A stretch of 64,000 bases of DNA from Obrimoposthia wandeli (GCA_977020255.1 CDROCS010006241.1:248001-312000); one strand, 5' to 3'. Positions 1 through 64,000 are shown, counted from the stretch's first letter. Notes: generated by a model from the sequence alone, not told the origin. A program made the numbers and translations.

Positions 1-33
1 TGCCATTCATAATTCCTTAAATTTTTATTTTTA

Positions 34-1185
34 TTATAGAAAAGTTAAGATGTCATAACTATTAAATTGATTATATTTATTACCAAACCATTTAGATAAG
101 ATAGTATTATAATAGCTTCTATAGTGAGTAGTGTATATTAAATTATTCTTTTTTAGATTATCTAAACTTGGAGCTTTACCATACATTCCACCTTTAACTC
201 TTCCCCCAATTACAAATTGACTAGAAGCAGTTCCATGATCAGTTCCCTCACTTCCATTCTCTTTTACACGTCTACCAAATTCACTATACGTAACAATTAA
301 TACATCATCAAAAAGATTCTCAAGCTTTAGCTCATCAACAAAACTTCTTATTGCACTATCTAATTCTTTTAAAAGTTTGTTTTGTCTTTCTATTTGATTT
401 GCATGTGTATCATATCCATTTTGAGATATTTTTATTACAGGTATATCTATCTTTGATTTTATAAGTTTTACAGCTTCTTTAAAATTATTAGAGATATCAG
501 TTTCTTCAAAATCCGTTTTTACATCAATATCATTTACATATTTTTCTAAAGATACACTTGCGCGTTTAATTGATTTCTCTTCCTTTTTTAGAAAATCTAA
601 ACTACTATTTAACCCAATGTTTGAATTACTCTCATCTAAAGATGAAGCTTTTTGTATAAACTTTTTTATATTCTTAATTTGAAGAATATTTAGATCTTTT
701 GAAAAAAGATAACCTTTCTTTCTTTTTCCAAGTAATATTGCATTTGCAGGTCGAATATCACTTAAATCAAATTTTTGAAGTGTTTGAGATATCCAACCTT
801 CGTCTAAATACTCATTCGATTCGCTTGCTGTTTCAACTATTTCAATTGATCTAAAATGTGATAAATTTGGTTTATCATAACCTAGACCATGAATAATTGC
901 ACAATTCTCTTCTCTGTAAAGTTTCGAAACCCATCTTAGACTTTTATTTAATCCAAAATCTTTTTCTATTTCATTTATTTCTTCTTTTTTTAACCCTATA
1001 GTTGGTCTTAATCTATAATAGTTTTTATCAGTATAAGGAACAACAGTATTTAAACCATCATTCCCTCCATCAAGTTCAAGTAAAATTAACGTTTTTTTAG
1101 AACCACTTTTTGCCCTTATATCAATAGGAAGTAAAACTACACTTGCACAAAATAATGATAATTTTATAAAATTTCTTCTTTGCAT
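34..1185 (-). CDS. DUF1501 domain protein, Tat-exported
   Basis: N-terminal MQRRNFIK twin-arginine motif; LxGGNDGLNT, HFRS, YDTHANQ, SEFGRR and GTDHG motifs; directly downstream of a DUF1800 gene. Confidence 0.85.
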   Translation of the reverse strand: MQRRNFIKLSLFCASVVLLPIDIRAKSGSKKTLILLELDGGNDGLNTVVPYTDKNYYRLRPTIGLKKEEINEIEKDFGLNKSLRWVSKLYREENCAIIHGLGYDKPNLSHFRSIEIVETASESNEYLDEGWISQTLQKFDLSDIRPANAILLGKRKKGYLFSKDLNILQIKNIKKFIQKASSLDESNSNIGLNSSLDFLKKEEKSIKRASVSLEKYVNDIDVKTDFEETDISNNFKEAVKLIKSKIDIPVIKISQNGYDTHANQIERQNKLLKELDSAIRSFVDELKLENLFDDVLIVTYSEFGRRVKENGSEGTDHGTASSQFVIGGRVKGGMYGKAPSLDNLKKNNLIYTTHYRSYYNTILSKWFGNKYNQFNSYDILTFL

Positions 1186-1194
1186 TATATACTC

Positions 1195-2529
1195 CTATTT
1201 CAAATTATAAATTGGTTTTGCTAAAAGAGTCATATAACTCTTCTTCGTATTTTTAAAAGCAAATTTATCACTTATATTTAATGCATAAAAATAGTTTTTA
1301 AAATCATTAAAGTCATTAATTTTTAGTACTTTTATATTCTTATTATTTACTCTTCTTTTAATAGCTAATTTAATAAATTCACTTCTACTAACTAAAGAAG
1401 TTGAATCTATCCAAGATTTCCCTTGTATCCAACCTTTTACATTTGGTGGATTAAATAAATCTTGTCCTAAATTTCTTGCTGTTTTAGTTATAAAGTTATA
1501 GTCTTTTTGTTTAGGTTTAATATTCAAACTCTTAACTAAAGAAGTAATTAGTTCTATTGGAGACTTAATCATATTCCCCATATTTTCCTTTGCCCAAAAT
1601 TCTTTTGATAAAAGTAAATTTTTCATTAATATTGAAATATCATAATTATTTTCTCTAAATATTAAAGCTAATCTTTCGACCTCACCTATTTTAAATTTTT
1701 CATTGATAAACTCTTTATACAACTTTTGAACAATAAACTTAGATACTTGCTCTTGTTTTAAAACTATATTTAGAATATCATTTCCATCAAAGTTTCCAGT
1801 CTGTTTTTTAAAAGTTTTAATTCCATTATCATGATGTCTTTTAACCAATTTTGATGTAGCTTTTTTTCTATTAACCCTAAGTCCAGTAAATGCTCTTGCC
1901 GCTTCTTTTACATCATTTTCAGTATAGTTGCCCTCACCTAAGGTAAAAAGCTCTAAAAGCTCTCTTGCATAGTTTTCATTTGGATGAGATTTTTTATTTG
2001 AATTACTGTCAAGATATACTAACATTGCCATATCATTTGAACTTTTATATAAAAGTTCATCAAATTTCCCTAAAGCATTTTTTCTATAAAGCATATTTTG
2101 CTCAAACATCATAGAAGGAGATTTTACAACTTTGTATTCACTAGTAAAGTGATTATGCCAAAAAAGAGTCATTCTTTCTCTAAAAGAAAAGGCAGAATCA
2201 AAAATCATTTCATACCACCAAATTCGTATTTCTTGCATTTTCTTATTTCTTTTTTTTCTTAAAACTTTTTTTTCTTCTCGTGATAACTCTTTAAACTTGC
2301 CATCAAATACAGAAGTCTCTTTTATATTACGTGGTTTTCGATAGATATCATTTGATTTTGCATTTTTAATTAAAAAATTAACAGCTTCATTTTTAGAGAA
2401 TTTTTGAAATTTTATTAAGTCATTTTTTGTATATCCAAAAGATGTACGATTTAATAAATGTTTTGTTTCATCTAAAGTTAAAGAAAATGCAGAAAAGGAA
2501 AGAAATAAAAGAAAAAGTACCAAACGCAT
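1195..2529 (-). CDS. DUF1800 family protein
   Basis: Signal peptide; HLLNRTSFG, ERMTLFWHNHF, NENYARELLELFTLG and PPNVKGW motifs. Confidence 0.85.
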   Translation of the reverse strand: MRLVLFLLFLSFSAFSLTLDETKHLLNRTSFGYTKNDLIKFQKFSKNEAVNFLIKNAKSNDIYRKPRNIKETSVFDGKFKELSREEKKVLRKKRNKKMQEIRIWWYEMIFDSAFSFRERMTLFWHNHFTSEYKVVKSPSMMFEQNMLYRKNALGKFDELLYKSSNDMAMLVYLDSNSNKKSHPNENYARELLELFTLGEGNYTENDVKEAARAFTGLRVNRKKATSKLVKRHHDNGIKTFKKQTGNFDGNDILNIVLKQEQVSKFIVQKLYKEFINEKFKIGEVERLALIFRENNYDISILMKNLLLSKEFWAKENMGNMIKSPIELITSLVKSLNIKPKQKDYNFITKTARNLGQDLFNPPNVKGWIQGKSWIDSTSLVSRSEFIKLAIKRRVNNKNIKVLKINDFNDFKNYFYALNISDKFAFKNTKKSYMTLLAKPIYNLK

Positions 2530-2594
2530 AAAAACTCCTTGAAGTTTATAAGTCTATTATACAATTGTGAGTTTAATGTGGATTTAATTATATA

Positions 2595-2619
2595 AGATAA
2601 AAGGAAAATCCTTTTATCT
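2595..2619. terminator. Hairpin at the 3' end of uraA
   Basis: AGATAAAAGGA-AAA-TCCTTTTATCT, 11-bp perfect stem overlapping the stop codon. Confidence 0.55.
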
Positions 2620-3868
2620 ATATATTATCATCATCTTTTCTAGGTTGTGGCAAAATTAAATTTAAAACAACACCTGTAATTGCTCCAAGTCCAATACCAG
2701 AGAAGGGTACTCCTCCAAAATTAAATGTCATACCACCAATAGAAAATACTAAAATCATTGAAACAATAACCATATTTCGAGGACAAGAGAAATCTACTTT
2801 TGCTCTTGTTAAAGTTGAGATACCTAAAGATGCAATAATTCCAAATAGAAGTAACATAATTCCACCCATAACTGGAACTGGAATAGTAGCTAGTAAACCA
2901 CCTAGTTTACCAATAAAAGCTAATAAAATTGCAGCAATTGCAGCCCAAGTCATAATTGCAGGATTATATGCTTTTGTAATAGTAACTGCACCTGTAACTT
3001 CTGAATAAGTTGTATTTGGTGGACCACCAAATAATGACGCAATAGAAGTTGCTAATCCATCACCAAGTAAAGTATTTTTCAAACCTGGCTTTTTTAAATA
3101 ATCTTGTTTTGTAACATTTGAAATTGCCAGCATATCACCAATATGTTCAATAGCTGGAGCAATTGCAATTGGTAAAATAAATATTATTGCTTGCCAATTA
3201 AATTCAGGAGTTGTAAAACTTGGAATTGAGAACCAAGAAGCATTAGAAACTGAAGAGAAATCAACTATTCCAAAGAATAATGCAACAATATACCCAATAA
3301 CAATACCACCCAAAATAGGAATTAATTTAAAAATTCCTTTTCCAAGTAATGAAATAAATACAGTAGTAAAAAGTGCAACCATTGAAATAATAATAGCTTG
3401 TTCAAAAGGCACTAATTGTATTGAACCATCACCAGTTTTCCCCATAGCCATAAACACTGCAACTGGAGATAAGATAAGTCCGATAGACATAATAACAGGA
3501 CCTACAACAATTGCCGGAAGTAATTTATGTAAAAATCCATCACCTTTAATTCTAATTAAAAAACTTAATAAAATATACATCAAACCAGCAGCAACTAATC
3601 CTGACATAGTAGCAGCAATTCCCCAAGTTTTAACACCATGAGAAATAGGAGCAATAAAAGCAAAAGATGAAGCTAGAAAAATAGGAGGAATTGCACCTCT
3701 GTTTACAAATTGAAAGACCAGAGTACCAATACCGGCGGTAAATAGTGCAACATTTGGGTCAAGTCCAGTTAAAATTGGTACAAGTACTAATGCACCAAAA
3801 GCAACAAACAGAAACTGAATACCTAAGATAGAGTCTTTAACTCTAAAGTTATAATCTGTGGGTTTCAT
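2618..3868 (-). CDS. uraA: NCS2 family uracil permease
   Basis: QFLFVAFGALVLVP, EHIGD and GGPPNTTYSE motifs; divergent from upp; start moved to ATG 3868 (MKPTDY) behind an AAGAGG RBS. Confidence 0.85.
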   Translation of the reverse strand: MKPTDYNFRVKDSILGIQFLFVAFGALVLVPILTGLDPNVALFTAGIGTLVFQFVNRGAIPPIFLASSFAFIAPISHGVKTWGIAATMSGLVAAGLMYILLSFLIRIKGDGFLHKLLPAIVVGPVIMSIGLILSPVAVFMAMGKTGDGSIQLVPFEQAIIISMVALFTTVFISLLGKGIFKLIPILGGIVIGYIVALFFGIVDFSSVSNASWFSIPSFTTPEFNWQAIIFILPIAIAPAIEHIGDMLAISNVTKQDYLKKPGLKNTLLGDGLATSIASLFGGPPNTTYSEVTGAVTITKAYNPAIMTWAAIAAILLAFIGKLGGLLATIPVPVMGGIMLLLFGIIASLGISTLTRAKVDFSCPRNMVIVSMILVFSIGGMTFNFGGVPFSGIGLGAITGVVLNLILPQPRKDDDNI

Positions 3869-3999
3869 ACGTCCTCTTATAATAGAAAAATTTGACAATA
3901 ATATCTAAAGTATGGTTAAAAGCGTGTAAATTAATATGCAATTTATAAGCAATTTTTAGATAATATATATTTAGAATAACCAAAATAATAGGATATATT

Positions 4000-4623
4000 A
4001 TGTATAAAGAAAGTACAAATGTAGTTGTAAAACATTTAGTAAATAGATTAAGAGATGTTAGAACTGCTTCAAACGAATTTAGACTTACAATTGAAGAAAT
4101 TTCAAGAATTATTGCTGCAGAAGCATTAACAGATTTTCCAACAGTATCACAAAATATTAATACTTGGCAAGGACCACTAGACGTTCAAATGCTAGAGGTT
4201 CAAAAACTAGTTTTAGTTCCAATTTTAAGAGCTGGGGAACCAATGCTTACAGGGATTCTTAAAACTTTACCATATGCAAGAAGTGGATTTTTAGCTATGA
4301 AAAGAGATGAAGAAACTTCTGAGTCAAAATTATTTTATGAAAATATTCCATCACTTAAAGATAAAACAGTTTTATTATTAGACCCAATGATTGCAACTGG
4401 TGGTTCTTTAATTGATGGAATTGATTTCCTAAAATCAAAAGGTGCAAAAAAGATTTTATCACTAAATGTATTGGGAGCTCCAGAAGGTATTAAAAGAGTT
4501 CAAGAGGCACACCCTGATGTAGATATTTATATTGCTCAAATTGATGAAAGATTAGATGAGAGTAATTACATTAGACCAGGGCTAGGAGATGCGGGAGATA
4601 GAGCTTTTAATACAAACGAATAA
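4000..4623 (+). CDS. upp: Uracil phosphoribosyltransferase
   Basis: VPILRAG, PRPP loop LLDPMIATGGS, C-terminal YIRPGLGDAGDR. Confidence 0.95.
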   Translation: MYKESTNVVVKHLVNRLRDVRTASNEFRLTIEEISRIIAAEALTDFPTVSQNINTWQGPLDVQMLEVQKLVLVPILRAGEPMLTGILKTLPYARSGFLAMKRDEETSESKLFYENIPSLKDKTVLLLDPMIATGGSLIDGIDFLKSKGAKKILSLNVLGAPEGIKRVQEAHPDVDIYIAQIDERLDESNYIRPGLGDAGDRAFNTNE

Positions 4624-5385
4624 TTAAAACTCTAAAGGGTTTGGATATTTATATCTAAATCCTAACTTTTCTATTTTACTTCCATCTACGATTCTATTTT
4701 TATACTCTTTTTCGTTTTCAAAAATTGATTCTTTAAAATCATATTTTTTCGCATTTCTTAAATATACTTCTTTTCTATTTGGATGTATTGGGGCACACAA
4801 ATTAAAAATTCCATTTAAATTATTTTCTATTGTAAACAAAGTAGCGTCAAGTACATCATCTCTATGTATATAATTTACTTTTACATTTGCACTATCTAAA
4901 ACTTTTCCTGAAAAATACTTACCTGCAATTCTATTGTATCCCATGAGCCCTGCACATCTAAAAATCACGTCTGTTTGTTCTTTTATTAATTCTTCTGCAT
5001 CAAAAACTATTTTTGAAATAGGATTATGGATTTTTAAACTCTCTTTTAAAATTAAATCAACATCGGGATAAATAGATGTTGAACTTATAAAAAATATTTT
5101 TTTGATTTTTGATTTAGAGATTGAAGTGTAAATCTTTTCTAAAAAGTATAAATAATCTTTAAATTTAGAAGGTGGAAAATTTATAAATAAATAATCAGTA
5201 TCTAAAAGTTTATCAAGATTATCATAATTTTCTTCACTTAATAAATAAGGGTAAAAACCCTCATTTATTAATTCCTTTTCTTTTTTCTCATCTCTAATAG
5301 ATACTTTTACTAAAAAATCTTTTTTTAATTTTTTAGCTAAGGTGAAACCCAACCAACCAGTACCTAAAATAGAAAAAGTTTTCAT
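4624..5385 (-). CDS. NAD(P)-binding SDR/epimerase-like protein (YeeZ-like)
   Basis: Rossmann ILGTGWLG, FISSTSIY, VNYIHRDD; start overlaps the upstream channel stop (TAATG). Confidence 0.7.
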   Translation of the reverse strand: MKTFSILGTGWLGFTLAKKLKKDFLVKVSIRDEKKEKELINEGFYPYLLSEENYDNLDKLLDTDYLFINFPPSKFKDYLYFLEKIYTSISKSKIKKIFFISSTSIYPDVDLILKESLKIHNPISKIVFDAEELIKEQTDVIFRCAGLMGYNRIAGKYFSGKVLDSANVKVNYIHRDDVLDATLFTIENNLNGIFNLCAPIHPNRKEVYLRNAKKYDFKESIFENEKEYKNRIVDGSKIEKLGFRYKYPNPLEF

Positions 5386-6185
5386 TACTCTTTTTTCTTT
5401 AAATCTTGTACTTCTTCTCTTAAAGCTTTTATTTCAGTAAGTAATAAATCTAATTTAAGATGATCTTCATGCATCTCTTCTTTCATATCAGCTTCTTGAA
5501 GTTTTTGCATTTCACCAATAATTACTGCAACAAAAAGATTGAAAAATACAAATGCAGCAATAATTACAAAGGAAACAAAATAAATCCATGCCCACGAATG
5601 AAGTGTCATAGCTTCATACATAACATCAGTCCAGTCTTCAAAAGTAAGTACTCTAAAGAGAGTAAGCATAGATACTAAGAAGTCTTTCCATAAACCAGAA
5701 GGTAGTTCACTAAAATAAAAGTTTCCAACAATTGCATAAATATAAAAGATTATAAACATAAGTATTACAATATCAATAATTGAAGGGATAGCTTTAATAA
5801 GCATATCTATTATAGCTTTTAACTCAGGACGTGAAGTAAAGAGTCTTAATACTCTAAATACTCTTAATACCCTTGCAATTGCCGCAAAACCAGATTGTTC
5901 TAGAGGTAATAGAGTAACTACTACAATAATAAAATCAAATAAATTCCATCCATTTTTAAAAAAGTTAACAAACTTTTTTTCTGCAATCATTTTAATAGCA
6001 AGTTCAAAAATAAAATATAAAGTTACAAAATAATCAGCTAATTTTAAAAATATTGCATAAGTTGTCTCAACTTCACCCATAGTTTTAAAACCAAGAACAG
6101 AAGCATAAGCAATAATGATTATAGTTGTTAGATTAGAAAACCACCTAGCATCACGTATTTCTTCTATTCTCTGCATAGTTGTCAT
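5385..6185 (-). CDS. Bacterial voltage-gated cation channel (BacNav/ion_trans family)
   Basis: Six hydrophobic segments, S3 WNLFDF, S4 RVLRVFRVLR with four Arg, filter TFEDWTD, C-terminal coiled coil; start set at ATG 6185 behind an AAGGA RBS. Confidence 0.9.
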   Translation of the reverse strand: MTTMQRIEEIRDARWFSNLTTIIIIAYASVLGFKTMGEVETTYAIFLKLADYFVTLYFIFELAIKMIAEKKFVNFFKNGWNLFDFIIVVVTLLPLEQSGFAAIARVLRVFRVLRLFTSRPELKAIIDMLIKAIPSIIDIVILMFIIFYIYAIVGNFYFSELPSGLWKDFLVSMLTLFRVLTFEDWTDVMYEAMTLHSWAWIYFVSFVIIAAFVFFNLFVAVIIGEMQKLQEADMKEEMHEDHLKLDLLLTEIKALREEVQDLKKKE

Positions 6186-6189
6186 ATAT

Positions 6190-6576
6190 TTAATCCTTAT
6201 AGATTGAAATTGATAATAAAATCCACGCAATTATTAATAAGGTACCACCGATTGGCGTAATTGCGCCCAAAATTGGAATATTTAGAATTGCTAACAAGTA
6301 TAAAGAAAATGAAAAAATAATCATTCCAATTAATATAAGCCAAGAAGCAATAACAACTTTTTTAGAATTTGGTTTTAAATACATTATAAAAGAAGCAGCA
6401 AATAGCCCTAATGTATTATAAAAATGATAGTCAACACCTGTAGTGTAAATTTTCATCATTGAATCATCAATTATAGCTTTTAATCCATGAGCACCAAAGG
6501 CACCAATTGCAATAGCTAAAGCCATCATTATTGAAGCAATTGATAAAAACTTTTTAACATTTTTTTCTAATATCAT
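6190..6576 (-). CDS. DUF423 (YgdD-like) membrane protein
   Basis: GAFGAHGL, YHFYNTLGL and GAITPIGG motifs. Confidence 0.85.
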   Translation of the reverse strand: MILEKNVKKFLSIASIMMALAIAIGAFGAHGLKAIIDDSMMKIYTTGVDYHFYNTLGLFAASFIMYLKPNSKKVVIASWLILIGMIIFSFSLYLLAILNIPILGAITPIGGTLLIIAWILLSISIYKD

Positions 6577-6802
6577 AATATATATTCCCTATCTTTTTTG
6601 GGAATAATATCAAAAAAAAGTTAATGAAAGTTTAATTTAAATATATAAAAGGAGAAGGATTCATAACTTCTACTTATTTTTTCTATAATTTTATTTCAAA
6701 CATCCTAATTCATTAAAAAAATAATATAATTATATGAAACTTTATTCTTTATAAAATAAAATATTCGATACTTTAAAAGTCACTCTTTTGTCACTAAAAT
6801 AA

Positions 6803-6835
6803 TTTTTATCATTTATTTTTATCATTTATTTTTAT
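6803..6835. repeat. Short tandem repeat, 13-bp unit TTTTTATCATTTA, about 2.5 copies
   Basis: Units start at 6803, 6816 and 6829 (partial), in the intergenic region upstream of the EAL gene. Confidence 0.6.
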
Positions 6836-6992
6836 ATAAGAGCACGATATAATAGTCCTATGTAATTTTAGATTTAAAATTAATAATTTTTTTAATTTTT
6901 GCTTAAGTTGAAATTTATTTTTAATACAATAAGATTAAAACTTCATTTTAAAATATCCCACATAAATTAATAATAAAGATTTAGGAGAATTA

Positions 6993-9122
6993 ATGTTTGT
7001 AAACAATAGTGAAATTGATCATCATTCAGATTTTGATGAAATTTCCAAAAATACTATTAAAGAAAAAGAGTATATTAATTATTTAGAAAAATTCAAATTT
7101 CTTTATAATGAAGCACCTTTACCTTATCAATCATTAAATACTCAAGGAAATATTCTAACAATAAATAAAAAATGGTCAGAACTACTAGGATATGAAGAGA
7201 AAGAAGTTATTGGAACAAATATTTTCAATTATATATGTAAAGAAGATTCGAGACGGCTAAAAAAACAATTAAAAAAAATCTTACAAGATAAAAAAGTTAA
7301 AAACTTTATATTAAAAATGATTACAAAAGAGAAAATAAAAGTTTATGTAAGTATCGATGGAATTATTTGTAAAAATGCGTCAGGAACCGAAGCTCACTGT
7401 ATTTTACAAAATATTACACAAAAAAGAATAAATCAAAATAAAATCAAACAAGCTTTAGTTGTATTTGAGAATACAAACGAAGGAATTATAATAACTAATA
7501 AGAAGAATAATATCATATCTGTAAATAATGCATTTACAAGAATTACTGGATATTCAGAAAAAGATATAAAAGGAAAGAATCCTAATATTTTAAGATCTTC
7601 AAAACATGATAATGAATTTTATGAAAAAATGTGGGAAGAACTAAACAATAATGATTCTTGGACTGGAGAAATTTTTAATAGAAATAAAAGTGGAAAAATA
7701 TATCCAGAATGGCTTAATATAAATATCATTAGAAATGAAAATGGTGAGATTGAAAATTATATAGCATTATTTTCCGATATCACAAAAATAAAAGAATCAG
7801 AATCAATGATTTCTTATCTAACTCACAATGATGCTCTTACAAACCTCCCAAATAGGCTTCTTTTAACAGCAAGATTAAAATATTCAATGGAAAGAGCATA
7901 TGAAAACTATTCTAATTTAGCAGTTATTTCAATAGATATTAACAACCTAAAAAATATAAATGATAGTTATGGATATATTATAGGTGATAAAACTATTGTA
8001 ATTTTAGCAAAAAGACTAAAACAAATAATTAAACATGAAGACACGTTAGCAAGAGTTGCAGGTAATGAATTTATTATCGTTCTAGAAAAGACAGGTAATG
8101 CAGAAGTTATAAAATCTATTGTTGATAGAATTTTCAATACAATAAAAGAAGAGATACTTATAAAGGATAATGTAATTACTATTTCTGCATGTTTAGGAAT
8201 TTCAATTTATCCTAATCATGGTATAGTTTCAGATAATTTATTAAAACACTCAGAAACAGCTTTACATAATGCGAAAAAACTTGGAAACTATCAATATAAA
8301 TTTTATAGTGAATATATGACTAACGAAGCAATAAAAAAACTAAAAACAGAAAATGCTATCAAAAGTGCTATTAAAAATAAAGAATTTGAAGTTTTTTACC
8401 AACCACAAATAGATATAAAATCAAAACAAATAATTGGGGCAGAAGCGCTATTAAGATGGAATAATAAAGAACAAGGAATTTTGACTCCTGATAAATTTAT
8501 AGACTATTTAGAATCATCAGAAAATATTATTGAAGTTGGAAAACAAGTATTAAATGATGCCTGTTCATTTTTTAGATATCTAAATGAAAAGAATATTTTG
8601 CCATATGGAAAAGTTGCAGTAAACTTATCGTCGGTACAAATAAATAAAACTAATATTGTTGAGACTATAAAAGAAGTATTAAAACAGACAAAACTTAATC
8701 CTAAAAATCTAGAATTAGAAGTTGTGGAAAGTTCCATTATTAGAAATCCAAGTGAAGCAATCACACTATTTGAACAATTGAAGAAATTAAATGTAAAACT
8801 TGCAATTGATGATTTTGGGACAGGATATTCTTCTTTAAGCTATATTAAGCAATTTCCAATTAATAAACTAAAAATTGACAAATCATTTATTACTGATGTT
8901 GCTAAAAATCAAAAAGATAAAGCAATTGTAAAAACTATTGTCGAATTAGGAAAAGGGCTAAGCTTAAAAGTAATTGCAGAAGGTGTTGAAACTAAAGAAC
9001 AAGAAAAATATTTAAATGAACACACAAGTTGTGATGAAATTCAAGGTTGGCTATATTCTAAAGCCTTAAATGAAAACGACTTTAAAGAATATATTATAAA
9101 ACACAAAAAAATGTATAACTAA
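6993..9122 (+). CDS. PAS-PAS-GGDEF(degenerate)-EAL protein, probable c-di-GMP phosphodiesterase
   Basis: Two PAS domains; GGDEF position reads AGNEF; intact EALLRW and DDFGTGYSS. Confidence 0.9.
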   Translation: MFVNNSEIDHHSDFDEISKNTIKEKEYINYLEKFKFLYNEAPLPYQSLNTQGNILTINKKWSELLGYEEKEVIGTNIFNYICKEDSRRLKKQLKKILQDKKVKNFILKMITKEKIKVYVSIDGIICKNASGTEAHCILQNITQKRINQNKIKQALVVFENTNEGIIITNKKNNIISVNNAFTRITGYSEKDIKGKNPNILRSSKHDNEFYEKMWEELNNNDSWTGEIFNRNKSGKIYPEWLNINIIRNENGEIENYIALFSDITKIKESESMISYLTHNDALTNLPNRLLLTARLKYSMERAYENYSNLAVISIDINNLKNINDSYGYIIGDKTIVILAKRLKQIIKHEDTLARVAGNEFIIVLEKTGNAEVIKSIVDRIFNTIKEEILIKDNVITISACLGISIYPNHGIVSDNLLKHSETALHNAKKLGNYQYKFYSEYMTNEAIKKLKTENAIKSAIKNKEFEVFYQPQIDIKSKQIIGAEALLRWNNKEQGILTPDKFIDYLESSENIIEVGKQVLNDACSFFRYLNEKNILPYGKVAVNLSSVQINKTNIVETIKEVLKQTKLNPKNLELEVVESSIIRNPSEAITLFEQLKKLNVKLAIDDFGTGYSSLSYIKQFPINKLKIDKSFITDVAKNQKDKAIVKTIVELGKGLSLKVIAEGVETKEQEKYLNEHTSCDEIQGWLYSKALNENDFKEYIIKHKKMYN

Positions 9123-9125
9123 CTA

Positions 9126-10664
9126 TTATTCAGAGTTGGCTTCTTCTTTTATAGATGCACAATTTTCTCTTTTTGTTTTCTGTATTGTCCAAAACACATC
9201 AGAAATAGCTTTATCTATATTTAATGCAGTATTTAACATACTTGAAATATTATCGTTTGCATTATCTTCAATTACACTTTGAACTTCATTATGTACATTA
9301 AAATGAACTTCTTTTAAATGAGCCCAGTTTTCAGTCTTTGTAAATATCTTATTTTCTCTTTCTTGTTCAATTATCCATTTACCTAAATTACATTCAGTTT
9401 CAGATTTAACTTTCCAAATAGTTTTAGAGTCTAATTGCTTACAATTAGTATCTTTGAAATTAATATGATCAAGTTTTAAACTATTTAAAGTAAACATTAA
9501 ATCTATATCACAAACTTGTTCTCTTGCGTCTTTTAAATAAGTTGTTTTATTCACAACATCAACTAATTTTTTTGATAAACACTCTATATGATTACTTTGT
9601 GAATTTATTTGAGATGCCGCTGCTGCGTTTTGTTGTGTTGTTTGATCTAATTCTGTTACCGCATCATTTATTTGTTCAATTGCTTGCTTTTGCTCACTAC
9701 TTGCATTTGAAACTTCTTTTATAATTTCAAGTTGATTTTCTATATTCTTATTTAGATCAGAATATCCTTCAATCATATTTTCTGCAATACCTTTACCTTC
9801 AATAGCTTTTTCTTTTGCTTTATGCACTATTGCTGTGATTTCTTTTGCAGCATTAGCACTTCTTGTTGCAAGATTTCTTACTTCTTGAGCTACGACTGCA
9901 AAACCTTTTCCAGCTTCACCAGCAGTTGCAGCTTCCACAGCAGCATTTAGAGAAAGGATATTTGTTTGAAATGCAATTTGATCAATTATTGCAGTTGCAT
10001 TTTCAATAGAACTTACTTCAATATTAATATCATCCATAGATTTAAATGTATTATTTGCTAACTCTTCACCTTTTGTAGCAGATTTGTTTACTTCTTCTGA
10101 GAGTAATGCCATTTTTGCAGTATTTTCACTTGTATTTATGATCGTGCTAGTAACTTCTTCAAGAGCAGCAGCAGTTTCTTCTAAACTAGCTGCTTGTTGA
10201 TTTGAAGCTGTAGCCAATGTATTGGAAGCATCAGATAGTTGAATCATTTCAGTATGAAGTTCTTCAGAAGTCATATCCAATAATGCCAATAATTCGGAAA
10301 TACTACTTCCTAAGGCCCTAATGCCTAAAATAATCGAACCAATTTTTCCACTTAAGCCCTCAGTTTCTACATGAAATTCAAAATTTGCATTTCCATACTC
10401 AATAAGAGTTTTAATACTTCTATCTGCTAACTTTGAATTATTTGTTAATGCATTATTTAAATTCTCTTTTATAGAAGTTAATTTTTCTTTTGAAGATGAG
10501 TTTTTGACTTTTATTCCATAAAAGCCTTTTTCAAATTTGAGTAATACTTGATTTATTTCATCTAAGAATATATCTTCAGATTTTTTTTCTGATTCTAATT
10601 CCTCTATTCTCTTTTTTAATTTAGCAATTTCTTCATCTTTTACTTTATTATTTCCAAAAAACAT
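9126..10664 (-). CDS. Soluble methyl-accepting chemotaxis protein with C-terminal CZB domain
   Basis: MCP core [30 protein letters not shown]; CZB-type DHINFK, CNLGKW, HFNVH; no TM segment. Confidence 0.85.
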
Positions 10665-10889
10665 AATGAATATCCTTTTATTATTTTTTGTATTTATTTT
10701 TTAAATTGTATTTAGTATATTGTATTTATTTTATTTATTGTATTTATTGTATGTATATTTATATTGTAATAATTGTATTAGCATATTTAATATTTATATA
10801 AAAAAAGTATTAGAATTCATTTTTTGAAGTGATATTAAAAAAACATTACTTTTTTAGAAGCAATGTTTAGTGTGGAGAAGGGTTGTTAA

Positions 10890-11189
10890 TTATTTTTCCG
10901 AAGAATCTTTTTCTGTAGTTTTATCTTTTTTATCTTTTTTATTAGAAGAGAAACCTGCACCTTTTTTCTCTTTTTTCTGAAGATTCAAATCATCCATTAA
11001 AGTACGATAATCCATACCTTCTTGATTCATCTTAGCAAAACATGCAGCAATTGCAGCAATTGCATTAGGAACTTCTTCTTTCTTTTTATACGATTGAATA
11101 TTTTTTTCACTTACTTTGATTAAAGCAGTAAATTTGGGAATAGTAAGTTCCGCATCGAGTAATAACTTTTTAAAGTTAATAAATGTCAT
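10890..11189 (-). CDS. Small hypothetical protein, possible HTH DNA-binding
   Basis: FKKLLLDAELTIPKFTALIKVSEKNIQSYKK resembles an XRE-type HTH; start chosen at MTFINF (uncertain). Confidence 0.55.
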   Translation of the reverse strand: MTFINFKKLLLDAELTIPKFTALIKVSEKNIQSYKKKEEVPNAIAAIAACFAKMNQEGMDYRTLMDDLNLQKKEKKGAGFSSNKKDKKDKTTEKDSSEK

Positions 11190-11329
11190 TGATTTTTCCA
11201 TTTGTAAATTTATGAAGTCATTATACATACTTAGCCTTGAAGTTAAGCTAAAAACACTAGTTATATATATTTTATATATATTTTATAGATAATAGTTTGA
11301 ATTTATTAATTCAAACTATTATTTTTTGA

Positions 11330-11776
11330 TTAGATTACGTCTACTTCCCAGAAGAAATCTATCCACTCGTTTGCTTCACGTACGGCAAAATCTGGTTGTA
11401 AAATTGCAGTTTTTTTATAAAAAAGTGTTGCAAGTTTAAATTCAACCCCTGGGAATTTTTTTTCTAAAAGTTTTAAAATTTCTACCATTGTTTCCCCAGA
11501 ATCAACAATATCATCTATTATTAATACCCTTTTCGCATGAGAAACATCTGGAATATTAAAAATATTGAAAGAATCAAGCTTCAATTCACCTTCATAATGA
11601 ATTGAATTCAATGAGTATAAGTTTCTCATGTCTAAAGCTTGTGCCATCAAATGAGCAAGAGTTAAACCACCTCTTGCAACTGCTAAAAGAACATCTGGTT
11701 CATAATCTCTACATTTATTAACTAATGTTTGTGTGTCCTTTTTAAACTCGTCATAACCATAATAATATTTTTCCAA
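11330..11776 (-). CDS. Purine phosphoribosyltransferase (xanthine/hypoxanthine-guanine type)
   Basis: AVARGG and LIIDDIVDSGET PRPP loop; TTG start with AAGGGA RBS; follows an NCS2 purine permease. Confidence 0.8.
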   Translation of the reverse strand: MEKYYYGYDEFKKDTQTLVNKCRDYEPDVLLAVARGGLTLAHLMAQALDMRNLYSLNSIHYEGELKLDSFNIFNIPDVSHAKRVLIIDDIVDSGETMVEILKLLEKKFPGVEFKLATLFYKKTAILQPDFAVREANEWIDFFWEVDVI

Positions 11777-11786
11777 AAAACTTCCC

Positions 11787-13073
11787 TTATACTATAAATG
11801 CTAGTAAACTAATAAATGTAATTGTTAGAATACCAATGTTTAAATCTTTATATTGCCCACGTGCGAATTTAATGATAGTATACACTAAAAATCCTGCAGC
11901 AATACCGTTCGTAATAGAGAAAGTTAGAGGCATTAAAATAACAATTAAAAAAGCACCTGCACTAGTTGCTAAGTCTGAATCCTCAAAATTAATTTTTCCT
12001 AATTCTGTAAACATTAAAACACCAACAACAACTAATACTGGGTAAATAGCATTTCCAGGTATTGATTTAAATAGTGGTAACATAAATAATGTAGCTACAA
12101 AAAATAGAGCTGTAAAAACCGCAGTTAATCCAGTTCTTCCACCCTCTTCAACTCCTGATGCACTTTCTATAAATGCAGTAGTTGTTGAAACACCAAGTAA
12201 AGAACCTGCTGCTGTTGCTATAGCATCAGCTTCAAGAGTTCTTTGTAAAGATTTATCATCTTTATTATTTTCTTGAAAAAGTTTTGCCCTTGTACCTACA
12301 CCTGTTAAAGTACCTAAGGTATCAAACATATCAGTAATTAAGAATGTAATAATAACAGGTAATAAAGATAGAGAAATTGCACTCATAATATCAAGTTTGA
12401 ACAGGATTGGTTCAATTGATGCAGGAGCACTTAAAATTTCTTTTGGAAAATCTCCTAAACCAAAATTCCAAGCTACAATAGAAGTGATTGCAATAGATAA
12501 AATAAACGCACCTTTGATTCTATATGAGTAAAATGCAAAAGCTAAAATAAGACCTAAAACACCTAATTGAACATCTGCTTTTGAAAAATCTCCAAGCCCA
12601 ACTAATGTTGCTTCATTATCTACAATCATTCCCATTTGTTTTAAACCAATAAAAGCAATAAATGAACCAATACCAGCAGAGATTGCTCGCCTTAAACTCA
12701 TAGGAATAGAGGTCATAATCCAGACTCTAAAATTTGTAAAAGAAAGTATTACAAAAAGAACACCTGATAAGAATACAATTCCTAAAGCAGTTTCCCAAGG
12801 TATTTTCATACCTAATACTAATCCATAAGAGAAGAAAGCATTTAGTCCCATACCAACTGACATTGCAATTGGAGTATTTGACCATAACCCACTAAAAAGT
12901 GTTGCTAAGATTGTGATAAGTGCTGTTGCTGTCACAACTGCTTCCATAGGAAGACCTGCATCAGCTAAAATAAATCCATTTACGGGAACAATATACATCA
13001 TAGTTAAAAATGTTGTAAATCCAGCAGATAGTTCGGTGGTGACGTTAGTGTTATGCTCTTTTAACTTAAACAT
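11787..13073 (-). CDS. NCS2 family purine permease (AzgA/PbuG-like)
   Basis: TTFLTMMYI, GMGLNAFF, DMFDTLGT and IESASGVEEGGRTGLT motifs. Confidence 0.9.
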   Translation of the reverse strand: MFKLKEHNTNVTTELSAGFTTFLTMMYIVPVNGFILADAGLPMEAVVTATALITILATLFSGLWSNTPIAMSVGMGLNAFFSYGLVLGMKIPWETALGIVFLSGVLFVILSFTNFRVWIMTSIPMSLRRAISAGIGSFIAFIGLKQMGMIVDNEATLVGLGDFSKADVQLGVLGLILAFAFYSYRIKGAFILSIAITSIVAWNFGLGDFPKEILSAPASIEPILFKLDIMSAISLSLLPVIITFLITDMFDTLGTLTGVGTRAKLFQENNKDDKSLQRTLEADAIATAAGSLLGVSTTTAFIESASGVEEGGRTGLTAVFTALFFVATLFMLPLFKSIPGNAIYPVLVVVGVLMFTELGKINFEDSDLATSAGAFLIVILMPLTFSITNGIAAGFLVYTIIKFARGQYKDLNIGILTITFISLLAFIV

Positions 13074-13206
13074 AAATTTATCCTTAAATTTTAAAATTAA
13101 GTTTTGATTATACTGGATATAAGGTAAAAGACTACTAAAAATATGTGATAATTATGTGACAATTAGATAACTTATAATTTAAAAAATAAAAATATAGAGA
13201 AAAATT

Positions 13207-14064
13207 ATGAATATAACAAATGAATGTGTAAGATGTATAGTAGGACAAATAGATAAAGCTACAAAACTTTTAAATCTTGAAGAGAAATTATCTTCTAAAA
13301 TTATGAAGGAAGTAGAAAATAGAGCGTTATCCTTCTCTTTTAAAGATACTCCTCCTTTTGTAGCAAAAGACGTATATGAATATCTAGCATTAAAAACCAA
13401 ACTAGAGGATCCACTTGAAGAACTAAAACAAGAGTCAATAAAAAAAGCTACTACTTACATCCCCTTAATTGAGGAAAAAATAAAAAATAGTGAAGATAAA
13501 CTTTTTACTGCGATAAAAGCGGCAGTCGCGGGCAATGTAATTGACTTTGCAACTACAAAAGAGTTTTGTTTAGATGAAGAGATAAATTCAATTTTTGATA
13601 CTAATTTTGCAATAGATGATTACAAAAAATTTAAAGAAGAACTTCAAAAAACAAATAGACTAATAATACTTAGTGATAATGCAGGAGAAAATGTATTTGA
13701 TAAAATTTTAGTTAAAACTATAAAAGAGTTATATCCAAAAACTAAAATATATTATGCAACAAGAGGAAAAGCAATTATAAATGATATTACGACTAAAGAG
13801 GCATTCCAAATTGGTATTGATAAATATTGTGAAGTAATTAGTTCAGGAGTAGATACTCCTGGTTTAGAAAAAAAGAGAGCAGACAAAGAGTTTTTAAAAC
13901 TTTTTGAAAGTATGCCGCTAATTCTTTCTAAAGGTATGGGAAACTTTGAATGCCTTGAATCATATAAAGATGAAAGAATTTTCTTTTTATTTAAAGTAAA
14001 ATGTGAAGTTGTAGCAAATCAAATTTCAAGAACTCTTGGCGAAATTATCCTAAAAAAAGGATAA
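13207..14064 (+). CDS. DUF89/ARMT1-like damage-control phosphatase
   Basis: N-terminal CxxC, AGNVIDF, DNAGExVFD and KGMGNFE motifs. Confidence 0.85.
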   Translation: MNITNECVRCIVGQIDKATKLLNLEEKLSSKIMKEVENRALSFSFKDTPPFVAKDVYEYLALKTKLEDPLEELKQESIKKATTYIPLIEEKIKNSEDKLFTAIKAAVAGNVIDFATTKEFCLDEEINSIFDTNFAIDDYKKFKEELQKTNRLIILSDNAGENVFDKILVKTIKELYPKTKIYYATRGKAIINDITTKEAFQIGIDKYCEVISSGVDTPGLEKKRADKEFLKLFESMPLILSKGMGNFECLESYKDERIFFLFKVKCEVVANQISRTLGEIILKKG

Positions 14065-14120
14065 GCAATAAAGAACAATGCATATATAAGATATAATGGG
14101 GAAAAAGTACAAGGGCACAA

Positions 14121-14546
14121 ATGGCAAAAGGTAAAAAAACAACTATTAAAGAAATCAAACTTTTAAAAGATGATATTATTTTAATAAATGGAAAAGAATA
14201 CGTAATATTAGAGTCTACTGAAAATATTGAAACTGCAAAGACTATGAAAATTTCTTCTAATGGAAATAGAATATTACGTTTTGAAGATGAAAGTAAAAAA
14301 GCTAGAATTGATGTAAAAAGAGAAATTAACATAATTAAATGCACTATTAATGATCCAGAAAGAGCTAAGTTGTTTCAAAAAGGAAATGACAAAGCAAATT
14401 TAAATGATGCTGATAAAAAAGTTGTTGTAGCACAAACTTCTTCGTATGTTAAAGCAAGAGCAATTACTGCTGACTTTGCAAATAAAGAGAGTGTAAACTA
14501 TGAACCAAAGATTGGGAAAGATGTTTTTTTCTTAATAGAAGAATAA
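14121..14546 (+). CDS. Hypothetical protein (141 aa)
   Basis: Clean ORF with AAGGG RBS, upstream TATAAT and downstream hairpin; no family recognised. Confidence 0.65.
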   Translation: MAKGKKTTIKEIKLLKDDIILINGKEYVILESTENIETAKTMKISSNGNRILRFEDESKKARIDVKREINIIKCTINDPERAKLFQKGNDKANLNDADKKVVVAQTSSYVKARAITADFANKESVNYEPKIGKDVFFLIEE

Positions 14547-14558
14547 AACTTAAAATAA

Positions 14559-14586
14559 AAGATTATCCTACAAAGAGGATAATCTT
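14559..14586. terminator. Bidirectional terminator hairpin
   Basis: AAGATTATCCT-ACAAAG-AGGATAATCTT between convergent genes. Confidence 0.65.
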
Positions 14587-15719
14587 TCTTTAAACATCTT
14601 AAACCAAATAGACTCATTTTTATTAACAGTCATATTCGAAATCTCTTTTATACCTATTTCAATTTCTTTTTTTGAGGAATTTGTAAAATTAAATCTTGCC
14701 TCTTTAGATTTTTTATTATTATGAAAAAATACTTGTGCAGGAACAAAAGCAATATTCTTTTTTAATACTTCCTTGGCAAGTGCAAAACTATCTTCATCAA
14801 ATTTACCATAAATAAACATTCCACCTTCTGGTTTTAAAAATTGAAAACTAGGCATATATTTTTTAAAACATTCAGCCATAAATTCCATTTTTTCTTCATA
14901 GTTATTTCTAATATATTCTAAATGTTCAAACAAATCATTATCTTCTAAAAACTGATTTATTATCATCTGATTAAAAGTTGGCGTGTGCAAATCTATAGCT
15001 TCTTTTGAAACTAAAATTTTTTCTAATAAATTTTCATCAGCCCTAATCCACCCTACTCGTAAACCAGGTGCTACAATTTTTGAAAATGAACCTAAATGAA
15101 AACTCTTTTTATATCTTGCACTAATTGGTTTATTTATTCTTCCTTTAAAATCAAGTAAAGAATAAGCACCATCTTCAATTAAAAAGGAATTCTTTTTATT
15201 TAAAATATGTGCAATCTGATTCCTATCATACTCATCTAAAGTTTTTGCATTTGGATTTGAAAAATCACTCATTATATACAAAGCTGAACTACTTTTTAAC
15301 TCATAATTTAACGAACCAATATAATTAAATCCTTTTATTTTTAAATCTAATACCTTGAATGCAGATAAAGCACCAATATATGTTGGAGTCTGAACTATAA
15401 CTTCATCATCTAAAAAAGTCTTACTTATAATATCAAAGGCTTGTTGACTGCCCGTAGTAATCATTATTTCATCTTTTGTAGTTGGGAAATCAAAATACTC
15501 AGTATATAAATTAGCAATTTTCTCTCTTAAAGATTCTATCCCTTGGGATTTAGAATACTGCATACTTGAACTATCTTCCAATACTTTTAAAGATGCATTT
15601 TTTAACTTTTCCATTGGGAATAACTTTTCATCAGGTAATCCCCCGGCAAAAGAAATAGTCTCTTTATTTGTTGCGTCTAATATTTCTCTAATATATGACC
15701 TTTTAATACTTTTTGTCAT
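14568..15719 (-). CDS. PLP-dependent aminotransferase (class I/II)
   Basis: ISFAGGLPD, TTGSQQAFD, EDGAY and GSFSKIVAPGLRVGW (PLP lysine). Confidence 0.9.
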   Translation of the reverse strand: MTKSIKRSYIREILDATNKETISFAGGLPDEKLFPMEKLKNASLKVLEDSSSMQYSKSQGIESLREKIANLYTEYFDFPTTKDEIMITTGSQQAFDIISKTFLDDEVIVQTPTYIGALSAFKVLDLKIKGFNYIGSLNYELKSSSALYIMSDFSNPNAKTLDEYDRNQIAHILNKKNSFLIEDGAYSLLDFKGRINKPISARYKKSFHLGSFSKIVAPGLRVGWIRADENLLEKILVSKEAIDLHTPTFNQMIINQFLEDNDLFEHLEYIRNNYEEKMEFMAECFKKYMPSFQFLKPEGGMFIYGKFDEDSFALAKEVLKKNIAFVPAQVFFHNNKKSKEARFNFTNSSKKEIEIGIKEISNMTVNKNESIWFKMFKERLSSL

Positions 15720-15840
15720 AATTTCTCCTCTTTTTTCACTTGAACCATTTTATTTGAATATAATTTTAAATTCTTTATCCTATATTTCAAAATATTTGTC
15801 TTATATTGCTATTTTTGTTATACTTTTAAATGGAGTTAAA

Positions 15841-16698
15841 ATGAAAAAAGATACAAAACATGAAAGAGCTAATATAGTAAATAATTCATTATTTTATATC
15901 TATAAATATATAGATACCCCCATATCATTAGATGAACTTGCAAAATTAAATTCTGTTAGTAAATACCATTTTCACAGAATTTTTAAAGAAGAAACGGGAA
16001 AAACACTTTTTGAAACTATTACTTCAATAAGATTACAAAAAGCTGCCAACCTACTTATTGTAAATCAATACTCTACAATAAGTGAAATCATCGCGAAATG
16101 TGGTTTTGCATCACACTCTTCATTTATAAAAGCTTTTAAAAAAAGATTTATATACACGCCAACTCAGTGGAGAAAAGGAGCATATAAAGAGTATTCAAAA
16201 AGTCTATTAGAAGAGTATCCTAAAGTTACTAGCTTTAAAAATCTTGAGCCACAGATAAAGCCTTGCAAAGCAATTCATTGTGCATATATAAGACATAAAG
16301 GATATGATAAAGGCATAAAAAAAACTTGGCAAAGATTAAATGCCCTTGCCTATGAGTTAGATTTAGGGAACTGTAGACATATTGCTATTCAACACGATAA
16401 TCCAACAATAACACCAATGAGTGAAGCATCTTATGTTGCAGGGATTGAAGTGCCAAAGGGATTCAACTCTATAAGTACTTTAGAAATACCAGAATGTCTT
16501 TGTGCTGTATTTCATCTAAAAGGAGAATATGGTGACGTTATAAATCTTATGAGATATGCTTATCATTTCTGGTTACCAACTTCTGGATATGAATCGAAAA
16601 CAATGCCATCTTATTCTATTTATAATTCAAATCATTTTTTAAATGATGATGGGAAAATTAATTTAGATTTTTATCTACCTATTTCTGTTGCTTATTAA
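15841..16698 (+). CDS. AraC family regulator with C-terminal GyrI-like domain
   Basis: LDELAKLNSVSKYHFHRIFK and CGFASHSSFIKAFKK HTHs; GyrI-like tail; start at ATG 15841 behind GGAG. Confidence 0.9.
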   Translation: MKKDTKHERANIVNNSLFYIYKYIDTPISLDELAKLNSVSKYHFHRIFKEETGKTLFETITSIRLQKAANLLIVNQYSTISEIIAKCGFASHSSFIKAFKKRFIYTPTQWRKGAYKEYSKSLLEEYPKVTSFKNLEPQIKPCKAIHCAYIRHKGYDKGIKKTWQRLNALAYELDLGNCRHIAIQHDNPTITPMSEASYVAGIEVPKGFNSISTLEIPECLCAVFHLKGEYGDVINLMRYAYHFWLPTSGYESKTMPSYSIYNSNHFLNDDGKINLDFYLPISVAY

Positions 16699-17029
16699 AA
16701 TCAGTGTGGTAAATATATTTTGCGATTTCTTCTAAAGTATATTTATCATATCCGAGTTCTGGCATTAGTTTAAATTCATCAATTGCAAATTTCATTACAG
16801 AAGTTGTCTCATCTGGTTTTAAAACCCATTGGGTCATGTATTTAACAAAGTCTACTTCTTTAGGAAAAGCATTGATATAGTTTTTTTTGATTTCAAAAAG
16901 AGAAGGTGCTGAAACTTTTTTAATTTCAGAATGACAGGTTATACAATTTCCGTTAAAAAGTAATTCTCCATAATTTGAAGCAAAAATACTATTAAATAAT
17001 ATCATAAGTAAAAATAATAATTTTTTCAT
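16679..17029 (-). CDS. Monoheme c-type cytochrome
   Basis: Signal peptide, CITCH heme motif, distal LMP methionine. Confidence 0.85.
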   Translation of the reverse strand: MKKLLFLLMILFNSIFASNYGELLFNGNCITCHSEIKKVSAPSLFEIKKNYINAFPKEVDFVKYMTQWVLKPDETTSVMKFAIDEFKLMPELGYDKYTLEEIAKYIYHTDFNKQQK

Positions 17030-17073
17030 AAGCTAATATTATCAATTTTTTAAATTGTTTTCTATGATTTAAA

Positions 17074-18381
17074 TCAAGCTTTAAAAATTGAAACTCTATT
17101 CCGTCCATTTCTTTTTGAAGAATATAAAGCTTCATCTGCTCTAATTAAGATATCCTCTATCTCAGAATCATATTTAGTATTCAAAGAACTGATTCCTAAA
17201 CTTATACTAACTGATATAGTAAAAGATTCATGAGCATAAACTTCTTCTTCTACAGTTTTTCTTAGTTTTTCAGCAATTATATAAGCACCATCACAAGAAG
17301 TTTCATTTAATAATACGACAAATTCTTCTCCGCCAATTCTTGCTACTAAGTCAGATGTTCTAATTTTATCTTGAATACTTTTAGAAACTAACTTTAGCAC
17401 TTCATCACCAATAAAATGTCCATATTCATCATTTACTTTTTTGAAAAAATCAATATCAATAATTATTAAAGATAAGTCAGATTTATCTCTTTTTGCAAGA
17501 GAAAAAAGTTTATTCCCTAATTCAAAAAAGTACCTTCTGTTTGGAATTTTTGTTAAAAAATCTATAGTTGCTAATTCATTTAATTTTTTTACACTATCTT
17601 CTAGTTCTTCTGTTCTATTTCTAATTTTATCTTCTAAATTAGTATTTAACAATTCAATAGTTTCTTGTCTTTTATAAATTAAGTTAATAAAATAAACTAC
17701 AACTATTGATATCATTAGAGCTATAAAAATTACAGCAGCTGTCAAAGACAAACTATTGTTTTTTATCAACCTGATTTTTTCATTATAATTGTCAATTGGG
17801 ATAGTAACTCTTAGCCCACCTCTTATATCCCCTATATTATAACCTTGTTCAGCATGACACTCAAGACATGCTTGTTTCACTTTAAGCGATCCCATAAAAT
17901 TAAAATTGTTTTTTTCAAATTTTGTATAATATTTTTCGTTTCTATTACTTGCAAAATGAGTTAAAGCCTCAACTTCAAATCCATCTGCTTTATTATCCGG
18001 ATTAATAGGATTTAAGCTTGTAATTCTATAATAATACTTCCCATTTTTATTAGCTATTTCTGATATTTGTCTGGTCATCCAAGCGGGATTAATTTTAATT
18101 AAAAGTTCATTATCTTTTGTAAAAGTATGATTGTCTTTTAAATATTTATTTGGTTTTAATATAGAATTTGACTTTACATAAACACCACCATGTTTTGCGT
18201 TCCAAACTCTAGTATCAATCATATTTTGAAAATGTGCAATAGCCTCTTGTTTTAGTGTTTTTTGAGATAATTCAACATATTGTACTTTTGAAATATTTAT
18301 ATAATATAAGATAAAGGTCGTTCCAAGAATTATTGATAAAATGAATAAAAATATGATAACACTTTTATTAAAACTTTTCAT
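17074..18381 (-). CDS. Membrane diguanylate cyclase with heme c-binding DUF3365/Tll0287-like domain
   Basis: TM, periplasmic domain with WNAKHGGVYV, ITSLNPINP and CLECH, TM, then RTSD I-site and GGEEF. Confidence 0.88.
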   Translation of the reverse strand: MKSFNKSVIIFLFILSIILGTTFILYYINISKVQYVELSQKTLKQEAIAHFQNMIDTRVWNAKHGGVYVKSNSILKPNKYLKDNHTFTKDNELLIKINPAWMTRQISEIANKNGKYYYRITSLNPINPDNKADGFEVEALTHFASNRNEKYYTKFEKNNFNFMGSLKVKQACLECHAEQGYNIGDIRGGLRVTIPIDNYNEKIRLIKNNSLSLTAAVIFIALMISIVVVYFINLIYKRQETIELLNTNLEDKIRNRTEELEDSVKKLNELATIDFLTKIPNRRYFFELGNKLFSLAKRDKSDLSLIIIDIDFFKKVNDEYGHFIGDEVLKLVSKSIQDKIRTSDLVARIGGEEFVVLLNETSCDGAYIIAEKLRKTVEEEVYAHESFTISVSISLGISSLNTKYDSEIEDILIRADEALYSSKRNGRNRVSIFKA

Positions 18382-18597
18382 TAGGAATCCATTTTTTTAG
18401 TGTTACTATTATACTACTTTTTTCTTAAAATAATATTTATTATAATAAATAATAATAAAATAGATATTTAACTTCAAAAACAGAAAATGGCATATTAAGC
18501 ACGAGAAAATCGCAATTTGCTTAAATCTTTTTTAATTTTCATATGATATAATTAGCATTAAAAGATTAATATAATAATTTAGATCAAGGAAAATATC

Positions 18598-20958
18598 ATG
18601 CTTAGAAATAGTTCTATTAAAGTTAAATTACTTTCAACAGTAATTGGTTCAATCATATTAGTTGCAGTAGTGATGTTAACTCAATCAATTATAAGTCTAA
18701 ATAATACTTCAGACAAAATAATCACTAAATCAAGTAATGCTGCTTTTAAAGCAAAAGAAGAAGAATTAAAAAATTATATTTCACTTGCATACAAAACTTT
18801 AGAATCATATCATGCACGAACGGCAAAAGATAAAGTAAAAGTGGAAGTGCAAAAATATTTAAAAGAGCAAACAGAATTTATCTATTCTATTATAAATGGT
18901 GAATATAAAAGATACCAAAATACACTTACCGAAGATGAATTAAAAGATAGAATTATTGGTATTGTAAATTCAACTAGATATGGTAAAAATGGATATTTTT
19001 GGATAAATGATTTAGATACAAAAATGATAACACATCCAATTAAACCATCATTGAATGGTAAAAATTTATCAAAACTAAAAGATAAAAGTGGAAAATATTT
19101 TTTCAAAGAATTTGTATCTGTTGTAAATAAGTCAAAAGAAGGTTATGTTGACTATTTATGGCCAAAACCAGGCTTTGATACTCCACAAGAGAAAGTATCT
19201 TTTGTAAAACTATTTAAGCCTTTTAACTGGGTAATAGGTACAGGAGAATATGTTGAAGATGTAGCTGAAAGAATGAAAAAAGAAGCATTAAAAGCAATTT
19301 CTCAAATGAAATATGGAAAAACTGGCTATTTTTGGATTAATGACTCTAATCATATAGTAAAAATGCATGGAGTGAAACCATCTTTAGCTGGAAAGGATAT
19401 GACAAATTTACAAGATAAAAAAGGTACATATCTTTATAAAGAAATTGTAAAAACTGCAAATGCAAAACCTGAAGGAGGACTTGTAAAGTACTACTGGTCA
19501 ATTCCAGGAAAAACTGGAGACTTTGAAAAATTCTCTTATGTACAAAACTTTAAGCCATGGGACTTTATTGTAGGTACGGGGGCATATGTAACTAATATTG
19601 AAGAAAGTATTTCACAAATGAATCAAGAAACTGAAGATAATATTGCTAAAGTAATTACAACTTCTATCCTTGTAATACTTGCAGTTATTTTTATTCTTGC
19701 CTTTATCGTAATATTCATTATGAAAAAAGTGATATTTAATCCTCTTACAAATTTCCAAGATGGTCTATTAAACTTCTTTAAATACGTTAATAAAGAGCAG
19801 AATGATATACAGTTATTAAATATTAATTCAAATGACGAAATTGGTAAAATGGCAAGTCTTATCAATGAAAATATTGATAAAACGAAAAATATCATAGAAC
19901 AAGATAATATATTGATTAATGATGTTAAAGAGATCGTAAATCATGTGGGGGAAGGTTATCTAGATAAAAGAATAACAAGTTCTACAAATAATGAATCTCT
20001 TGAAGAGTTAAAATCTTTATTAAATAATATGCTTGAAAACGTTCAAAAACTAGTTGGTAATAATATAAATGCATTAAGTGACGTATTAGAGCAATATGCA
20101 AAACGAAATTTTACAGAAAAAATTGATACTACTAATAGTGGTAAAATTGGAACTGATATTATCAATATGAACAAAATGATTACTAAAATTTTACAAGATA
20201 ATCAAGAAGATGGAATAAATTTAGAATCAAGATCAGAAGAGTTAACTTCAAATGTAAAAATTCTAAATGCAAATGCCACAAGTCAAGCAGCATCACTAGA
20301 AGAGACTGCAGCTTCTATTGAAGAGATAACTGGAAATATTAAACAAACAAGTGAAAAAGCTCAAGAGATGCTTCATATATCTGCGGATACACAACAATCT
20401 GCAAATCTAGGAAAAGATTTAGCAACTAAAACTGTTAACTCAATGGATGATATAAATGAAACAGTAATCGCCATCAATGATGCTATTTCAGTAATTGACC
20501 AAATTGCATTCCAAACAAATATTTTATCTCTAAATGCTGCAGTTGAAGCAGCTACTGCTGGTGAAGCAGGTAAAGGGTTTGCTGTTGTTGCACAAGAAGT
20601 AAGAAATCTTGCATCACGTTCAGCAGAAGCGGCAAAAGAGATTAAAGATTTAGTAGAGAGTGCAACTATAAAAGCAAATGAAGGTAAAAAAATAAGTACT
20701 TCAATGATTGAAGGATTTAATAACCTTGAAGAAAAAATTCTAAGTACTAGCAACTTGATTGATGATGTTACAAATGCAGCTAAAGAGCAAAATACAGGTA
20801 TGGCACAAATCAGTGATGCAGTTAATCAATTAGATAGATTCACGCAAGAAAATGCTTCTATTGCAGATAGAACAAACTCTATCGCACAAGAAACAAATGA
20901 GATTGCAAAAGAGATTGTTGAAAATGTTAGTAACAACAATTTTGACGGTAAAAATTAA
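18598..20958 (+). CDS. Methyl-accepting chemotaxis protein with tandem Cache domains
   Basis: Two TM segments, two GYFWIND...H.(I/V)KPSL.GK Cache repeats, HAMP, MCP core. Confidence 0.92.
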
Positions 20959-20981
20959 AGAAGAGAGACTTTCTCTTCTTT
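20957..20981 (+). terminator. Rho-independent terminator
   Basis: AAAGAAGAGA-GACTT-TCTCTTCTTT right after the MCP stop. Confidence 0.6.
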
Positions 20982-21189
20982 AAAAACAAATTAGATTGCG
21001 TACACATAAATATTTATATAGAATAATTTTCATGAGTTTATAAATCTATTATTTTCTTTCTATAATCCCATAGTAAAAGCCATTATTTAATTATTTTAAA
21101 GATAAAAATTAATTATATATATTATAACAAAAAATTAACTGTCTATTAAAATTTTTTGATATAACATAATATATAGAGAAGGGTTTAAA

Positions 21190-21936
21190 ATGAATAATTT
21201 AAAATATCTTTTTATCTCTCTAATTTTTATACTATCACTCTCACCTTTAAATAGTGCCGAAATAAAAATGTCTTTTGCTGAAGAAATACCACCATATACT
21301 TTTCCTAAAACAAATACCGGTATAGAATTAGAAATTATTGGGGCTGCATTAGCTTATAAAGGGCATACATTAAAACCTATTTACTATCCTTTAAATAAAG
21401 TTCCAACTGCATTCAAAAATAAAATAGTTGATGCTTCGATGACTGATTTAGGGGAAGACTTATCAAACTTTGGCGGATATTATGGAAATCCAGCTGTATG
21501 GTATAACAATGTATTTATTAGCCTTAAAGAAAATAGTTTATCAATTAAAAAGCCAGAAGATTTGGAAGGATTAATTGTTACATCATTCCAAGGAGCAGTA
21601 AAACGATATCCTAAATGGTTAAATCCTGTAAAAGCAAAATATAATTACTTTGAGCAAAATAATCAAAAATTACAAGTTCTAGTACTGCATAAAAATAGAG
21701 TTGATTTAATTTTAAGTGATATTAATATTTACAAATATAATGTAAATAAACTCAAAAAAGAAAAAAACTTCATACCTAAACCTATAAAAATACATTATTT
21801 CACAGAACTAAAGTTAAAGAATTATAGACCAATTTTTAGAAACAAAATAATTCGTGATAATTTTAACGAAGGGTTAAAACATATAAAAAAAACCGGAATA
21901 TATCAAGCAATTTATGATAAATATTTAAAAATTTAA
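21190..21936 (+). CDS. Family 3 periplasmic substrate-binding protein (orphan)
   Basis: Signal peptide, EIPPY...GIELEII, RVDLILSD; no permease or ATPase nearby. Confidence 0.75.
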   Translation: MNNLKYLFISLIFILSLSPLNSAEIKMSFAEEIPPYTFPKTNTGIELEIIGAALAYKGHTLKPIYYPLNKVPTAFKNKIVDASMTDLGEDLSNFGGYYGNPAVWYNNVFISLKENSLSIKKPEDLEGLIVTSFQGAVKRYPKWLNPVKAKYNYFEQNNQKLQVLVLHKNRVDLILSDINIYKYNVNKLKKEKNFIPKPIKIHYFTELKLKNYRPIFRNKIIRDNFNEGLKHIKKTGIYQAIYDKYLKI

Positions 21937-21948
21937 TAAAGGAATATT

Positions 21949-23376
21949 ATGAAGAAATTTTACAAAAAACTTATTTATATTACTCTATTTTCTTTATTAA
22001 GTATACATCTACTTAGTTCCGAAGTAGTTATCCCTCAAATAAAAAACAAACAAAGTATCACAGTTGTTGTTGAAAAGGGACATTGGACAAAATACCTTAG
22101 AGAAAAACTTGCTCCACGCTTCACGAAATTAACTCAAGTTCCTGTAAAAATTGTTGAAGTTTCTTTAGGAAATATGCTTCAATTACAAGATAAAAGTTTG
22201 ATAAATGCACAAAGCAATTATGATGTATTAAGTTTAGAAGCAGGATGGGCTAAAGAATGGGCAGCAAAGGGATACACTGTCTCATTAAATGAATTAGCCA
22301 AACAATTTGATAAGAAAAAATCTGGGTGGAATACTTTTTTACAATCTTTCTATCCATCATTATTTGAGATATTAAGTTACAATAATGAATTGCATAGTAT
22401 TCCCTACAATACATATGTTATGGCAAATCACTATCGACTTGATTTATTCGAAAATAAAATTGAACAAGAAACATTTAAAAACAAATATGGATATACATTA
22501 AGTGCTCCTAAAACACTCAAAGAATTAAAAGATATTGCACAATTTTTCACTCGTAAAAAAGGTGATTTATTAAAAGGTAAAAAACTTTTAAGAGATTTTT
22601 ATGGTGTTGCATTAATGTCAGGGAATAAACCTCATATAAATGATGAATGGTCCGCGATATTGTGGGCTTTAGGGGGACAATGGTTTAAACCAAAATATAT
22701 AAACAATAAACTTACAAACTTTACTTTACCTAAAGATTTAACTCTTTTAAAACAAACAGCAAACTACTATTTAGAATTAATGAAATATGCCTATCCTGCA
22801 AATAAAGATTTTGCATTTTTTGAATCTGCGGAGGCTTTAGCTTCCGGAAATGTCGCAATGTGGCCATTTGCATATAATAATTTATGGGCAGTATCTTCAG
22901 AATTAAAAAGTGATGATAAAGAACAAAAATTCGCTATTTCTGCCACGCCAGGAAAAAAACCATATCATGGGGCGTATGCTTTTGCAGTAGCATACGATAG
23001 CAATAATCCAGAAGCAGCATTTTGGTTCTTGCGTTTTATGACATCTAAAAAAGGGCAGGAAGAATATGCAATAGGAGGAGGAAATCCAACGAGAATAGAT
23101 GTAAATGAATATTTATCTTCAAAACTTGAAATAAATTCACCTCAATATTATTCATTAAAAACTACATTTGAAGCAAATAGATTATGGAATAAACAAATTA
23201 AAAATTATGGTCATTATATGAGTACAGCAATGGGGACGATTTATCCCCTTTTAGCGAAATATACTTATCTAATATCAAATAAAGATATTCCCGTAAATAA
23301 AGGTATTTCTCAATTATTAAAAGAAATAAGAGATGCACAAAATAAGTATGGTGAAAAAGCCATGTTCGGAAAATAA
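21949..23376 (+). CDS. Family 1 extracellular solute-binding protein (sugar-type, orphan)
   Basis: Signal peptide, YDVLSL, SIPYNT, P.TL.EL.DIAQFF and AFWFLRFMTSKKGQ motifs. Confidence 0.8.
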   Translation: MKKFYKKLIYITLFSLLSIHLLSSEVVIPQIKNKQSITVVVEKGHWTKYLREKLAPRFTKLTQVPVKIVEVSLGNMLQLQDKSLINAQSNYDVLSLEAGWAKEWAAKGYTVSLNELAKQFDKKKSGWNTFLQSFYPSLFEILSYNNELHSIPYNTYVMANHYRLDLFENKIEQETFKNKYGYTLSAPKTLKELKDIAQFFTRKKGDLLKGKKLLRDFYGVALMSGNKPHINDEWSAILWALGGQWFKPKYINNKLTNFTLPKDLTLLKQTANYYLELMKYAYPANKDFAFFESAEALASGNVAMWPFAYNNLWAVSSELKSDDKEQKFAISATPGKKPYHGAYAFAVAYDSNNPEAAFWFLRFMTSKKGQEEYAIGGGNPTRIDVNEYLSSKLEINSPQYYSLKTTFEANRLWNKQIKNYGHYMSTAMGTIYPLLAKYTYLISNKDIPVNKGISQLLKEIRDAQNKYGEKAMFGK

Positions 23377-25083
23377 ATGCATATATTTAAGATAAGAAAT
23401 CAATTTAATACCGTGTTTATTTTTATAATGACTCTTGCATTGTCAAGTTTTTTTACAGCAAATTATTTCATAAATAATGTAAGTACTTCTTATGATGATA
23501 TATTAGACAATTCATTACCTATAATGAACAAATCATCAGAAATAGCACAAATAGGTGCACAAATTGAATCAAATCTTATACAACTACAATCAGATGCTAT
23601 TAATTCTATAGACAATAAGGAAATACTTTCATCTCAAATAAACGAACTTTCTATCCAGTGGAAAAGAAGTGAACAATTGCTTAATGAATTATCCACTTAT
23701 AATATTGTCAAGAATAAAATATCAGAAAAAAAGCATAAGATAAAAGAGTATCTAAACTTTATGCCACAACTTTTAGAACAAGTTTACTTATTAAATCAAG
23801 CTAAAAAACTTGAACAGGCTTATATTGGGGATATTGAAACTATTATTAATTACAATAATAAAATTCTACTAGCAGAAATAGAATCTTTTTGGCATGAAAT
23901 GATTGATATAACACCTACGAAAATTAACTTAGAAGAACTAGAATATTCAAATTTATTTTACAAAAATAGTGCACAATTATTAAGTTATTTTAGACAAGTT
24001 TTTTTAACATCAAATATTAGTACACTTAATGTTTTAAAAAGAAATTCTGTTAAAATATTTAAAAAAATGCAAAACTCTGGCTCTTCAAAATATGAATATA
24101 AGCTATTTGCAGATGCACTACTTGAAAAAGTAAAACCAATTTATGCGGGAGAACAATCCCTTTTTAAAGTTCGGTATGATGTTTTACGCCTAACAAATGT
24201 AACAAACTCTTTAATCCAACAACAAATTAATACAGTAAAAGAGATAGAAAAAATATCAGACATAATTTTAATAGAAATACAAAATATTTTAGCTCAACAA
24301 AAAATTAAAATTAAAAAAAACTTATTGCAATCAAATCAATATTTAATTCTAATAATTTCTGTTAGTTTTATCGTTTCTTTTTTTACTCTTTGGTTTTTAG
24401 TAAATAAAAATTTAATAGAAAGAATTAGTAAGATTCGTTCTAAAATTTTAGACTTGTCCAAGGGGAAAACTAAAATTAATATTGATATTTATAAAGAAGA
24501 TGAAATTGGTGATATGGAAAAAGCTTTAGTAGAATTAAAAGGATATGTTACAAAAGCCAAGTTATTATCAACCACTGATCCCCTAACTGAACTATTAAAT
24601 CACACTCAATTCAAAAATAATTTAAAAATAGAAATCAGACGACATTCAAGACAAAGTCAACCATTAAGTTTAGCTATTATTGATATTGATTATTTTAAAA
24701 AATATAATGATCACTATGGACACCCTCAAGGAGACGAATGTTTAAAAAAAGTTAGTCGATTAATTAAAAAAACGTGTAAAAGAGCGGGAGAATATGCATA
24801 TAGAATTGGAGGAGAAGAATTTGCAGTGATAATGCCAAATACAACGGCAGAAGAACAACTAGTAAAATTGGAAAATTTACAAAATAAATTAAAAAAATCA
24901 AAAATTGAACACAACAACTCTTCTATATCAAATATAATAACAATATCCATAGGTATTTATAGTTGTAATCATAATGAATTAGTTACAGCGAATGAGTTTT
25001 ATAAAAAAGCTGATGAGGCCTTATATAAAGCTAAAAAAAATAGAAATAGTATTGTGATTAATGAATGTGAAATTAGTGTTTAA
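23377..25083 (+). CDS. Membrane diguanylate cyclase (large helical periplasmic domain, HAMP, GGDEF)
   Basis: TM1, about 290-aa periplasmic region, TM2, HAMP (KEDEIGDM), TDPLTELLN, RIGGEEF. Confidence 0.9.
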   Translation: MHIFKIRNQFNTVFIFIMTLALSSFFTANYFINNVSTSYDDILDNSLPIMNKSSEIAQIGAQIESNLIQLQSDAINSIDNKEILSSQINELSIQWKRSEQLLNELSTYNIVKNKISEKKHKIKEYLNFMPQLLEQVYLLNQAKKLEQAYIGDIETIINYNNKILLAEIESFWHEMIDITPTKINLEELEYSNLFYKNSAQLLSYFRQVFLTSNISTLNVLKRNSVKIFKKMQNSGSSKYEYKLFADALLEKVKPIYAGEQSLFKVRYDVLRLTNVTNSLIQQQINTVKEIEKISDIILIEIQNILAQQKIKIKKNLLQSNQYLILIISVSFIVSFFTLWFLVNKNLIERISKIRSKILDLSKGKTKINIDIYKEDEIGDMEKALVELKGYVTKAKLLSTTDPLTELLNHTQFKNNLKIEIRRHSRQSQPLSLAIIDIDYFKKYNDHYGHPQGDECLKKVSRLIKKTCKRAGEYAYRIGGEEFAVIMPNTTAEEQLVKLENLQNKLKKSKIEHNNSSISNIITISIGIYSCNHNELVTANEFYKKADEALYKAKKNRNSIVINECEISV

Positions 25084-25096
25084 TGTTAGATAGCTT

Positions 25097-26137
25097 TTAA
25101 AAAGACTCTTTTTCTATATTTTCATATGTCGTTTGATTTCTTCCATTCTCTTTTGATTCATATAAAAGTTTATCTACTTTATTATATATTTTCTTTGAAT
25201 TTAAAGTATCTCTTTTGTCAAGATGATTCACGTTAACCAATCCAATAGAAATTGTTAGAAAAGAGGATACATCATTATTACAAGATTCTATTTTTGCATT
25301 TTCAACATTTTGTCTTAGTTTTTCTATTAGTAAAAAAGAATCTTCATTACTTTTTACATCAAAAAGTATTCCAAACTCTTCTCCCCCTAATCTAAAAATA
25401 AAATCATTTGGTCTGTGAAAAGTTTCTTCTAATATCTTACTTACTGAGATTAGGGTCTCATCCCCTTGTTGGTGTCCATAACAATCATTATAATCTTTAA
25501 AAAAATCTATATCTATTAATGCTAAAGAAAAAGAATGATTATTTCTATCCAATAAACTCAATTTCTTTTCAAAAATCTCTTCAAAATATCTTCTGTTGTT
25601 TAAACCAGTTAAATAATCGGTTATACTCAGACTACTTAATATTTTATTTTTTTCATCTAATTCAATCAATGTTTTTTTATATTCACTAATATCAAGCATT
25701 ATTCCAACAAGACCAAGTATTTTACCTTCCACTACAAAAGATGACTTATAAAAATTATAGTATCTGGTTAAGCCATCTGCACATTTAACTTCTGCTTCAT
25801 AGAATTGAACACCTGGATTAGTAAAAAGTTCTTTATCTTTTTCATAATAAACATCAGCATTTTTTTTAGGGATAACATCAGGTAAATCATAAAGTGTTCT
25901 ACCTAGTATTTCATTTTTTGAAATACCCAAAATCGTTTTTGAAAAGGCATCATTACAGTGTTGATATACACCATAAATATCTTTGTAGAACATAGGATTA
26001 GGTATTATATCAAATAGCATATTTAAAAAAGAATCATTTACTTTTATATTTTCTTTTAAAGAATCCATCACTAAGAGTGTTGTTTCTAAAGATTTAATTT
26101 TTGATTCTAATTCTTCATATGAAGGTTTATTATTCAT
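25097..26137 (-). CDS. PAS-GGDEF diguanylate cyclase
   Basis: PAS (IIPNPMFYKD), TDYLTGLNNRR, RPND I-site, RLGGEEF. Confidence 0.9.
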   Translation of the reverse strand: MNNKPSYEELESKIKSLETTLLVMDSLKENIKVNDSFLNMLFDIIPNPMFYKDIYGVYQHCNDAFSKTILGISKNEILGRTLYDLPDVIPKKNADVYYEKDKELFTNPGVQFYEAEVKCADGLTRYYNFYKSSFVVEGKILGLVGIMLDISEYKKTLIELDEKNKILSSLSITDYLTGLNNRRYFEEIFEKKLSLLDRNNHSFSLALIDIDFFKDYNDCYGHQQGDETLISVSKILEETFHRPNDFIFRLGGEEFGILFDVKSNEDSFLLIEKLRQNVENAKIESCNNDVSSFLTISIGLVNVNHLDKRDTLNSKKIYNKVDKLLYESKENGRNQTTYENIEKESF

Positions 26138-26419
26138 ATTTTAATACCTTTTGTTTTATGTTAATCCAATTATTATTATTATTTTAATAAAAAAATTACC
26201 TATTGCCTTATATTTATATTTTTCGAAGAAATAATAATAACATATATCTTTTATAAATTGACTCTAAATCAATAAAATAAACTACAAATATTACAATTCT
26301 GAGACAATTGAGAGACAAAGTTATAGTAATATTAAATATTAAAATTGATTTTATATATTTTGATACTTTTAAGATACTCTTAATTGATAAAATATACTTA
26401 TCAAAAAAAGGTTTTAATT

Positions 26420-27010
26420 ATGAGAATTTTAATATATGACAATAATATAAATGACTTAAATAAATTATCTTCAATGATTGAAGCATTTCCAATTGAAACA
26501 ATTATAGATAAAGTTTCTGACTATAAAGATTGTCTTGAAATATATAAAAAACACAATTATGATAAACTTTTTATTGACTTTACAGATGATATAGGTAAAA
26601 ACATTGCTAAAAAACTTATTTCAGAGAATCCTAAACAAAGAATCTATTTATTAAATGATACATTTGAATGTCTGCATGATAAAGATTGTATACATTGTAA
26701 AGAAAGTTTCAACAAAGAAACAATTATAAAGCCAGTAAACCAAATTCAGTTAAGCAAAATTATCAGTAAAAACTTTAAATGTGAAAGCTTTAACAAAAGT
26801 GAATTTGAATTTCAATTAGAAAAAGTAAAAAAATCTATACTAAATGAATATCCATATTTTAAATTTGAATTTAACAAAAATAATAACATGTTAAAATCAG
26901 AACCAATGCCAATAGCAATTTTAGTATATATAATTGAACAACTACAAGTAAATAATATAGAATATGTAGTTGAAAACAACGAAAAAATTAGAATTCTACC
27001 AAACAGTTAA
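26420..27010 (+). CDS. Atypical receiver-domain protein with Cys-rich insert
   Basis: MRILIYDNN...LFIDF...IIKP receiver pattern; CLHDKDCIHC insert; start at ATG 26420 behind AAGG. Confidence 0.65.
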   Translation: MRILIYDNNINDLNKLSSMIEAFPIETIIDKVSDYKDCLEIYKKHNYDKLFIDFTDDIGKNIAKKLISENPKQRIYLLNDTFECLHDKDCIHCKESFNKETIIKPVNQIQLSKIISKNFKCESFNKSEFEFQLEKVKKSILNEYPYFKFEFNKNNNMLKSEPMPIAILVYIIEQLQVNNIEYVVENNEKIRILPNS

Positions 27011-27053
27011 TATTTTAACTCCCTTTTTTAGTGACTTTTAGTAATATTCATTT

Positions 27054-27722
27054 ATGGAATTATTAGATAAAGAACACTCTATTTACCTTTTAGATGAAGA
27101 TAATTTTGATTTCCCTACAGAAGATATGATGAATGACGATCTTGTAGCCGTGGGAGGAGATTTTCATCCTCAAAGAATTATCAATGCCTATGAACAAGGG
27201 ATTTTCCCGTGGTTTATTGATGAAAACAATCATATACATTGGTATAGCCCAAACAAAAGAATGGTTTTATACCCAAATGAGTTCAAAATTTCAAAAAGCC
27301 TTAAACGTACTATTAGAAATAAAGGTTTTACAATCAAATCAAATGAAAACTTTGAAGATGTGATAAAAAATTGTTCAAATATAAAAAGAAAGCATGAAGA
27401 CGAAACATGGATTGATGATAATTTTATACAAGCGTACACAAATCTTCACAAACTTGGTATAGCATTTTCAATCGAATGTTATTTAGAAGATAAACTAGTT
27501 GGGGGATTATATGGTCTACTAATAAATGATATATTTTGTGGAGAAAGCATGTTTGCTAAAGAAAAAGATGCTTCAAAAGTTGCCTTTTATTATCTTTGTA
27601 AACAAGCAGAAGAAAATAATATAAAACTTATTGATTGTCAAATTTATAATGAACATCTTGAAAGCTTAGGTGCAAAAGAAATCAAAAGAAAAGAATATTT
27701 TAAAATTTTAAACAACTTATAA
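27054..27722 (+). CDS. aat: Leucyl/phenylalanyl-tRNA--protein transferase
   Basis: AVGGD, YEQGIFPWF, LVGGLYG, FCGESMF, DASKVA and IDCQ motifs. Confidence 0.95.
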   Translation: MELLDKEHSIYLLDEDNFDFPTEDMMNDDLVAVGGDFHPQRIINAYEQGIFPWFIDENNHIHWYSPNKRMVLYPNEFKISKSLKRTIRNKGFTIKSNENFEDVIKNCSNIKRKHEDETWIDDNFIQAYTNLHKLGIAFSIECYLEDKLVGGLYGLLINDIFCGESMFAKEKDASKVAFYYLCKQAEENNIKLIDCQIYNEHLESLGAKEIKRKEYFKILNNL

Positions 27723-27781
27723 AAAATCAAAAATTAACTCTAACCTCTCACGAATCCCTTAAATAAGGTCTTTTTGTCTAA

Positions 27782-27834
27782 ATAGGACAATTTTAGTCCT
27801 ATATTGATTTAAATCAAGACAATTTTTGTCCTAT
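27782..27834. promoter_or_regulatory. Operator cluster: FNR/CRP-type TTGAT-N4-ATCAA box flanked by two 17-bp direct repeats
   Basis: TTGATTTAAATCAA at 27804-27817; GACAATTTT(A/T)GTCCTAT at 27786-27802 and 27818-27834. Confidence 0.55.
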
Positions 27835-27873
27835 TTAATTATAATTCGATCAACTTATTTAAAAAGGACGTAT

Positions 27874-28101
27874 ATGAAACAAGTTTTAACAAAAATTTTA
27901 TTAGGTGTAGCTTTAATTAGTGGGGCAAATGCTGGAGATAAATTCAATGATCTTTCAGAAGAATACTTATATGGAAATATATCTGTTGACATAAGAAAAG
28001 AAATTGCAAAAGATCCAGAAACTGCTACAAAAATATTAAAAATTTTAGCACAAGACACTAATGCAGAAATTAGAAAATATGCAAAGAAAAACCTACATTA
28101 A
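27874..28101 (+). CDS. Small secreted protein with LRV/HEAT-like helical repeat
   Basis: AAGGA RBS, signal peptide, IRKEIAKDPET..ILKILAQD....IRKYA. Confidence 0.6.
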   Translation: MKQVLTKILLGVALISGANAGDKFNDLSEEYLYGNISVDIRKEIAKDPETATKILKILAQDTNAEIRKYAKKNLH

Positions 28102-28114
28102 ATTATAAATTTTT

Positions 28115-28160
28115 ATATAGCAGAATTTTCTTCTTCTCCTTATTCTGCTATATTTTTTTT
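28115..28160 (+). terminator. Rho-independent terminator
   Basis: ATATAGCAGAAT-loop-ATTCTGCTATAT followed by a T run. Confidence 0.65.
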
Positions 28161-28346
28161 CATAAACTCACTAATATTAAACATATCTTTAAAACTTTTT
28201 TATAGAACACTAAAAGAACACTAAAAATAAATACTATACAAAATATTCTAAATATAAAAAGATACAAATAAGGATAGAATAAAACTTTAATTTTAAACAA
28301 AACAAAATAATACAATTATCACTAATAATATTAAATAGGAAAAGAT

Positions 28347-29921
28347 ATGGCAGAAAAAGAATTATCAGCAGTAGAACAATTAAAAGCATCTAGAAATCCA
28401 CTAAAAGTTGTGGAGGATATGTTTAAAGAAGCACAAGAAGGAATCCCTTTAAGTGACGAATATATTGGATTGTTAAAATGGTATGGTATGTATCCACATA
28501 TTAACCACGATGAAACAGAAGATAAAAAATATTTTATGAAAAGAATCAAATTAGTTGATGCGAAGATGAATCTAGAACAACTTGATGTTATGGCTAAGAT
28601 AGCTCAAGAATATGCGCAAGGGTTAGTAGATTTTACAGTAAGACAAAATGTCCAGTTTCATTATATTCAGATTAAAGATATACCAGCAATCTTTAAATTG
28701 TTAGATTCTGTAGGTCTAACATCACGAATGGCATCAGGTGATGGACCAAGACCAATTATGACTTCACCAGTTGCAGGTATTGACCCTGAAGAAATTATTG
28801 ATGTTTCTAATTTAGTAAAAGAAGTTGATACGTATTTTGATAAAAATGATGATAGATTTTGTAACTTTCCAAGAAAATACAAAACTGGTATTTCAGGATG
28901 TGGAAAACACTCAGCAGCACACGAAGTTCAAGATGTTGCATTTACAGCATTTAAAACTGAAGAAGGTGAAGTATTATTTGATTTAACAGTTGCGGGTGGT
29001 CTTTCAAAATCTAAGCAAATTGCTTATAGAGCGAATAGATATGTAAAGGTTGAACAAGTAAAAGATGTAACTGTTGTATGTGCTGAAATTTTCAGAGAGT
29101 TTGGAAATAGAGCAAATAGAAATAAAGCAAGAGTTAGACATCTAGTAAACGATTGGGGCTTAGAAAAGTTTGTAGCAGAAATTGAAACAAGATTGGGATA
29201 CTCTTTACAAGAAGGGTTAATAGAACCTAAAATCACACCTTTCGAAAAAAGAAATCATTTCGGTATTCATAAAGCAAAACAAGAAGGCGAATCATTTATT
29301 GGATTTGCTACAAATTCAGGAAGAATTGATGGTAGTGATTTCCAAATTATAAGCGACCTTTGTAAAAAATATAATGCAAAAGGATTAGCACTTACCTCAA
29401 CACAAAACTTTATTATCTATGGAGTAAAAGATGCAGATGCACAAACTTTTGCAGATGAAATTGATGCATTAGGTTATCCATATAACCCTACACCATTTAG
29501 AGCAAGATTACAATCATGTACAGGAAAAGAGTTCTGTAAGTTTGGTATTACTGAAACTAAAGAATATGCAAAAGAAGTTGTAAAAGAATTAGAAGAAAGA
29601 ATTCCAGATTTTAATGAAAATGTAATGATTGCAATTTCAGGATGTGGAAATGCCTGTTCTCACCCACAAATTGCAGATATTGGATTTATTGGTACTAAAG
29701 TTAGAGATGAAGAAGGTAATAGAGTTGAAGGATATGATCTTATTCTTGGTGGACACTTAGAAGGTACAAAAGATAGTAGAATTGCTCATAAAACACCAGT
29801 TAAAGTTACCGCAGATAAAGTTGTTGATTTTATTGTTAATTTAATAGCATCTTACAAAGTAGATAACTTAGGTCAAACGACATTTAAAGAATATTTAAAT
29901 ATTGTAGAGTTAGAAAAATAA
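28347..29921 (+). CDS. Ferredoxin-type nitrite/sulfite reductase (siroheme, 4Fe-4S)
   Basis: LLKWYGMY, TVRQNVQFH, PRKYK, CTGKEFC and SGCGNAC; nitrite versus sulfite specificity not resolvable. Confidence 0.88.
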   Translation: MAEKELSAVEQLKASRNPLKVVEDMFKEAQEGIPLSDEYIGLLKWYGMYPHINHDETEDKKYFMKRIKLVDAKMNLEQLDVMAKIAQEYAQGLVDFTVRQNVQFHYIQIKDIPAIFKLLDSVGLTSRMASGDGPRPIMTSPVAGIDPEEIIDVSNLVKEVDTYFDKNDDRFCNFPRKYKTGISGCGKHSAAHEVQDVAFTAFKTEEGEVLFDLTVAGGLSKSKQIAYRANRYVKVEQVKDVTVVCAEIFREFGNRANRNKARVRHLVNDWGLEKFVAEIETRLGYSLQEGLIEPKITPFEKRNHFGIHKAKQEGESFIGFATNSGRIDGSDFQIISDLCKKYNAKGLALTSTQNFIIYGVKDADAQTFADEIDALGYPYNPTPFRARLQSCTGKEFCKFGITETKEYAKEVVKELEERIPDFNENVMIAISGCGNACSHPQIADIGFIGTKVRDEEGNRVEGYDLILGGHLEGTKDSRIAHKTPVKVTADKVVDFIVNLIASYKVDNLGQTTFKEYLNIVELEK

Positions 29922-29990
29922 GAAGAGCTAATCTCTTCTTATTTTAATTAATATTGAATACAAACTTCAAATAATACTCGTCATGCTTTT

Positions 29991-32606
29991 TTAAGAAAAA
30001 TATATTCTAAAACAAGCACCTTTAAACATTTTGCCTTTATAAATATATTCAACATTAGAAACTATGATATTACCTTCATGTCTTTTTGTAATAATCTGAT
30101 GTGCCATAGAAAGACCAATACCTGTGCCTTTTAACTGATTTTTAGTAGTAAAATATGGCTCAAATATTCTATCAATTATATTTTCATCAATTCCAAAACC
30201 ATTATCTTTAATTTCAATCATTAAGCTGCCATCAACTTCTAAACTATCAATAAAAACATATCTATCTTCATCAGAAACAATATTTTGTACTATTGCATCT
30301 TTTGAATTATTAATGATATTCAAAAATGCTTGAGTAAGTTCATTTTTAAACCCCTGTGTATTAATATCATATTCAAATGTTTTTATCACATTTATATAGT
30401 TATTTTTAAGTGATGGATTTAATATATTCAAAGTACTTTCTAATACATTACATATGGATATTGTTTCTTTATTTTGATTCTCTTTAGTAAAAGACCTAAA
30501 ATCATCTATTGTCTGAGATAAATAGTCTGATTGTTCTATAATTTCACTCATATCTTGAGAAATATTACGATTATTATTAATTCCATATTCTTCATTTAAT
30601 TGGATACCACTTGCTACAGTTGATATTATACTTAAAGGTTGTCTCCATTGATGGGCAATGTTTCCAATCATTTCACCCATTGAAGCTAATTTACTTTGTT
30701 GTTCAAAAAGTTTATATTTAGTTAGGTCATGCATTATAACTAATAGAGTTTTTTTTTCAGGCAATAGAGACATTGACATAATTACTTGGATTTCATTATT
30801 ATTTTTATCAAAGCATGATTTTTCAAAGCTATCTATATATCCTTCTTTAATTACTTCTTTAATAGCCTCTTTTGTTCTTTCTTTTCCTTCTTCAACTGTA
30901 AGTTTAAGACAAGATGTTTTAAGTAATTCTTCTTCACTGAGTTTTGTAATTTCAGAATATGCTGGATTAACTTTTAGAAAATTTGTTTCTAGATCTACAA
31001 TAGCTAATCCATCTCTTGATAATTCAAATATTGTTTCTAACTCTTTTTTCTGTTCTAATAATTTATCTTGTTGTTCTTTTGATGAAGTAAAATCTCTTCC
31101 AATACCTAAAACACCGATAAGTTTTCCCTTTTTATCTTTTACTGCTGTCTTAACTGTTTGTGTGTATTCTTCATGTCCATCTGATGAAAAAGGAAGAGTT
31201 TCATAATTAACTAAAGGAAAATTAGAATTCATGGCATCTTTATCTTTCTGTCTAAAGAAATCCGCTAAATCTTTACTTACATAATCATAATCTGTTCTAC
31301 CGACAATATTTTCTTCCAGATCACCAAAGAATTCTTCAAATCTATAATTACAATGTACGTATACACCATCATTATCTTTCATCCAAAGTAAATCAGGTAT
31401 TACATTTACAATAGTATCTAGTTTATTCCGCTCTTTTTCTAATTCACTTTTTAATTCTTTTCGTTCTGATATATCTCTAGTTGAAGAATAAAAGTACTCT
31501 TTATTGTCAATAAGGATACGTCTTACACTAGTTTCAACAGGAAAATAAGTTCCGTCTTTTCTTTTAAATTTTGCTTCAAAAATAAATGTTTTATCGAATT
31601 CAATATTATCAAACTCAGAGGGAGTAAAAGGTGGAAATTCTTCATGCCAAGCTACTGTATTAAGATTTTTAAGTTCAGCAGAACTATAACCCAACATACT
31701 GGCAAAGGATTCACTAAATTCCAATAGATTACCATCTCTATCTATAATATGAACTCCATCAGAAGCTAGAGCTAAAAAAGCTTTATATTTTTCTTTTTCT
31801 TTTTCTAAAGAGTTATTTAAATCTTCTAATTTTTTTGAATAACTAGTTTTTTCACTAATATCTTGAGCATAACCTACCGTTCCTAATAAATTCTTATTCT
31901 CATCATAAACAGGAGACTTAAAAGTTTCAAACCATGTTTCATTTTTATCTACAATAATTTTTTCTTGTACTATTTTGGAAGTCCCTGAATTCATAACTTC
32001 TTTATCATCTATTCTATAATTAGTTGCAAATTCTTCATTCCAAATATCTAAATCATTTTTACCGATGATTTCTTTTTCATCTTTGAATCCAGTAGCATCT
32101 GTAAAGGATTGATTTACACATAAAAAACTACTCTCTTGGTCTTTATACCAAACTAAAAAAGGAAGATTATCAATTAAAGTTTTACGATATAACTTTTCTT
32201 TTTCAAGGGATTCTATTAGTTGCTTATTTTCACTACTATCAAGTACTATTCCAATTATTCCAATAAATTTATTCTGCTTATTAAATATTGCTGTTTTACA
32301 GATTAATATATCATGTTCATTTTTATCAGCAAATGTAACTTTTAATTTAAGATTATAAGTTTTTTTCTCTATTAAGGAAAGATCTGATTGATGATATTTA
32401 TTTGCTAATTCTGTAGGTAATAAATCAAAAACAGTTTTGTTTAGTAACTCGTTAGTTTTCTTTCCAAATGTTTCTAAGAAAGGTGTGTTAAATTTAATAT
32501 ATTCAAATTTTTCATTTTTTGCATAAAAAGGGATAGGAGTAGATTCTATAAAAGTAGAAAGTAAAGTTAAACTGTTTTCTAATTCATTTTTATCATAAGA
32601 CTTCAT
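29991..32606 (-). CDS. Cytoplasmic multi-PAS sensor histidine kinase
   Basis: About five PAS repeats, H-box IAHQWRQPL, N-box NSKDA, DNGFG and GTGIGL; no TM segment. Confidence 0.92.
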   Translation of the reverse strand: MKSYDKNELENSLTLLSTFIESTPIPFYAKNEKFEYIKFNTPFLETFGKKTNELLNKTVFDLLPTELANKYHQSDLSLIEKKTYNLKLKVTFADKNEHDILICKTAIFNKQNKFIGIIGIVLDSSENKQLIESLEKEKLYRKTLIDNLPFLVWYKDQESSFLCVNQSFTDATGFKDEKEIIGKNDLDIWNEEFATNYRIDDKEVMNSGTSKIVQEKIIVDKNETWFETFKSPVYDENKNLLGTVGYAQDISEKTSYSKKLEDLNNSLEKEKEKYKAFLALASDGVHIIDRDGNLLEFSESFASMLGYSSAELKNLNTVAWHEEFPPFTPSEFDNIEFDKTFIFEAKFKRKDGTYFPVETSVRRILIDNKEYFYSSTRDISERKELKSELEKERNKLDTIVNVIPDLLWMKDNDGVYVHCNYRFEEFFGDLEENIVGRTDYDYVSKDLADFFRQKDKDAMNSNFPLVNYETLPFSSDGHEEYTQTVKTAVKDKKGKLIGVLGIGRDFTSSKEQQDKLLEQKKELETIFELSRDGLAIVDLETNFLKVNPAYSEITKLSEEELLKTSCLKLTVEEGKERTKEAIKEVIKEGYIDSFEKSCFDKNNNEIQVIMSMSLLPEKKTLLVIMHDLTKYKLFEQQSKLASMGEMIGNIAHQWRQPLSIISTVASGIQLNEEYGINNNRNISQDMSEIIEQSDYLSQTIDDFRSFTKENQNKETISICNVLESTLNILNPSLKNNYINVIKTFEYDINTQGFKNELTQAFLNIINNSKDAIVQNIVSDEDRYVFIDSLEVDGSLMIEIKDNGFGIDENIIDRIFEPYFTTKNQLKGTGIGLSMAHQIITKRHEGNIIVSNVEYIYKGKMFKGACFRIYFS

Positions 32607-33072
32607 AAGAAATTCTTTTTATTATTTTATATAACTCTATAGCAATAAATATTTTATTATGCTTAACTAGTAGTACTTAGGCACATTATGAAATATTATA
32701 TTTTTGATTATTTATTGAAAGTACATTGACTGAAAAGAATTATAATTCATTAAATTCATAAGAATATGTTCTTTATAGAAAATCCCTAGAAAATAGGTAC
32801 TACACATAAGAATAACGAACTAAATATAACAAGCGTGTATATATAAAGTTCAGATACACTAAGGACAATACCAATAATACATGATCTGTATTATAATACC
32901 GTTTTTGCAATCCTTCAAAAGCATAAAAACAACCAATTGCTAAGCCTAGATCTGCACTGATTATCAGTAATTAATTCTTGTTAGGCTTCTCCTCAATGCA
33001 CAATTAATTTATTATATCTATAAGAATAAAATATTCTAAAAAATTGATGCACTCACATAAGGAAACTACACC

Positions 33073-34212
33073 ATGAATAAATTAAAAGTAGGAGTCATCG
33101 GGACTTCAAAAAAAGAAGATGAGCAACGGTTTCCCATCCATCCAGAACATTTATCTCGTATTCCAGAAGAACTTCGACGTCAACTAATATTTGAAAAAGG
33201 TTATGGAGTAGCATTTGGTATCTCAGATTCTCAAATTGCTGAACAAACAGGGGGAATAGCCACACGTAGCGAACTACTATCCGACATGGGTACTGTTATT
33301 ATAAGCAAACCTGTATTAGAAGATTTAGAAGAACTACAAGAAGGTGGGACACTTTGGGGTTATGTCCATTGTGTACAGCAAGCAGATATCACTCAAGCTG
33401 CAATTAATCGTAAACAAACTCTAATAGCTTTTGAAGACATGTTTGCATGGTCTCCTGACGGTCACAAAGGACGACATACATTCTATAAAAACAATGAAAT
33501 GGCTGGATATTGTGCAGTAATTCATGCCTTACAACTTCAGGGTATTGATGGACATTACGGGAATCAACGTAAAATAATTATTTTTGGTTTTGGGGCAGTT
33601 AGCAGAGGAGCAATTTATGCTCTAAAAGCCCACGGTTTTAGAGATATTACTATTTGTATTCAACGACATGGATATGAGGTACGAGAAGAAGTCCTTGATT
33701 GTCATTATGTAAAGATTCAAAAAGGCAATGATGAGGAAGAACGTATGATGGTTGTAGAACATGATGGATTCGAGCATCCTCTAACTGACCTTATCAAAGA
33801 ATCAGATATCATCGTAAATGGAGTATTCCAAGATACAAAAAATCCTACTCACTTTGTAACTGAAGATGAGAGTTCATGTCTTAAGCCCAATAGTTTGATT
33901 ATTGATGTTAGTTGTGATGAAGGAATGGGATTCTTTTTTGCCAAACCGACAACATTTAAGAACCCAATAATTAAATATAAAACTATAAATTATTATGCTG
34001 TTGATCACACTCCAAGCTACCTTTGGGAAAGTGCAACAAGATCTATTTCTGCTGCTTTAATTGTATATTTATCAACTATTCTTTCAGGCCGTGATAGTTG
34101 GCAAGAAAATGAAACTATCCGAAAAGCAATTAATATTGATGATGGAGTAATTAAGAATGAATCTATTCTTTCATTTCAAAAGCGAGAATCTTCATACCCT
34201 CATGCATATTAG
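33073..34212 (+). CDS. ceo: N(5)-(carboxyethyl)ornithine synthase
   Basis: AlaDH/PNT-like fold; KxDExRxPIHPEHL, WGYVHC, NNEMAGY, GFGAVSRG, DVSCD and VDHTPS motifs. Confidence 0.8.
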   Translation: MNKLKVGVIGTSKKEDEQRFPIHPEHLSRIPEELRRQLIFEKGYGVAFGISDSQIAEQTGGIATRSELLSDMGTVIISKPVLEDLEELQEGGTLWGYVHCVQQADITQAAINRKQTLIAFEDMFAWSPDGHKGRHTFYKNNEMAGYCAVIHALQLQGIDGHYGNQRKIIIFGFGAVSRGAIYALKAHGFRDITICIQRHGYEVREEVLDCHYVKIQKGNDEEERMMVVEHDGFEHPLTDLIKESDIIVNGVFQDTKNPTHFVTEDESSCLKPNSLIIDVSCDEGMGFFFAKPTTFKNPIIKYKTINYYAVDHTPSYLWESATRSISAALIVYLSTILSGRDSWQENETIRKAINIDDGVIKNESILSFQKRESSYPHAY

Positions 34213-34267
34213 GGATTAATAATTGCCCACCAGTCAATATATTTTGGCTGTGGGTAAAACAATTATT

Positions 34268-35212
34268 TTATTTTACTTGATACCTAAATAATACAAGATT
34301 GTCTAAAACAAGATTACTTGACCAAATAAATGAAGCACCTGAACCTGAAAATTGCTCTTGGAAATTCATATAAGCTTTCTTATTATTAACACCAATTTCA
34401 TCTTCTGTATATTCTATAGATTTTGGCCAAGCAAAATATTCTTCATTTACTTCCCACTCTAAAGGGATATCCCAATGTAAAGAATATGTCTCAATATATT
34501 TATCTAAACCATCCGTAGTACAATCTTTTGTTATACGTTCATTTCCAATCTCTTGTACACAACTTAAATCATAAATAGGAGATGTGTAAAAGGTTTGAGC
34601 TTTCCAGTCTTTATTTGTTATTGTACCATCAGAGAAACTAGCAATAAATCCACCATCCCCAGCATGAAAAGATTTACCTCTATTATTTTCACTACCTAAA
34701 CCAGAGTTTTCTTCCCAATCAACAACTTTAATTGCAATATCATATGGTTTTTTAACCTTAAATCTTACAACATTAGAATTAAAAGGAGTAAAAGGTACTG
34801 AATCAATACCTACTAACTTACCATTGATAAATAATTCAAAATAATTATCAGCAAATATATAGCCAGTAATAATTTCTCCATCTTTATCTATCTCTACTAT
34901 TGGTACTGCTGTTATATCAACTTGGGATAAAGATTCAGGTATAACATTTGAACATTCATTATAAAGATCATTAGCAAAGTATTTCTCTTCATATTGAACC
35001 TTGGCAGGGACAGTAAATTCTTTGTCACCAATAGTTTTAACACCTATAGGTGATGGCCGTGAACGTCCATTTTCACAAGTAAATAAATTCTTTATTTTTA
35101 TCTCAGCTTTGCCTTTTACAATTTGTGCAGAACCAGTATATTCTCCAAAAACAGAGGAGAGAGAAAAACTCAAGATAACTAATAAAGATAGTAATTTAAA
35201 TTTCATTTTCAT
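34268..35212 (-). CDS. Secreted hypothetical protein
   Basis: Signal peptide; ADNYFELFINGK and DGGFIASF suggest a beta-sandwich; function unknown. Confidence 0.7.
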   Translation of the reverse strand: MKMKFKLLSLLVILSFSLSSVFGEYTGSAQIVKGKAEIKIKNLFTCENGRSRPSPIGVKTIGDKEFTVPAKVQYEEKYFANDLYNECSNVIPESLSQVDITAVPIVEIDKDGEIITGYIFADNYFELFINGKLVGIDSVPFTPFNSNVVRFKVKKPYDIAIKVVDWEENSGLGSENNRGKSFHAGDGGFIASFSDGTITNKDWKAQTFYTSPIYDLSCVQEIGNERITKDCTTDGLDKYIETYSLHWDIPLEWEVNEEYFAWPKSIEYTEDEIGVNNKKAYMNFQEQFSGSGASFIWSSNLVLDNLVLFRYQVK

Positions 35213-35289
35213 TTTCCTTAATATCTTATTCTATTAAAAAAATTTAAACGATATATTAATGGGTGATAGTTAATTGTTTAGAAAGTTGA

Positions 35290-35850
35290 TTATTTAATTT
35301 GAAAAGACTTTAATAAAGAATTAGTTGTTGTTTCAAAATTGTCATATATTTTAGTATAAGCAACAGCACCTTTTAATAAAGAAATTGTTAAAAAAGCTTC
35401 TTCTTTTATAGTTCTATTTATTAGAAAAGAATTATCAGTTAGACCCTCTTGTAATATCTTTTCCATATTAGATTGCTCTATTACAGTTAAGTTTTTAACT
35501 TGCTCTTTCATAGACTCTGGTAAAAGCTCATATTCGGAAAGAAGAGAAACAATAGGACAATCTTCTTTTTCATTTTGTTGAGTTTTATAGATTTTAAAAT
35601 ATTCTTTTAGTTTTTCTATACTTGAAAGTTCAGAGTTTATAATTAATTCAAATTTTTTATTCAAGTCCTCTGCCATAACGTCTAAACAAGCATTTCCTAA
35701 AAGCTCTTTTTTCTTAAAATAGTGATGCACATTCTCTCTTGTAACATCTAATTTTTTAGCAATTTGTGTGAAGCTAAGATTTGAATACCCTACTTTTCTT
35801 ATAATACAATTTGCAGTATTTACTACGTCATCTTTTCTTGATTTTTTCAT
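35290..35850 (-). CDS. TetR/AcrR family transcriptional regulator
   Basis: GYSNLSFTQIAKKLDVTRENVHHYFKKKE N-terminal HTH. Confidence 0.9.
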   Translation of the reverse strand: MKKSRKDDVVNTANCIIRKVGYSNLSFTQIAKKLDVTRENVHHYFKKKELLGNACLDVMAEDLNKKFELIINSELSSIEKLKEYFKIYKTQQNEKEDCPIVSLLSEYELLPESMKEQVKNLTVIEQSNMEKILQEGLTDNSFLINRTIKEEAFLTISLLKGAVAYTKIYDNFETTTNSLLKSFQIK

Positions 35851-35884
35851 ATCTCTTCTTTGATTTTTTTGATTATATATCAGT

Positions 35885-35966
35885 TTAACTTACACATGTA
35901 TAAGTTAATGCTTGACAAAAAAATATTTTATTGCTAAAATTCCATTTAACTTACTATATAGTAAGT
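35885..35966. promoter_or_regulatory. Divergent promoter with two palindromic operators
   Basis: TTAACTTACACATGTATAAGTTAA (35885-35908); TTGACA-N17-TAAAAT (35912-35940); perfect palindrome ACTTACTATATAGTAAGT (35949-35966). Confidence 0.75.
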
Positions 35967-35986
35967 AATTACATTTAAGGATAATT

Positions 35987-36358
35987 ATGAATAAAGAAGA
36001 AATTTTAAAAGACTTTCAACAATATACAAAGGCGTGGGTTGAAAACTTTAATAAAGGAAATGTAGCATATTGCATTGATGCATATGTAGATGATGCAATT
36101 ATGAGTATCAAAGATGTTGGAGAGTTTAAAGGAAAAGAATCAATAGCAGTTTTTTGGAATGAGTTAACAAAAAAAGCAAATCATATTGAATATTTAAATA
36201 CAAATATCAAAGTGATTGATGAAAAAACAATACATTTAGATTCTGATTGGAAAATGAATATAGGAGAAGGTATTATTACATTAGAAGAGTGGGTTAAACA
36301 AGATGATAATTCTTGGAAGTTAGTTAAAGATGCTTTTGAAATAAAAGAACAATACTAA
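35987..36358 (+). CDS. SnoaL/NTF2-like (DUF4440) protein
   Basis: WVENFNKGN...YVDDAIM...FKGKESIAVFW...WVKQDDNSWKL NTF2 pattern. Confidence 0.75.
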   Translation: MNKEEILKDFQQYTKAWVENFNKGNVAYCIDAYVDDAIMSIKDVGEFKGKESIAVFWNELTKKANHIEYLNTNIKVIDEKTIHLDSDWKMNIGEGIITLEEWVKQDDNSWKLVKDAFEIKEQY

Positions 36359-36367
36359 GGATACTAA

Positions 36368-37198
36368 ATGCAATATCTACATAAACATAGTTTATATATT
36401 TCTAATCCAAAAATATCTTGTGATTTTTATATTAATAAATTAGGTATGCAACTAATTCAAAGTTTTGAAGAAAATTCAAAAGAGTATTACCATTTAACTT
36501 TCAATGATGATATTAATTCAAAAGAAGCATTATTAGAGTTAATTTATGAAGACAATAATACAGAAACTATTTTTCCAAAAGATAAAAACCAACTTGAAGG
36601 TTATTGGAAATTTTCAATTAGTATAAAAGATGTAGATATAGCAAGAGAGAATCTAATAAAACAAGGGATAGAAGTAGCAGATTCAATTCAAGTTCCACAT
36701 GTAGCGTATTTGTGCCATTTCTACGATCCTGATGGATATTGTTTAGAACTAATTCAACATAGATTTGTAGAAAATCACCAAAAAGAAAAAGAAGATACTA
36801 ACTATAAATTAGGGAACAAACCTACTTTTTCATTAGTTACATATAGAGTTAGAAATATAAATAAAAGTTTAGACTTTTATATTAACAAACTTGGATTAAA
36901 ACTGTATTCAAAAATGGATGTATCTTTTAGAGGATTCGAATTATATTTTTTAGCACCTAATTTTGAAAATCTGCCAAATGAAACAGATATAAAATCAATC
37001 GATAATATAGAATGGATGTGGCAAAGAAAATATACTCTTATAGAGTTACAGTATATATTAGATACCAAAAAAAATAAAGATTTTAAATATAAAGTTGGTA
37101 AAGAAATAGGATTTAATAAAATATCATTTAATTCAAATAAAGAAGAAACATTAACAGACCCCGATGGATATACAATTGAAATAAAAAATCATTTATAA
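36368..37198 (+). CDS. VOC/glyoxalase family protein (tandem domains)
   Basis: HSLYI...FYINKLGM, LELIY, FYDPDGYCLELI; second domain ends TDPDGYTIEI. Confidence 0.85.
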   Translation: MQYLHKHSLYISNPKISCDFYINKLGMQLIQSFEENSKEYYHLTFNDDINSKEALLELIYEDNNTETIFPKDKNQLEGYWKFSISIKDVDIARENLIKQGIEVADSIQVPHVAYLCHFYDPDGYCLELIQHRFVENHQKEKEDTNYKLGNKPTFSLVTYRVRNINKSLDFYINKLGLKLYSKMDVSFRGFELYFLAPNFENLPNETDIKSIDNIEWMWQRKYTLIELQYILDTKKNKDFKYKVGKEIGFNKISFNSNKEETLTDPDGYTIEIKNHL

Positions 37199-37232
37199 AA
37201 AATACCTCTACAAAAGTAAAAATATATAATCT

Positions 37233-37727
37233 TTACTTAAGTAATGCCATTCTTGAATAAAGTCCAACTGTAGTCGTATATCCTACTTCACTAAATTTTA
37301 GATTTTTTTCTTTATCATATATAAGTGTCGTTGGAAAGACTTTAATATTAAATTTTTGAGCATAAAAACCATCTTCATCATTTAGAACTTTAAAAGTAAG
37401 GTTACGTTCATCTAAATAAGTTTGTATTTCTTTTTTACTTCCTGATTGAACTGCTATAGTTATTACTTCATAATCTTTAGATATTTTTTCTATATTAGGT
37501 GCTTCAAACTTACAAGTAGGACACCAAGTAGCCCAGAAATGCACTAATAGTGGTTTGTTTGGTTTAACTCTATATTCAGAATTATCAAGGAGTTTAAAAC
37601 TCTCTATTTTTAGACTGTCTTTATTTAAATCAAGTGCTCTATAATAACTCATTGCATTTAATGCTATGGTTAACATCACTATAAATATTACACCCTCTTT
37701 GAGATACTTTTTAATTTTATCTTTCAT
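37233..37727 (-). CDS. TlpA-like redoxin / thiol-disulfide oxidoreductase
   Basis: N-terminal TM, HFWATWCPTC, FPTT. Confidence 0.88.
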   Translation of the reverse strand: MKDKIKKYLKEGVIFIVMLTIALNAMSYYRALDLNKDSLKIESFKLLDNSEYRVKPNKPLLVHFWATWCPTCKFEAPNIEKISKDYEVITIAVQSGSKKEIQTYLDERNLTFKVLNDEDGFYAQKFNIKVFPTTLIYDKEKNLKFSEVGYTTTVGLYSRMALLK

Positions 37728-37794
37728 CTTTTGCCTTAAGAAACTTATTGGAGGAGTATACTTAAACTTTGTGTACTCAATATTTAATTAACTA

Positions 37795-38043
37795 CTAGTT
37801 CCCTTTTATAAATAGATATGCAGATAGGAGTAAAAAAAATCCAGCTAGAATAAAAAGTTTTTTTGATTTCTCTTTTTTTAAAACAATCTCATCTACTTCA
37901 AAAATAGCAACTGATTTTAAAGTACCATTATCAATATACTCTAAAAATTTATAGCCTTTTTTAGAATGCATCTCTTTTATCTTCTCTAAGTTTTGTTCTC
38001 TTTGCTCTTTAGTAAAACCACCTACAACGATATTTTTTCTCAT
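37795..38043 (-). CDS. Small hypothetical membrane-anchored protein
   Basis: 82-aa ORF with AAGGA RBS and C-terminal hydrophobic helix. Confidence 0.6.
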   Translation of the reverse strand: MRKNIVVGGFTKEQREQNLEKIKEMHSKKGYKFLEYIDNGTLKSVAIFEVDEIVLKKEKSKKLFILAGFFLLLSAYLFIKGN

Positions 38044-38269
38044 TATATTCCTTTTAGTAAAAAGGATTATATCAAAAGAGTTATTTATTAATTAAAAATT
38101 AATAGTTCAGGAGTCAGGCTATCACTGAAAACTAATGTACCTAATTTATATCCTAGAATAAAAGAGAGTATTCTTTTTTCCTTTAAATAAGCTCTCTACG
38201 ATGATATAAGCTCTAATTTGATAAAATAGAACTCTTATAAAAGTTTCAAAATCAAAAGGTTTAATAATA

Positions 38270-40540
38270 ATGAGTGAGAGTAAAGATTTTTTACGTACTA
38301 TAGTTGAAGAAGATATAAAGTCAGGCAAAAATAAAGAGATTGTTACAAGATTTCCACCAGAGCCTAATGGCTTCCCACACATTGGACACGCTAAATCTAT
38401 CTGCATAAACTTTGGTATCGCACGTGATTTTAATGGTCATTGTAACCTTAGAATGGATGATACAAATCCAACTAAAGAAGATACAAAATATGTCGAGGCT
38501 CTTAAAGATGCTGTACAGTGGCTTGGCTTTGATTGGGGTGATAATGTACATTTTACTTCTGATTACTTCCCTAAGATATACGATTATGCTCTTACTCTTA
38601 TTAAAATGGGGAAAGCATATGTTGATAGTCTAAATGAAGAAGATATGCGTGAATATCGTGGAACTATTACAGAAGCTGGAAAACGTAGTAAATTCGCAGA
38701 ACGTAGTATTGAAGAAAATTTAGACCTTTTTGAAAGAATGAAAAAGGGTGAGTTTAAAGATGGAGAACATGTTCTAAGAGCTAAGATTGATATGTCTGCT
38801 GCTAATATGAAAATGAGAGATCCACTTTTATATCGTATCAGACATGCTCATCATTTTAGAACAGGAAATGAATGGTCTATTTATCCAATGTATGACTTTG
38901 CTCACTGCTTATCTGATTATATGGAAAGTGTTTCTCACTCTATTTGTACACTAGAGTTTGAAAACAACCGTGATATTTACAATTGGGTACTAGATGAACT
39001 TGGACTTGATTTACCGCGTCCGTACCAACATGAATTTGCACGACTTGGCATTAACTACACAGTTATGAGTAAAAGAAAGCTTTTAGAATTGGTTCAAGGT
39101 GGACAAGTTAGTGGCTGGGATGATCCTCGTATGCCTACAATTGCTGGGTATAAAAGAAAAGGATATACAAGAGAGTCTATTTTAAACTTCTGCGATCAAA
39201 TAGGTATTGCTAAAGCAAATTCAATGGTTGATGTTGCACAGCTTGAGTTTTGTATACGTGATGATTTAAATAAAAAAGTACCACGTGTCCTGTGTGTTCT
39301 TGATCCACTAAAAGTAACAATTGAGAATTATGAAGGTTGTGAAGATATTGATGCACCATACTATCCTCATGATGTGCCTAAAGAGGGATCAAGAAAGATA
39401 CCTTTTTCAAGTGAAATTTATATTGAACGTGATGACTTTTGTGAGAATCCTCCAAAAGGTTACTTCCGTCTTACTCCTGCACAACCTGTACGTCTTAGAC
39501 ATGGGTTTATTATCTCTTGTAAAGAAGTTATAAAAGATGCAAATGGCAATATCCTTGAGATAAAAGCAGAGTATCATGCTAACTCTAAAAGTGGTTCTGA
39601 TACTAGTGGTATCAAAGTAAAAAGTGCTATCCAATGGGTTAGTGCAAAAGAGGCAAAAACAGTTGAAGTAAGGTTATATGATAGATTATTCAAAGTTGAA
39701 GCTCCAGAAGGAGTAGAAGATATAAATCCAGATTCTTTACAAGTTATCAAAAATGCACTTGTTGAACCTGCGGTTATAAGTGAAAAACCTGATGAGAGAT
39801 TCCAGTTTGAAAGACAGGGATATTTTTATGCTGACCCAATTGATTACACAGATGAAAAACCTGTATTTAATAAGATTGTCGGGCTAAAGGACTCTTGGGG
39901 TAAAAAAGAAAAAATTACTCATAATGGTGATATTGTAACGCATAAAGGTAAACCTGTTATACATAAAAAAGAGCAAGTAGTAGGTACTGAAACAGCTATG
40001 AATGAAGAGCAGCAGACATTATTTGATAAATACACTGCTGAGCTTGGTCTAAACAGTGAAGTAGCAAATATACTAGCTCGTGATGAGAATCTTTCATCAT
40101 TCTATGAAGAGTCTTTATCTATGCTTAATAGCCCAATTGCACTAGCTAATATCGTGGTAACTGAGGTAGCTAGAGAGTTAAAAGAAAAGCCAGCAAATGA
40201 GCTAAAATTTAATGCAAAACAAATATCAGAACTTGTTAAAATGCTTGATGAAGAAACTATTTCAAGTAAAATTGCTAAACAAGTATTTGAAGCAATGGTT
40301 AAAACAGGTGAAAATCCAACACAAATAGTTGAAGACAAGGGTCTGGTTCAAATAAGTGACCCTTCTGTTATTTCACCTATTATTGATGAAATAATTGCAA
40401 AGAATCCAGACAACGTCGCTAAATTTAAAGCAGGTAACACTAAACTTTTAGGCTTTTTTGTAGGTCAAGTACTAAAAACTACTGGGGGCAAAGCAAACCC
40501 AAAAGTAGTGAATGAACTTGTAGCTCTTAAGTTAAAATAA
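38270..40540 (+). CDS. glnS: Glutamine--tRNA ligase with C-terminal YqeY/GatB-like domain
   Basis: RFPPEPNG, HIGHAKS, YPMYDFAH, VMSKR, FQFERQGYF; tail ISSKIAKQVF...GFFVGQV...GKANP. Confidence 0.93.
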   Translation: MSESKDFLRTIVEEDIKSGKNKEIVTRFPPEPNGFPHIGHAKSICINFGIARDFNGHCNLRMDDTNPTKEDTKYVEALKDAVQWLGFDWGDNVHFTSDYFPKIYDYALTLIKMGKAYVDSLNEEDMREYRGTITEAGKRSKFAERSIEENLDLFERMKKGEFKDGEHVLRAKIDMSAANMKMRDPLLYRIRHAHHFRTGNEWSIYPMYDFAHCLSDYMESVSHSICTLEFENNRDIYNWVLDELGLDLPRPYQHEFARLGINYTVMSKRKLLELVQGGQVSGWDDPRMPTIAGYKRKGYTRESILNFCDQIGIAKANSMVDVAQLEFCIRDDLNKKVPRVLCVLDPLKVTIENYEGCEDIDAPYYPHDVPKEGSRKIPFSSEIYIERDDFCENPPKGYFRLTPAQPVRLRHGFIISCKEVIKDANGNILEIKAEYHANSKSGSDTSGIKVKSAIQWVSAKEAKTVEVRLYDRLFKVEAPEGVEDINPDSLQVIKNALVEPAVISEKPDERFQFERQGYFYADPIDYTDEKPVFNKIVGLKDSWGKKEKITHNGDIVTHKGKPVIHKKEQVVGTETAMNEEQQTLFDKYTAELGLNSEVANILARDENLSSFYEESLSMLNSPIALANIVVTEVARELKEKPANELKFNAKQISELVKMLDEETISSKIAKQVFEAMVKTGENPTQIVEDKGLVQISDPSVISPIIDEIIAKNPDNVAKFKAGNTKLLGFFVGQVLKTTGGKANPKVVNELVALKLK

Positions 40541-40553
40541 TAAACTAAGCAAA

Positions 40554-40577
40554 AAGGCTAGTACGAATACTAGCCTT
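40554..40577. terminator. Terminator hairpin
   Basis: AAGGCTAGTA-CGAA-TACTAGCCTT between convergent genes. Confidence 0.7.
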
Positions 40578-40621
40578 AGTTTAGTTCATGGCTCCTATTT
40601 GATTTAAAAGTTTTTTAAAAG

Positions 40622-41782
40622 TTATTCAAAAACTTTTTTCAATCTTTGTATCCCTTCTTTTATTTCTTTTTTACTTGAATTGGTAAAATTTAATCTCAGA
40701 TAACTTTTTTGTAATTTATCTTCAAAGAAGACACTTCCTGGAATATATAAGATTTTTGCTTTTTTTGCTTTTTCAAATAACAACTTCGTATCAGAATTAT
40801 TTTTTAATTTAGCCCATAAAAACATTCCTCCTTTTGGTTTTTCAACTTCTAGGACATCATTCAACTCATTTTTTAGGGTTTTATAAAAAAAGTCACATTT
40901 TTTCTTATATGACGTAGTTAATACTTCTATGTGTTTAAAAATATCAAAATTGATTAAATAGTTATATAAAATATATTGTGAAAATAGATTAGTATGCAAG
41001 TCTTTATACTGTTTTGCTACTGTTATCTTTCCCAATATCTCGGTTGTTGCTATAATATATCCCACTCTTAAAGAGGGAATGAGTATTTTTGAAAAAGAAC
41101 CAATATAAATTGTATTTTTAGGTGCTAAATCATATATGGTCGATTGTACTTTATTTTTAAAATTTAAAAATCGGTAAGGATCATCTTCTACAATGATCAG
41201 ATTGTATTTGATTGCCATTTTTGCCAGAGCTTTTCTTTTTTTAAGGCTATAGCTAATTGAACTTGGGTTTTGAAAAGTAGGAATAACATAAAAAAATTTA
41301 TATTTATTTTTTTGCAGTTTCGATTCCAGTTCTTCCAAGTTTAAACCATCATGTTCTAATTGTATCGTATGACATATTGCCCCATGGGATTTGAATAATC
41401 CAATGGCTCCAAGATAACTTGGCTCTTCAACTAAAATTTTTTCATCTTTATTTAAAAATATGGAAGAAATCAAATCCAATGCTTGTTGACTTCCATTTGT
41501 GATAAGTATCTCTTCTTTTAAATTGAACTGTGTTTTAATGGTATCAATAAGTTTTGGTAAACCGTTGGTTGCTGAGTATTGAAATAAATCATTCGGCAAT
41601 TGTAAAGAGTACTTTTCAAAAATAGCGTGTATCTCTTTTCTTGGGAATAACTTATTATTAGGTAAGCCTCCTGCAAATGAAATAACGTCTTTTTGATTGG
41701 CTATTTTTAAAACATCTCTTATAAATGAACTTTGTATATTTTCATACTCTTTCGAAAAAAAATATTTCATAGTAAACCTCAT
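40622..41782 (-). CDS. PLP-dependent aminotransferase (2-aminoadipate transaminase-like)
   Basis: ISFAGGLP, TNGSQQALD, IPTFQNP, EDDPY and GSFSKIL motifs. Confidence 0.88.
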   Translation of the reverse strand: MRFTMKYFFSKEYENIQSSFIRDVLKIANQKDVISFAGGLPNNKLFPRKEIHAIFEKYSLQLPNDLFQYSATNGLPKLIDTIKTQFNLKEEILITNGSQQALDLISSIFLNKDEKILVEEPSYLGAIGLFKSHGAICHTIQLEHDGLNLEELESKLQKNKYKFFYVIPTFQNPSSISYSLKKRKALAKMAIKYNLIIVEDDPYRFLNFKNKVQSTIYDLAPKNTIYIGSFSKILIPSLRVGYIIATTEILGKITVAKQYKDLHTNLFSQYILYNYLINFDIFKHIEVLTTSYKKKCDFFYKTLKNELNDVLEVEKPKGGMFLWAKLKNNSDTKLLFEKAKKAKILYIPGSVFFEDKLQKSYLRLNFTNSSKKEIKEGIQRLKKVFE

Positions 41783-41935
41783 TTTCTCTATCTTCAGTAT
41801 AACATTAGAAAAAAATAAATTTGTTTTGAAAATAAAACTAAAGAGATTTTTTTAGATATGATTTTTTTTACAATGATATAATATATTTAAGATATTAAAT
41901 TAAATGCAAATGTTACCTTAGAAAAAGGAGATATC

Positions 41936-42739
41936 ATGCATAATAATATTGACACCCTTTTTGAAAGTTTATGGCAGAATTATATTTCTGTGACACCTAC
42001 AGCTACTAAAATTCATAGCCTTTTTGCCCAAACTCAAAAAAATTATATCATCAATGATCATATTGCTTTGCGTACTTTTAATCTGGAAAAAGTTAATTTA
42101 GAAAAATTAGCTATGCATTTTAAAAAAGTAGGCTACAAAGAGTGTGGAGAATATGATTTTGAAGAGAAGAAACTATATGCCAAACATTTCGAACATCCAA
42201 ACTCTACTAAACCTAAAGTATTTATTTCTGAATTATTGGTTGAAAAATTTCCACAAAAAGTACAAAATATAATTGAAGAGTTGGTCAATAACATCGATGA
42301 ATCCTCTTTAGATGCTGATAATTTTTTATATTCTGGTACACATTGGAGTATTGATTTACAGACATATAAAATGTTACTTGAACAAAGTGAATATGCAGCG
42401 TGGATGGCAGCATGGGGATACAGAGCCAATCATTTCACTATCAGTATTAATCATTTAGAATACTTTAAAACAATTCAAGAGGTCAATCAAAAACTCAAAG
42501 ATTCTGGATTTATTTTAAACAGTAGTGGAGGAGAAATAAAAGGAACTCCTGAAGTTTTACTCGAGCAGTCTTCTACCCTTGCAGATAATTTCAGTGTAAA
42601 ATTTAGTGATGGTCAACTTTTGATACCTAGTTGTTTTTATGAGTTCGCGTTACGTTACAAAAAAGAAAATGGAGAATTCTATACTGGTTTTGTTGTGGCT
42701 TCCGCAAATAAAATTTTTGAAAGTACAAATAAAAGATAA
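41936..42739 (+). CDS. DUF1338 protein (2-oxoadipate dioxygenase/decarboxylase HglS-like)
   Basis: NDHIALRT, PKVFISEL, SEYAAW, NHFT, LEQSST and FYEF motifs. Confidence 0.8.
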   Translation: MHNNIDTLFESLWQNYISVTPTATKIHSLFAQTQKNYIINDHIALRTFNLEKVNLEKLAMHFKKVGYKECGEYDFEEKKLYAKHFEHPNSTKPKVFISELLVEKFPQKVQNIIEELVNNIDESSLDADNFLYSGTHWSIDLQTYKMLLEQSEYAAWMAAWGYRANHFTISINHLEYFKTIQEVNQKLKDSGFILNSSGGEIKGTPEVLLEQSSTLADNFSVKFSDGQLLIPSCFYEFALRYKKENGEFYTGFVVASANKIFESTNKR

Positions 42740-42894
42740 TAATAAACCCATAGGCTGAGAAATTAGAATATCAAATCAATTTTAATTTATCTATATGTCT
42801 GGACAACTTACAAGTTATTTTTGTTACAATTAATTTACAAAAAATAGAAATACATACATTGATTTTCTATTTTACTCAAATAAGAGGGAATAAA

Positions 42895-43587
42895 ATGTTA
42901 CTAAAAAAGTTAATTACAATGGGTTTTGTATTGCTATTAGGTGTGAGTGTATATGCACAAGATAAAAAATCAGCTTCAGGAATACCATTGGATACCCAAT
43001 GGAAAGTTAATATCTATGAGTATGCACAGAGAAACTTTATTCATACAGCATGGGGAGTTGGACATGCGGAGAGAGATTATAACTTGGCATTACAATTAGC
43101 AAAAAAAGACAATCTTCCTATTGATGAAGATGCCCTATTTGCAGCTGCATTTTTACATGATATTGGCTCTTTTAACAAAGTTAAAGGAGAAGAGCACTCT
43201 GTTACGTCTGCAAATATGATGGAAACTGTATTAAAAGATTTTGGTTTTCCAATGCAAAAAAAAGAACTCGTAAAAAATGCAATCTTAGGACACTATTATA
43301 AATCAAAGGTTCCAGATGAAGCAACAGCAAAAGTTCTACATGATGCAGATACACTGGACTTTATGGGAACAATAGGAATAGCAAGAATCATTTCTTTGAC
43401 AACTAGAATTGAAAGCTGGGTTCCTACACTAGATAAGTCATTTGCTACATTGGAGAGAATCAATGCAAAGTTTGGATCAGTGCTTGTAACATCTGCAGGA
43501 AAAAAAGTAGGGATAAAAAGAGCAAAAGAAGCTCAAACTTTTTTTAAATCTATCAAAGAAGAGACATATAATAAAACATCTATCTAA
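42895..43587 (+). CDS. HD-domain phosphohydrolase with predicted signal peptide
   Basis: GVGHAERDY, LHDIG, LHDADTLD; hydrophobic N-terminus ending VYA; start at ATG 42895 behind GAGGG. Confidence 0.8.
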   Translation: MLLKKLITMGFVLLLGVSVYAQDKKSASGIPLDTQWKVNIYEYAQRNFIHTAWGVGHAERDYNLALQLAKKDNLPIDEDALFAAAFLHDIGSFNKVKGEEHSVTSANMMETVLKDFGFPMQKKELVKNAILGHYYKSKVPDEATAKVLHDADTLDFMGTIGIARIISLTTRIESWVPTLDKSFATLERINAKFGSVLVTSAGKKVGIKRAKEAQTFFKSIKEETYNKTSI

Positions 43588-43696
43588 AAGTTAAGGAGAG
43601 ATTTTCTCTCTTTAATTGCTCTGTGCCATTCGTGAATATAAACCAGCTAAAGAAATGTTAATAAATATTTTCAAATAATCGTAATTTATTTTAGGT

Positions 43697-43763
43697 AAAA
43701 AAAAAGCTTCTAGATAAAAGAACCTAGGTTCATATATCTAAAAGCTTTGTATGGTTCCGGATG
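43697..43763 (-). repeat. att-like direct repeat (tRNA-Asn 3' end plus terminator), left copy
   Basis: 65/67 identical to 50731-50797. Confidence 0.9.
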
Positions 43764-43907
43764 AGGGAAACCCAATATTCGAACTTATTGAACATTCACA
43801 CATTAAAATCTCTACAAGTAAAAAACTGAAATCCACTTTTCAATCAGGGGTAGTAAGGGTTTAAATTTATGATTTAAAAGGCACACTTCTTATTAGTGGT
43901 CATAAAT

Positions 43908-44257
43908 TTATTTCTGAACCATTGAAAGGGTTAATTCTTCAAAATCTTCTTTAAAATCTTCTCCAGATTCCTGTGCAGATTCATTCTCTTCATCATATAT
44001 CCAATTTACTTCTATAGCTTTACCATTATTATGAGCTTCTTCTAACAAATCAAATAAGTCAAAAAAGAGTTTTGAACTACTTGAGTTAAAATATATTATT
44101 TCTAAGTTTATAATTGTTTTATCTTGTCCATTACTGGTTTATAAAATTCAAATGTATTTTCGGGGTATGATTTTCCTACTAATTCGAATACACCTTTTTG
44201 TGCATCTAGGTTTATTAGTGGTGTATATTTTGTTTCATCTATTGTTAAGTTATTCAT
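43908..44257 (-). pseudogene. siaC: SiaC family (DUF1987) phosphoprotein, frameshifted
   Basis: Frame 1 MNNLTIDETKYTP...GKSYPENTFEFYKPVMD stops at 44108-44110; another frame continues GQDKTIINLEIIYFNSSSSK...VNWIYDEENESAQESGEDFKEDF to TAA at 43908-43910; total 350 nt. Confidence 0.85.
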
Positions 44258-44259
44258 AT

Positions 44260-44808
44260 TTATTTAGCCTTACTTGTAAGTATTGTTGTTTTAATATGAA
44301 AATAGTATCTATCTTCTTGTATCTTATTAAATTCATATTTTATTGAATTGCATTTTTTTGCAATCTCATAAAAGCCAATTCCTCCACCTTTTCCATGAGT
44401 ATTTTGACCACTTCTTCTTAGTTCTCTATATCTCTTTTTTATTCCATCTCTATCTAAGGACTGTATCTCTAAAAGTTTTGGTTCAATTTTTTCTTTATCT
44501 TCAAGTGAAATGATATTTTGGCTATCAATATAGTAATTAAATTCTTTGTCTTTTGAAACAATAATAAGTCCTTCTGCCCTTTTGGTATTCTCGTTAATGG
44601 ATTTAGAATAATTCATTATATTTTGGGAAAGTTCAATAAATATAGTAAACATATTAGCAGATACACCCATTCCTGTACCGTTATCTTTAGCCTCTTGTTC
44701 AAAGGCTTCAATCATCTCAGAGATAAGAGCCTGAGAAAGATATCCACCATAGTTTAAGAAGACTATACCATCATCATCAACCATTTTCTGTATAGCTTTA
44801 ATATTCAT
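44260..44808 (-). CDS. siaB: SiaB family protein kinase (DUF6272-like)
   Basis: FLNYGGYLSQ, IFIELSQNIMNYS, IDSQN and GGGIGFYEIAK; sits between a PP2C gene and a DUF1987 gene. Confidence 0.85.
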   Translation of the reverse strand: MNIKAIQKMVDDDGIVFLNYGGYLSQALISEMIEAFEQEAKDNGTGMGVSANMFTIFIELSQNIMNYSKSINENTKRAEGLIIVSKDKEFNYYIDSQNIISLEDKEKIEPKLLEIQSLDRDGIKKRYRELRRSGQNTHGKGGGIGFYEIAKKCNSIKYEFNKIQEDRYYFHIKTTILTSKAK

Positions 44809-44855
44809 ATCCTACTATCCTTTTATATTTTTATACCATTACTCATGTAGTTTGA

Positions 44856-47800
44856 TTAGGTATTTTGGCGCCTATCTTGTTCATTAACTCTGTTATCCCT
44901 ACTAGAATTAGTATTTTTATCACTTTTTTGATTTAATGTATTTCCTATTTTTATACCAATCACTGTTACATCATCATTTCTCTCTTCATCATCTTGATAA
45001 TCTTGCAATTCATAAAGTAACATTTTTTGTTGGTCCGCAAAACTATCATCCTTATACGTTTCTATTATATTTGTGAATTTCTTTTTTCCAAATGGGAATC
45101 CTTTATCTCCACCATTTTGATCTAAATATCCATCAGTAGTTATATAAAACTGCATTCCTTCTTTTACTTTTATTTCATGATCTTTAAATTTGTAATTCAT
45201 ATCACTTTTTTTGTATCCAATAGAGTGACGATTCCCTTTTATAGTTTTCAACTCTCCATTTTCAATGTAAAATAGAGGTGTTTCCGCCCCTGCAAATCTA
45301 ATTATAGATTCTTTTTTATTGTAATATAAAATTCCACCATCAAATCCTGCATTTGATATTGATGTTTCATCTTCTTGTTTTAATAGTTTTTTCATAGTTT
45401 GATTAAAATAACTCAAAATCCAAGCAGGGCTTACTTCCATGCTCTCATCATTTGCAATGATTGCAGATACTTGTCTCTCAATTGCTTTTACAAGCATAGT
45501 TACAAAAGCACCTGGAACACCATGTCCTGTACAGTCAATTGCCATTATTAAACACTCATCACCATTTCTTAGTTCTTCCAATAAATATATATCTCCACCT
45601 ACAATATCTTTAGGATGCCATATTACTAGGTAGTCATTAAAATATTTTCTAAATAATTCAGCTTCTGGAACAAGTGCTCCTTGAATAAGAGAGGCATATT
45701 CAATACTATCTCTTGTATGCTTATGAATCTCTCGTATTTCTTCTTCAATCACTTTTTGTTTCGTTATATCTGTTATCATTCCTATATACGATGCTTCATT
45801 TTTATAGGTAATAGGGGTAACAGATAAAAGTGCGGTGAACTCTTTATCATGTGCTGTTTTAAAAACTTCCTCTGAGTTTTCAACAAATCCATCTCTTTTA
45901 ATAGCCTCTATTATGTGTGCTTGTTGCCCTTGGATTGTATATACATCATCAATATCACTACCAATTATTACATCAAGTGGCATATCATATTGTTTTTGAG
46001 CATATTTATTAGCATATAGGATCTTTCTGTCTTTTTTAGATGTTATAAGAACAGGTAGTAAAATGTTCGACAATATTAATTCAACTTCTTTTTTTGCTTT
46101 TTCCGCTTCTGTTTGTGCTTTTTCCATCTGAGTTATATTAGTAAAAACTGCTGACATTGGACTCTCTTTATTTGGTAAAAGACTCGCGTTTACACTAAAT
46201 ATAAATAAGTTATTATTTAAAACTATTTGTGCTTTATGTGTATTTTCTGAATATTTCAGAATATACTCTATCCACGATAAGTCACCCATATACTTTTGTA
46301 AATATCCCTCAGGTGAACTTTTATCAAATGTATCACAAATACAATCCCCAAATTTATCCATAAAAAGTTCAACTGTTTTTAAATCATAAAAATTAAAAAA
46401 TGTTTTATTAGCACTAATAAGTCGTTTTCCATTAGTGGTAATAATAATCTGTTCTTGAGAATCTAATAACGTTTGTACAAACTCTTTTTGTAGATTTATT
46501 TTTCTGTTGTAGTAAAGACCTATAAGAATAAAAAGTAAAATTCCGCCACCGATCTTCCAAAAAATAGTGTAATCAGTACTTTGTTTAACCTCTGTATGTA
46601 CCCAATCAGAATAAATTTTGTCTCTCTCTTGTTGTGTTAAAGTATCAAAAATTTTATTAACAATTGACAAAAATTCAGGATATTTTTCAGAAATTAAAAA
46701 TTGGTGTTTAAAATCAAATTTAGCTTTTCCAGAAATTTTTAGATTATCACGACCCAATTTATCTATATAATATAAAGAGGGAGCTAAATGACCTAAAAAT
46801 ACATCTGCTTTTTGATTAGATACGTTAAGTAATGCCTCTTCTATTGTATTAGTCTCAATAATCTTAGCTTCTGGATACAAAGTTTTAAGAAAGTTATAAC
46901 TTGTATAATATTTTGGAATAGAAAACACTCTATCTTTTATCTCACTCAAAGAGTTTACATAATTTATATTTTCATTAGTTATAATTGATAAGGGATACTT
47001 TGCATACATATTGGACATAGGACCTAAAGCTTTCTCTCCTTCACTATCTCCAGCTCCTGGGACAAAATCAATTTCACCATTTTTAAACTTTTCTAATACA
47101 TCTGGCCATGATTTTGATTTTATAAATTTAAGTTCCATTCCCGTATATTTTTCAATTATATTAAGATAGTCTCTCATTATTCCAGTCATATTATTGTTTT
47201 CAATAATTGATAAAGGCTTCCAATTTATGTCACTATATGTTAGAGTTTTATTTTTTTGTAGCCACTCTAATTCTTTTTGTGAAAAATCAATATTTATTTT
47301 ATTTTCATCTTTTTCAAACCAATTATTTAATATTTTATTTATTTCTGATTGAGATATATTATCCATTGCTTTATTAACAATTTGAGATAACATTGTTTTT
47401 TCTTTATTCACTGCAATATGTAAAGAATTTTGGTTTTGAGTTATAGGTAAAACAGCTTTTAATCCTGTTTGCATATTTGAAGCTAAATGAAATTTTACAA
47501 CAGCATAATTATCAATATAAACATCGGCTTTCTTTAATATTACAGCATTAACACCGTCTGTCATTGATTTTACTTTATAAAATTCTATTTTTGGATATCT
47601 TTTAGCCAAATAATCTAATGTTGCATAGCCATCAATGAGTGCGATTTTTTTAGATTGTAATTCATCTAAAGATTCAACTGCTTTATCATCTGTTCTCATA
47701 AAAACATAATCTTTTACTTTAAAGTATGGTTTTGTAAATGATGAAAATTCTTTTCTCTCTTCATTTTTATACATAGCAGGAAGAATATCGATTTTCCCTA

Positions 47801-50435
47801 TTTTAAAATCAGCCAATAAATCTTTCCATGTTTGACCTGTCTTATATTCAAGTTGCAAGCCAGTTTTTTGAGCAACCAATGCAATAATATCTTTTGAGAT
47901 ACCTTGGTATTGACCATTTTCACCTACAAAGTCAAATGGAGCCCAATCTAACTCTCCTCCCACAACAACTTTATTACTTGTAATCCATTTTTTTTCTTTT
48001 TTAGTTAACTCAATCAGAGAGCTTTTATTTACTGAGTTATTATTTGATATCCATTTTTTTTCTATTTTTTCTATTTCATCTTCACTAAGAGTTGCAAATG
48101 CTTTATTTAGTATGGTTATAAGTTCTGGCCAATCTTTTCGCACACCAATTCTAATTGGAAGTGCTTCACCTTCCCAGCCTAATGTTCCACCTAAAACAAC
48201 ATTATCAAGAGAGTGTTTATTTTTATAGTAATTTACAACTGAAGTCAAGTCAATCATAGCATCTGCTTTTCCAAAGGATACAGCTTGGATACATTCTAAT
48301 GTGTTTTTCATAGGAAGTATTTTTATTTGCGGATATTCTTTTAATTTATCTTCATAATAAAAACCTTTAGGTACAGCAAATGTTTTTCCAAATAATTCTT
48401 TAACTGTAGTTATTGGTTTTTCACCTTCTAGCATGTATAATGATTGTGAAAGCTCAGCATATGGTTTGGTAAAATTCAGAAATTTATCTCGCTCTTTTGA
48501 TTGAACAATATTAAGCATTACATCAATTTCTTTTGTTTTTACTTTTTTTACAAATTCATTCCAACTAGGTCCAGTTTCAAATTCAATTTGAAAGCCTGCT
48601 TTTTTAGCTAAGATATTTATATAATCAATTGACAAACCTCTTCCTCGCCCATTTTCATAAAAATTAAATGGTGCCCATGATTTTTCATTATTTACTTTTA
48701 TTATTGGATGTTTTGCTATCCAAGTTTTTTCTTCTTTTGTAAGATTCAGTTTAACTCTATTTTTATGATTTGTTATCGTCCATTTATTTTCAAGTGCACT
48801 CATTTCATCATGAGTAATACTGTTTACGGCTTTTTGTAATGCAGAATGTAAAAGTACTTTTTCTTTTGTAATACCCATATGTAAAGAAGTCTCTTCTTGC
48901 TGTTTTTTATCAACCTCTAGGTAATCAACTAACTCAATATTCGTAATTTGATTCTCTTTTGCATAATGTAAAAAAAGTAAAGGATTACCTACAATTGCAT
49001 CTATTTTTTTTGTTGCTAAATCTCTGACTAATTGAGCATTACTCTTTAGTTCAATTAATTTTACTTTTGGAAGTTGTTTTTTTATAATAGGAATACTGCC
49101 ATCTGATTCTTGCACACCTACTTTTAAATTAGATAAATCTGTATATGAATTAATTCGATTATCTGTAACTCTAGAAAAAATTCCTAATTTCCCTTTATAA
49201 TATGGAGTAGTAAATTTTGTAAATTCTTTTCGTTCCTTATTTTTATAAAATGCAGGTAGTACATCGATACTTTTTTCTTTAAACATTGTTAAAAGTTCTG
49301 ACCATGCATAACCATGAACAAACTCTATGTCTAAATTAAGTTTATTGGCAATAAGTTTTATATAATCAATACTCAAACCTCTTGGTTGCCCAAACTCATT
49401 GTAATCAAAAGGTGGCCAGTCCATTTCGTTACCAACTATGATTTTTGGATTCTGCTTAAGCCATTTTTTTTCTTCAAAATTAAGATTAATTTTGCCTTGT
49501 GATTTTTTATAAATAAAATTATCAAAATCATTTGTATTTGTACTAAATCCTAACAGTCGATATATTTGTGCTGTTTGGCGAATTCTTTCAATATCTATAT
49601 TTCCAAGAGTTATTTGCTTAATATATGCCAGTTTTTTTAGTTCTTTAGCTTCATACAATAAAGCCTCTTTTGTTTTATTTTGAGTATTATATTTTTTGAA
49701 TATAAGGTCAACACTCTCTTCAATATTAGTAAAAGCATATTCCCATCCTTTTAAACTTGCCTCATGGAAATTTTCAATAAGTTTTGGATTTTGTTTATAT
49801 AATTTTGATGATGTGTATAAAATATCACTGTAAAAATTAAAATCAAAATCTGATGGAGAAAAAACATTACTATCAACATTTTTAGAATCTAATAGATAAG
49901 GTTCATTAGATATATACGAGACAATAGCGTCTGTTTTATTTTCAATCAAATCGTCTATATTGAAACTATGCTTTTGCTTGATATAATTATTTTGATTAAT
50001 ACCTACAGACAAAAGCATTGCATTAATTGATGCCATATCAATATCATTAAGAGACATGATTCTTTTATTTTTCAGCTGTGATAATTTATTTATTTTAGTT
50101 TTAGTTGTTAAAACTAATGGACTTTTTTGAAAAGTAGCACTTAATAAAAGAATCTCTTTGCCATTTAGTTTTTCTAAAATCAAGGATGAACGCCCGACTG
50201 CAAAATCACTTTTTTGTTTTAATATATCAGCCATTGTATCAATACTAAAATCAAATTCTTTTATATTGACATCTATATCTAGGTCTTTGTAAAACCCTTT
50301 CTCTTTTGCCATATAATACCCTGCAAATTGAAACTGATGTTTCCAAGAAAGTTGTAAATCTACTTTGTTATTTGCGTATACAAATGAGGTAAAACAAAGT
50401 ATTAAAAATACAGATAGTAGATTTAGTTTTTTCAT
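44856..50435 (-). CDS. Giant SiaA-like PP2C/SpoIIE phosphatase with five periplasmic binding domains and PAS
   Basis: Signal peptide, NMT1/THI5-like domain (LSWKHQFQFAGYY), four family 3 SBP repeats, TM, PAS, SIEYASLIQ, VGGD, DCTGHGVPG, TDG, DDVT. Confidence 0.88.
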   Translation of the reverse strand: MKKLNLLSVFLILCFTSFVYANNKVDLQLSWKHQFQFAGYYMAKEKGFYKDLDIDVNIKEFDFSIDTMADILKQKSDFAVGRSSLILEKLNGKEILLLSATFQKSPLVLTTKTKINKLSQLKNKRIMSLNDIDMASINAMLLSVGINQNNYIKQKHSFNIDDLIENKTDAIVSYISNEPYLLDSKNVDSNVFSPSDFDFNFYSDILYTSSKLYKQNPKLIENFHEASLKGWEYAFTNIEESVDLIFKKYNTQNKTKEALLYEAKELKKLAYIKQITLGNIDIERIRQTAQIYRLLGFSTNTNDFDNFIYKKSQGKINLNFEEKKWLKQNPKIIVGNEMDWPPFDYNEFGQPRGLSIDYIKLIANKLNLDIEFVHGYAWSELLTMFKEKSIDVLPAFYKNKERKEFTKFTTPYYKGKLGIFSRVTDNRINSYTDLSNLKVGVQESDGSIPIIKKQLPKVKLIELKSNAQLVRDLATKKIDAIVGNPLLFLHYAKENQITNIELVDYLEVDKKQQEETSLHMGITKEKVLLHSALQKAVNSITHDEMSALENKWTITNHKNRVKLNLTKEEKTWIAKHPIIKVNNEKSWAPFNFYENGRGRGLSIDYINILAKKAGFQIEFETGPSWNEFVKKVKTKEIDVMLNIVQSKERDKFLNFTKPYAELSQSLYMLEGEKPITTVKELFGKTFAVPKGFYYEDKLKEYPQIKILPMKNTLECIQAVSFGKADAMIDLTSVVNYYKNKHSLDNVVLGGTLGWEGEALPIRIGVRKDWPELITILNKAFATLSEDEIEKIEKKWISNNNSVNKSSLIELTKKEKKWITSNKVVVGGELDWAPFDFVGENGQYQGISKDIIALVAQKTGLQLEYKTGQTWKDLLADFKIGKIDILPAMYKNEERKEFSSFTKPYFKVKDYVFMRTDDKAVESLDELQSKKIALIDGYATLDYLAKRYPKIEFYKVKSMTDGVNAVILKKADVYIDNYAVVKFHLASNMQTGLKAVLPITQNQNSLHIAVNKEKTMLSQIVNKAMDNISQSEINKILNNWFEKDENKINIDFSQKELEWLQKNKTLTYSDINWKPLSIIENNNMTGIMRDYLNIIEKYTGMELKFIKSKSWPDVLEKFKNGEIDFVPGAGDSEGEKALGPMSNMYAKYPLSIITNENINYVNSLSEIKDRVFSIPKYYTSYNFLKTLYPEAKIIETNTIEEALLNVSNQKADVFLGHLAPSLYYIDKLGRDNLKISGKAKFDFKHQFLISEKYPEFLSIVNKIFDTLTQQERDKIYSDWVHTEVKQSTDYTIFWKIGGGILLFILIGLYYNRKINLQKEFVQTLLDSQEQIIITTNGKRLISANKTFFNFYDLKTVELFMDKFGDCICDTFDKSSPEGYLQKYMGDLSWIEYILKYSENTHKAQIVLNNNLFIFSVNASLLPNKESPMSAVFTNITQMEKAQTEAEKAKKEVELILSNILLPVLITSKKDRKILYANKYAQKQYDMPLDVIIGSDIDDVYTIQGQQAHIIEAIKRDGFVENSEEVFKTAHDKEFTALLSVTPITYKNEASYIGMITDITKQKVIEEEIREIHKHTRDSIEYASLIQGALVPEAELFRKYFNDYLVIWHPKDIVGGDIYLLEELRNGDECLIMAIDCTGHGVPGAFVTMLVKAIERQVSAIIANDESMEVSPAWILSYFNQTMKKLLKQEDETSISNAGFDGGILYYNKKESIIRFAGAETPLFYIENGELKTIKGNRHSIGYKKSDMNYKFKDHEIKVKEGMQFYITTDGYLDQNGGDKGFPFGKKKFTNIIETYKDDSFADQQKMLLYELQDYQDDEERNDDVTVIGIKIGNTLNQKSDKNTNSSRDNRVNEQDRRQNT

Positions 50436-50730
50436 TTGATGATATCCTTAATATCTTAACCATAAAAATTATTATACTTAACATATGATTACAGTATCTT
50501 ATCTTTATTTTCTAGTTACTATCGAAAACTTGTATTCTCAAACTAATTTTGCAGATGTAGTTTATTTATTTTTCACAGATTTGGTAGAAAATGAATATGA
50601 CATATTAAATGAGATTGAAAAATTTCCAAAGTCATGTTAGGAGGGGTTTTAATAAAAAGGCACACGCTCGACATTCTAATAATATAAAAAACTTTATCTA
50701 TGAGGTAATCATCTATATGGATTTTTTGGC

Positions 50731-50785
50731 AAAAAAAAAGCTTCTAGATAAAAGAACCAAGGTTCATATATCTAAAAGCTTTGTA
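50731..50785 (-). terminator. Terminator of the tRNA-Asn pair (part of the right att repeat)
   Basis: Long imperfect hairpin AAAGCTT..TAGATA..GAACC/GGTTC..TATCTA..AAGCTTT with a 9-T run on the minus strand. Confidence 0.8.
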
Positions 50786-50803
50786 TGGCTCCGGATGCTG
50801 GAT

Positions 50804-50836
<33 letters not shown>

Positions 50837-50860
50837 ACTCTACCACTGAGCTAATCCGGA
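50786..50860 (-). tRNA. tRNA-Asn (GTT)
   Basis: 75-nt cloverleaf TCCGGATTAGCTCAGTGG...GTGACTGTTAATCAC...GGTTCGAATCC...CCA. Confidence 0.97.
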
Positions 50861-50892
50861 ACATGTAAAAAAACATTTAAAAAAGAAGTGTA

Positions 50893-50910
50893 TGGCTCCG
50901 GATGCTGGAT

Positions 50911-50943
<33 letters not shown>

Positions 50944-50967
50944 ACTCTACCACTGAGCTAATCCGGA
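50893..50967 (-). tRNA. tRNA-Asn (GTT), identical second copy
   Basis: Identical 75-nt sequence with encoded CCA. Confidence 0.97.
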
Positions 50968-50995
50968 TTCTAGCTTCATTCTTAAATGGGATGGA

Positions 50996-51024
50996 ATTAT
51001 ATTTAAAAATACATTTTTTGTCAA
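50996..51024 (-). promoter_or_regulatory. Consensus sigma70 promoter for the tRNA pair
   Basis: TTGACA (51019-51024), 17-nt spacer, TATAAT (50996-51001) on the minus strand. Confidence 0.85.
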
Positions 51025-51040
51025 GATATTTTGGGCTTTT

Positions 51041-51958
51041 TTACAGAAATTTATAAAATTTGATACCACTGCTATCAATAAGAGAAATTTGTTCATCTTT
51101 AAGTAAATTTTGTAAGCTGTTTTTACTATTTTCATCAAATAAATTGTCTATATCTTCATTAGTTAAAGGTCGTCGTCTTAACATTGCGATTATTTCTTCT
51201 TCTGAAAAGCTATTTCTCTGCTTTGGACGATTTTTATATGCAATATTTACATTTATTCCCTCAAACATCTTTGCAACACTTTCTAAAGTCTCAAATGTCA
51301 CTGGTTTTACATCATATGCAGGAGGTCTATCTATTGTTCCTATATCTACCCTACTTGGATTTATATTTTTTACTGCTTCATATAAAAGATTTATCTCTTC
51401 TTCTTTATCATTTAAATCTTTTACAAAAAGAATTTCTAACACAAATTGATTCTTGGTAGTTTTAGAGAACGCTATCATACTCTCTACTATCTTTTCAACA
51501 TCAATGCCACTGTGAATCCTATCAAGCTTTTTAAAGCACCTTTCACTTACACAATCAAGTGATAGTTTCACTGTATCAAAATTTAATAAAGTATTGAAAA
51601 TTTCATTATCATATATTGTACTTCCATTTGAAAGTATAAGTGTTTTTGCCTCACCTTTGATTTTATCTATTTCGATGATTAATTCATCTAACTTAGGATA
51701 CAAAGTTGGTTCACCATTTGCAGTTACTGTAATAACATCAATTTTTGGATGTTTATCAAATGATTCTTTAATAGCCGATATTATTTCTAGAACAGTAGGA
51801 TATGTTGTCATACTATCTACAGTTTTTGCTTTTTCTAGCTCACAATAAAGACAATCAAAATTACACTGCTTAGAAGATGGAGATAGGTCAACACCTAATG
51901 ATATACCAAACCTTCAAGAAGGAATTGGACCAAAAATAATAGAATTTGAATATGACAT
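51041..51958 (-). pseudogene. Radical SAM protein interrupted by an in-frame TGA at codon 15
   Basis: MSYSNSIIFGPIPS*RFGISLGVDLSPSSKQCNFDCLYCEL...; TGA at 51914-51916; the track ORF from 51811 lacks the CxxxCxxC motif. Confidence 0.8.
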
Positions 51959-51973
51959 GATTTTCTTTTTAGA

Positions 51974-51999
51974 AATAAGTAGGTAAAAACCTACTTATT
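51974..51999 (-). terminator. Terminator hairpin after hemE
   Basis: AATAAGTAGGT-AAAA-ACCTACTTATT. Confidence 0.65.
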
Positions 52000-52013
52000 A
52001 TAATATTTGAGAT

Positions 52014-53051
52014 TTATTTTTTTGAAACTCTTTGACATTCAGATACAAAGTGTATTGCATTTTCAACTGGAACATCTGGTAAAATTCCATGACCAAGATT
52101 AAAGATATGACCTTCACCTTGCATTGTCTCATGAATTTTTTCTACACATTTAGTAGTTTCTTCTTTTGAGTATAATCTACAAGGTTCCATATTACCTTGA
52201 AGAACATATTTATCACCTAGTTTAGCTTTTGCCATAGACATAGGAGTTCCCCAATCTACACCAAATACATCAAAGTTTCCATATACTCCACCCATGTTAA
52301 TAAATGCAGACACACCTTTAGGGAACATGATTACTGGAATATCAGGATATCTTTCTTTAATATATTCAGCAATTTCGACCATGTATTTCCAAGAAAATTC
52401 ATCATAACGTCCTGGCTCAATAGCAGAAGCCCAAGAATCAAAGATTTGCACAACATCAGCACCAGCTTCAATTTGTTTAATCATATAGAATTTAACTACT
52501 TCAGTTACTTTTCTAAGAATTTTATGAAGTAATTCGGGATTTGAATACATCATTTTTTTACAAATGTTATATGTTTTAGTCCCTTGTCCTTCAATCATGT
52601 ATGTAGCAAGTGTCCAAGGAGCACCTGTGAATCCAATAAGTGCCTTATCTTCAGGTAACTTTTGTTTTAAAAGTTTTATTGTTTCATATACATAAGTTAA
52701 CTTATCAGCCGCGGCTTCTCCACCAAGTAAAGCATCTACTTCTTCTTCATTTTTAATTGGGTCTCTAAATAAAGGACCCTCTCCTGTAACAAACTCTAAA
52801 TGCATTCCCATTTCATGTGGAATAACAAGAATATCAGAGAATAAAATCGCTGCATCAACACCAACAATGTCAAGTGGTTGAATAGTAACTTCACAAGCTT
52901 TTTCTGGGTTGTGACAAAGATTTAAAAAGTTTCCAGCTTCCGCTCTTACTTTCATATATTCAGGCAAGTATCTTCCTGCTTGTCTCATCATCCACACAGG
53001 AGTGTAAGGAGTCTCTTTTCTTAAACACGCATCTACAAATATTTTTGACAT
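52014..53051 (-). CDS. hemE: Uroporphyrinogen decarboxylase
   Basis: [25 protein letters not shown] and HIFNLGHGI motifs. Confidence 0.97.
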
Positions 53052-53056
53052 TTTTA

Positions 53057-53593
53057 TTAACCTTTAATCTCTTTTTTTTCTTCTTTTTTTCCAACTTTTC
53101 CTAAAAAGAAAAGTCCAATTGCAAGCACCATAATAGATATTGCAAAATATAACATTTCTAAAGCACCATTATATTCTGTGTGTAAAACTCTTTGGAAAAA
53201 TCCAACAACTAGTACCATAACAATAACTTTAGCAATTTTATCTTTTAATTGATCTAGAGAACTAATAGCAAGGATATTTTGTCCCGTTTCTTTATTCTCT
53301 GCAGCTTCGATTTTTGAAATAAAAAGTTCATATATTCCAAATGCAAAAATTAACATAACAATCGCAATTAGGTATAAATCTACTGCACCAATTATATTAC
53401 TAACAATAACTTGATGAAAATCTTCTGGATGTAATCCATTTAAATAAACATTTACGGTATACGTTAATACGCCATAAATATCTACAGATGCAACAATAAA
53501 TAAAATTACTGCACCTATAAGACCAAATACAACTGCAAAAAGAATAAATAGTCTTGCTTTCCACATTGTATTTTCAAAAAGTCTCTCTATCAT
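53057..53593 (-). CDS. YqhA (UPF0114) family membrane protein
   Basis: [36 protein letters not shown]. Confidence 0.85.
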
Positions 53594-54630
53594 TAAATAT
53601 CATTTTCCATTTCGATCCATTTAAGAGCAATTCTAACAGAATTTGTAGCTGCTCCAACTCTTACTTGGTCTGCAACATTAAAATAATGTACTACATTTTC
53701 ATCATAGATATCTTTTCTAATTCTTCCTACAAAAGTAGTATCAGTATCAGTTGAGATAATTGGCATTGGATATGCATTATTTTCTAAATCATCAATTACT
53801 TCAACATTTTCAAATCTTTCTAATGCTTCTCTAACCTCATTAACATCCACTTCAATACCATCATCAAATGTAACAGTAATAGACTCAGAATGTGATCTTA
53901 AAACTGGAACTCTAACACAAGTTGCAGCTACTGCAATATCTTTGTGTAATATTTTTTGAGTTTCATTAACCATTTTCATTTCTTCTTTTGTAAATGAATT
54001 TGGTTCTTTAACATCAATTTGAGGAATAACATTATTTACAATTTGATGAGCAAAAGCTTCAATTTTAGAATCATCTAAAGTAAAAGTTAACATAGCTTGC
54101 ATTTGTTTAACAAGTTCTTCCATACCAGCTTTTCCAGCTCCTGAAACTGCTTGGTAAGTTGAAACATCAACTCTTTTAATTCCATATAATTCATCAAGTG
54201 GTTTTAAAGATAAAACCATTTGAATAGTTGAACAATTTGGATTTGCAATAATTCCTGTTTCTCTCCATAAAGAGATGTCTTCTGGATTTACTTCAGGTAC
54301 AACTAAAGGTACGTTTGCATCCATTCTAAAGTGGCTAGTATTATCAATAACTACTGCTCCACTCTCAACTGCATATTTTGCAAATTTTTCAGAAATAGAA
54401 CCACCTGCACTAAAAAATGCAATATCAACTTCATTTTCTTCAAAAACAGTGTCTGTTAATTCTAAAACTGTATGTTCTTTTCCTGCAAATTCTATTTTTT
54501 CACCAGCACTTCTTGCACTTGCAAGAGGTAGTAAGTTATTAATTGGGAAGTCATACGCTTCCATTACTCTAAAAAGTTCTTCACCGACTGCACCAGTTGC
54601 ACCGACGACTGCAACATTAAATTTTCTCAT
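53593..54630 (-). CDS. asd: Aspartate-semialdehyde dehydrogenase
   Basis: VVGATGAVG, IANPNCST, TYQAVSGAG, VRVPVLRSH, VGAATN. Confidence 0.97.
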   Translation of the reverse strand: MRKFNVAVVGATGAVGEELFRVMEAYDFPINNLLPLASARSAGEKIEFAGKEHTVLELTDTVFEENEVDIAFFSAGGSISEKFAKYAVESGAVVIDNTSHFRMDANVPLVVPEVNPEDISLWRETGIIANPNCSTIQMVLSLKPLDELYGIKRVDVSTYQAVSGAGKAGMEELVKQMQAMLTFTLDDSKIEAFAHQIVNNVIPQIDVKEPNSFTKEEMKMVNETQKILHKDIAVAATCVRVPVLRSHSESITVTFDDGIEVDVNEVREALERFENVEVIDDLENNAYPMPIISTDTDTTFVGRIRKDIYDENVVHYFNVADQVRVGAATNSVRIALKWIEMENDI

Positions 54631-54634
54631 TTTT

Positions 54635-57232
54635 CTACTCTTCCTCTTTCTTTTCTATATCTTCAATTAAAGATGGAGTTTCTTGAACAATAGACTCATC
54701 TGAACTTTTTTCAACTTCAGCAGGTATATTTTCTAAAATTTCACCCTCTTCGTTATATCTTATAATATTTCCATTTTCATCAAGTTCTATCTCTTCATCC
54801 TCTTTTGGACATTTTGCAATAGATACAACTTTATCACCTTTATCTACATTTACAATAATTACACCAGAAGTATTTCTTCCAGCTTTTCTAATTGTTTGCA
54901 TATCAACTCTAATCATTTTACCAATAGAAGTAAGTGCCATTAAGTCTTGTGTTTCATCTACAAGAACTTCACCAACTACATTACCTGTTTTGTTAGATAA
55001 TTTCATTGAAATAACACCAGAACCAGCTCTGTTTGTTAATCTATATTCAGAAACAGTTGTTCTTTTTCCAATACCTTTTTCAGAAATTGGTAATAACTCT
55101 TGATCTTCACTTGTAATAACATCAGCATCAACTACAAAGTCAGTGTCGATTTTAAACTTAATACCTCGAACACCTCTTGTACTTCTACCTTGATCTCTTG
55201 TTTTTTCTATATCAAATCTAATACATTGACCTAATCTTGTAAAGATCATTAAGAACTGAGATTCAGAATCAGTAATCTTAGCAGTTACAATTTCATCCAT
55301 TTCATCAAGAACAATAGCTCTTACACCATTTGATCTAATGTTAGAGAATTGAGATAATGATGTTCTTTTTACAATACCATTCTTAGTAAAGAATGCTAAA
55401 GATTTACTCTCATCAAAATCAGAAGTTGGAATAATTTCCATAATCTTCTCATCAGGTCTTAAGTTAATTAAGTTGACAACTGCTTTACCTTTAGCAGTTC
55501 TGCTACCTTCTGGAATTCTATATACTTTCAACCAGTATAATTGTCCCATATTCGTAACAAACATTAAAGTATCATGAGTATTAGATACAAAGAATCTTTC
55601 AATGAAGTCATCTTCATGAGTAGTAACAGCTATTTTACCTTTACCACCTCTTCTTTGTTTTTCGTATGATTTAATTGGAACTCTTTTTACATATCCATTA
55701 TGAGTAATAGTAACTACCATTGGCTCATTTGGAATTAAGTCTTCCATATCAATTTCGTCATAAGAATCTTCAATCTCAGTTAATCTAGGACTTGTATATT
55801 TTTCTTTAATTTCTAATAATTCTTCTTTAATAATTTCATTTAATCTATCTTCAGATTTTAAAATTTCTTCAAGTTCAGCAATAATCGCTAATAACTCTTG
55901 ATACTCAGCTTCTAGCTTATCTCTTTGAAGACCAGTTAATCTTCCAAGTCTCATATCTAAGATTGCTTGAGATTGAATAATACTTAATCCAAATCTGTTT
56001 TGTAAACTCTCTTTAGCTTCAGCATCATTTGAACTTGCTCTAATAATCTTAACAACTTCGTCAATATTATCTAATGCAATTTTTAGACCTTCTAAAATAT
56101 GAGCTCTTGCTTTTGCTTTCTCTAATTCAAAAATTGTTCTTCTAATAATTACTGTTTTTCTATGTGATAAGAAAACAGTTAAAATTTCTGGAAGTTTAAA
56201 TACTTTTGGTTCTTTGTTATAAACAGCTAAAAGAATAATTCCAAATGTATTTTCCATTGGAGTTGATTTATAAAGATTGTTCATAACAATCTCACTCATT
56301 GCATCTTTTTTAAGCTCAATAACAACTCTAATACCATCTCTATCAGACTCATCTCTAACTTCAGAGATTCCTTCAATAGCTTTATCTTTTGCTAAGTTAG
56401 CAATTTGCTCAATTAGTCTTGATTTATTAACTTGGTAAGGAAGTTCATCTAAAACGATAACTTCTTTTTTACCTTTAGTTTCAATATGATGTTTAGCTCT
56501 AATTTTAACTCTACCACGACCAGTATTATATGCATCAATTATTCCACGTCTACCAAAGATTGTTCCACCTGTTGGGAAATCTGGACCTTGAATAAATTCC
56601 ATTAACTCATCAGCTGTTGCTTCAGGGTTATCAATAGTATGTAAAATAGCTTCTAATAATTCACCTAAGTTATGTGGTGGAATCTTTGTAGCCATACCAA
56701 CTGCAATACCTTCTGAACCATTCATAAGTAATGTAGGAACTCTAGTAGGAAGAACTGCTGGTTCTTTTAATGTATCATCATAGTTTGGAGTAAAGTTTAC
56801 AGTATCTTTATCAATATCTTTTAAAATATCTTCAGAGATTTTTGTAAATCTTGATTCCGTATATCTCATTGCTGCTGCATTATCGCCATCAACAGAACCG
56901 AAGTTTCCTTGACCATCAATAAGTGGCTCTCGCATAGAGAAACTTTGTGCCATTCTAACTAATGCATCATAAACAGAAGTATCACCATGTGGATGGTATT
57001 TACCAATAACATCACCAACAATTCTTGCAGATTTTTTATATGGCGCACGTGCTGTCATATTTAAATCATGCATTGCATATAATATTCTTCTGTGAACTGG
57101 TTTTAAACCATCTTTTGCATCAGGTAATGCCCGACCAATTATAACACTCATAGAGTAATCTAAATAAGAAGCTTTAACACTATCTTCAATATTTATATCA
57201 ATAATATCTTGATTTTCGAAAAGGTTTTCCAT
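54635..57232 (-). CDS. gyrA: DNA gyrase subunit A
   Basis: [18 protein letters not shown] and GyrA-box QRRGGKG. Confidence 0.98.
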
Positions 57233-57319
57233 TAAAAAATGCCTTTATATATATAAAATTTAGATATTTTATCTAAAAAAGGCTTAGTATAAGGCCTAGT
57301 GTTATGATTTTAAGCAAAA

Positions 57320-57357
57320 AAAAAGGGATGAAAGTTAAAAAACTTTCATCCCTTTTT
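57320..57357 (-). terminator. Rho-independent terminator
   Basis: AAAAAGGGATGAAAGTT-AAAA-AACTTTCATCCCTTTTT, 17-bp stem. Confidence 0.8.
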
Positions 57358-57374
57358 CAAAACAATTATAAATC

Positions 57375-57596
57375 TTATAAATTGTTCTCTTTTTTATGTT
57401 TAATAATTAAATTGTAAACTTCATCTTTAAGTTTTAGCTTCTCTTTTTTCTTTACTTCAACTTCAAATTGATCGGCATGGTTTTTTTCCATTTCTGCAAT
57501 TTGTTCATCTAAGTCATTATGTTTTTCAAACACTTTTACAAAGTGTCCATCATTTTGTTTTAAATCTGTAATAACATCTCGGTGTTCGTGAAACAT
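57375..57596 (-). CDS. YdcH (DUF465) family protein
   Basis: MFHEHRDVITDLK..DGHF..VFEKHNDLD...KKEKLKLKDE. Confidence 0.85.
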   Translation of the reverse strand: MFHEHRDVITDLKQNDGHFVKVFEKHNDLDEQIAEMEKNHADQFEVEVKKKEKLKLKDEVYNLIIKHKKENNL

Positions 57597-57698
57597 TGGC
57601 TTTTCCTCTTAATAAAATTTATATTAAAATTATAACAATTACTCACTTAATATTTTGTAATATTAATACATATAGCATTGTTAATTCTTATATTTAAA

Positions 57699-58880
57699 TT
57701 ACGTACGGTAATCCGCATTAATTTTTACATACTCATAACCTAAATCACAGCCATAGGCCGTAAATTTACCATCTCCAATTCCAATATCACAAATAACTTT
57801 GTATTTATCTTTTTCAAGTACTTTAGAAGCCTTTGCTTCTTGTACTTCATCAAAGTAAATTTCACCTTTATTAAATACGATAACATCATTATATGATATC
57901 AGCAAGCTATTTTCATCACAAGTAATTCTACTAGCACCTATAGTAGATGCAATTCGTCCAAAATTTGGATCTTCACCATATAATGCTGTTTTTACCAATA
58001 AAGAGTTTGAAAGTGCTTTTGCCGCAATCTCTGCTTCTTCATTTGATGCTGCACCAATAACTTCAAAGGCAACTGCTTTTTTAGCACCTTCTCCATCTGC
58101 AACCATTAACATAGCCATATCATGCATTACTAATCTTAAAACTTCTTTGAAAGCTTCTTTATCATATGAATTTGATTTTTTATTTGCTAATAATAAAACT
58201 GTATCATTTGTAGAAGTATCACCATCTACAGATATTGCATTAAAAGTTGTATGAGAACTTAATTCAAGTAACTCTAACATATCTTCTTTAGGAATACTTG
58301 CATCAGTACAGATAAAACAAAGCATAGTTGCAAGATTTGGGTTTATCATCCCTGCACCTTTTGCAACTGAACCTATTTTAAACGAGCTTCCATCTTCAAG
58401 TTTCACTTCATACATAGAAGTTTTAGGATAAGCATCTGTTGTCATCATTGCTTGAGACAAACTCTCTCCACTTTTTATACTTAAATCAAAAGAATTAGCT
58501 CCATCAATTAACTTTTGTAAAGGTAATGGATTTCCAATAACGCCTGTACTACTCATAATTGGATTTGTTGTTTCAAAATTTAAAGAAGAAAAAATAGTAT
58601 TAATATCATCAATACCTTTTTGTCCAGTCAAAGCATTTGCATTCTTTGAATTAATAAGTACAAAGTTTGTTTGAAAATTCTTATCATACATTTGATAATG
58701 TTTAAGTGGTGCTGCTTGAAATTTGTTTAAAGTAAATACAGCTTCAACATCACATAAAACATCACTATAAATAAATCCTAAGTCTTTATTGCCATTTGGC
58801 TTTAACCCTGCATGAATCCCATCACAGTAAAAACCCTCAATTTGGTCAATAAAACCTTTAATTGGTAAAATTGTAAACAT
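57699..58880 (-). CDS. argJ: Bifunctional glutamate N-acetyltransferase/amino-acid acetyltransferase
   Basis: NSKNANA, AKGAGMINPNLATML, DGDTSTNDT, DGEGA, INADYRT. Confidence 0.96.
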   Translation of the reverse strand: MFTILPIKGFIDQIEGFYCDGIHAGLKPNGNKDLGFIYSDVLCDVEAVFTLNKFQAAPLKHYQMYDKNFQTNFVLINSKNANALTGQKGIDDINTIFSSLNFETTNPIMSSTGVIGNPLPLQKLIDGANSFDLSIKSGESLSQAMMTTDAYPKTSMYEVKLEDGSSFKIGSVAKGAGMINPNLATMLCFICTDASIPKEDMLELLELSSHTTFNAISVDGDTSTNDTVLLLANKKSNSYDKEAFKEVLRLVMHDMAMLMVADGEGAKKAVAFEVIGAASNEEAEIAAKALSNSLLVKTALYGEDPNFGRIASTIGASRITCDENSLLISYNDVIVFNKGEIYFDEVQEAKASKVLEKDKYKVICDIGIGDGKFTAYGCDLGYEYVKINADYRT

Positions 58881-59001
58881 CTAAATATCTTCCTTTAAAA
58901 TGTCCCATTTTAAAGGAACCTTTTATTTTATGATTTCTTTTCACCAAATGGCAAAGCCATCTCTAAAGAAGCAAATCCTAAAGAGAGTAACGAGTTGCTC
59001 T

Positions 59002-60123
59002 TTATAAATCTTCTGGTTTCTCTAATAAAGAGATAATCCTTTTTGATTTTGAAATACCTTTTTGATTTCCTACTAATAACAGTTTACACCCGGGAGTAAT
59101 AACCGCTGTTCCTTTTGGCATCTGAATAAATTTTCCTTTTTTAGGAGTAATACCTATAATAGAAACTTTCATCCTATCTCTTAAATGTAAATCTTTTATT
59201 TCTCTATTAACTGTCCAAGAGTCTTCATTAACTAGAACCTCTTCCATATCAATAGGAGTATCTGGTTTGTATAAGAACTCATCTAGTACATTTTCCATAT
59301 CAGGTCTAATTGCCATTGCTGAAACTCTTTTTGCCATTAAAGAAGGTGTTGCCACAACTTTATCAGCTCCAAGTTTTTGAAGTCTTATTTTTTCATTTTG
59401 TGTTTCTGCATTTGAAATAATTAAAAATGGACTTCGTCCTAGCTCTTTCTCATAAAGTCTTACAGATGCGATTAATGTAATATTGTCTGAAATGTTTTTT
59501 GATAATGAAATCGCGCCTTTAGCAGATGATAAATGAGATTTTAAAAATGCTAACTCTTTATAAGGTTCTTCTTTTACAAAATATGGATAATTGTGCTCTT
59601 TTGCAATATCTTCCATATCTTCGCTTGGGTCAACAACAACAAATGGGATATGATTATCATTAAACTGCTTAGCTAACTGAGCTGTATATTCATTATGATA
59701 AAAAATTACAAAATGTTGTCTAAGTCTTGCTATCTTATAAAGCATATTTCTTTCCTTATAAAGTTCAAATAGTCTACCTTTAATAACTGCTTCAATAAGT
59801 ACAGCAGTTGAAAGAGTAAATAATGCAAACCCAAATATAATAAGTGTTATTGTAAAAAATCTTCCAGCAGGAGAGATAGGAGCAATTTCTCCAAAACCAA
59901 CAGTAGTGAAAGTAATACCAGTTTGATAAATTGCATCTAAAATTGGGAAGTCATCGATTAATATATAACCCATAGTTCCAACGATCATAATAACTTGAAC
60001 TAGAACTAATGGTAACCTAAATGGTTTAAGTTGAGAGTATATGATTGGATTTAAATCATATTCTGGTTTGGCTGAACGTATCTCCCAGCCTAGAGCTTTC
60101 TTTACTCTTCTAAATATGCTCAT
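59002..60123 (-). CDS. Potassium channel with RCK/TrkA domains
   Basis: Two TM segments with filter TTVGFGE, followed by RCK-like domains. Confidence 0.88.
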   Translation of the reverse strand: MSIFRRVKKALGWEIRSAKPEYDLNPIIYSQLKPFRLPLVLVQVIMIVGTMGYILIDDFPILDAIYQTGITFTTVGFGEIAPISPAGRFFTITLIIFGFALFTLSTAVLIEAVIKGRLFELYKERNMLYKIARLRQHFVIFYHNEYTAQLAKQFNDNHIPFVVVDPSEDMEDIAKEHNYPYFVKEEPYKELAFLKSHLSSAKGAISLSKNISDNITLIASVRLYEKELGRSPFLIISNAETQNEKIRLQKLGADKVVATPSLMAKRVSAMAIRPDMENVLDEFLYKPDTPIDMEEVLVNEDSWTVNREIKDLHLRDRMKVSIIGITPKKGKFIQMPKGTAVITPGCKLLLVGNQKGISKSKRIISLLEKPEDL

Positions 60124-60145
60124 GAAAGCACTTTCTAAGCGCCTT

Positions 60146-60334
60146 TTATGAGTGTTTTTTAAGAGTTCTTAACTCTTTAGCACAAATTCTGATTTTCTTT
60201 GTAGTACCGTCTTCTAAAGTAACTCTTACAGTTCTTAAGTTTGGTAAAAATCTTCTTTTAGTTCTATTTTTTGCGTGACTTACGTTGTTTCCAGCCATAG
60301 GCCCTTTTCCTGATATAGCACATCTTCTTGACAT
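60146..60334 (-). CDS. rpmB: 50S ribosomal protein L28
   Basis: [33 protein letters not shown]. Confidence 0.98.
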
Positions 60335-60499
60335 TTTAATTTCCTTAACTTTTTTTAGTGAAAAATATTCGCGTATTATATCTTATATTTCTTAAGTTAA
60401 ATTTAAAAGATTTATAAAAAATTCTTTATTTTAAGTTTAGCAAAAGTTTAGGTGCAAATAGATAATATTTATTATTATTTATATAATACAAGGCGATTT

Positions 60500-61300
60500 A
60501 TGAGATTTATTATACTATTTTTTATCTATGCTTATTCTTTTAGCATTGAAGTTCAAAAACCAAAAGTCTATAATGGAGACGAAAATATTACAGCTTGGGT
60601 TATGAGTGAAAAACTTGACGGAATAAGAGGATATTGGAATGGGAGGGAACTTATTACAAGAAAAGGTAAAAAGATTTATGCTCCAAAGTGGTTTGTAAAA
60701 GACTTTCCTACTTTTGAACTAGATGGCGAGCTATGGACAAAAAGAAATGATTTTGAAACTGTACAAAGTATTGTAATGGATAAAACTCCAAGTAAAGATT
60801 GGCAAAAAATTACATACAACATATTTGAAGTCCCAAATACAAAAGGAGATTTTTTCAAAAGGCTTAATAAAGCGAAAACTTGGTTTAAAAATCATCCGAA
60901 TAATCATCTCAAAATAATAAAACAAATAAAAATAAAAGACAAAGAACATCTAGATGATTTTTTAAATGCCATAATCTTAAAAAAAGGTGAAGGCATTATA
61001 GTAAAAAATCCAAAAGAAGCATATCATACAGGAAGAAGTCCACATGTATTAAAAGTGAAAAAAGCGCAAGACATGGAAGGAAAAGTATTAGCCATAACTA
61101 TTTCTAGAAAAACGACTGTTTTAAAAAGTTTGGTTTTAGAACTTGAAAATGGTGTAATATTTAATCTTGGAACTGGATTTACAAAAGAACAAAGAAAAAA
61201 ACCACCTAAAGTAGGAGATCTTATTACATTTAAATATTTTGGATTAACAAAAAAAGGCAAACCTAGATTTGCCTCGTTTTTACATATAAGAAAAGACTAA
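60500..61300 (+). CDS. Minimal ATP-dependent DNA ligase with signal peptide (LigE-like)
   Basis: SEKLDGIRGYW, LDGELW, EGIIV, LKVK, FNLGTGF, PRFASF; hydrophobic N-terminus from ATG 60500. Confidence 0.9.
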   Translation: MRFIILFFIYAYSFSIEVQKPKVYNGDENITAWVMSEKLDGIRGYWNGRELITRKGKKIYAPKWFVKDFPTFELDGELWTKRNDFETVQSIVMDKTPSKDWQKITYNIFEVPNTKGDFFKRLNKAKTWFKNHPNNHLKIIKQIKIKDKEHLDDFLNAIILKKGEGIIVKNPKEAYHTGRSPHVLKVKKAQDMEGKVLAITISRKTTVLKSLVLELENGVIFNLGTGFTKEQRKKPPKVGDLITFKYFGLTKKGKPRFASFLHIRKD

Positions 61301-62175
61301 ACAGATTCTATAATATCTTGAACTTTTCTAAGTTGTTTATCAAAAGTATATTGTTTTGCAATTTTTCTATTTTCTTTTTTAATTAATTTCATATCAGCTT
61401 TATTTTGTAATAGTGCATCTATTTTAAACTGCATACTCCCATCGTGTGGAGTTTCCATAGTTGAGAATACATCTATTACTTCACATGCCGCGTTATTTGC
61501 AGTTGTAAATACCGCGCATTTACAATACATTGCTTTTAAAATATTTGTTGCAAAATTTTGATTATATGAAGGAAGCACAAATACATCTGAAGTTAAAAAA
61601 AGTTCATCAATATTTTCATAATCTTCTATTAACAAAAGTTTATCTTCTACATCAAATTTTGAAAGTTTAAATTTTAAATTATAAATCTGTTTTTTATCTG
61701 CTGCGATAATTGCTAACATATTATTAAAATTCAATTTCATAACCATATTTATAAATTCGATAACACCAGAGGATTTTAAATTTCTTCCAGTAAAAAAGAC
61801 TATTTTCTTTTTTGGATCAATTCCAAGTTTTTCACAAACTTCTTCTCTAACTTCTTTTGGTTTTCTATACTCAATGCTGATTGCTGGATATACTATTTCT
61901 ACTTTATCTTCGGGAACATCAACTTTTTGTAAAAGTTCCTTCTTAGCAATTTTTGCACTAACTATTACTTTTTTGGCATTTTTAATATTCTCTATTGTTT
62001 CATCATCAAAAACTTGTCCAGTATGAAAGAAAATATCTGCAAACTCTTTTTTCTTAAGAGATAATTTATTTAACATTGAACGTTTTTCAAGTTCTATAAT
62101 ATTTTCTTGTTTTAATAATCTTGATATTAATTTTGTTTTATTTTTATAATTTATTGTTTTCTGCATAAAAGCCAA
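61297..62175 (-). CDS. GT-B glycosyltransferase (family 4-like, LOS-related)
   Basis: SDVFVLPSYNQNF..NILKAMYC; adjacent to heptose biosynthesis genes. Confidence 0.75.
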   Translation of the reverse strand: MAFMQKTINYKNKTKLISRLLKQENIIELEKRSMLNKLSLKKKEFADIFFHTGQVFDDETIENIKNAKKVIVSAKIAKKELLQKVDVPEDKVEIVYPAISIEYRKPKEVREEVCEKLGIDPKKKIVFFTGRNLKSSGVIEFINMVMKLNFNNMLAIIAADKKQIYNLKFKLSKFDVEDKLLLIEDYENIDELFLTSDVFVLPSYNQNFATNILKAMYCKCAVFTTANNAACEVIDVFSTMETPHDGSMQFKIDALLQNKADMKLIKKENRKIAKQYTFDKQLRKVQDIIESV

Positions 62176-62183
62176 AAGTCTCT

Positions 62184-62750
62184 CTAACTTAATTCATTAT
62201 CAATAATTTGACAAATAGTATGTCCAAATAGTATATGCATCTCTTGGATTCTAGGAGTATCATCTGAGGGTACTATTAAATTCACATCACAATAATCATT
62301 CATAGCTCCACCGTCTCTGCCACTAAACCCAATGATCTTACATCCTATTTCTTGCCCTACTTTAAACGCATTGATAACATTTTTTGAATTTCCTGAAGTT
62401 GAAATTCCAATAAGAACATCACCCTCTTGTGCTAAAGATTCAACTTGTCTATCAAAAACTCTATCATATCCATAATCGTTTCCAATAGCAGTAAGTGCAG
62501 AAGTATCTGTTGTAAGTGCAATACCAGGAAGTCCTCTTCTCTCACATTTATAACGACCAGTTAACTCTGCAGCTATATGCTGGGCATCAGCAGCACTTCC
62601 ACCGTTTCCAAATAGTAATACTTTTTTCCCATTTTTAAGAGCATTAACTGTAACTTTTGAAGCTTCACTTAAAGGTTCACTCATAGTCTCAATAACTTTT
62701 TGAATCGTCTCTAAATGTCCTAAAAATTCATTTTCAATTACATTTTTCAC
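62184..62750 (-). CDS. gmhA: Phosphoheptose isomerase
   Basis: [30 protein letters not shown]. Confidence 0.97.
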
Positions 62751-64000
62751 TACTTAACCTTTTGTATTTTTTTGATTGTACTAGTTGTACTTCTTCCATC
62801 TACAAATTCAACAAGTTTTGTCTCTAAAGCAATGTCAGAACCCACTACTTCTTTACCTTCGTAGTCTGCACCTTTTACTAAAACATCAGGTTGAACTTGT
62901 GAAATCAAATCATATGGTGTATCTTCGTCAAATATCACTACATAATCTACACACTCTAACGCTGATAAGATATATGCTCTGTCATCTTCACAATTAATTG
63001 GTCTATCTTCACCTTTTAATCGTCTTACACTTGCATCTGAATTAAGACCTAAGATAAGTACATCACCAAATGACTTTGCAATATTCAAGTAGCTTACATG
63101 CCCTTTATGTAAAATATCAAAACATCCATTTGTAAATACTACTTTTTTCTTTTGTTCTTTTAATCTTTTCGCAATCTTTTCAATTTGTTCTTTTGATTTT
63201 ATATGAAGCTCAATTGAACTTTTATGAAGACTTGCTTGATACTCTTCTATTTCATCCATAGTAACAGTTGCAGATCCAAGTTTTCCAACAACAACTCCTG
63301 CTGCAAGATTTGCAAACTCAACAGATGTGTAAATATCATATCCTAAACTCAAAGAAAAACCTAAAGATGCTAAAACAGTATCACCAGCTCCCGTTACATC
63401 ATAGACTTCTCTAGCAACCGTTGGCTTAACCGTTACTTTGTCATCATCTAGTATAGCAATTCCATTTTCACTAAGAGTTACAACAGATACAGCTAGTGAC
63501 GCATCATTTTTCAACTTCACTAATACATCTTTTAATCTATCGTCATTTTCAATCACAATATTAGATGCTAATTCTGCTTCTTTTTTATTTGGAGTTAATA
63601 AGTAGGCACCTTCATATCTAGAGTAATCAGTCCCTTTAGGGTCAACTAAAACTTTTTTATCATATTTATTTGCATATGTAATTACTTTTTTAATTAAATC
63701 TTCGGTTAGAACACCCTTATCATAATCAGATAAAAGGATCGTATCATAAATATTTATTTTTTCTTGGAGTTTTGCATAAAGCTTTTTTACACTCTCAGCA
63801 GAGATATTATTCTTACTCTCTTTATCATATCTAACAACTTGAGAATGAGAAGCCATAAGTCTGGTTTTTCTAGATGTCTTTCGTCCTTTTTGTTCAATCA
63901 AAAAAGATTTAACACCTTGTTCATCTAACATATGTTTAAGATCATTTCCAACTTCATCATCACCTATAACTGACATAACTGAAACTTCTGCACCAAGTGA
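62750..64000 (-). CDS. hldE: Bifunctional heptose 7-phosphate kinase / heptose 1-phosphate adenylyltransferase (5' truncated by the window edge)
   Basis: SDYDKG, TPNKKE, DVTGAGD and [12 protein letters not shown] motifs; frame stays open to 64000. Confidence 0.96.

What the first reader, a model, noticed from the sequence alone, without database searches (positions are those of the whole stretch)
43697..50797. Integrase-less island at tRNA-Asn delivering a SiaABC-like partner-switching system
Seen: two 67-bp direct repeats (65/67 identical) made of the tRNA-Asn 3' end plus its terminator bracket about 7 kb. The cargo is only a PP2C phosphatase, a SiaB kinase and siaC; there is no integrase and no siaD cyclase. 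Just inside the left copy, GTTCGAAT mimics the tRNA T-loop. Known: tRNA 3' ends are classic attB sites, and Pseudomonas SiaA/B/C control the cyclase SiaD via SiaC phosphorylation. Inference: a mobile or once-mobile Ser/Thr signalling cassette in Campylobacterota that plugs into a host output (one of several DGCs, or another partner), either mobilised in trans or now immobilised.
Basis: partly seen in the sequence, partly recalled or inferred. Interest (0 to 1): 0.72.

Follow-up and report, generated by a model that had tools for sequence, protein, structure and literature searches.

The report
Decayed integrase-less islet at tRNA-Asn
A 7-kb gene cassette sits between two copies of the tRNA-Asn tail and its terminator at a known insertion hotspot of an Arcobacter-like bacterium, but it has no integrase, its key switch gene siaC is broken and its usual output gene is missing, so it is a decaying island remnant, not a working delivered signalling system.

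Summary
Each copy holds the last 17 nt of tRNA-Asn plus the whole tRNA-operon terminator. Between the copies lie only siaA (1,859 aa), siaB and siaC, with no integrase and no GGDEF gene.

Three corrections:
1. siaC is a pseudogene. A 31-nt deletion shifts its frame, and independent contigs of two public runs show the same deletion.
2. In Arcobacteraceae the gene after siaC is an HD-GYP phosphodiesterase (27 of 30 public loci), not a SiaD cyclase. That gene is missing here.
3. The site is a general hotspot. hemE, a radical-SAM gene, tRNA-Asn and glnS are conserved across Campylobacterota, and the gap between tRNA-Asn and glnS holds different genes in every genome examined.

Integrase-bearing islands sit at this same tRNA in related genomes. 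Their repeats start at exactly the same tRNA position, 17 nt from the 3' end.

My best reading (about 0.5) is a CIME-like island remnant made by site-specific integration, now immobile on its own and decaying. A RecA-type duplication is the main rival. No near-identical copy of the cassette, empty site or cognate integrase was found. Interest is moderate to low.

The parts
38270..40540 (+). glnS (glutaminyl-tRNA synthetase with a GatB/YqeY domain). It is the core gene that bounds the variable zone on the far side.
   Evidence: Pfam tRNA-synt_1c and GatB_Yqey. Homologues (77-82%) lie 0.2-8.4 kb beyond tRNA-Asn in 11 public loci.
40622..43587 (.). An older accessory block between glnS and the left repeat: aminotransferase (40622-41782, minus), HGLS-family protein (41936-42739, plus) and a secreted HD-domain phosphohydrolase (42859-43587, plus).
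   Evidence: Pfam. The HD protein has no homologue at E<=1e-20 in 184 Arcobacteraceae genomes. It is unrelated to the HD-GYP partners of sia loci. None of the three genes lies at the tRNA-Asn locus of relatives.
43689..43768 (-). Left (orphan) repeat copy. 43752-43768 is the 17-nt tRNA-Asn 3'-end fragment (14/17 identical). 43689-43751 is the spacer, terminator hairpin, T-run and about 8 nt.
   Evidence: It shares the lineage-specific TAC spacer with the right copy, and ATATATG with the right copy and one metagenome relative.
43769..43907 (-). 139-nt non-coding stretch between the siaC stop and the orphan repeat. It holds the T-loop-like GTTCGAAT (43777-43784). The run's contigs have an extra 11 nt after 43875.
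   Evidence: No remnant of an HD-GYP gene or of the ~300-aa gene was found. The tRNA similarity is at chance level.
43908..44257 (-). siaC pseudogene. The N-terminal part (44108-44257) and the C-terminal part (43908 to about 44132) are in different frames. A 31-nt deletion lies at the 44132|44133 junction.
   Evidence: PF09345 matches profile positions 1-43 and 75-119 in two frames. The alignment to six intact homologues shows the gap. It is confirmed in Logan contigs of runs X1 and X2.
44260..44808 (-). siaB, a SiaB-family protein kinase with an intact ORF of 182 aa.
   Evidence: PF19788 1.4e-30. NF038262 124.6 bits, cut-off 85. PDB 6KKO chain A 9e-13.
44856..50435 (-). siaA-like sensor phosphatase, 1,859 aa and intact: signal peptide, NMT1, 4 x SBP_bac_3 periplasmic domains, a transmembrane segment, PAS and PP2C.
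   Evidence: Pfam. The PP2C domain matches P. aeruginosa SiaA (PDB 6K4E) at 3.5e-41, and the motifs GGD.Y, DC.GHGVPGA, TDG.LDQ and DD.T are kept.
50436..50722 (-). siaA upstream region, 287 nt, between the right terminator and the siaA start codon.
   Evidence: No homology to regions downstream of the terminator in relatives.
50723..50802 (-). Right repeat copy: the functional tRNA-Asn 3' end (50786-50802) and the tRNA-operon terminator (50723-50785).
   Evidence: The same terminator follows tRNA-Asn in 8 public or metagenome relatives and 3 co-assembled contigs at 89-96% identity, and marks the far end of the C5857 island.
50786..50967 (-). Two tandem tRNA-Asn(GTT) genes (50786-50860 and 50893-50967).
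   Evidence: ARAGORN. Rfam RF00005, 70.8 bits each.
50996..51024 (-). Consensus sigma-70 promoter (TTGACA, 17 nt, TATAAT; 12/12) upstream of the tRNA-Asn array.
   Evidence: This is a pattern match only.
51041..53051 (-). Core flank: a radical-SAM protein (51041-51811) and hemE (52014-53051).
   Evidence: Pfam. The order hemE, radical-SAM gene, tRNA-Asn is conserved in most of 80 Campylobacterota loci.

Best explanation
The stretch is the remnant of an integrative element, comparable to a cis-mobilizable element (CIME), at the tRNA-Asn hotspot of an Arcobacteraceae bacterium. A tyrosine integrase that crosses over at the edge of the tRNA-Asn T-loop once inserted a circular element. The attachment site of that element copied the last 17 nt of the tRNA and, unusually, the whole downstream terminator. 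The insertion rebuilt the tRNA and its terminator next to the tRNA (right copy). It pushed the original tRNA tail and terminator 7 kb away (left, orphan copy). The element has since lost its integrase. It has also lost the HD-GYP phosphodiesterase gene that follows siaC in relatives, possibly in one deletion beyond siaC. A 31-nt deletion then broke siaC.

Shown: the repeat, its boundary, the hotspot, the absent integrase, the broken siaC and the missing HD-GYP gene. Inferred: the integrase step, the order of the losses and present immobility.

As it stands the cassette cannot run a SiaC partner switch. SiaA and SiaB are intact ORFs, so either the decay is recent or they act on another substrate.
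For: 1. The repeat is exact in structure and far above background.
2. Its inner boundary is the last T-loop nucleotide, 17 nt from the tRNA 3' end. The repeats of integrase-bearing islands at the same tRNA in contig C5857 and locus L110 have the same boundary. So does the integrase-less scar in L078.
3. In L110 and L078 the identity also runs 16-20 nt past the tRNA end, so spill-over beyond the tRNA occurs at this site.
4. The gap between tRNA-Asn and glnS ranges from 0.2 to more than 8 kb and its content differs in every genome. Integrases sit there in C5857, L052 and L110, and an integrase fragment in L047.
5. No sia operon follows tRNA-Asn in any relative (one distant hit, 29-32%, to the solute-binding repeats of SiaA in L055). 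The sia loci examined with 6-10 kb flanks lie elsewhere, with no tRNA gene and no copy of the repeat.
6. The orphan tRNA fragment has 3 changes in 17 nt, as expected once it is released from selection. The hairpin, which still sits between convergent genes, has none relative to the closest outgroup.
7. The cassette is truncated compared with the family norm, and siaC carries a true 31-nt deletion.
Against: No integrase, excisionase or integrase fragment lies in the 7 kb. None was found on the contig (not exhaustive). The island-side arm next to the orphan copy (ATTGGGTT) differs from the TTTTTAGGTA arm of the C5857 and L110 islands, so these are not shown to be its helpers. The C5857 island does not carry the terminator in its tRNA-proximal end. 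None of 80 public loci shows a second terminator copy within 10 kb. The two window copies share a spacer (TAC) seen in no other genome, so the element's site would have to come from the same lineage. G+C content is no different from the flanks. No empty site and no second copy of this cassette was found. The best SiaB match anywhere is 79%.
Confidence: 0.5

Rival explanations
1. The duplication arose by homologous recombination, with no integrase acting on this cassette. A circular DNA carrying the tRNA tail, the terminator and siaABC, from the same species, recombined through RecA with the resident tRNA-Asn terminator by a single (Campbell-type) crossover. That duplicated the 80-nt homology. 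The circle may have reused the distal scar of an older island. The 17-nt boundary would then be inherited from that older integrase event.
For: The two copies share lineage-specific bases: the TAC spacer, the ATATATG motif (also in one metagenome relative, L157) and the ATCCGGA acceptor stem, which co-assembled contig C5067 also has. This is what duplication within one lineage predicts. No integrase is present. The repeat covers a complete functional unit rather than a short core. The inner arm differs from that of known islands at this site.
Against: Eighty bases is short for efficient RecA recombination. The model needs a circular intermediate whose source is unexplained unless an island excised. 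It still needs an earlier integrase event to explain the exact T-loop boundary.
Confidence: 0.27
2. The sia operon is an old resident. The left copy is only a member of a dispersed terminator family, or the product of gene conversion, so the repeat says nothing about mobility.
For: Copies of the hairpin alone, without the tRNA part, occur at other places in several Arcobacteraceae genomes at 79-89% identity. The G+C content of the cassette equals that of the flanks. SiaB homologues are common in the family, in 47 of 184 genomes.
Against: The left copy also carries the 17-nt tRNA tail (14/17) and the unique TAC spacer. It is 96-98% identical to the tRNA-linked copy over the hairpin, against 79-89% for the dispersed copies. 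No relative has sia genes at this site.
Confidence: 0.12
3. The repeat or the siaC frameshift is an assembly artefact.
For: The assembly is a very large mixture (1.35 Gb, 6,912 contigs) with at least five related Arcobacteraceae that share the terminator. Contig depth triples over the repeat.
Against: Logan contigs tile 42800-43725, 43725-43803 and 43774-45124 with no differences at the junction or at the siaC deletion. Two variant contigs both join the repeat to the cassette. The longest exact stretch shared by the two copies is 29 nt. The contig exceeds 312 kb. The runs come from one sample, possibly the source of the assembly, so this is not fully independent.
Confidence: 0.03

Closest known systems
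Cis-mobilizable elements (CIMEs) and integrase-less island remnants at tRNA genes
   Same: It is flanked by attL- and attR-like direct repeats at a tRNA 3' end and lacks integration and transfer genes. [quoted passage not shown] Related integrase-bearing islands use the same tRNA in neighbouring genomes.
   Different: No helper element with the same site arms was identified. Whether the repeats still work is untested, and the orphan copy has 3 mismatches in 17 nt. The repeat includes the whole tRNA terminator (63 nt beyond the tRNA), which I did not see in any other island at this site. The described CIMEs are mostly from Firmicutes (my own knowledge).
tRNA-Asn-specific tyrosine-integrase islands of Campylobacterota (contig C5857 of this assembly, and public loci L052 and L110)
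   Same: They use the same target tRNA. In C5857 and L110 the repeat has the same inner boundary, 17 nt from the 3' end. In L110 the repeat also runs past the tRNA end.
   Different: Those islands have a 396-aa integrase abutting the tRNA. C5857 also carries a GPA-type replication protein and defence-like cargo (HD-CE/HATPase, Fic). Their island arm is TTTTTAGGTA, and C5857 has no terminator after the tRNA. The window element has none of these.
Pseudomonas aeruginosa SiaABCD partner-switching system
   Same: The SiaA PP2C domain matches 6K4E at 3.5e-41, SiaB matches 6KKO chain A at 9e-13, and intact siaC homologues from sister contigs match SiaC (6KKO chain C) at 8e-24. The gene order siaA-siaB-siaC is the same.
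   Different: There is no SiaD cyclase. siaC is a pseudogene here. The sensor part of SiaA is five tandem periplasmic solute-binding domains plus PAS. The phospho-acceptor Thr68 aligns with Ser in the Arcobacteraceae SiaC. In this family the linked output gene is an HD-GYP phosphodiesterase.

Membership tests
tRNA-linked genomic island (integrase-mediated) | Lies directly at the 3' end of a tRNA gene | tested here: met
   The cassette starts 63 nt after tRNA-Asn 50786-50860.
tRNA-linked genomic island (integrase-mediated) | Flanking direct repeats that contain the tRNA 3' part | tested here: met
   80-nt repeat, 74/80 identical, with 17 nt of the tRNA. The boundary is the same as in bona fide islands at this tRNA.
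tRNA-linked genomic island (integrase-mediated) | An integrase gene within the element | tested here: not met
   No Phage_integrase ORF in 43769-50722. No match on contig C6241.
tRNA-linked genomic island (integrase-mediated) | Absent from the same site in related genomes | tested here: met
   No sia operon after tRNA-Asn in about 45 public loci, 4 metagenome loci or 4 sister contigs, and the content differs each time. One locus, L055, has a distant 29-32% hit to the solute-binding repeats of SiaA. No relative closer than about 89% DNA identity was available.
tRNA-linked genomic island (integrase-mediated) | Base composition differs from the host genome | tested here: not met
   G+C is 0.25-0.31 inside and 0.25-0.35 outside.
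Cis-mobilizable element (CIME) | Keeps attL and attR but lacks integration and transfer genes | tested here: inconclusive
   The repeats are present and no such genes are found. Whether the sites still recombine is unknown, and the orphan tRNA part has 3 mismatches in 17 nt.
Cis-mobilizable element (CIME) | A helper element with a matching att site and integrase | tested here: inconclusive
   Integrase islands use the same tRNA position in co-assembled and public relatives, but their inner arm is different. None was found on this contig.
SiaABC(D) partner-switching system | SiaA: a PP2C phosphatase with a sensor domain | tested here: met
   PF07228 1.1e-15, and 6K4E at 3.5e-41 with catalytic motifs kept.
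SiaABC(D) partner-switching system | A SiaB-family kinase | tested here: met
   NF038262 scores 124.6 bits against a cut-off of 85. The equivalog model NF038264 scores only 78 bits against a cut-off of 225, so this is a family member and not the Pseudomonas orthologue.
SiaABC(D) partner-switching system | An intact SiaC (DUF1987) phosphoprotein | tested here: not met
   A 31-nt deletion and frameshift at 44132|44133. Six homologues are intact.
SiaABC(D) partner-switching system | A linked output enzyme (the SiaD GGDEF cyclase) | tested here: not met
   There is no GGDEF gene in the cassette. Relatives carry an HD-GYP gene instead, and that is also absent here.

The most novel reading that the evidence does not exclude
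The cassette is a still-mobilisable, integrase-less element. Its attachment site carries a spare tRNA-Asn tail plus the tRNA operon's own terminator, so each insertion re-insulates the tRNA. It would be moved in trans by the tRNA-Asn integrases of islands in co-resident Arcobacteraceae. The Sia module it carries belongs to an undescribed variant in which SiaC controls an HD-GYP phosphodiesterase through that enzyme's N-terminal helical stalk, rather than a cyclase.
Probability: 0.12. Interest if true: 0.6.

Novelty: new member of a known kind. Interest (0 to 1): 0.33.

Why it matters
For the window itself, it documents an ordinary process: accessory genes accrete and decay at a tRNA hotspot. 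One detail is less usual, a repeat that includes the complete tRNA terminator.

The by-product is more useful. Across Arcobacteraceae the SiaA-SiaB-SiaC module is almost always followed by a small HD-GYP phosphodiesterase with an 80-residue N-terminal helical region. The only characterised system (Pseudomonas) uses SiaC to activate a cyclase by binding its helical stalk. If SiaC here regulates c-di-GMP breakdown instead, it would extend the idea that DUF1987 proteins modulate the activity of adjacent proteins (PMC8457831). It would also give a simple pair to test.

Tried and rejected
1. The left copy as a decayed whole tRNA-Asn. Local alignment of the 90 nt inside it to the tRNA 5' 58 nt is at chance level (p 0.19-0.34). 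The T-loop mimic is a 7-8-mer only.
2. The flanking HD-domain gene (42859-43587) as the missing HD-GYP partner. It is unrelated (BLASTP E 0.25). It resembles a generic phosphohydrolase and has no homologue in 184 family genomes.
3. A remnant of the HD-GYP gene, or of the ~300-aa gene, in the 139 nt after siaC. None was found.
4. A second terminator copy in 80 public hemE-tRNA-Asn loci. None within 10 kb.
5. Homology beyond the repeat to regions downstream of the terminator in relatives. Only 16 nt, in L045.
6. Compositional anomaly. None.
7. Rfam. Only the tRNAs pass the gathering score. A sub-threshold YrlA hit lies over the tRNA pair.
8. A close copy of the cassette elsewhere. The best SiaB match is 72% in 184 family genomes and 79% in the 5.8-billion-protein set.
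The contexts of P0001-P0019 and of genomes with several terminator copies (G170, G178, G173) were therefore not read.
10. The genome search 'relatives' is not available for this assembly.
11. Earlier notes of this scan held nothing on Sia genes.


Full report
**Observation**

ARAGORN and Rfam find two tandem tRNA-Asn(GTT) genes on the minus strand, at 50786-50860 and 50893-50967. The repeat finder reports an 80-nt direct repeat, 43689-43768 and 50723-50802, with 74 of 80 positions identical and a spacing of 7,034 nt. The next families in the 12-kb region are at most 35 nt long at 70-80% identity.

In tRNA orientation each copy has five parts:
- the last 17 nt of the tRNA, from the last T-loop base through CCA;
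- a 3-nt spacer;
- a hairpin with a 14-bp outer and a 4-bp inner stem (-19.9 and -20.8 kcal/mol, z -5.4 and -6.0);
- a run of nine T;
- about 8 further nt.

A perfect -35/-10 promoter lies upstream of the tRNA pair. The right copy is therefore the working end and terminator of the tRNA operon. The left copy is an orphan.

**Cargo**

Only three genes lie between the copies, all on the minus strand.
- siaA (44856-50435, 1,859 aa) has a signal peptide, an NMT1 domain, four SBP_bac_3 periplasmic domains, a membrane segment, PAS and a PP2C domain. The PP2C domain matches P. aeruginosa SiaA (PDB 6K4E) at 3.5e-41, with the metal-binding motifs kept.
- siaB (44260-44808) passes the NCBIfam SiaB-family model (124.6 bits, cut-off 85) and matches 6KKO chain A.
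- siaC is split. Pfam SiaC positions 1-43 lie in one frame (44108-44257) and 75-119 in another.

Alignment with six intact homologues shows a clean 31-nt deletion at 44132|44133, flanked by a short AAT(A/G)GA microhomology. It is not a homopolymer slip. Logan contigs of two public runs cover the site with no difference.

There is no integrase, no GGDEF gene and no further ORF of note.

**What the assembly is**

The window belongs to a 1.35-Gb, 6,912-contig assembly that holds many bacteria. At least four other contigs (C5857, C861, C121, C5067) carry the same tRNA-Asn terminator. C5857 and C861 share the hemE and radical-SAM flank with the window at 54-81% protein identity, and C5067 shares genes on the other side at 80%. 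They are different species, not copies. hemE places the window's organism in Arcobacteraceae, near Halarcobacter and Poseidonibacter: 93-94% to public MAGs and 97% to one metagenome contig.

**The site is a hotspot**

In 80 public loci recovered with hemE, the order hemE, radical-SAM gene, tRNA-Asn (one to three copies) is conserved from Arcobacteraceae to Sulfurimonas and Sulfurovum. In 11 of them glnS, the homologue of window 38270-40540, converges on the tRNA from 0.2 to more than 8 kb away. In the window the gap is 10.2 kb.

Its content is different in every genome examined. Examples are a methyltransferase with DUF2721 and PsiE, a GTP cyclohydrolase II, an SBP with an HrpB helicase and a BCCT transporter, a Cache-MCP with a PAS kinase, and a HAD hydrolase. 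None holds a sia operon; one locus (L055) gives a distant 29-32% hit to the solute-binding repeats of SiaA only.

The window's own left flank is also accessory. It holds an aminotransferase, an HGLS protein and a secreted HD phosphohydrolase. The HD protein has no homologue in 184 family genomes.

**Bona fide islands at the same tRNA**

In contig C5857 the tRNA-Asn is followed after 31 nt by a 396-aa tyrosine integrase, a GPA-type replication protein, an HD-CE/HATPase protein and a Fic protein. After 8.5 kb comes an orphan tRNA tail plus the native terminator. Homologous integrases sit at the tRNA in public loci L052 and L110, and an integrase fragment in L047.

In C5857 and L110 the distal repeat starts exactly 17 nt from the tRNA 3' end, preceded by a shared island arm TTTTTAGGTA. 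In L110, and in the integrase-less scar of L078, the identity also runs 16-20 nt past the tRNA.

The window's orphan copy starts at the same nucleotide. Its inner arm is different (ATTGGGTT), and its identity runs 63 nt past the tRNA. None of the 80 public loci has a second terminator copy within 10 kb.

**Origin of the two copies**

An alignment of 14 terminators shows that the window's two copies share a TAC spacer found nowhere else. They also share ATATATG, seen otherwise only in one metagenome relative, and the lineage's ATCCGGA acceptor stem, which co-assembled contig C5067 also has. They are each other's closest relatives.

The orphan has three changes in the 17-nt tRNA part and none in the hairpin relative to the nearest outgroup. 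The tRNA-linked copy has one change in the hairpin loop. This fits a displaced tRNA tail that is no longer selected, and a hairpin that still terminates the convergent siaC and HD genes. It also means that the duplicated unit came from the same lineage.

Hairpin-only copies (79-89% identical) occur elsewhere in several family genomes. They lack the tRNA tail and the spacer.

**The Sia module in this family**

Four other contigs of the assembly carry siaA, siaB and an intact siaC, with no tRNA or repeat nearby. In three of them a 263-282-aa HD-GYP protein follows, with the HHExxDGxGYP motif and about 80 N-terminal helical residues.

SiaB homologues occur in 47 of 184 Arcobacteraceae species genomes. 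Of the 33 best-scoring siaB loci that were cut out and read, 30 have siaC next to siaB. In 27 of those an HD-GYP gene follows, either directly or after a ~300-aa gene. Many also have a receiver-domain gene between siaA and siaB. The six public loci and four co-assembled contigs read with 6-10 kb flanks hold no tRNA gene, and the four contigs hold no copy of the repeat.

In P. aeruginosa, unphosphorylated SiaC binds conserved motifs on the helical stalk of the cyclase SiaD, and phosphorylation of Thr68 prevents that binding (PMC8457831). Thr68 aligns with Ser in the Arcobacteraceae SiaC.

I infer, but have not shown, that here SiaC acts on the stalk of the HD-GYP enzyme.

The window's cassette ends 139 nt after siaC with no trace of that gene. 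No such HD-GYP gene was found on its contig.

**Interpretation**

The best fit (0.5) is an island remnant of the CIME type. CIMEs have lost the genes for integration and transfer but keep attL and attR (PMC6323972).
- A T-loop-specific integrase inserted an element whose site copied the tRNA tail and terminator.
- The integrase and the HD-GYP gene were later lost, conceivably in one deletion distal to siaC.
- siaC then suffered a 31-nt deletion.

The main rival (0.27) is a RecA-type single crossover of a circle from the same lineage. It explains the shared lineage-specific bases and the missing integrase, but still borrows the boundary from an older integrase event.

A resident operon with an unrelated terminator copy (0.12) is hard to square with the tRNA tail and the unique spacer.

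An artefact (0.03) is unlikely, given the tiling contigs and the fact that the two copies share at most 29 identical bases in a row.

**Limits**

- No genome closer than about 89% DNA identity was available, so there is neither an empty site nor a second instance of this cassette.
- The best SiaB match anywhere is 79%.
- The two sequencing runs come from one sample, possibly the source of the assembly.

**Verdict**

The claim that a partner-switching system is being delivered is not supported. This is a truncated, partly dead cassette, a new example of a known kind.

The family-wide link between Sia modules and HD-GYP genes, and the terminator-inclusive repeat, are the points worth keeping.

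Noticed in passing
L036:3069-3860, L037:2996-3787, L033:4630-5478; public loci L118-L150: In Arcobacteraceae the siaA-siaB-siaC operon is followed by an HD-GYP phosphodiesterase gene in 27 of 30 public loci, and in 3 of 4 co-assembled contigs. The protein is 263-282 aa or about 410-450 aa and has an N-terminal helical region of about 80 residues. No GGDEF gene was seen at that position. I found no paper describing a SiaC/HD-GYP pairing.
   Followed up: partly
L009:1391-10000 and L013:1-60 (contig C5857): An 8.5-kb island at the same tRNA-Asn carries a tyrosine integrase, a GPA-like replication protein, a 953-aa HD-CE/HATPase_c_3 protein and a SoFic-like Fic protein. It ends in an orphan 17-nt tRNA tail plus the native terminator. 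The cargo looks defence-like.
   Followed up: partly
window 50723-50785 and 43689-43751; L038, L044, L045, L049, L050, L066, L098, L157: The tRNA-Asn terminator hairpin is 89-96% conserved between species whose radical-SAM gene beside the tRNA is only 54-82% identical at protein level. Hairpin-only copies occur at other places in several family genomes (G173 has four matches, three of them hairpin-only; G004 has three, two of them without the tRNA tail). It may be a dispersed terminator or REP-like family.
   Followed up: partly
window 43875 and 43773: The run's contigs carry an 11-nt insertion (AAAAGGCACAA, a tandem duplication) after 43875 at full depth. About half the depth has an extra T after 43773. 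There is thus strain-level variation, or an assembly difference, in the spacer between siaC and the orphan repeat.
   Followed up: no
window 42859-43587: A secreted HD-domain phosphohydrolase (weakly similar to PRK10119) has no homologue at E<=1e-20 in 184 Arcobacteraceae genomes, and only 29-34% matches elsewhere in the assembly. It is an orphan accessory gene next to the hotspot.
   Followed up: partly
L151 (G133:C1:31000-50999): The public genome with the closest SiaB (72%) has its siaA-siaB-siaC-HD-GYP operon only 2.6 kb from the conserved gene block that leads to hemE. That is on the opposite side of the block from tRNA-Asn.
   Followed up: no
table (for example G142:C1:36484-36972, G082:C6:22059-22529): Some Arcobacteraceae carry SiaB-like domains inside very long open frames (about 750-1,770 aa), apparently fused to the C-terminus of SiaA-like sensors. 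G082 has such a fusion followed by a separate siaB.
   Followed up: no
window 43645 (loose ends in runs X1 and X2): Contigs of both runs match from 43646 rightwards but continue leftwards into different sequence. A co-occurring strain or relative may have another left neighbour of the orphan terminator.
   Followed up: no
L031:7464-7826, L033:7333-7698 and many public loci: A stand-alone receiver-domain gene (about 120 aa) sits between siaA and siaB in many Arcobacteraceae sia loci. It is absent from the window's cassette.
   Followed up: no
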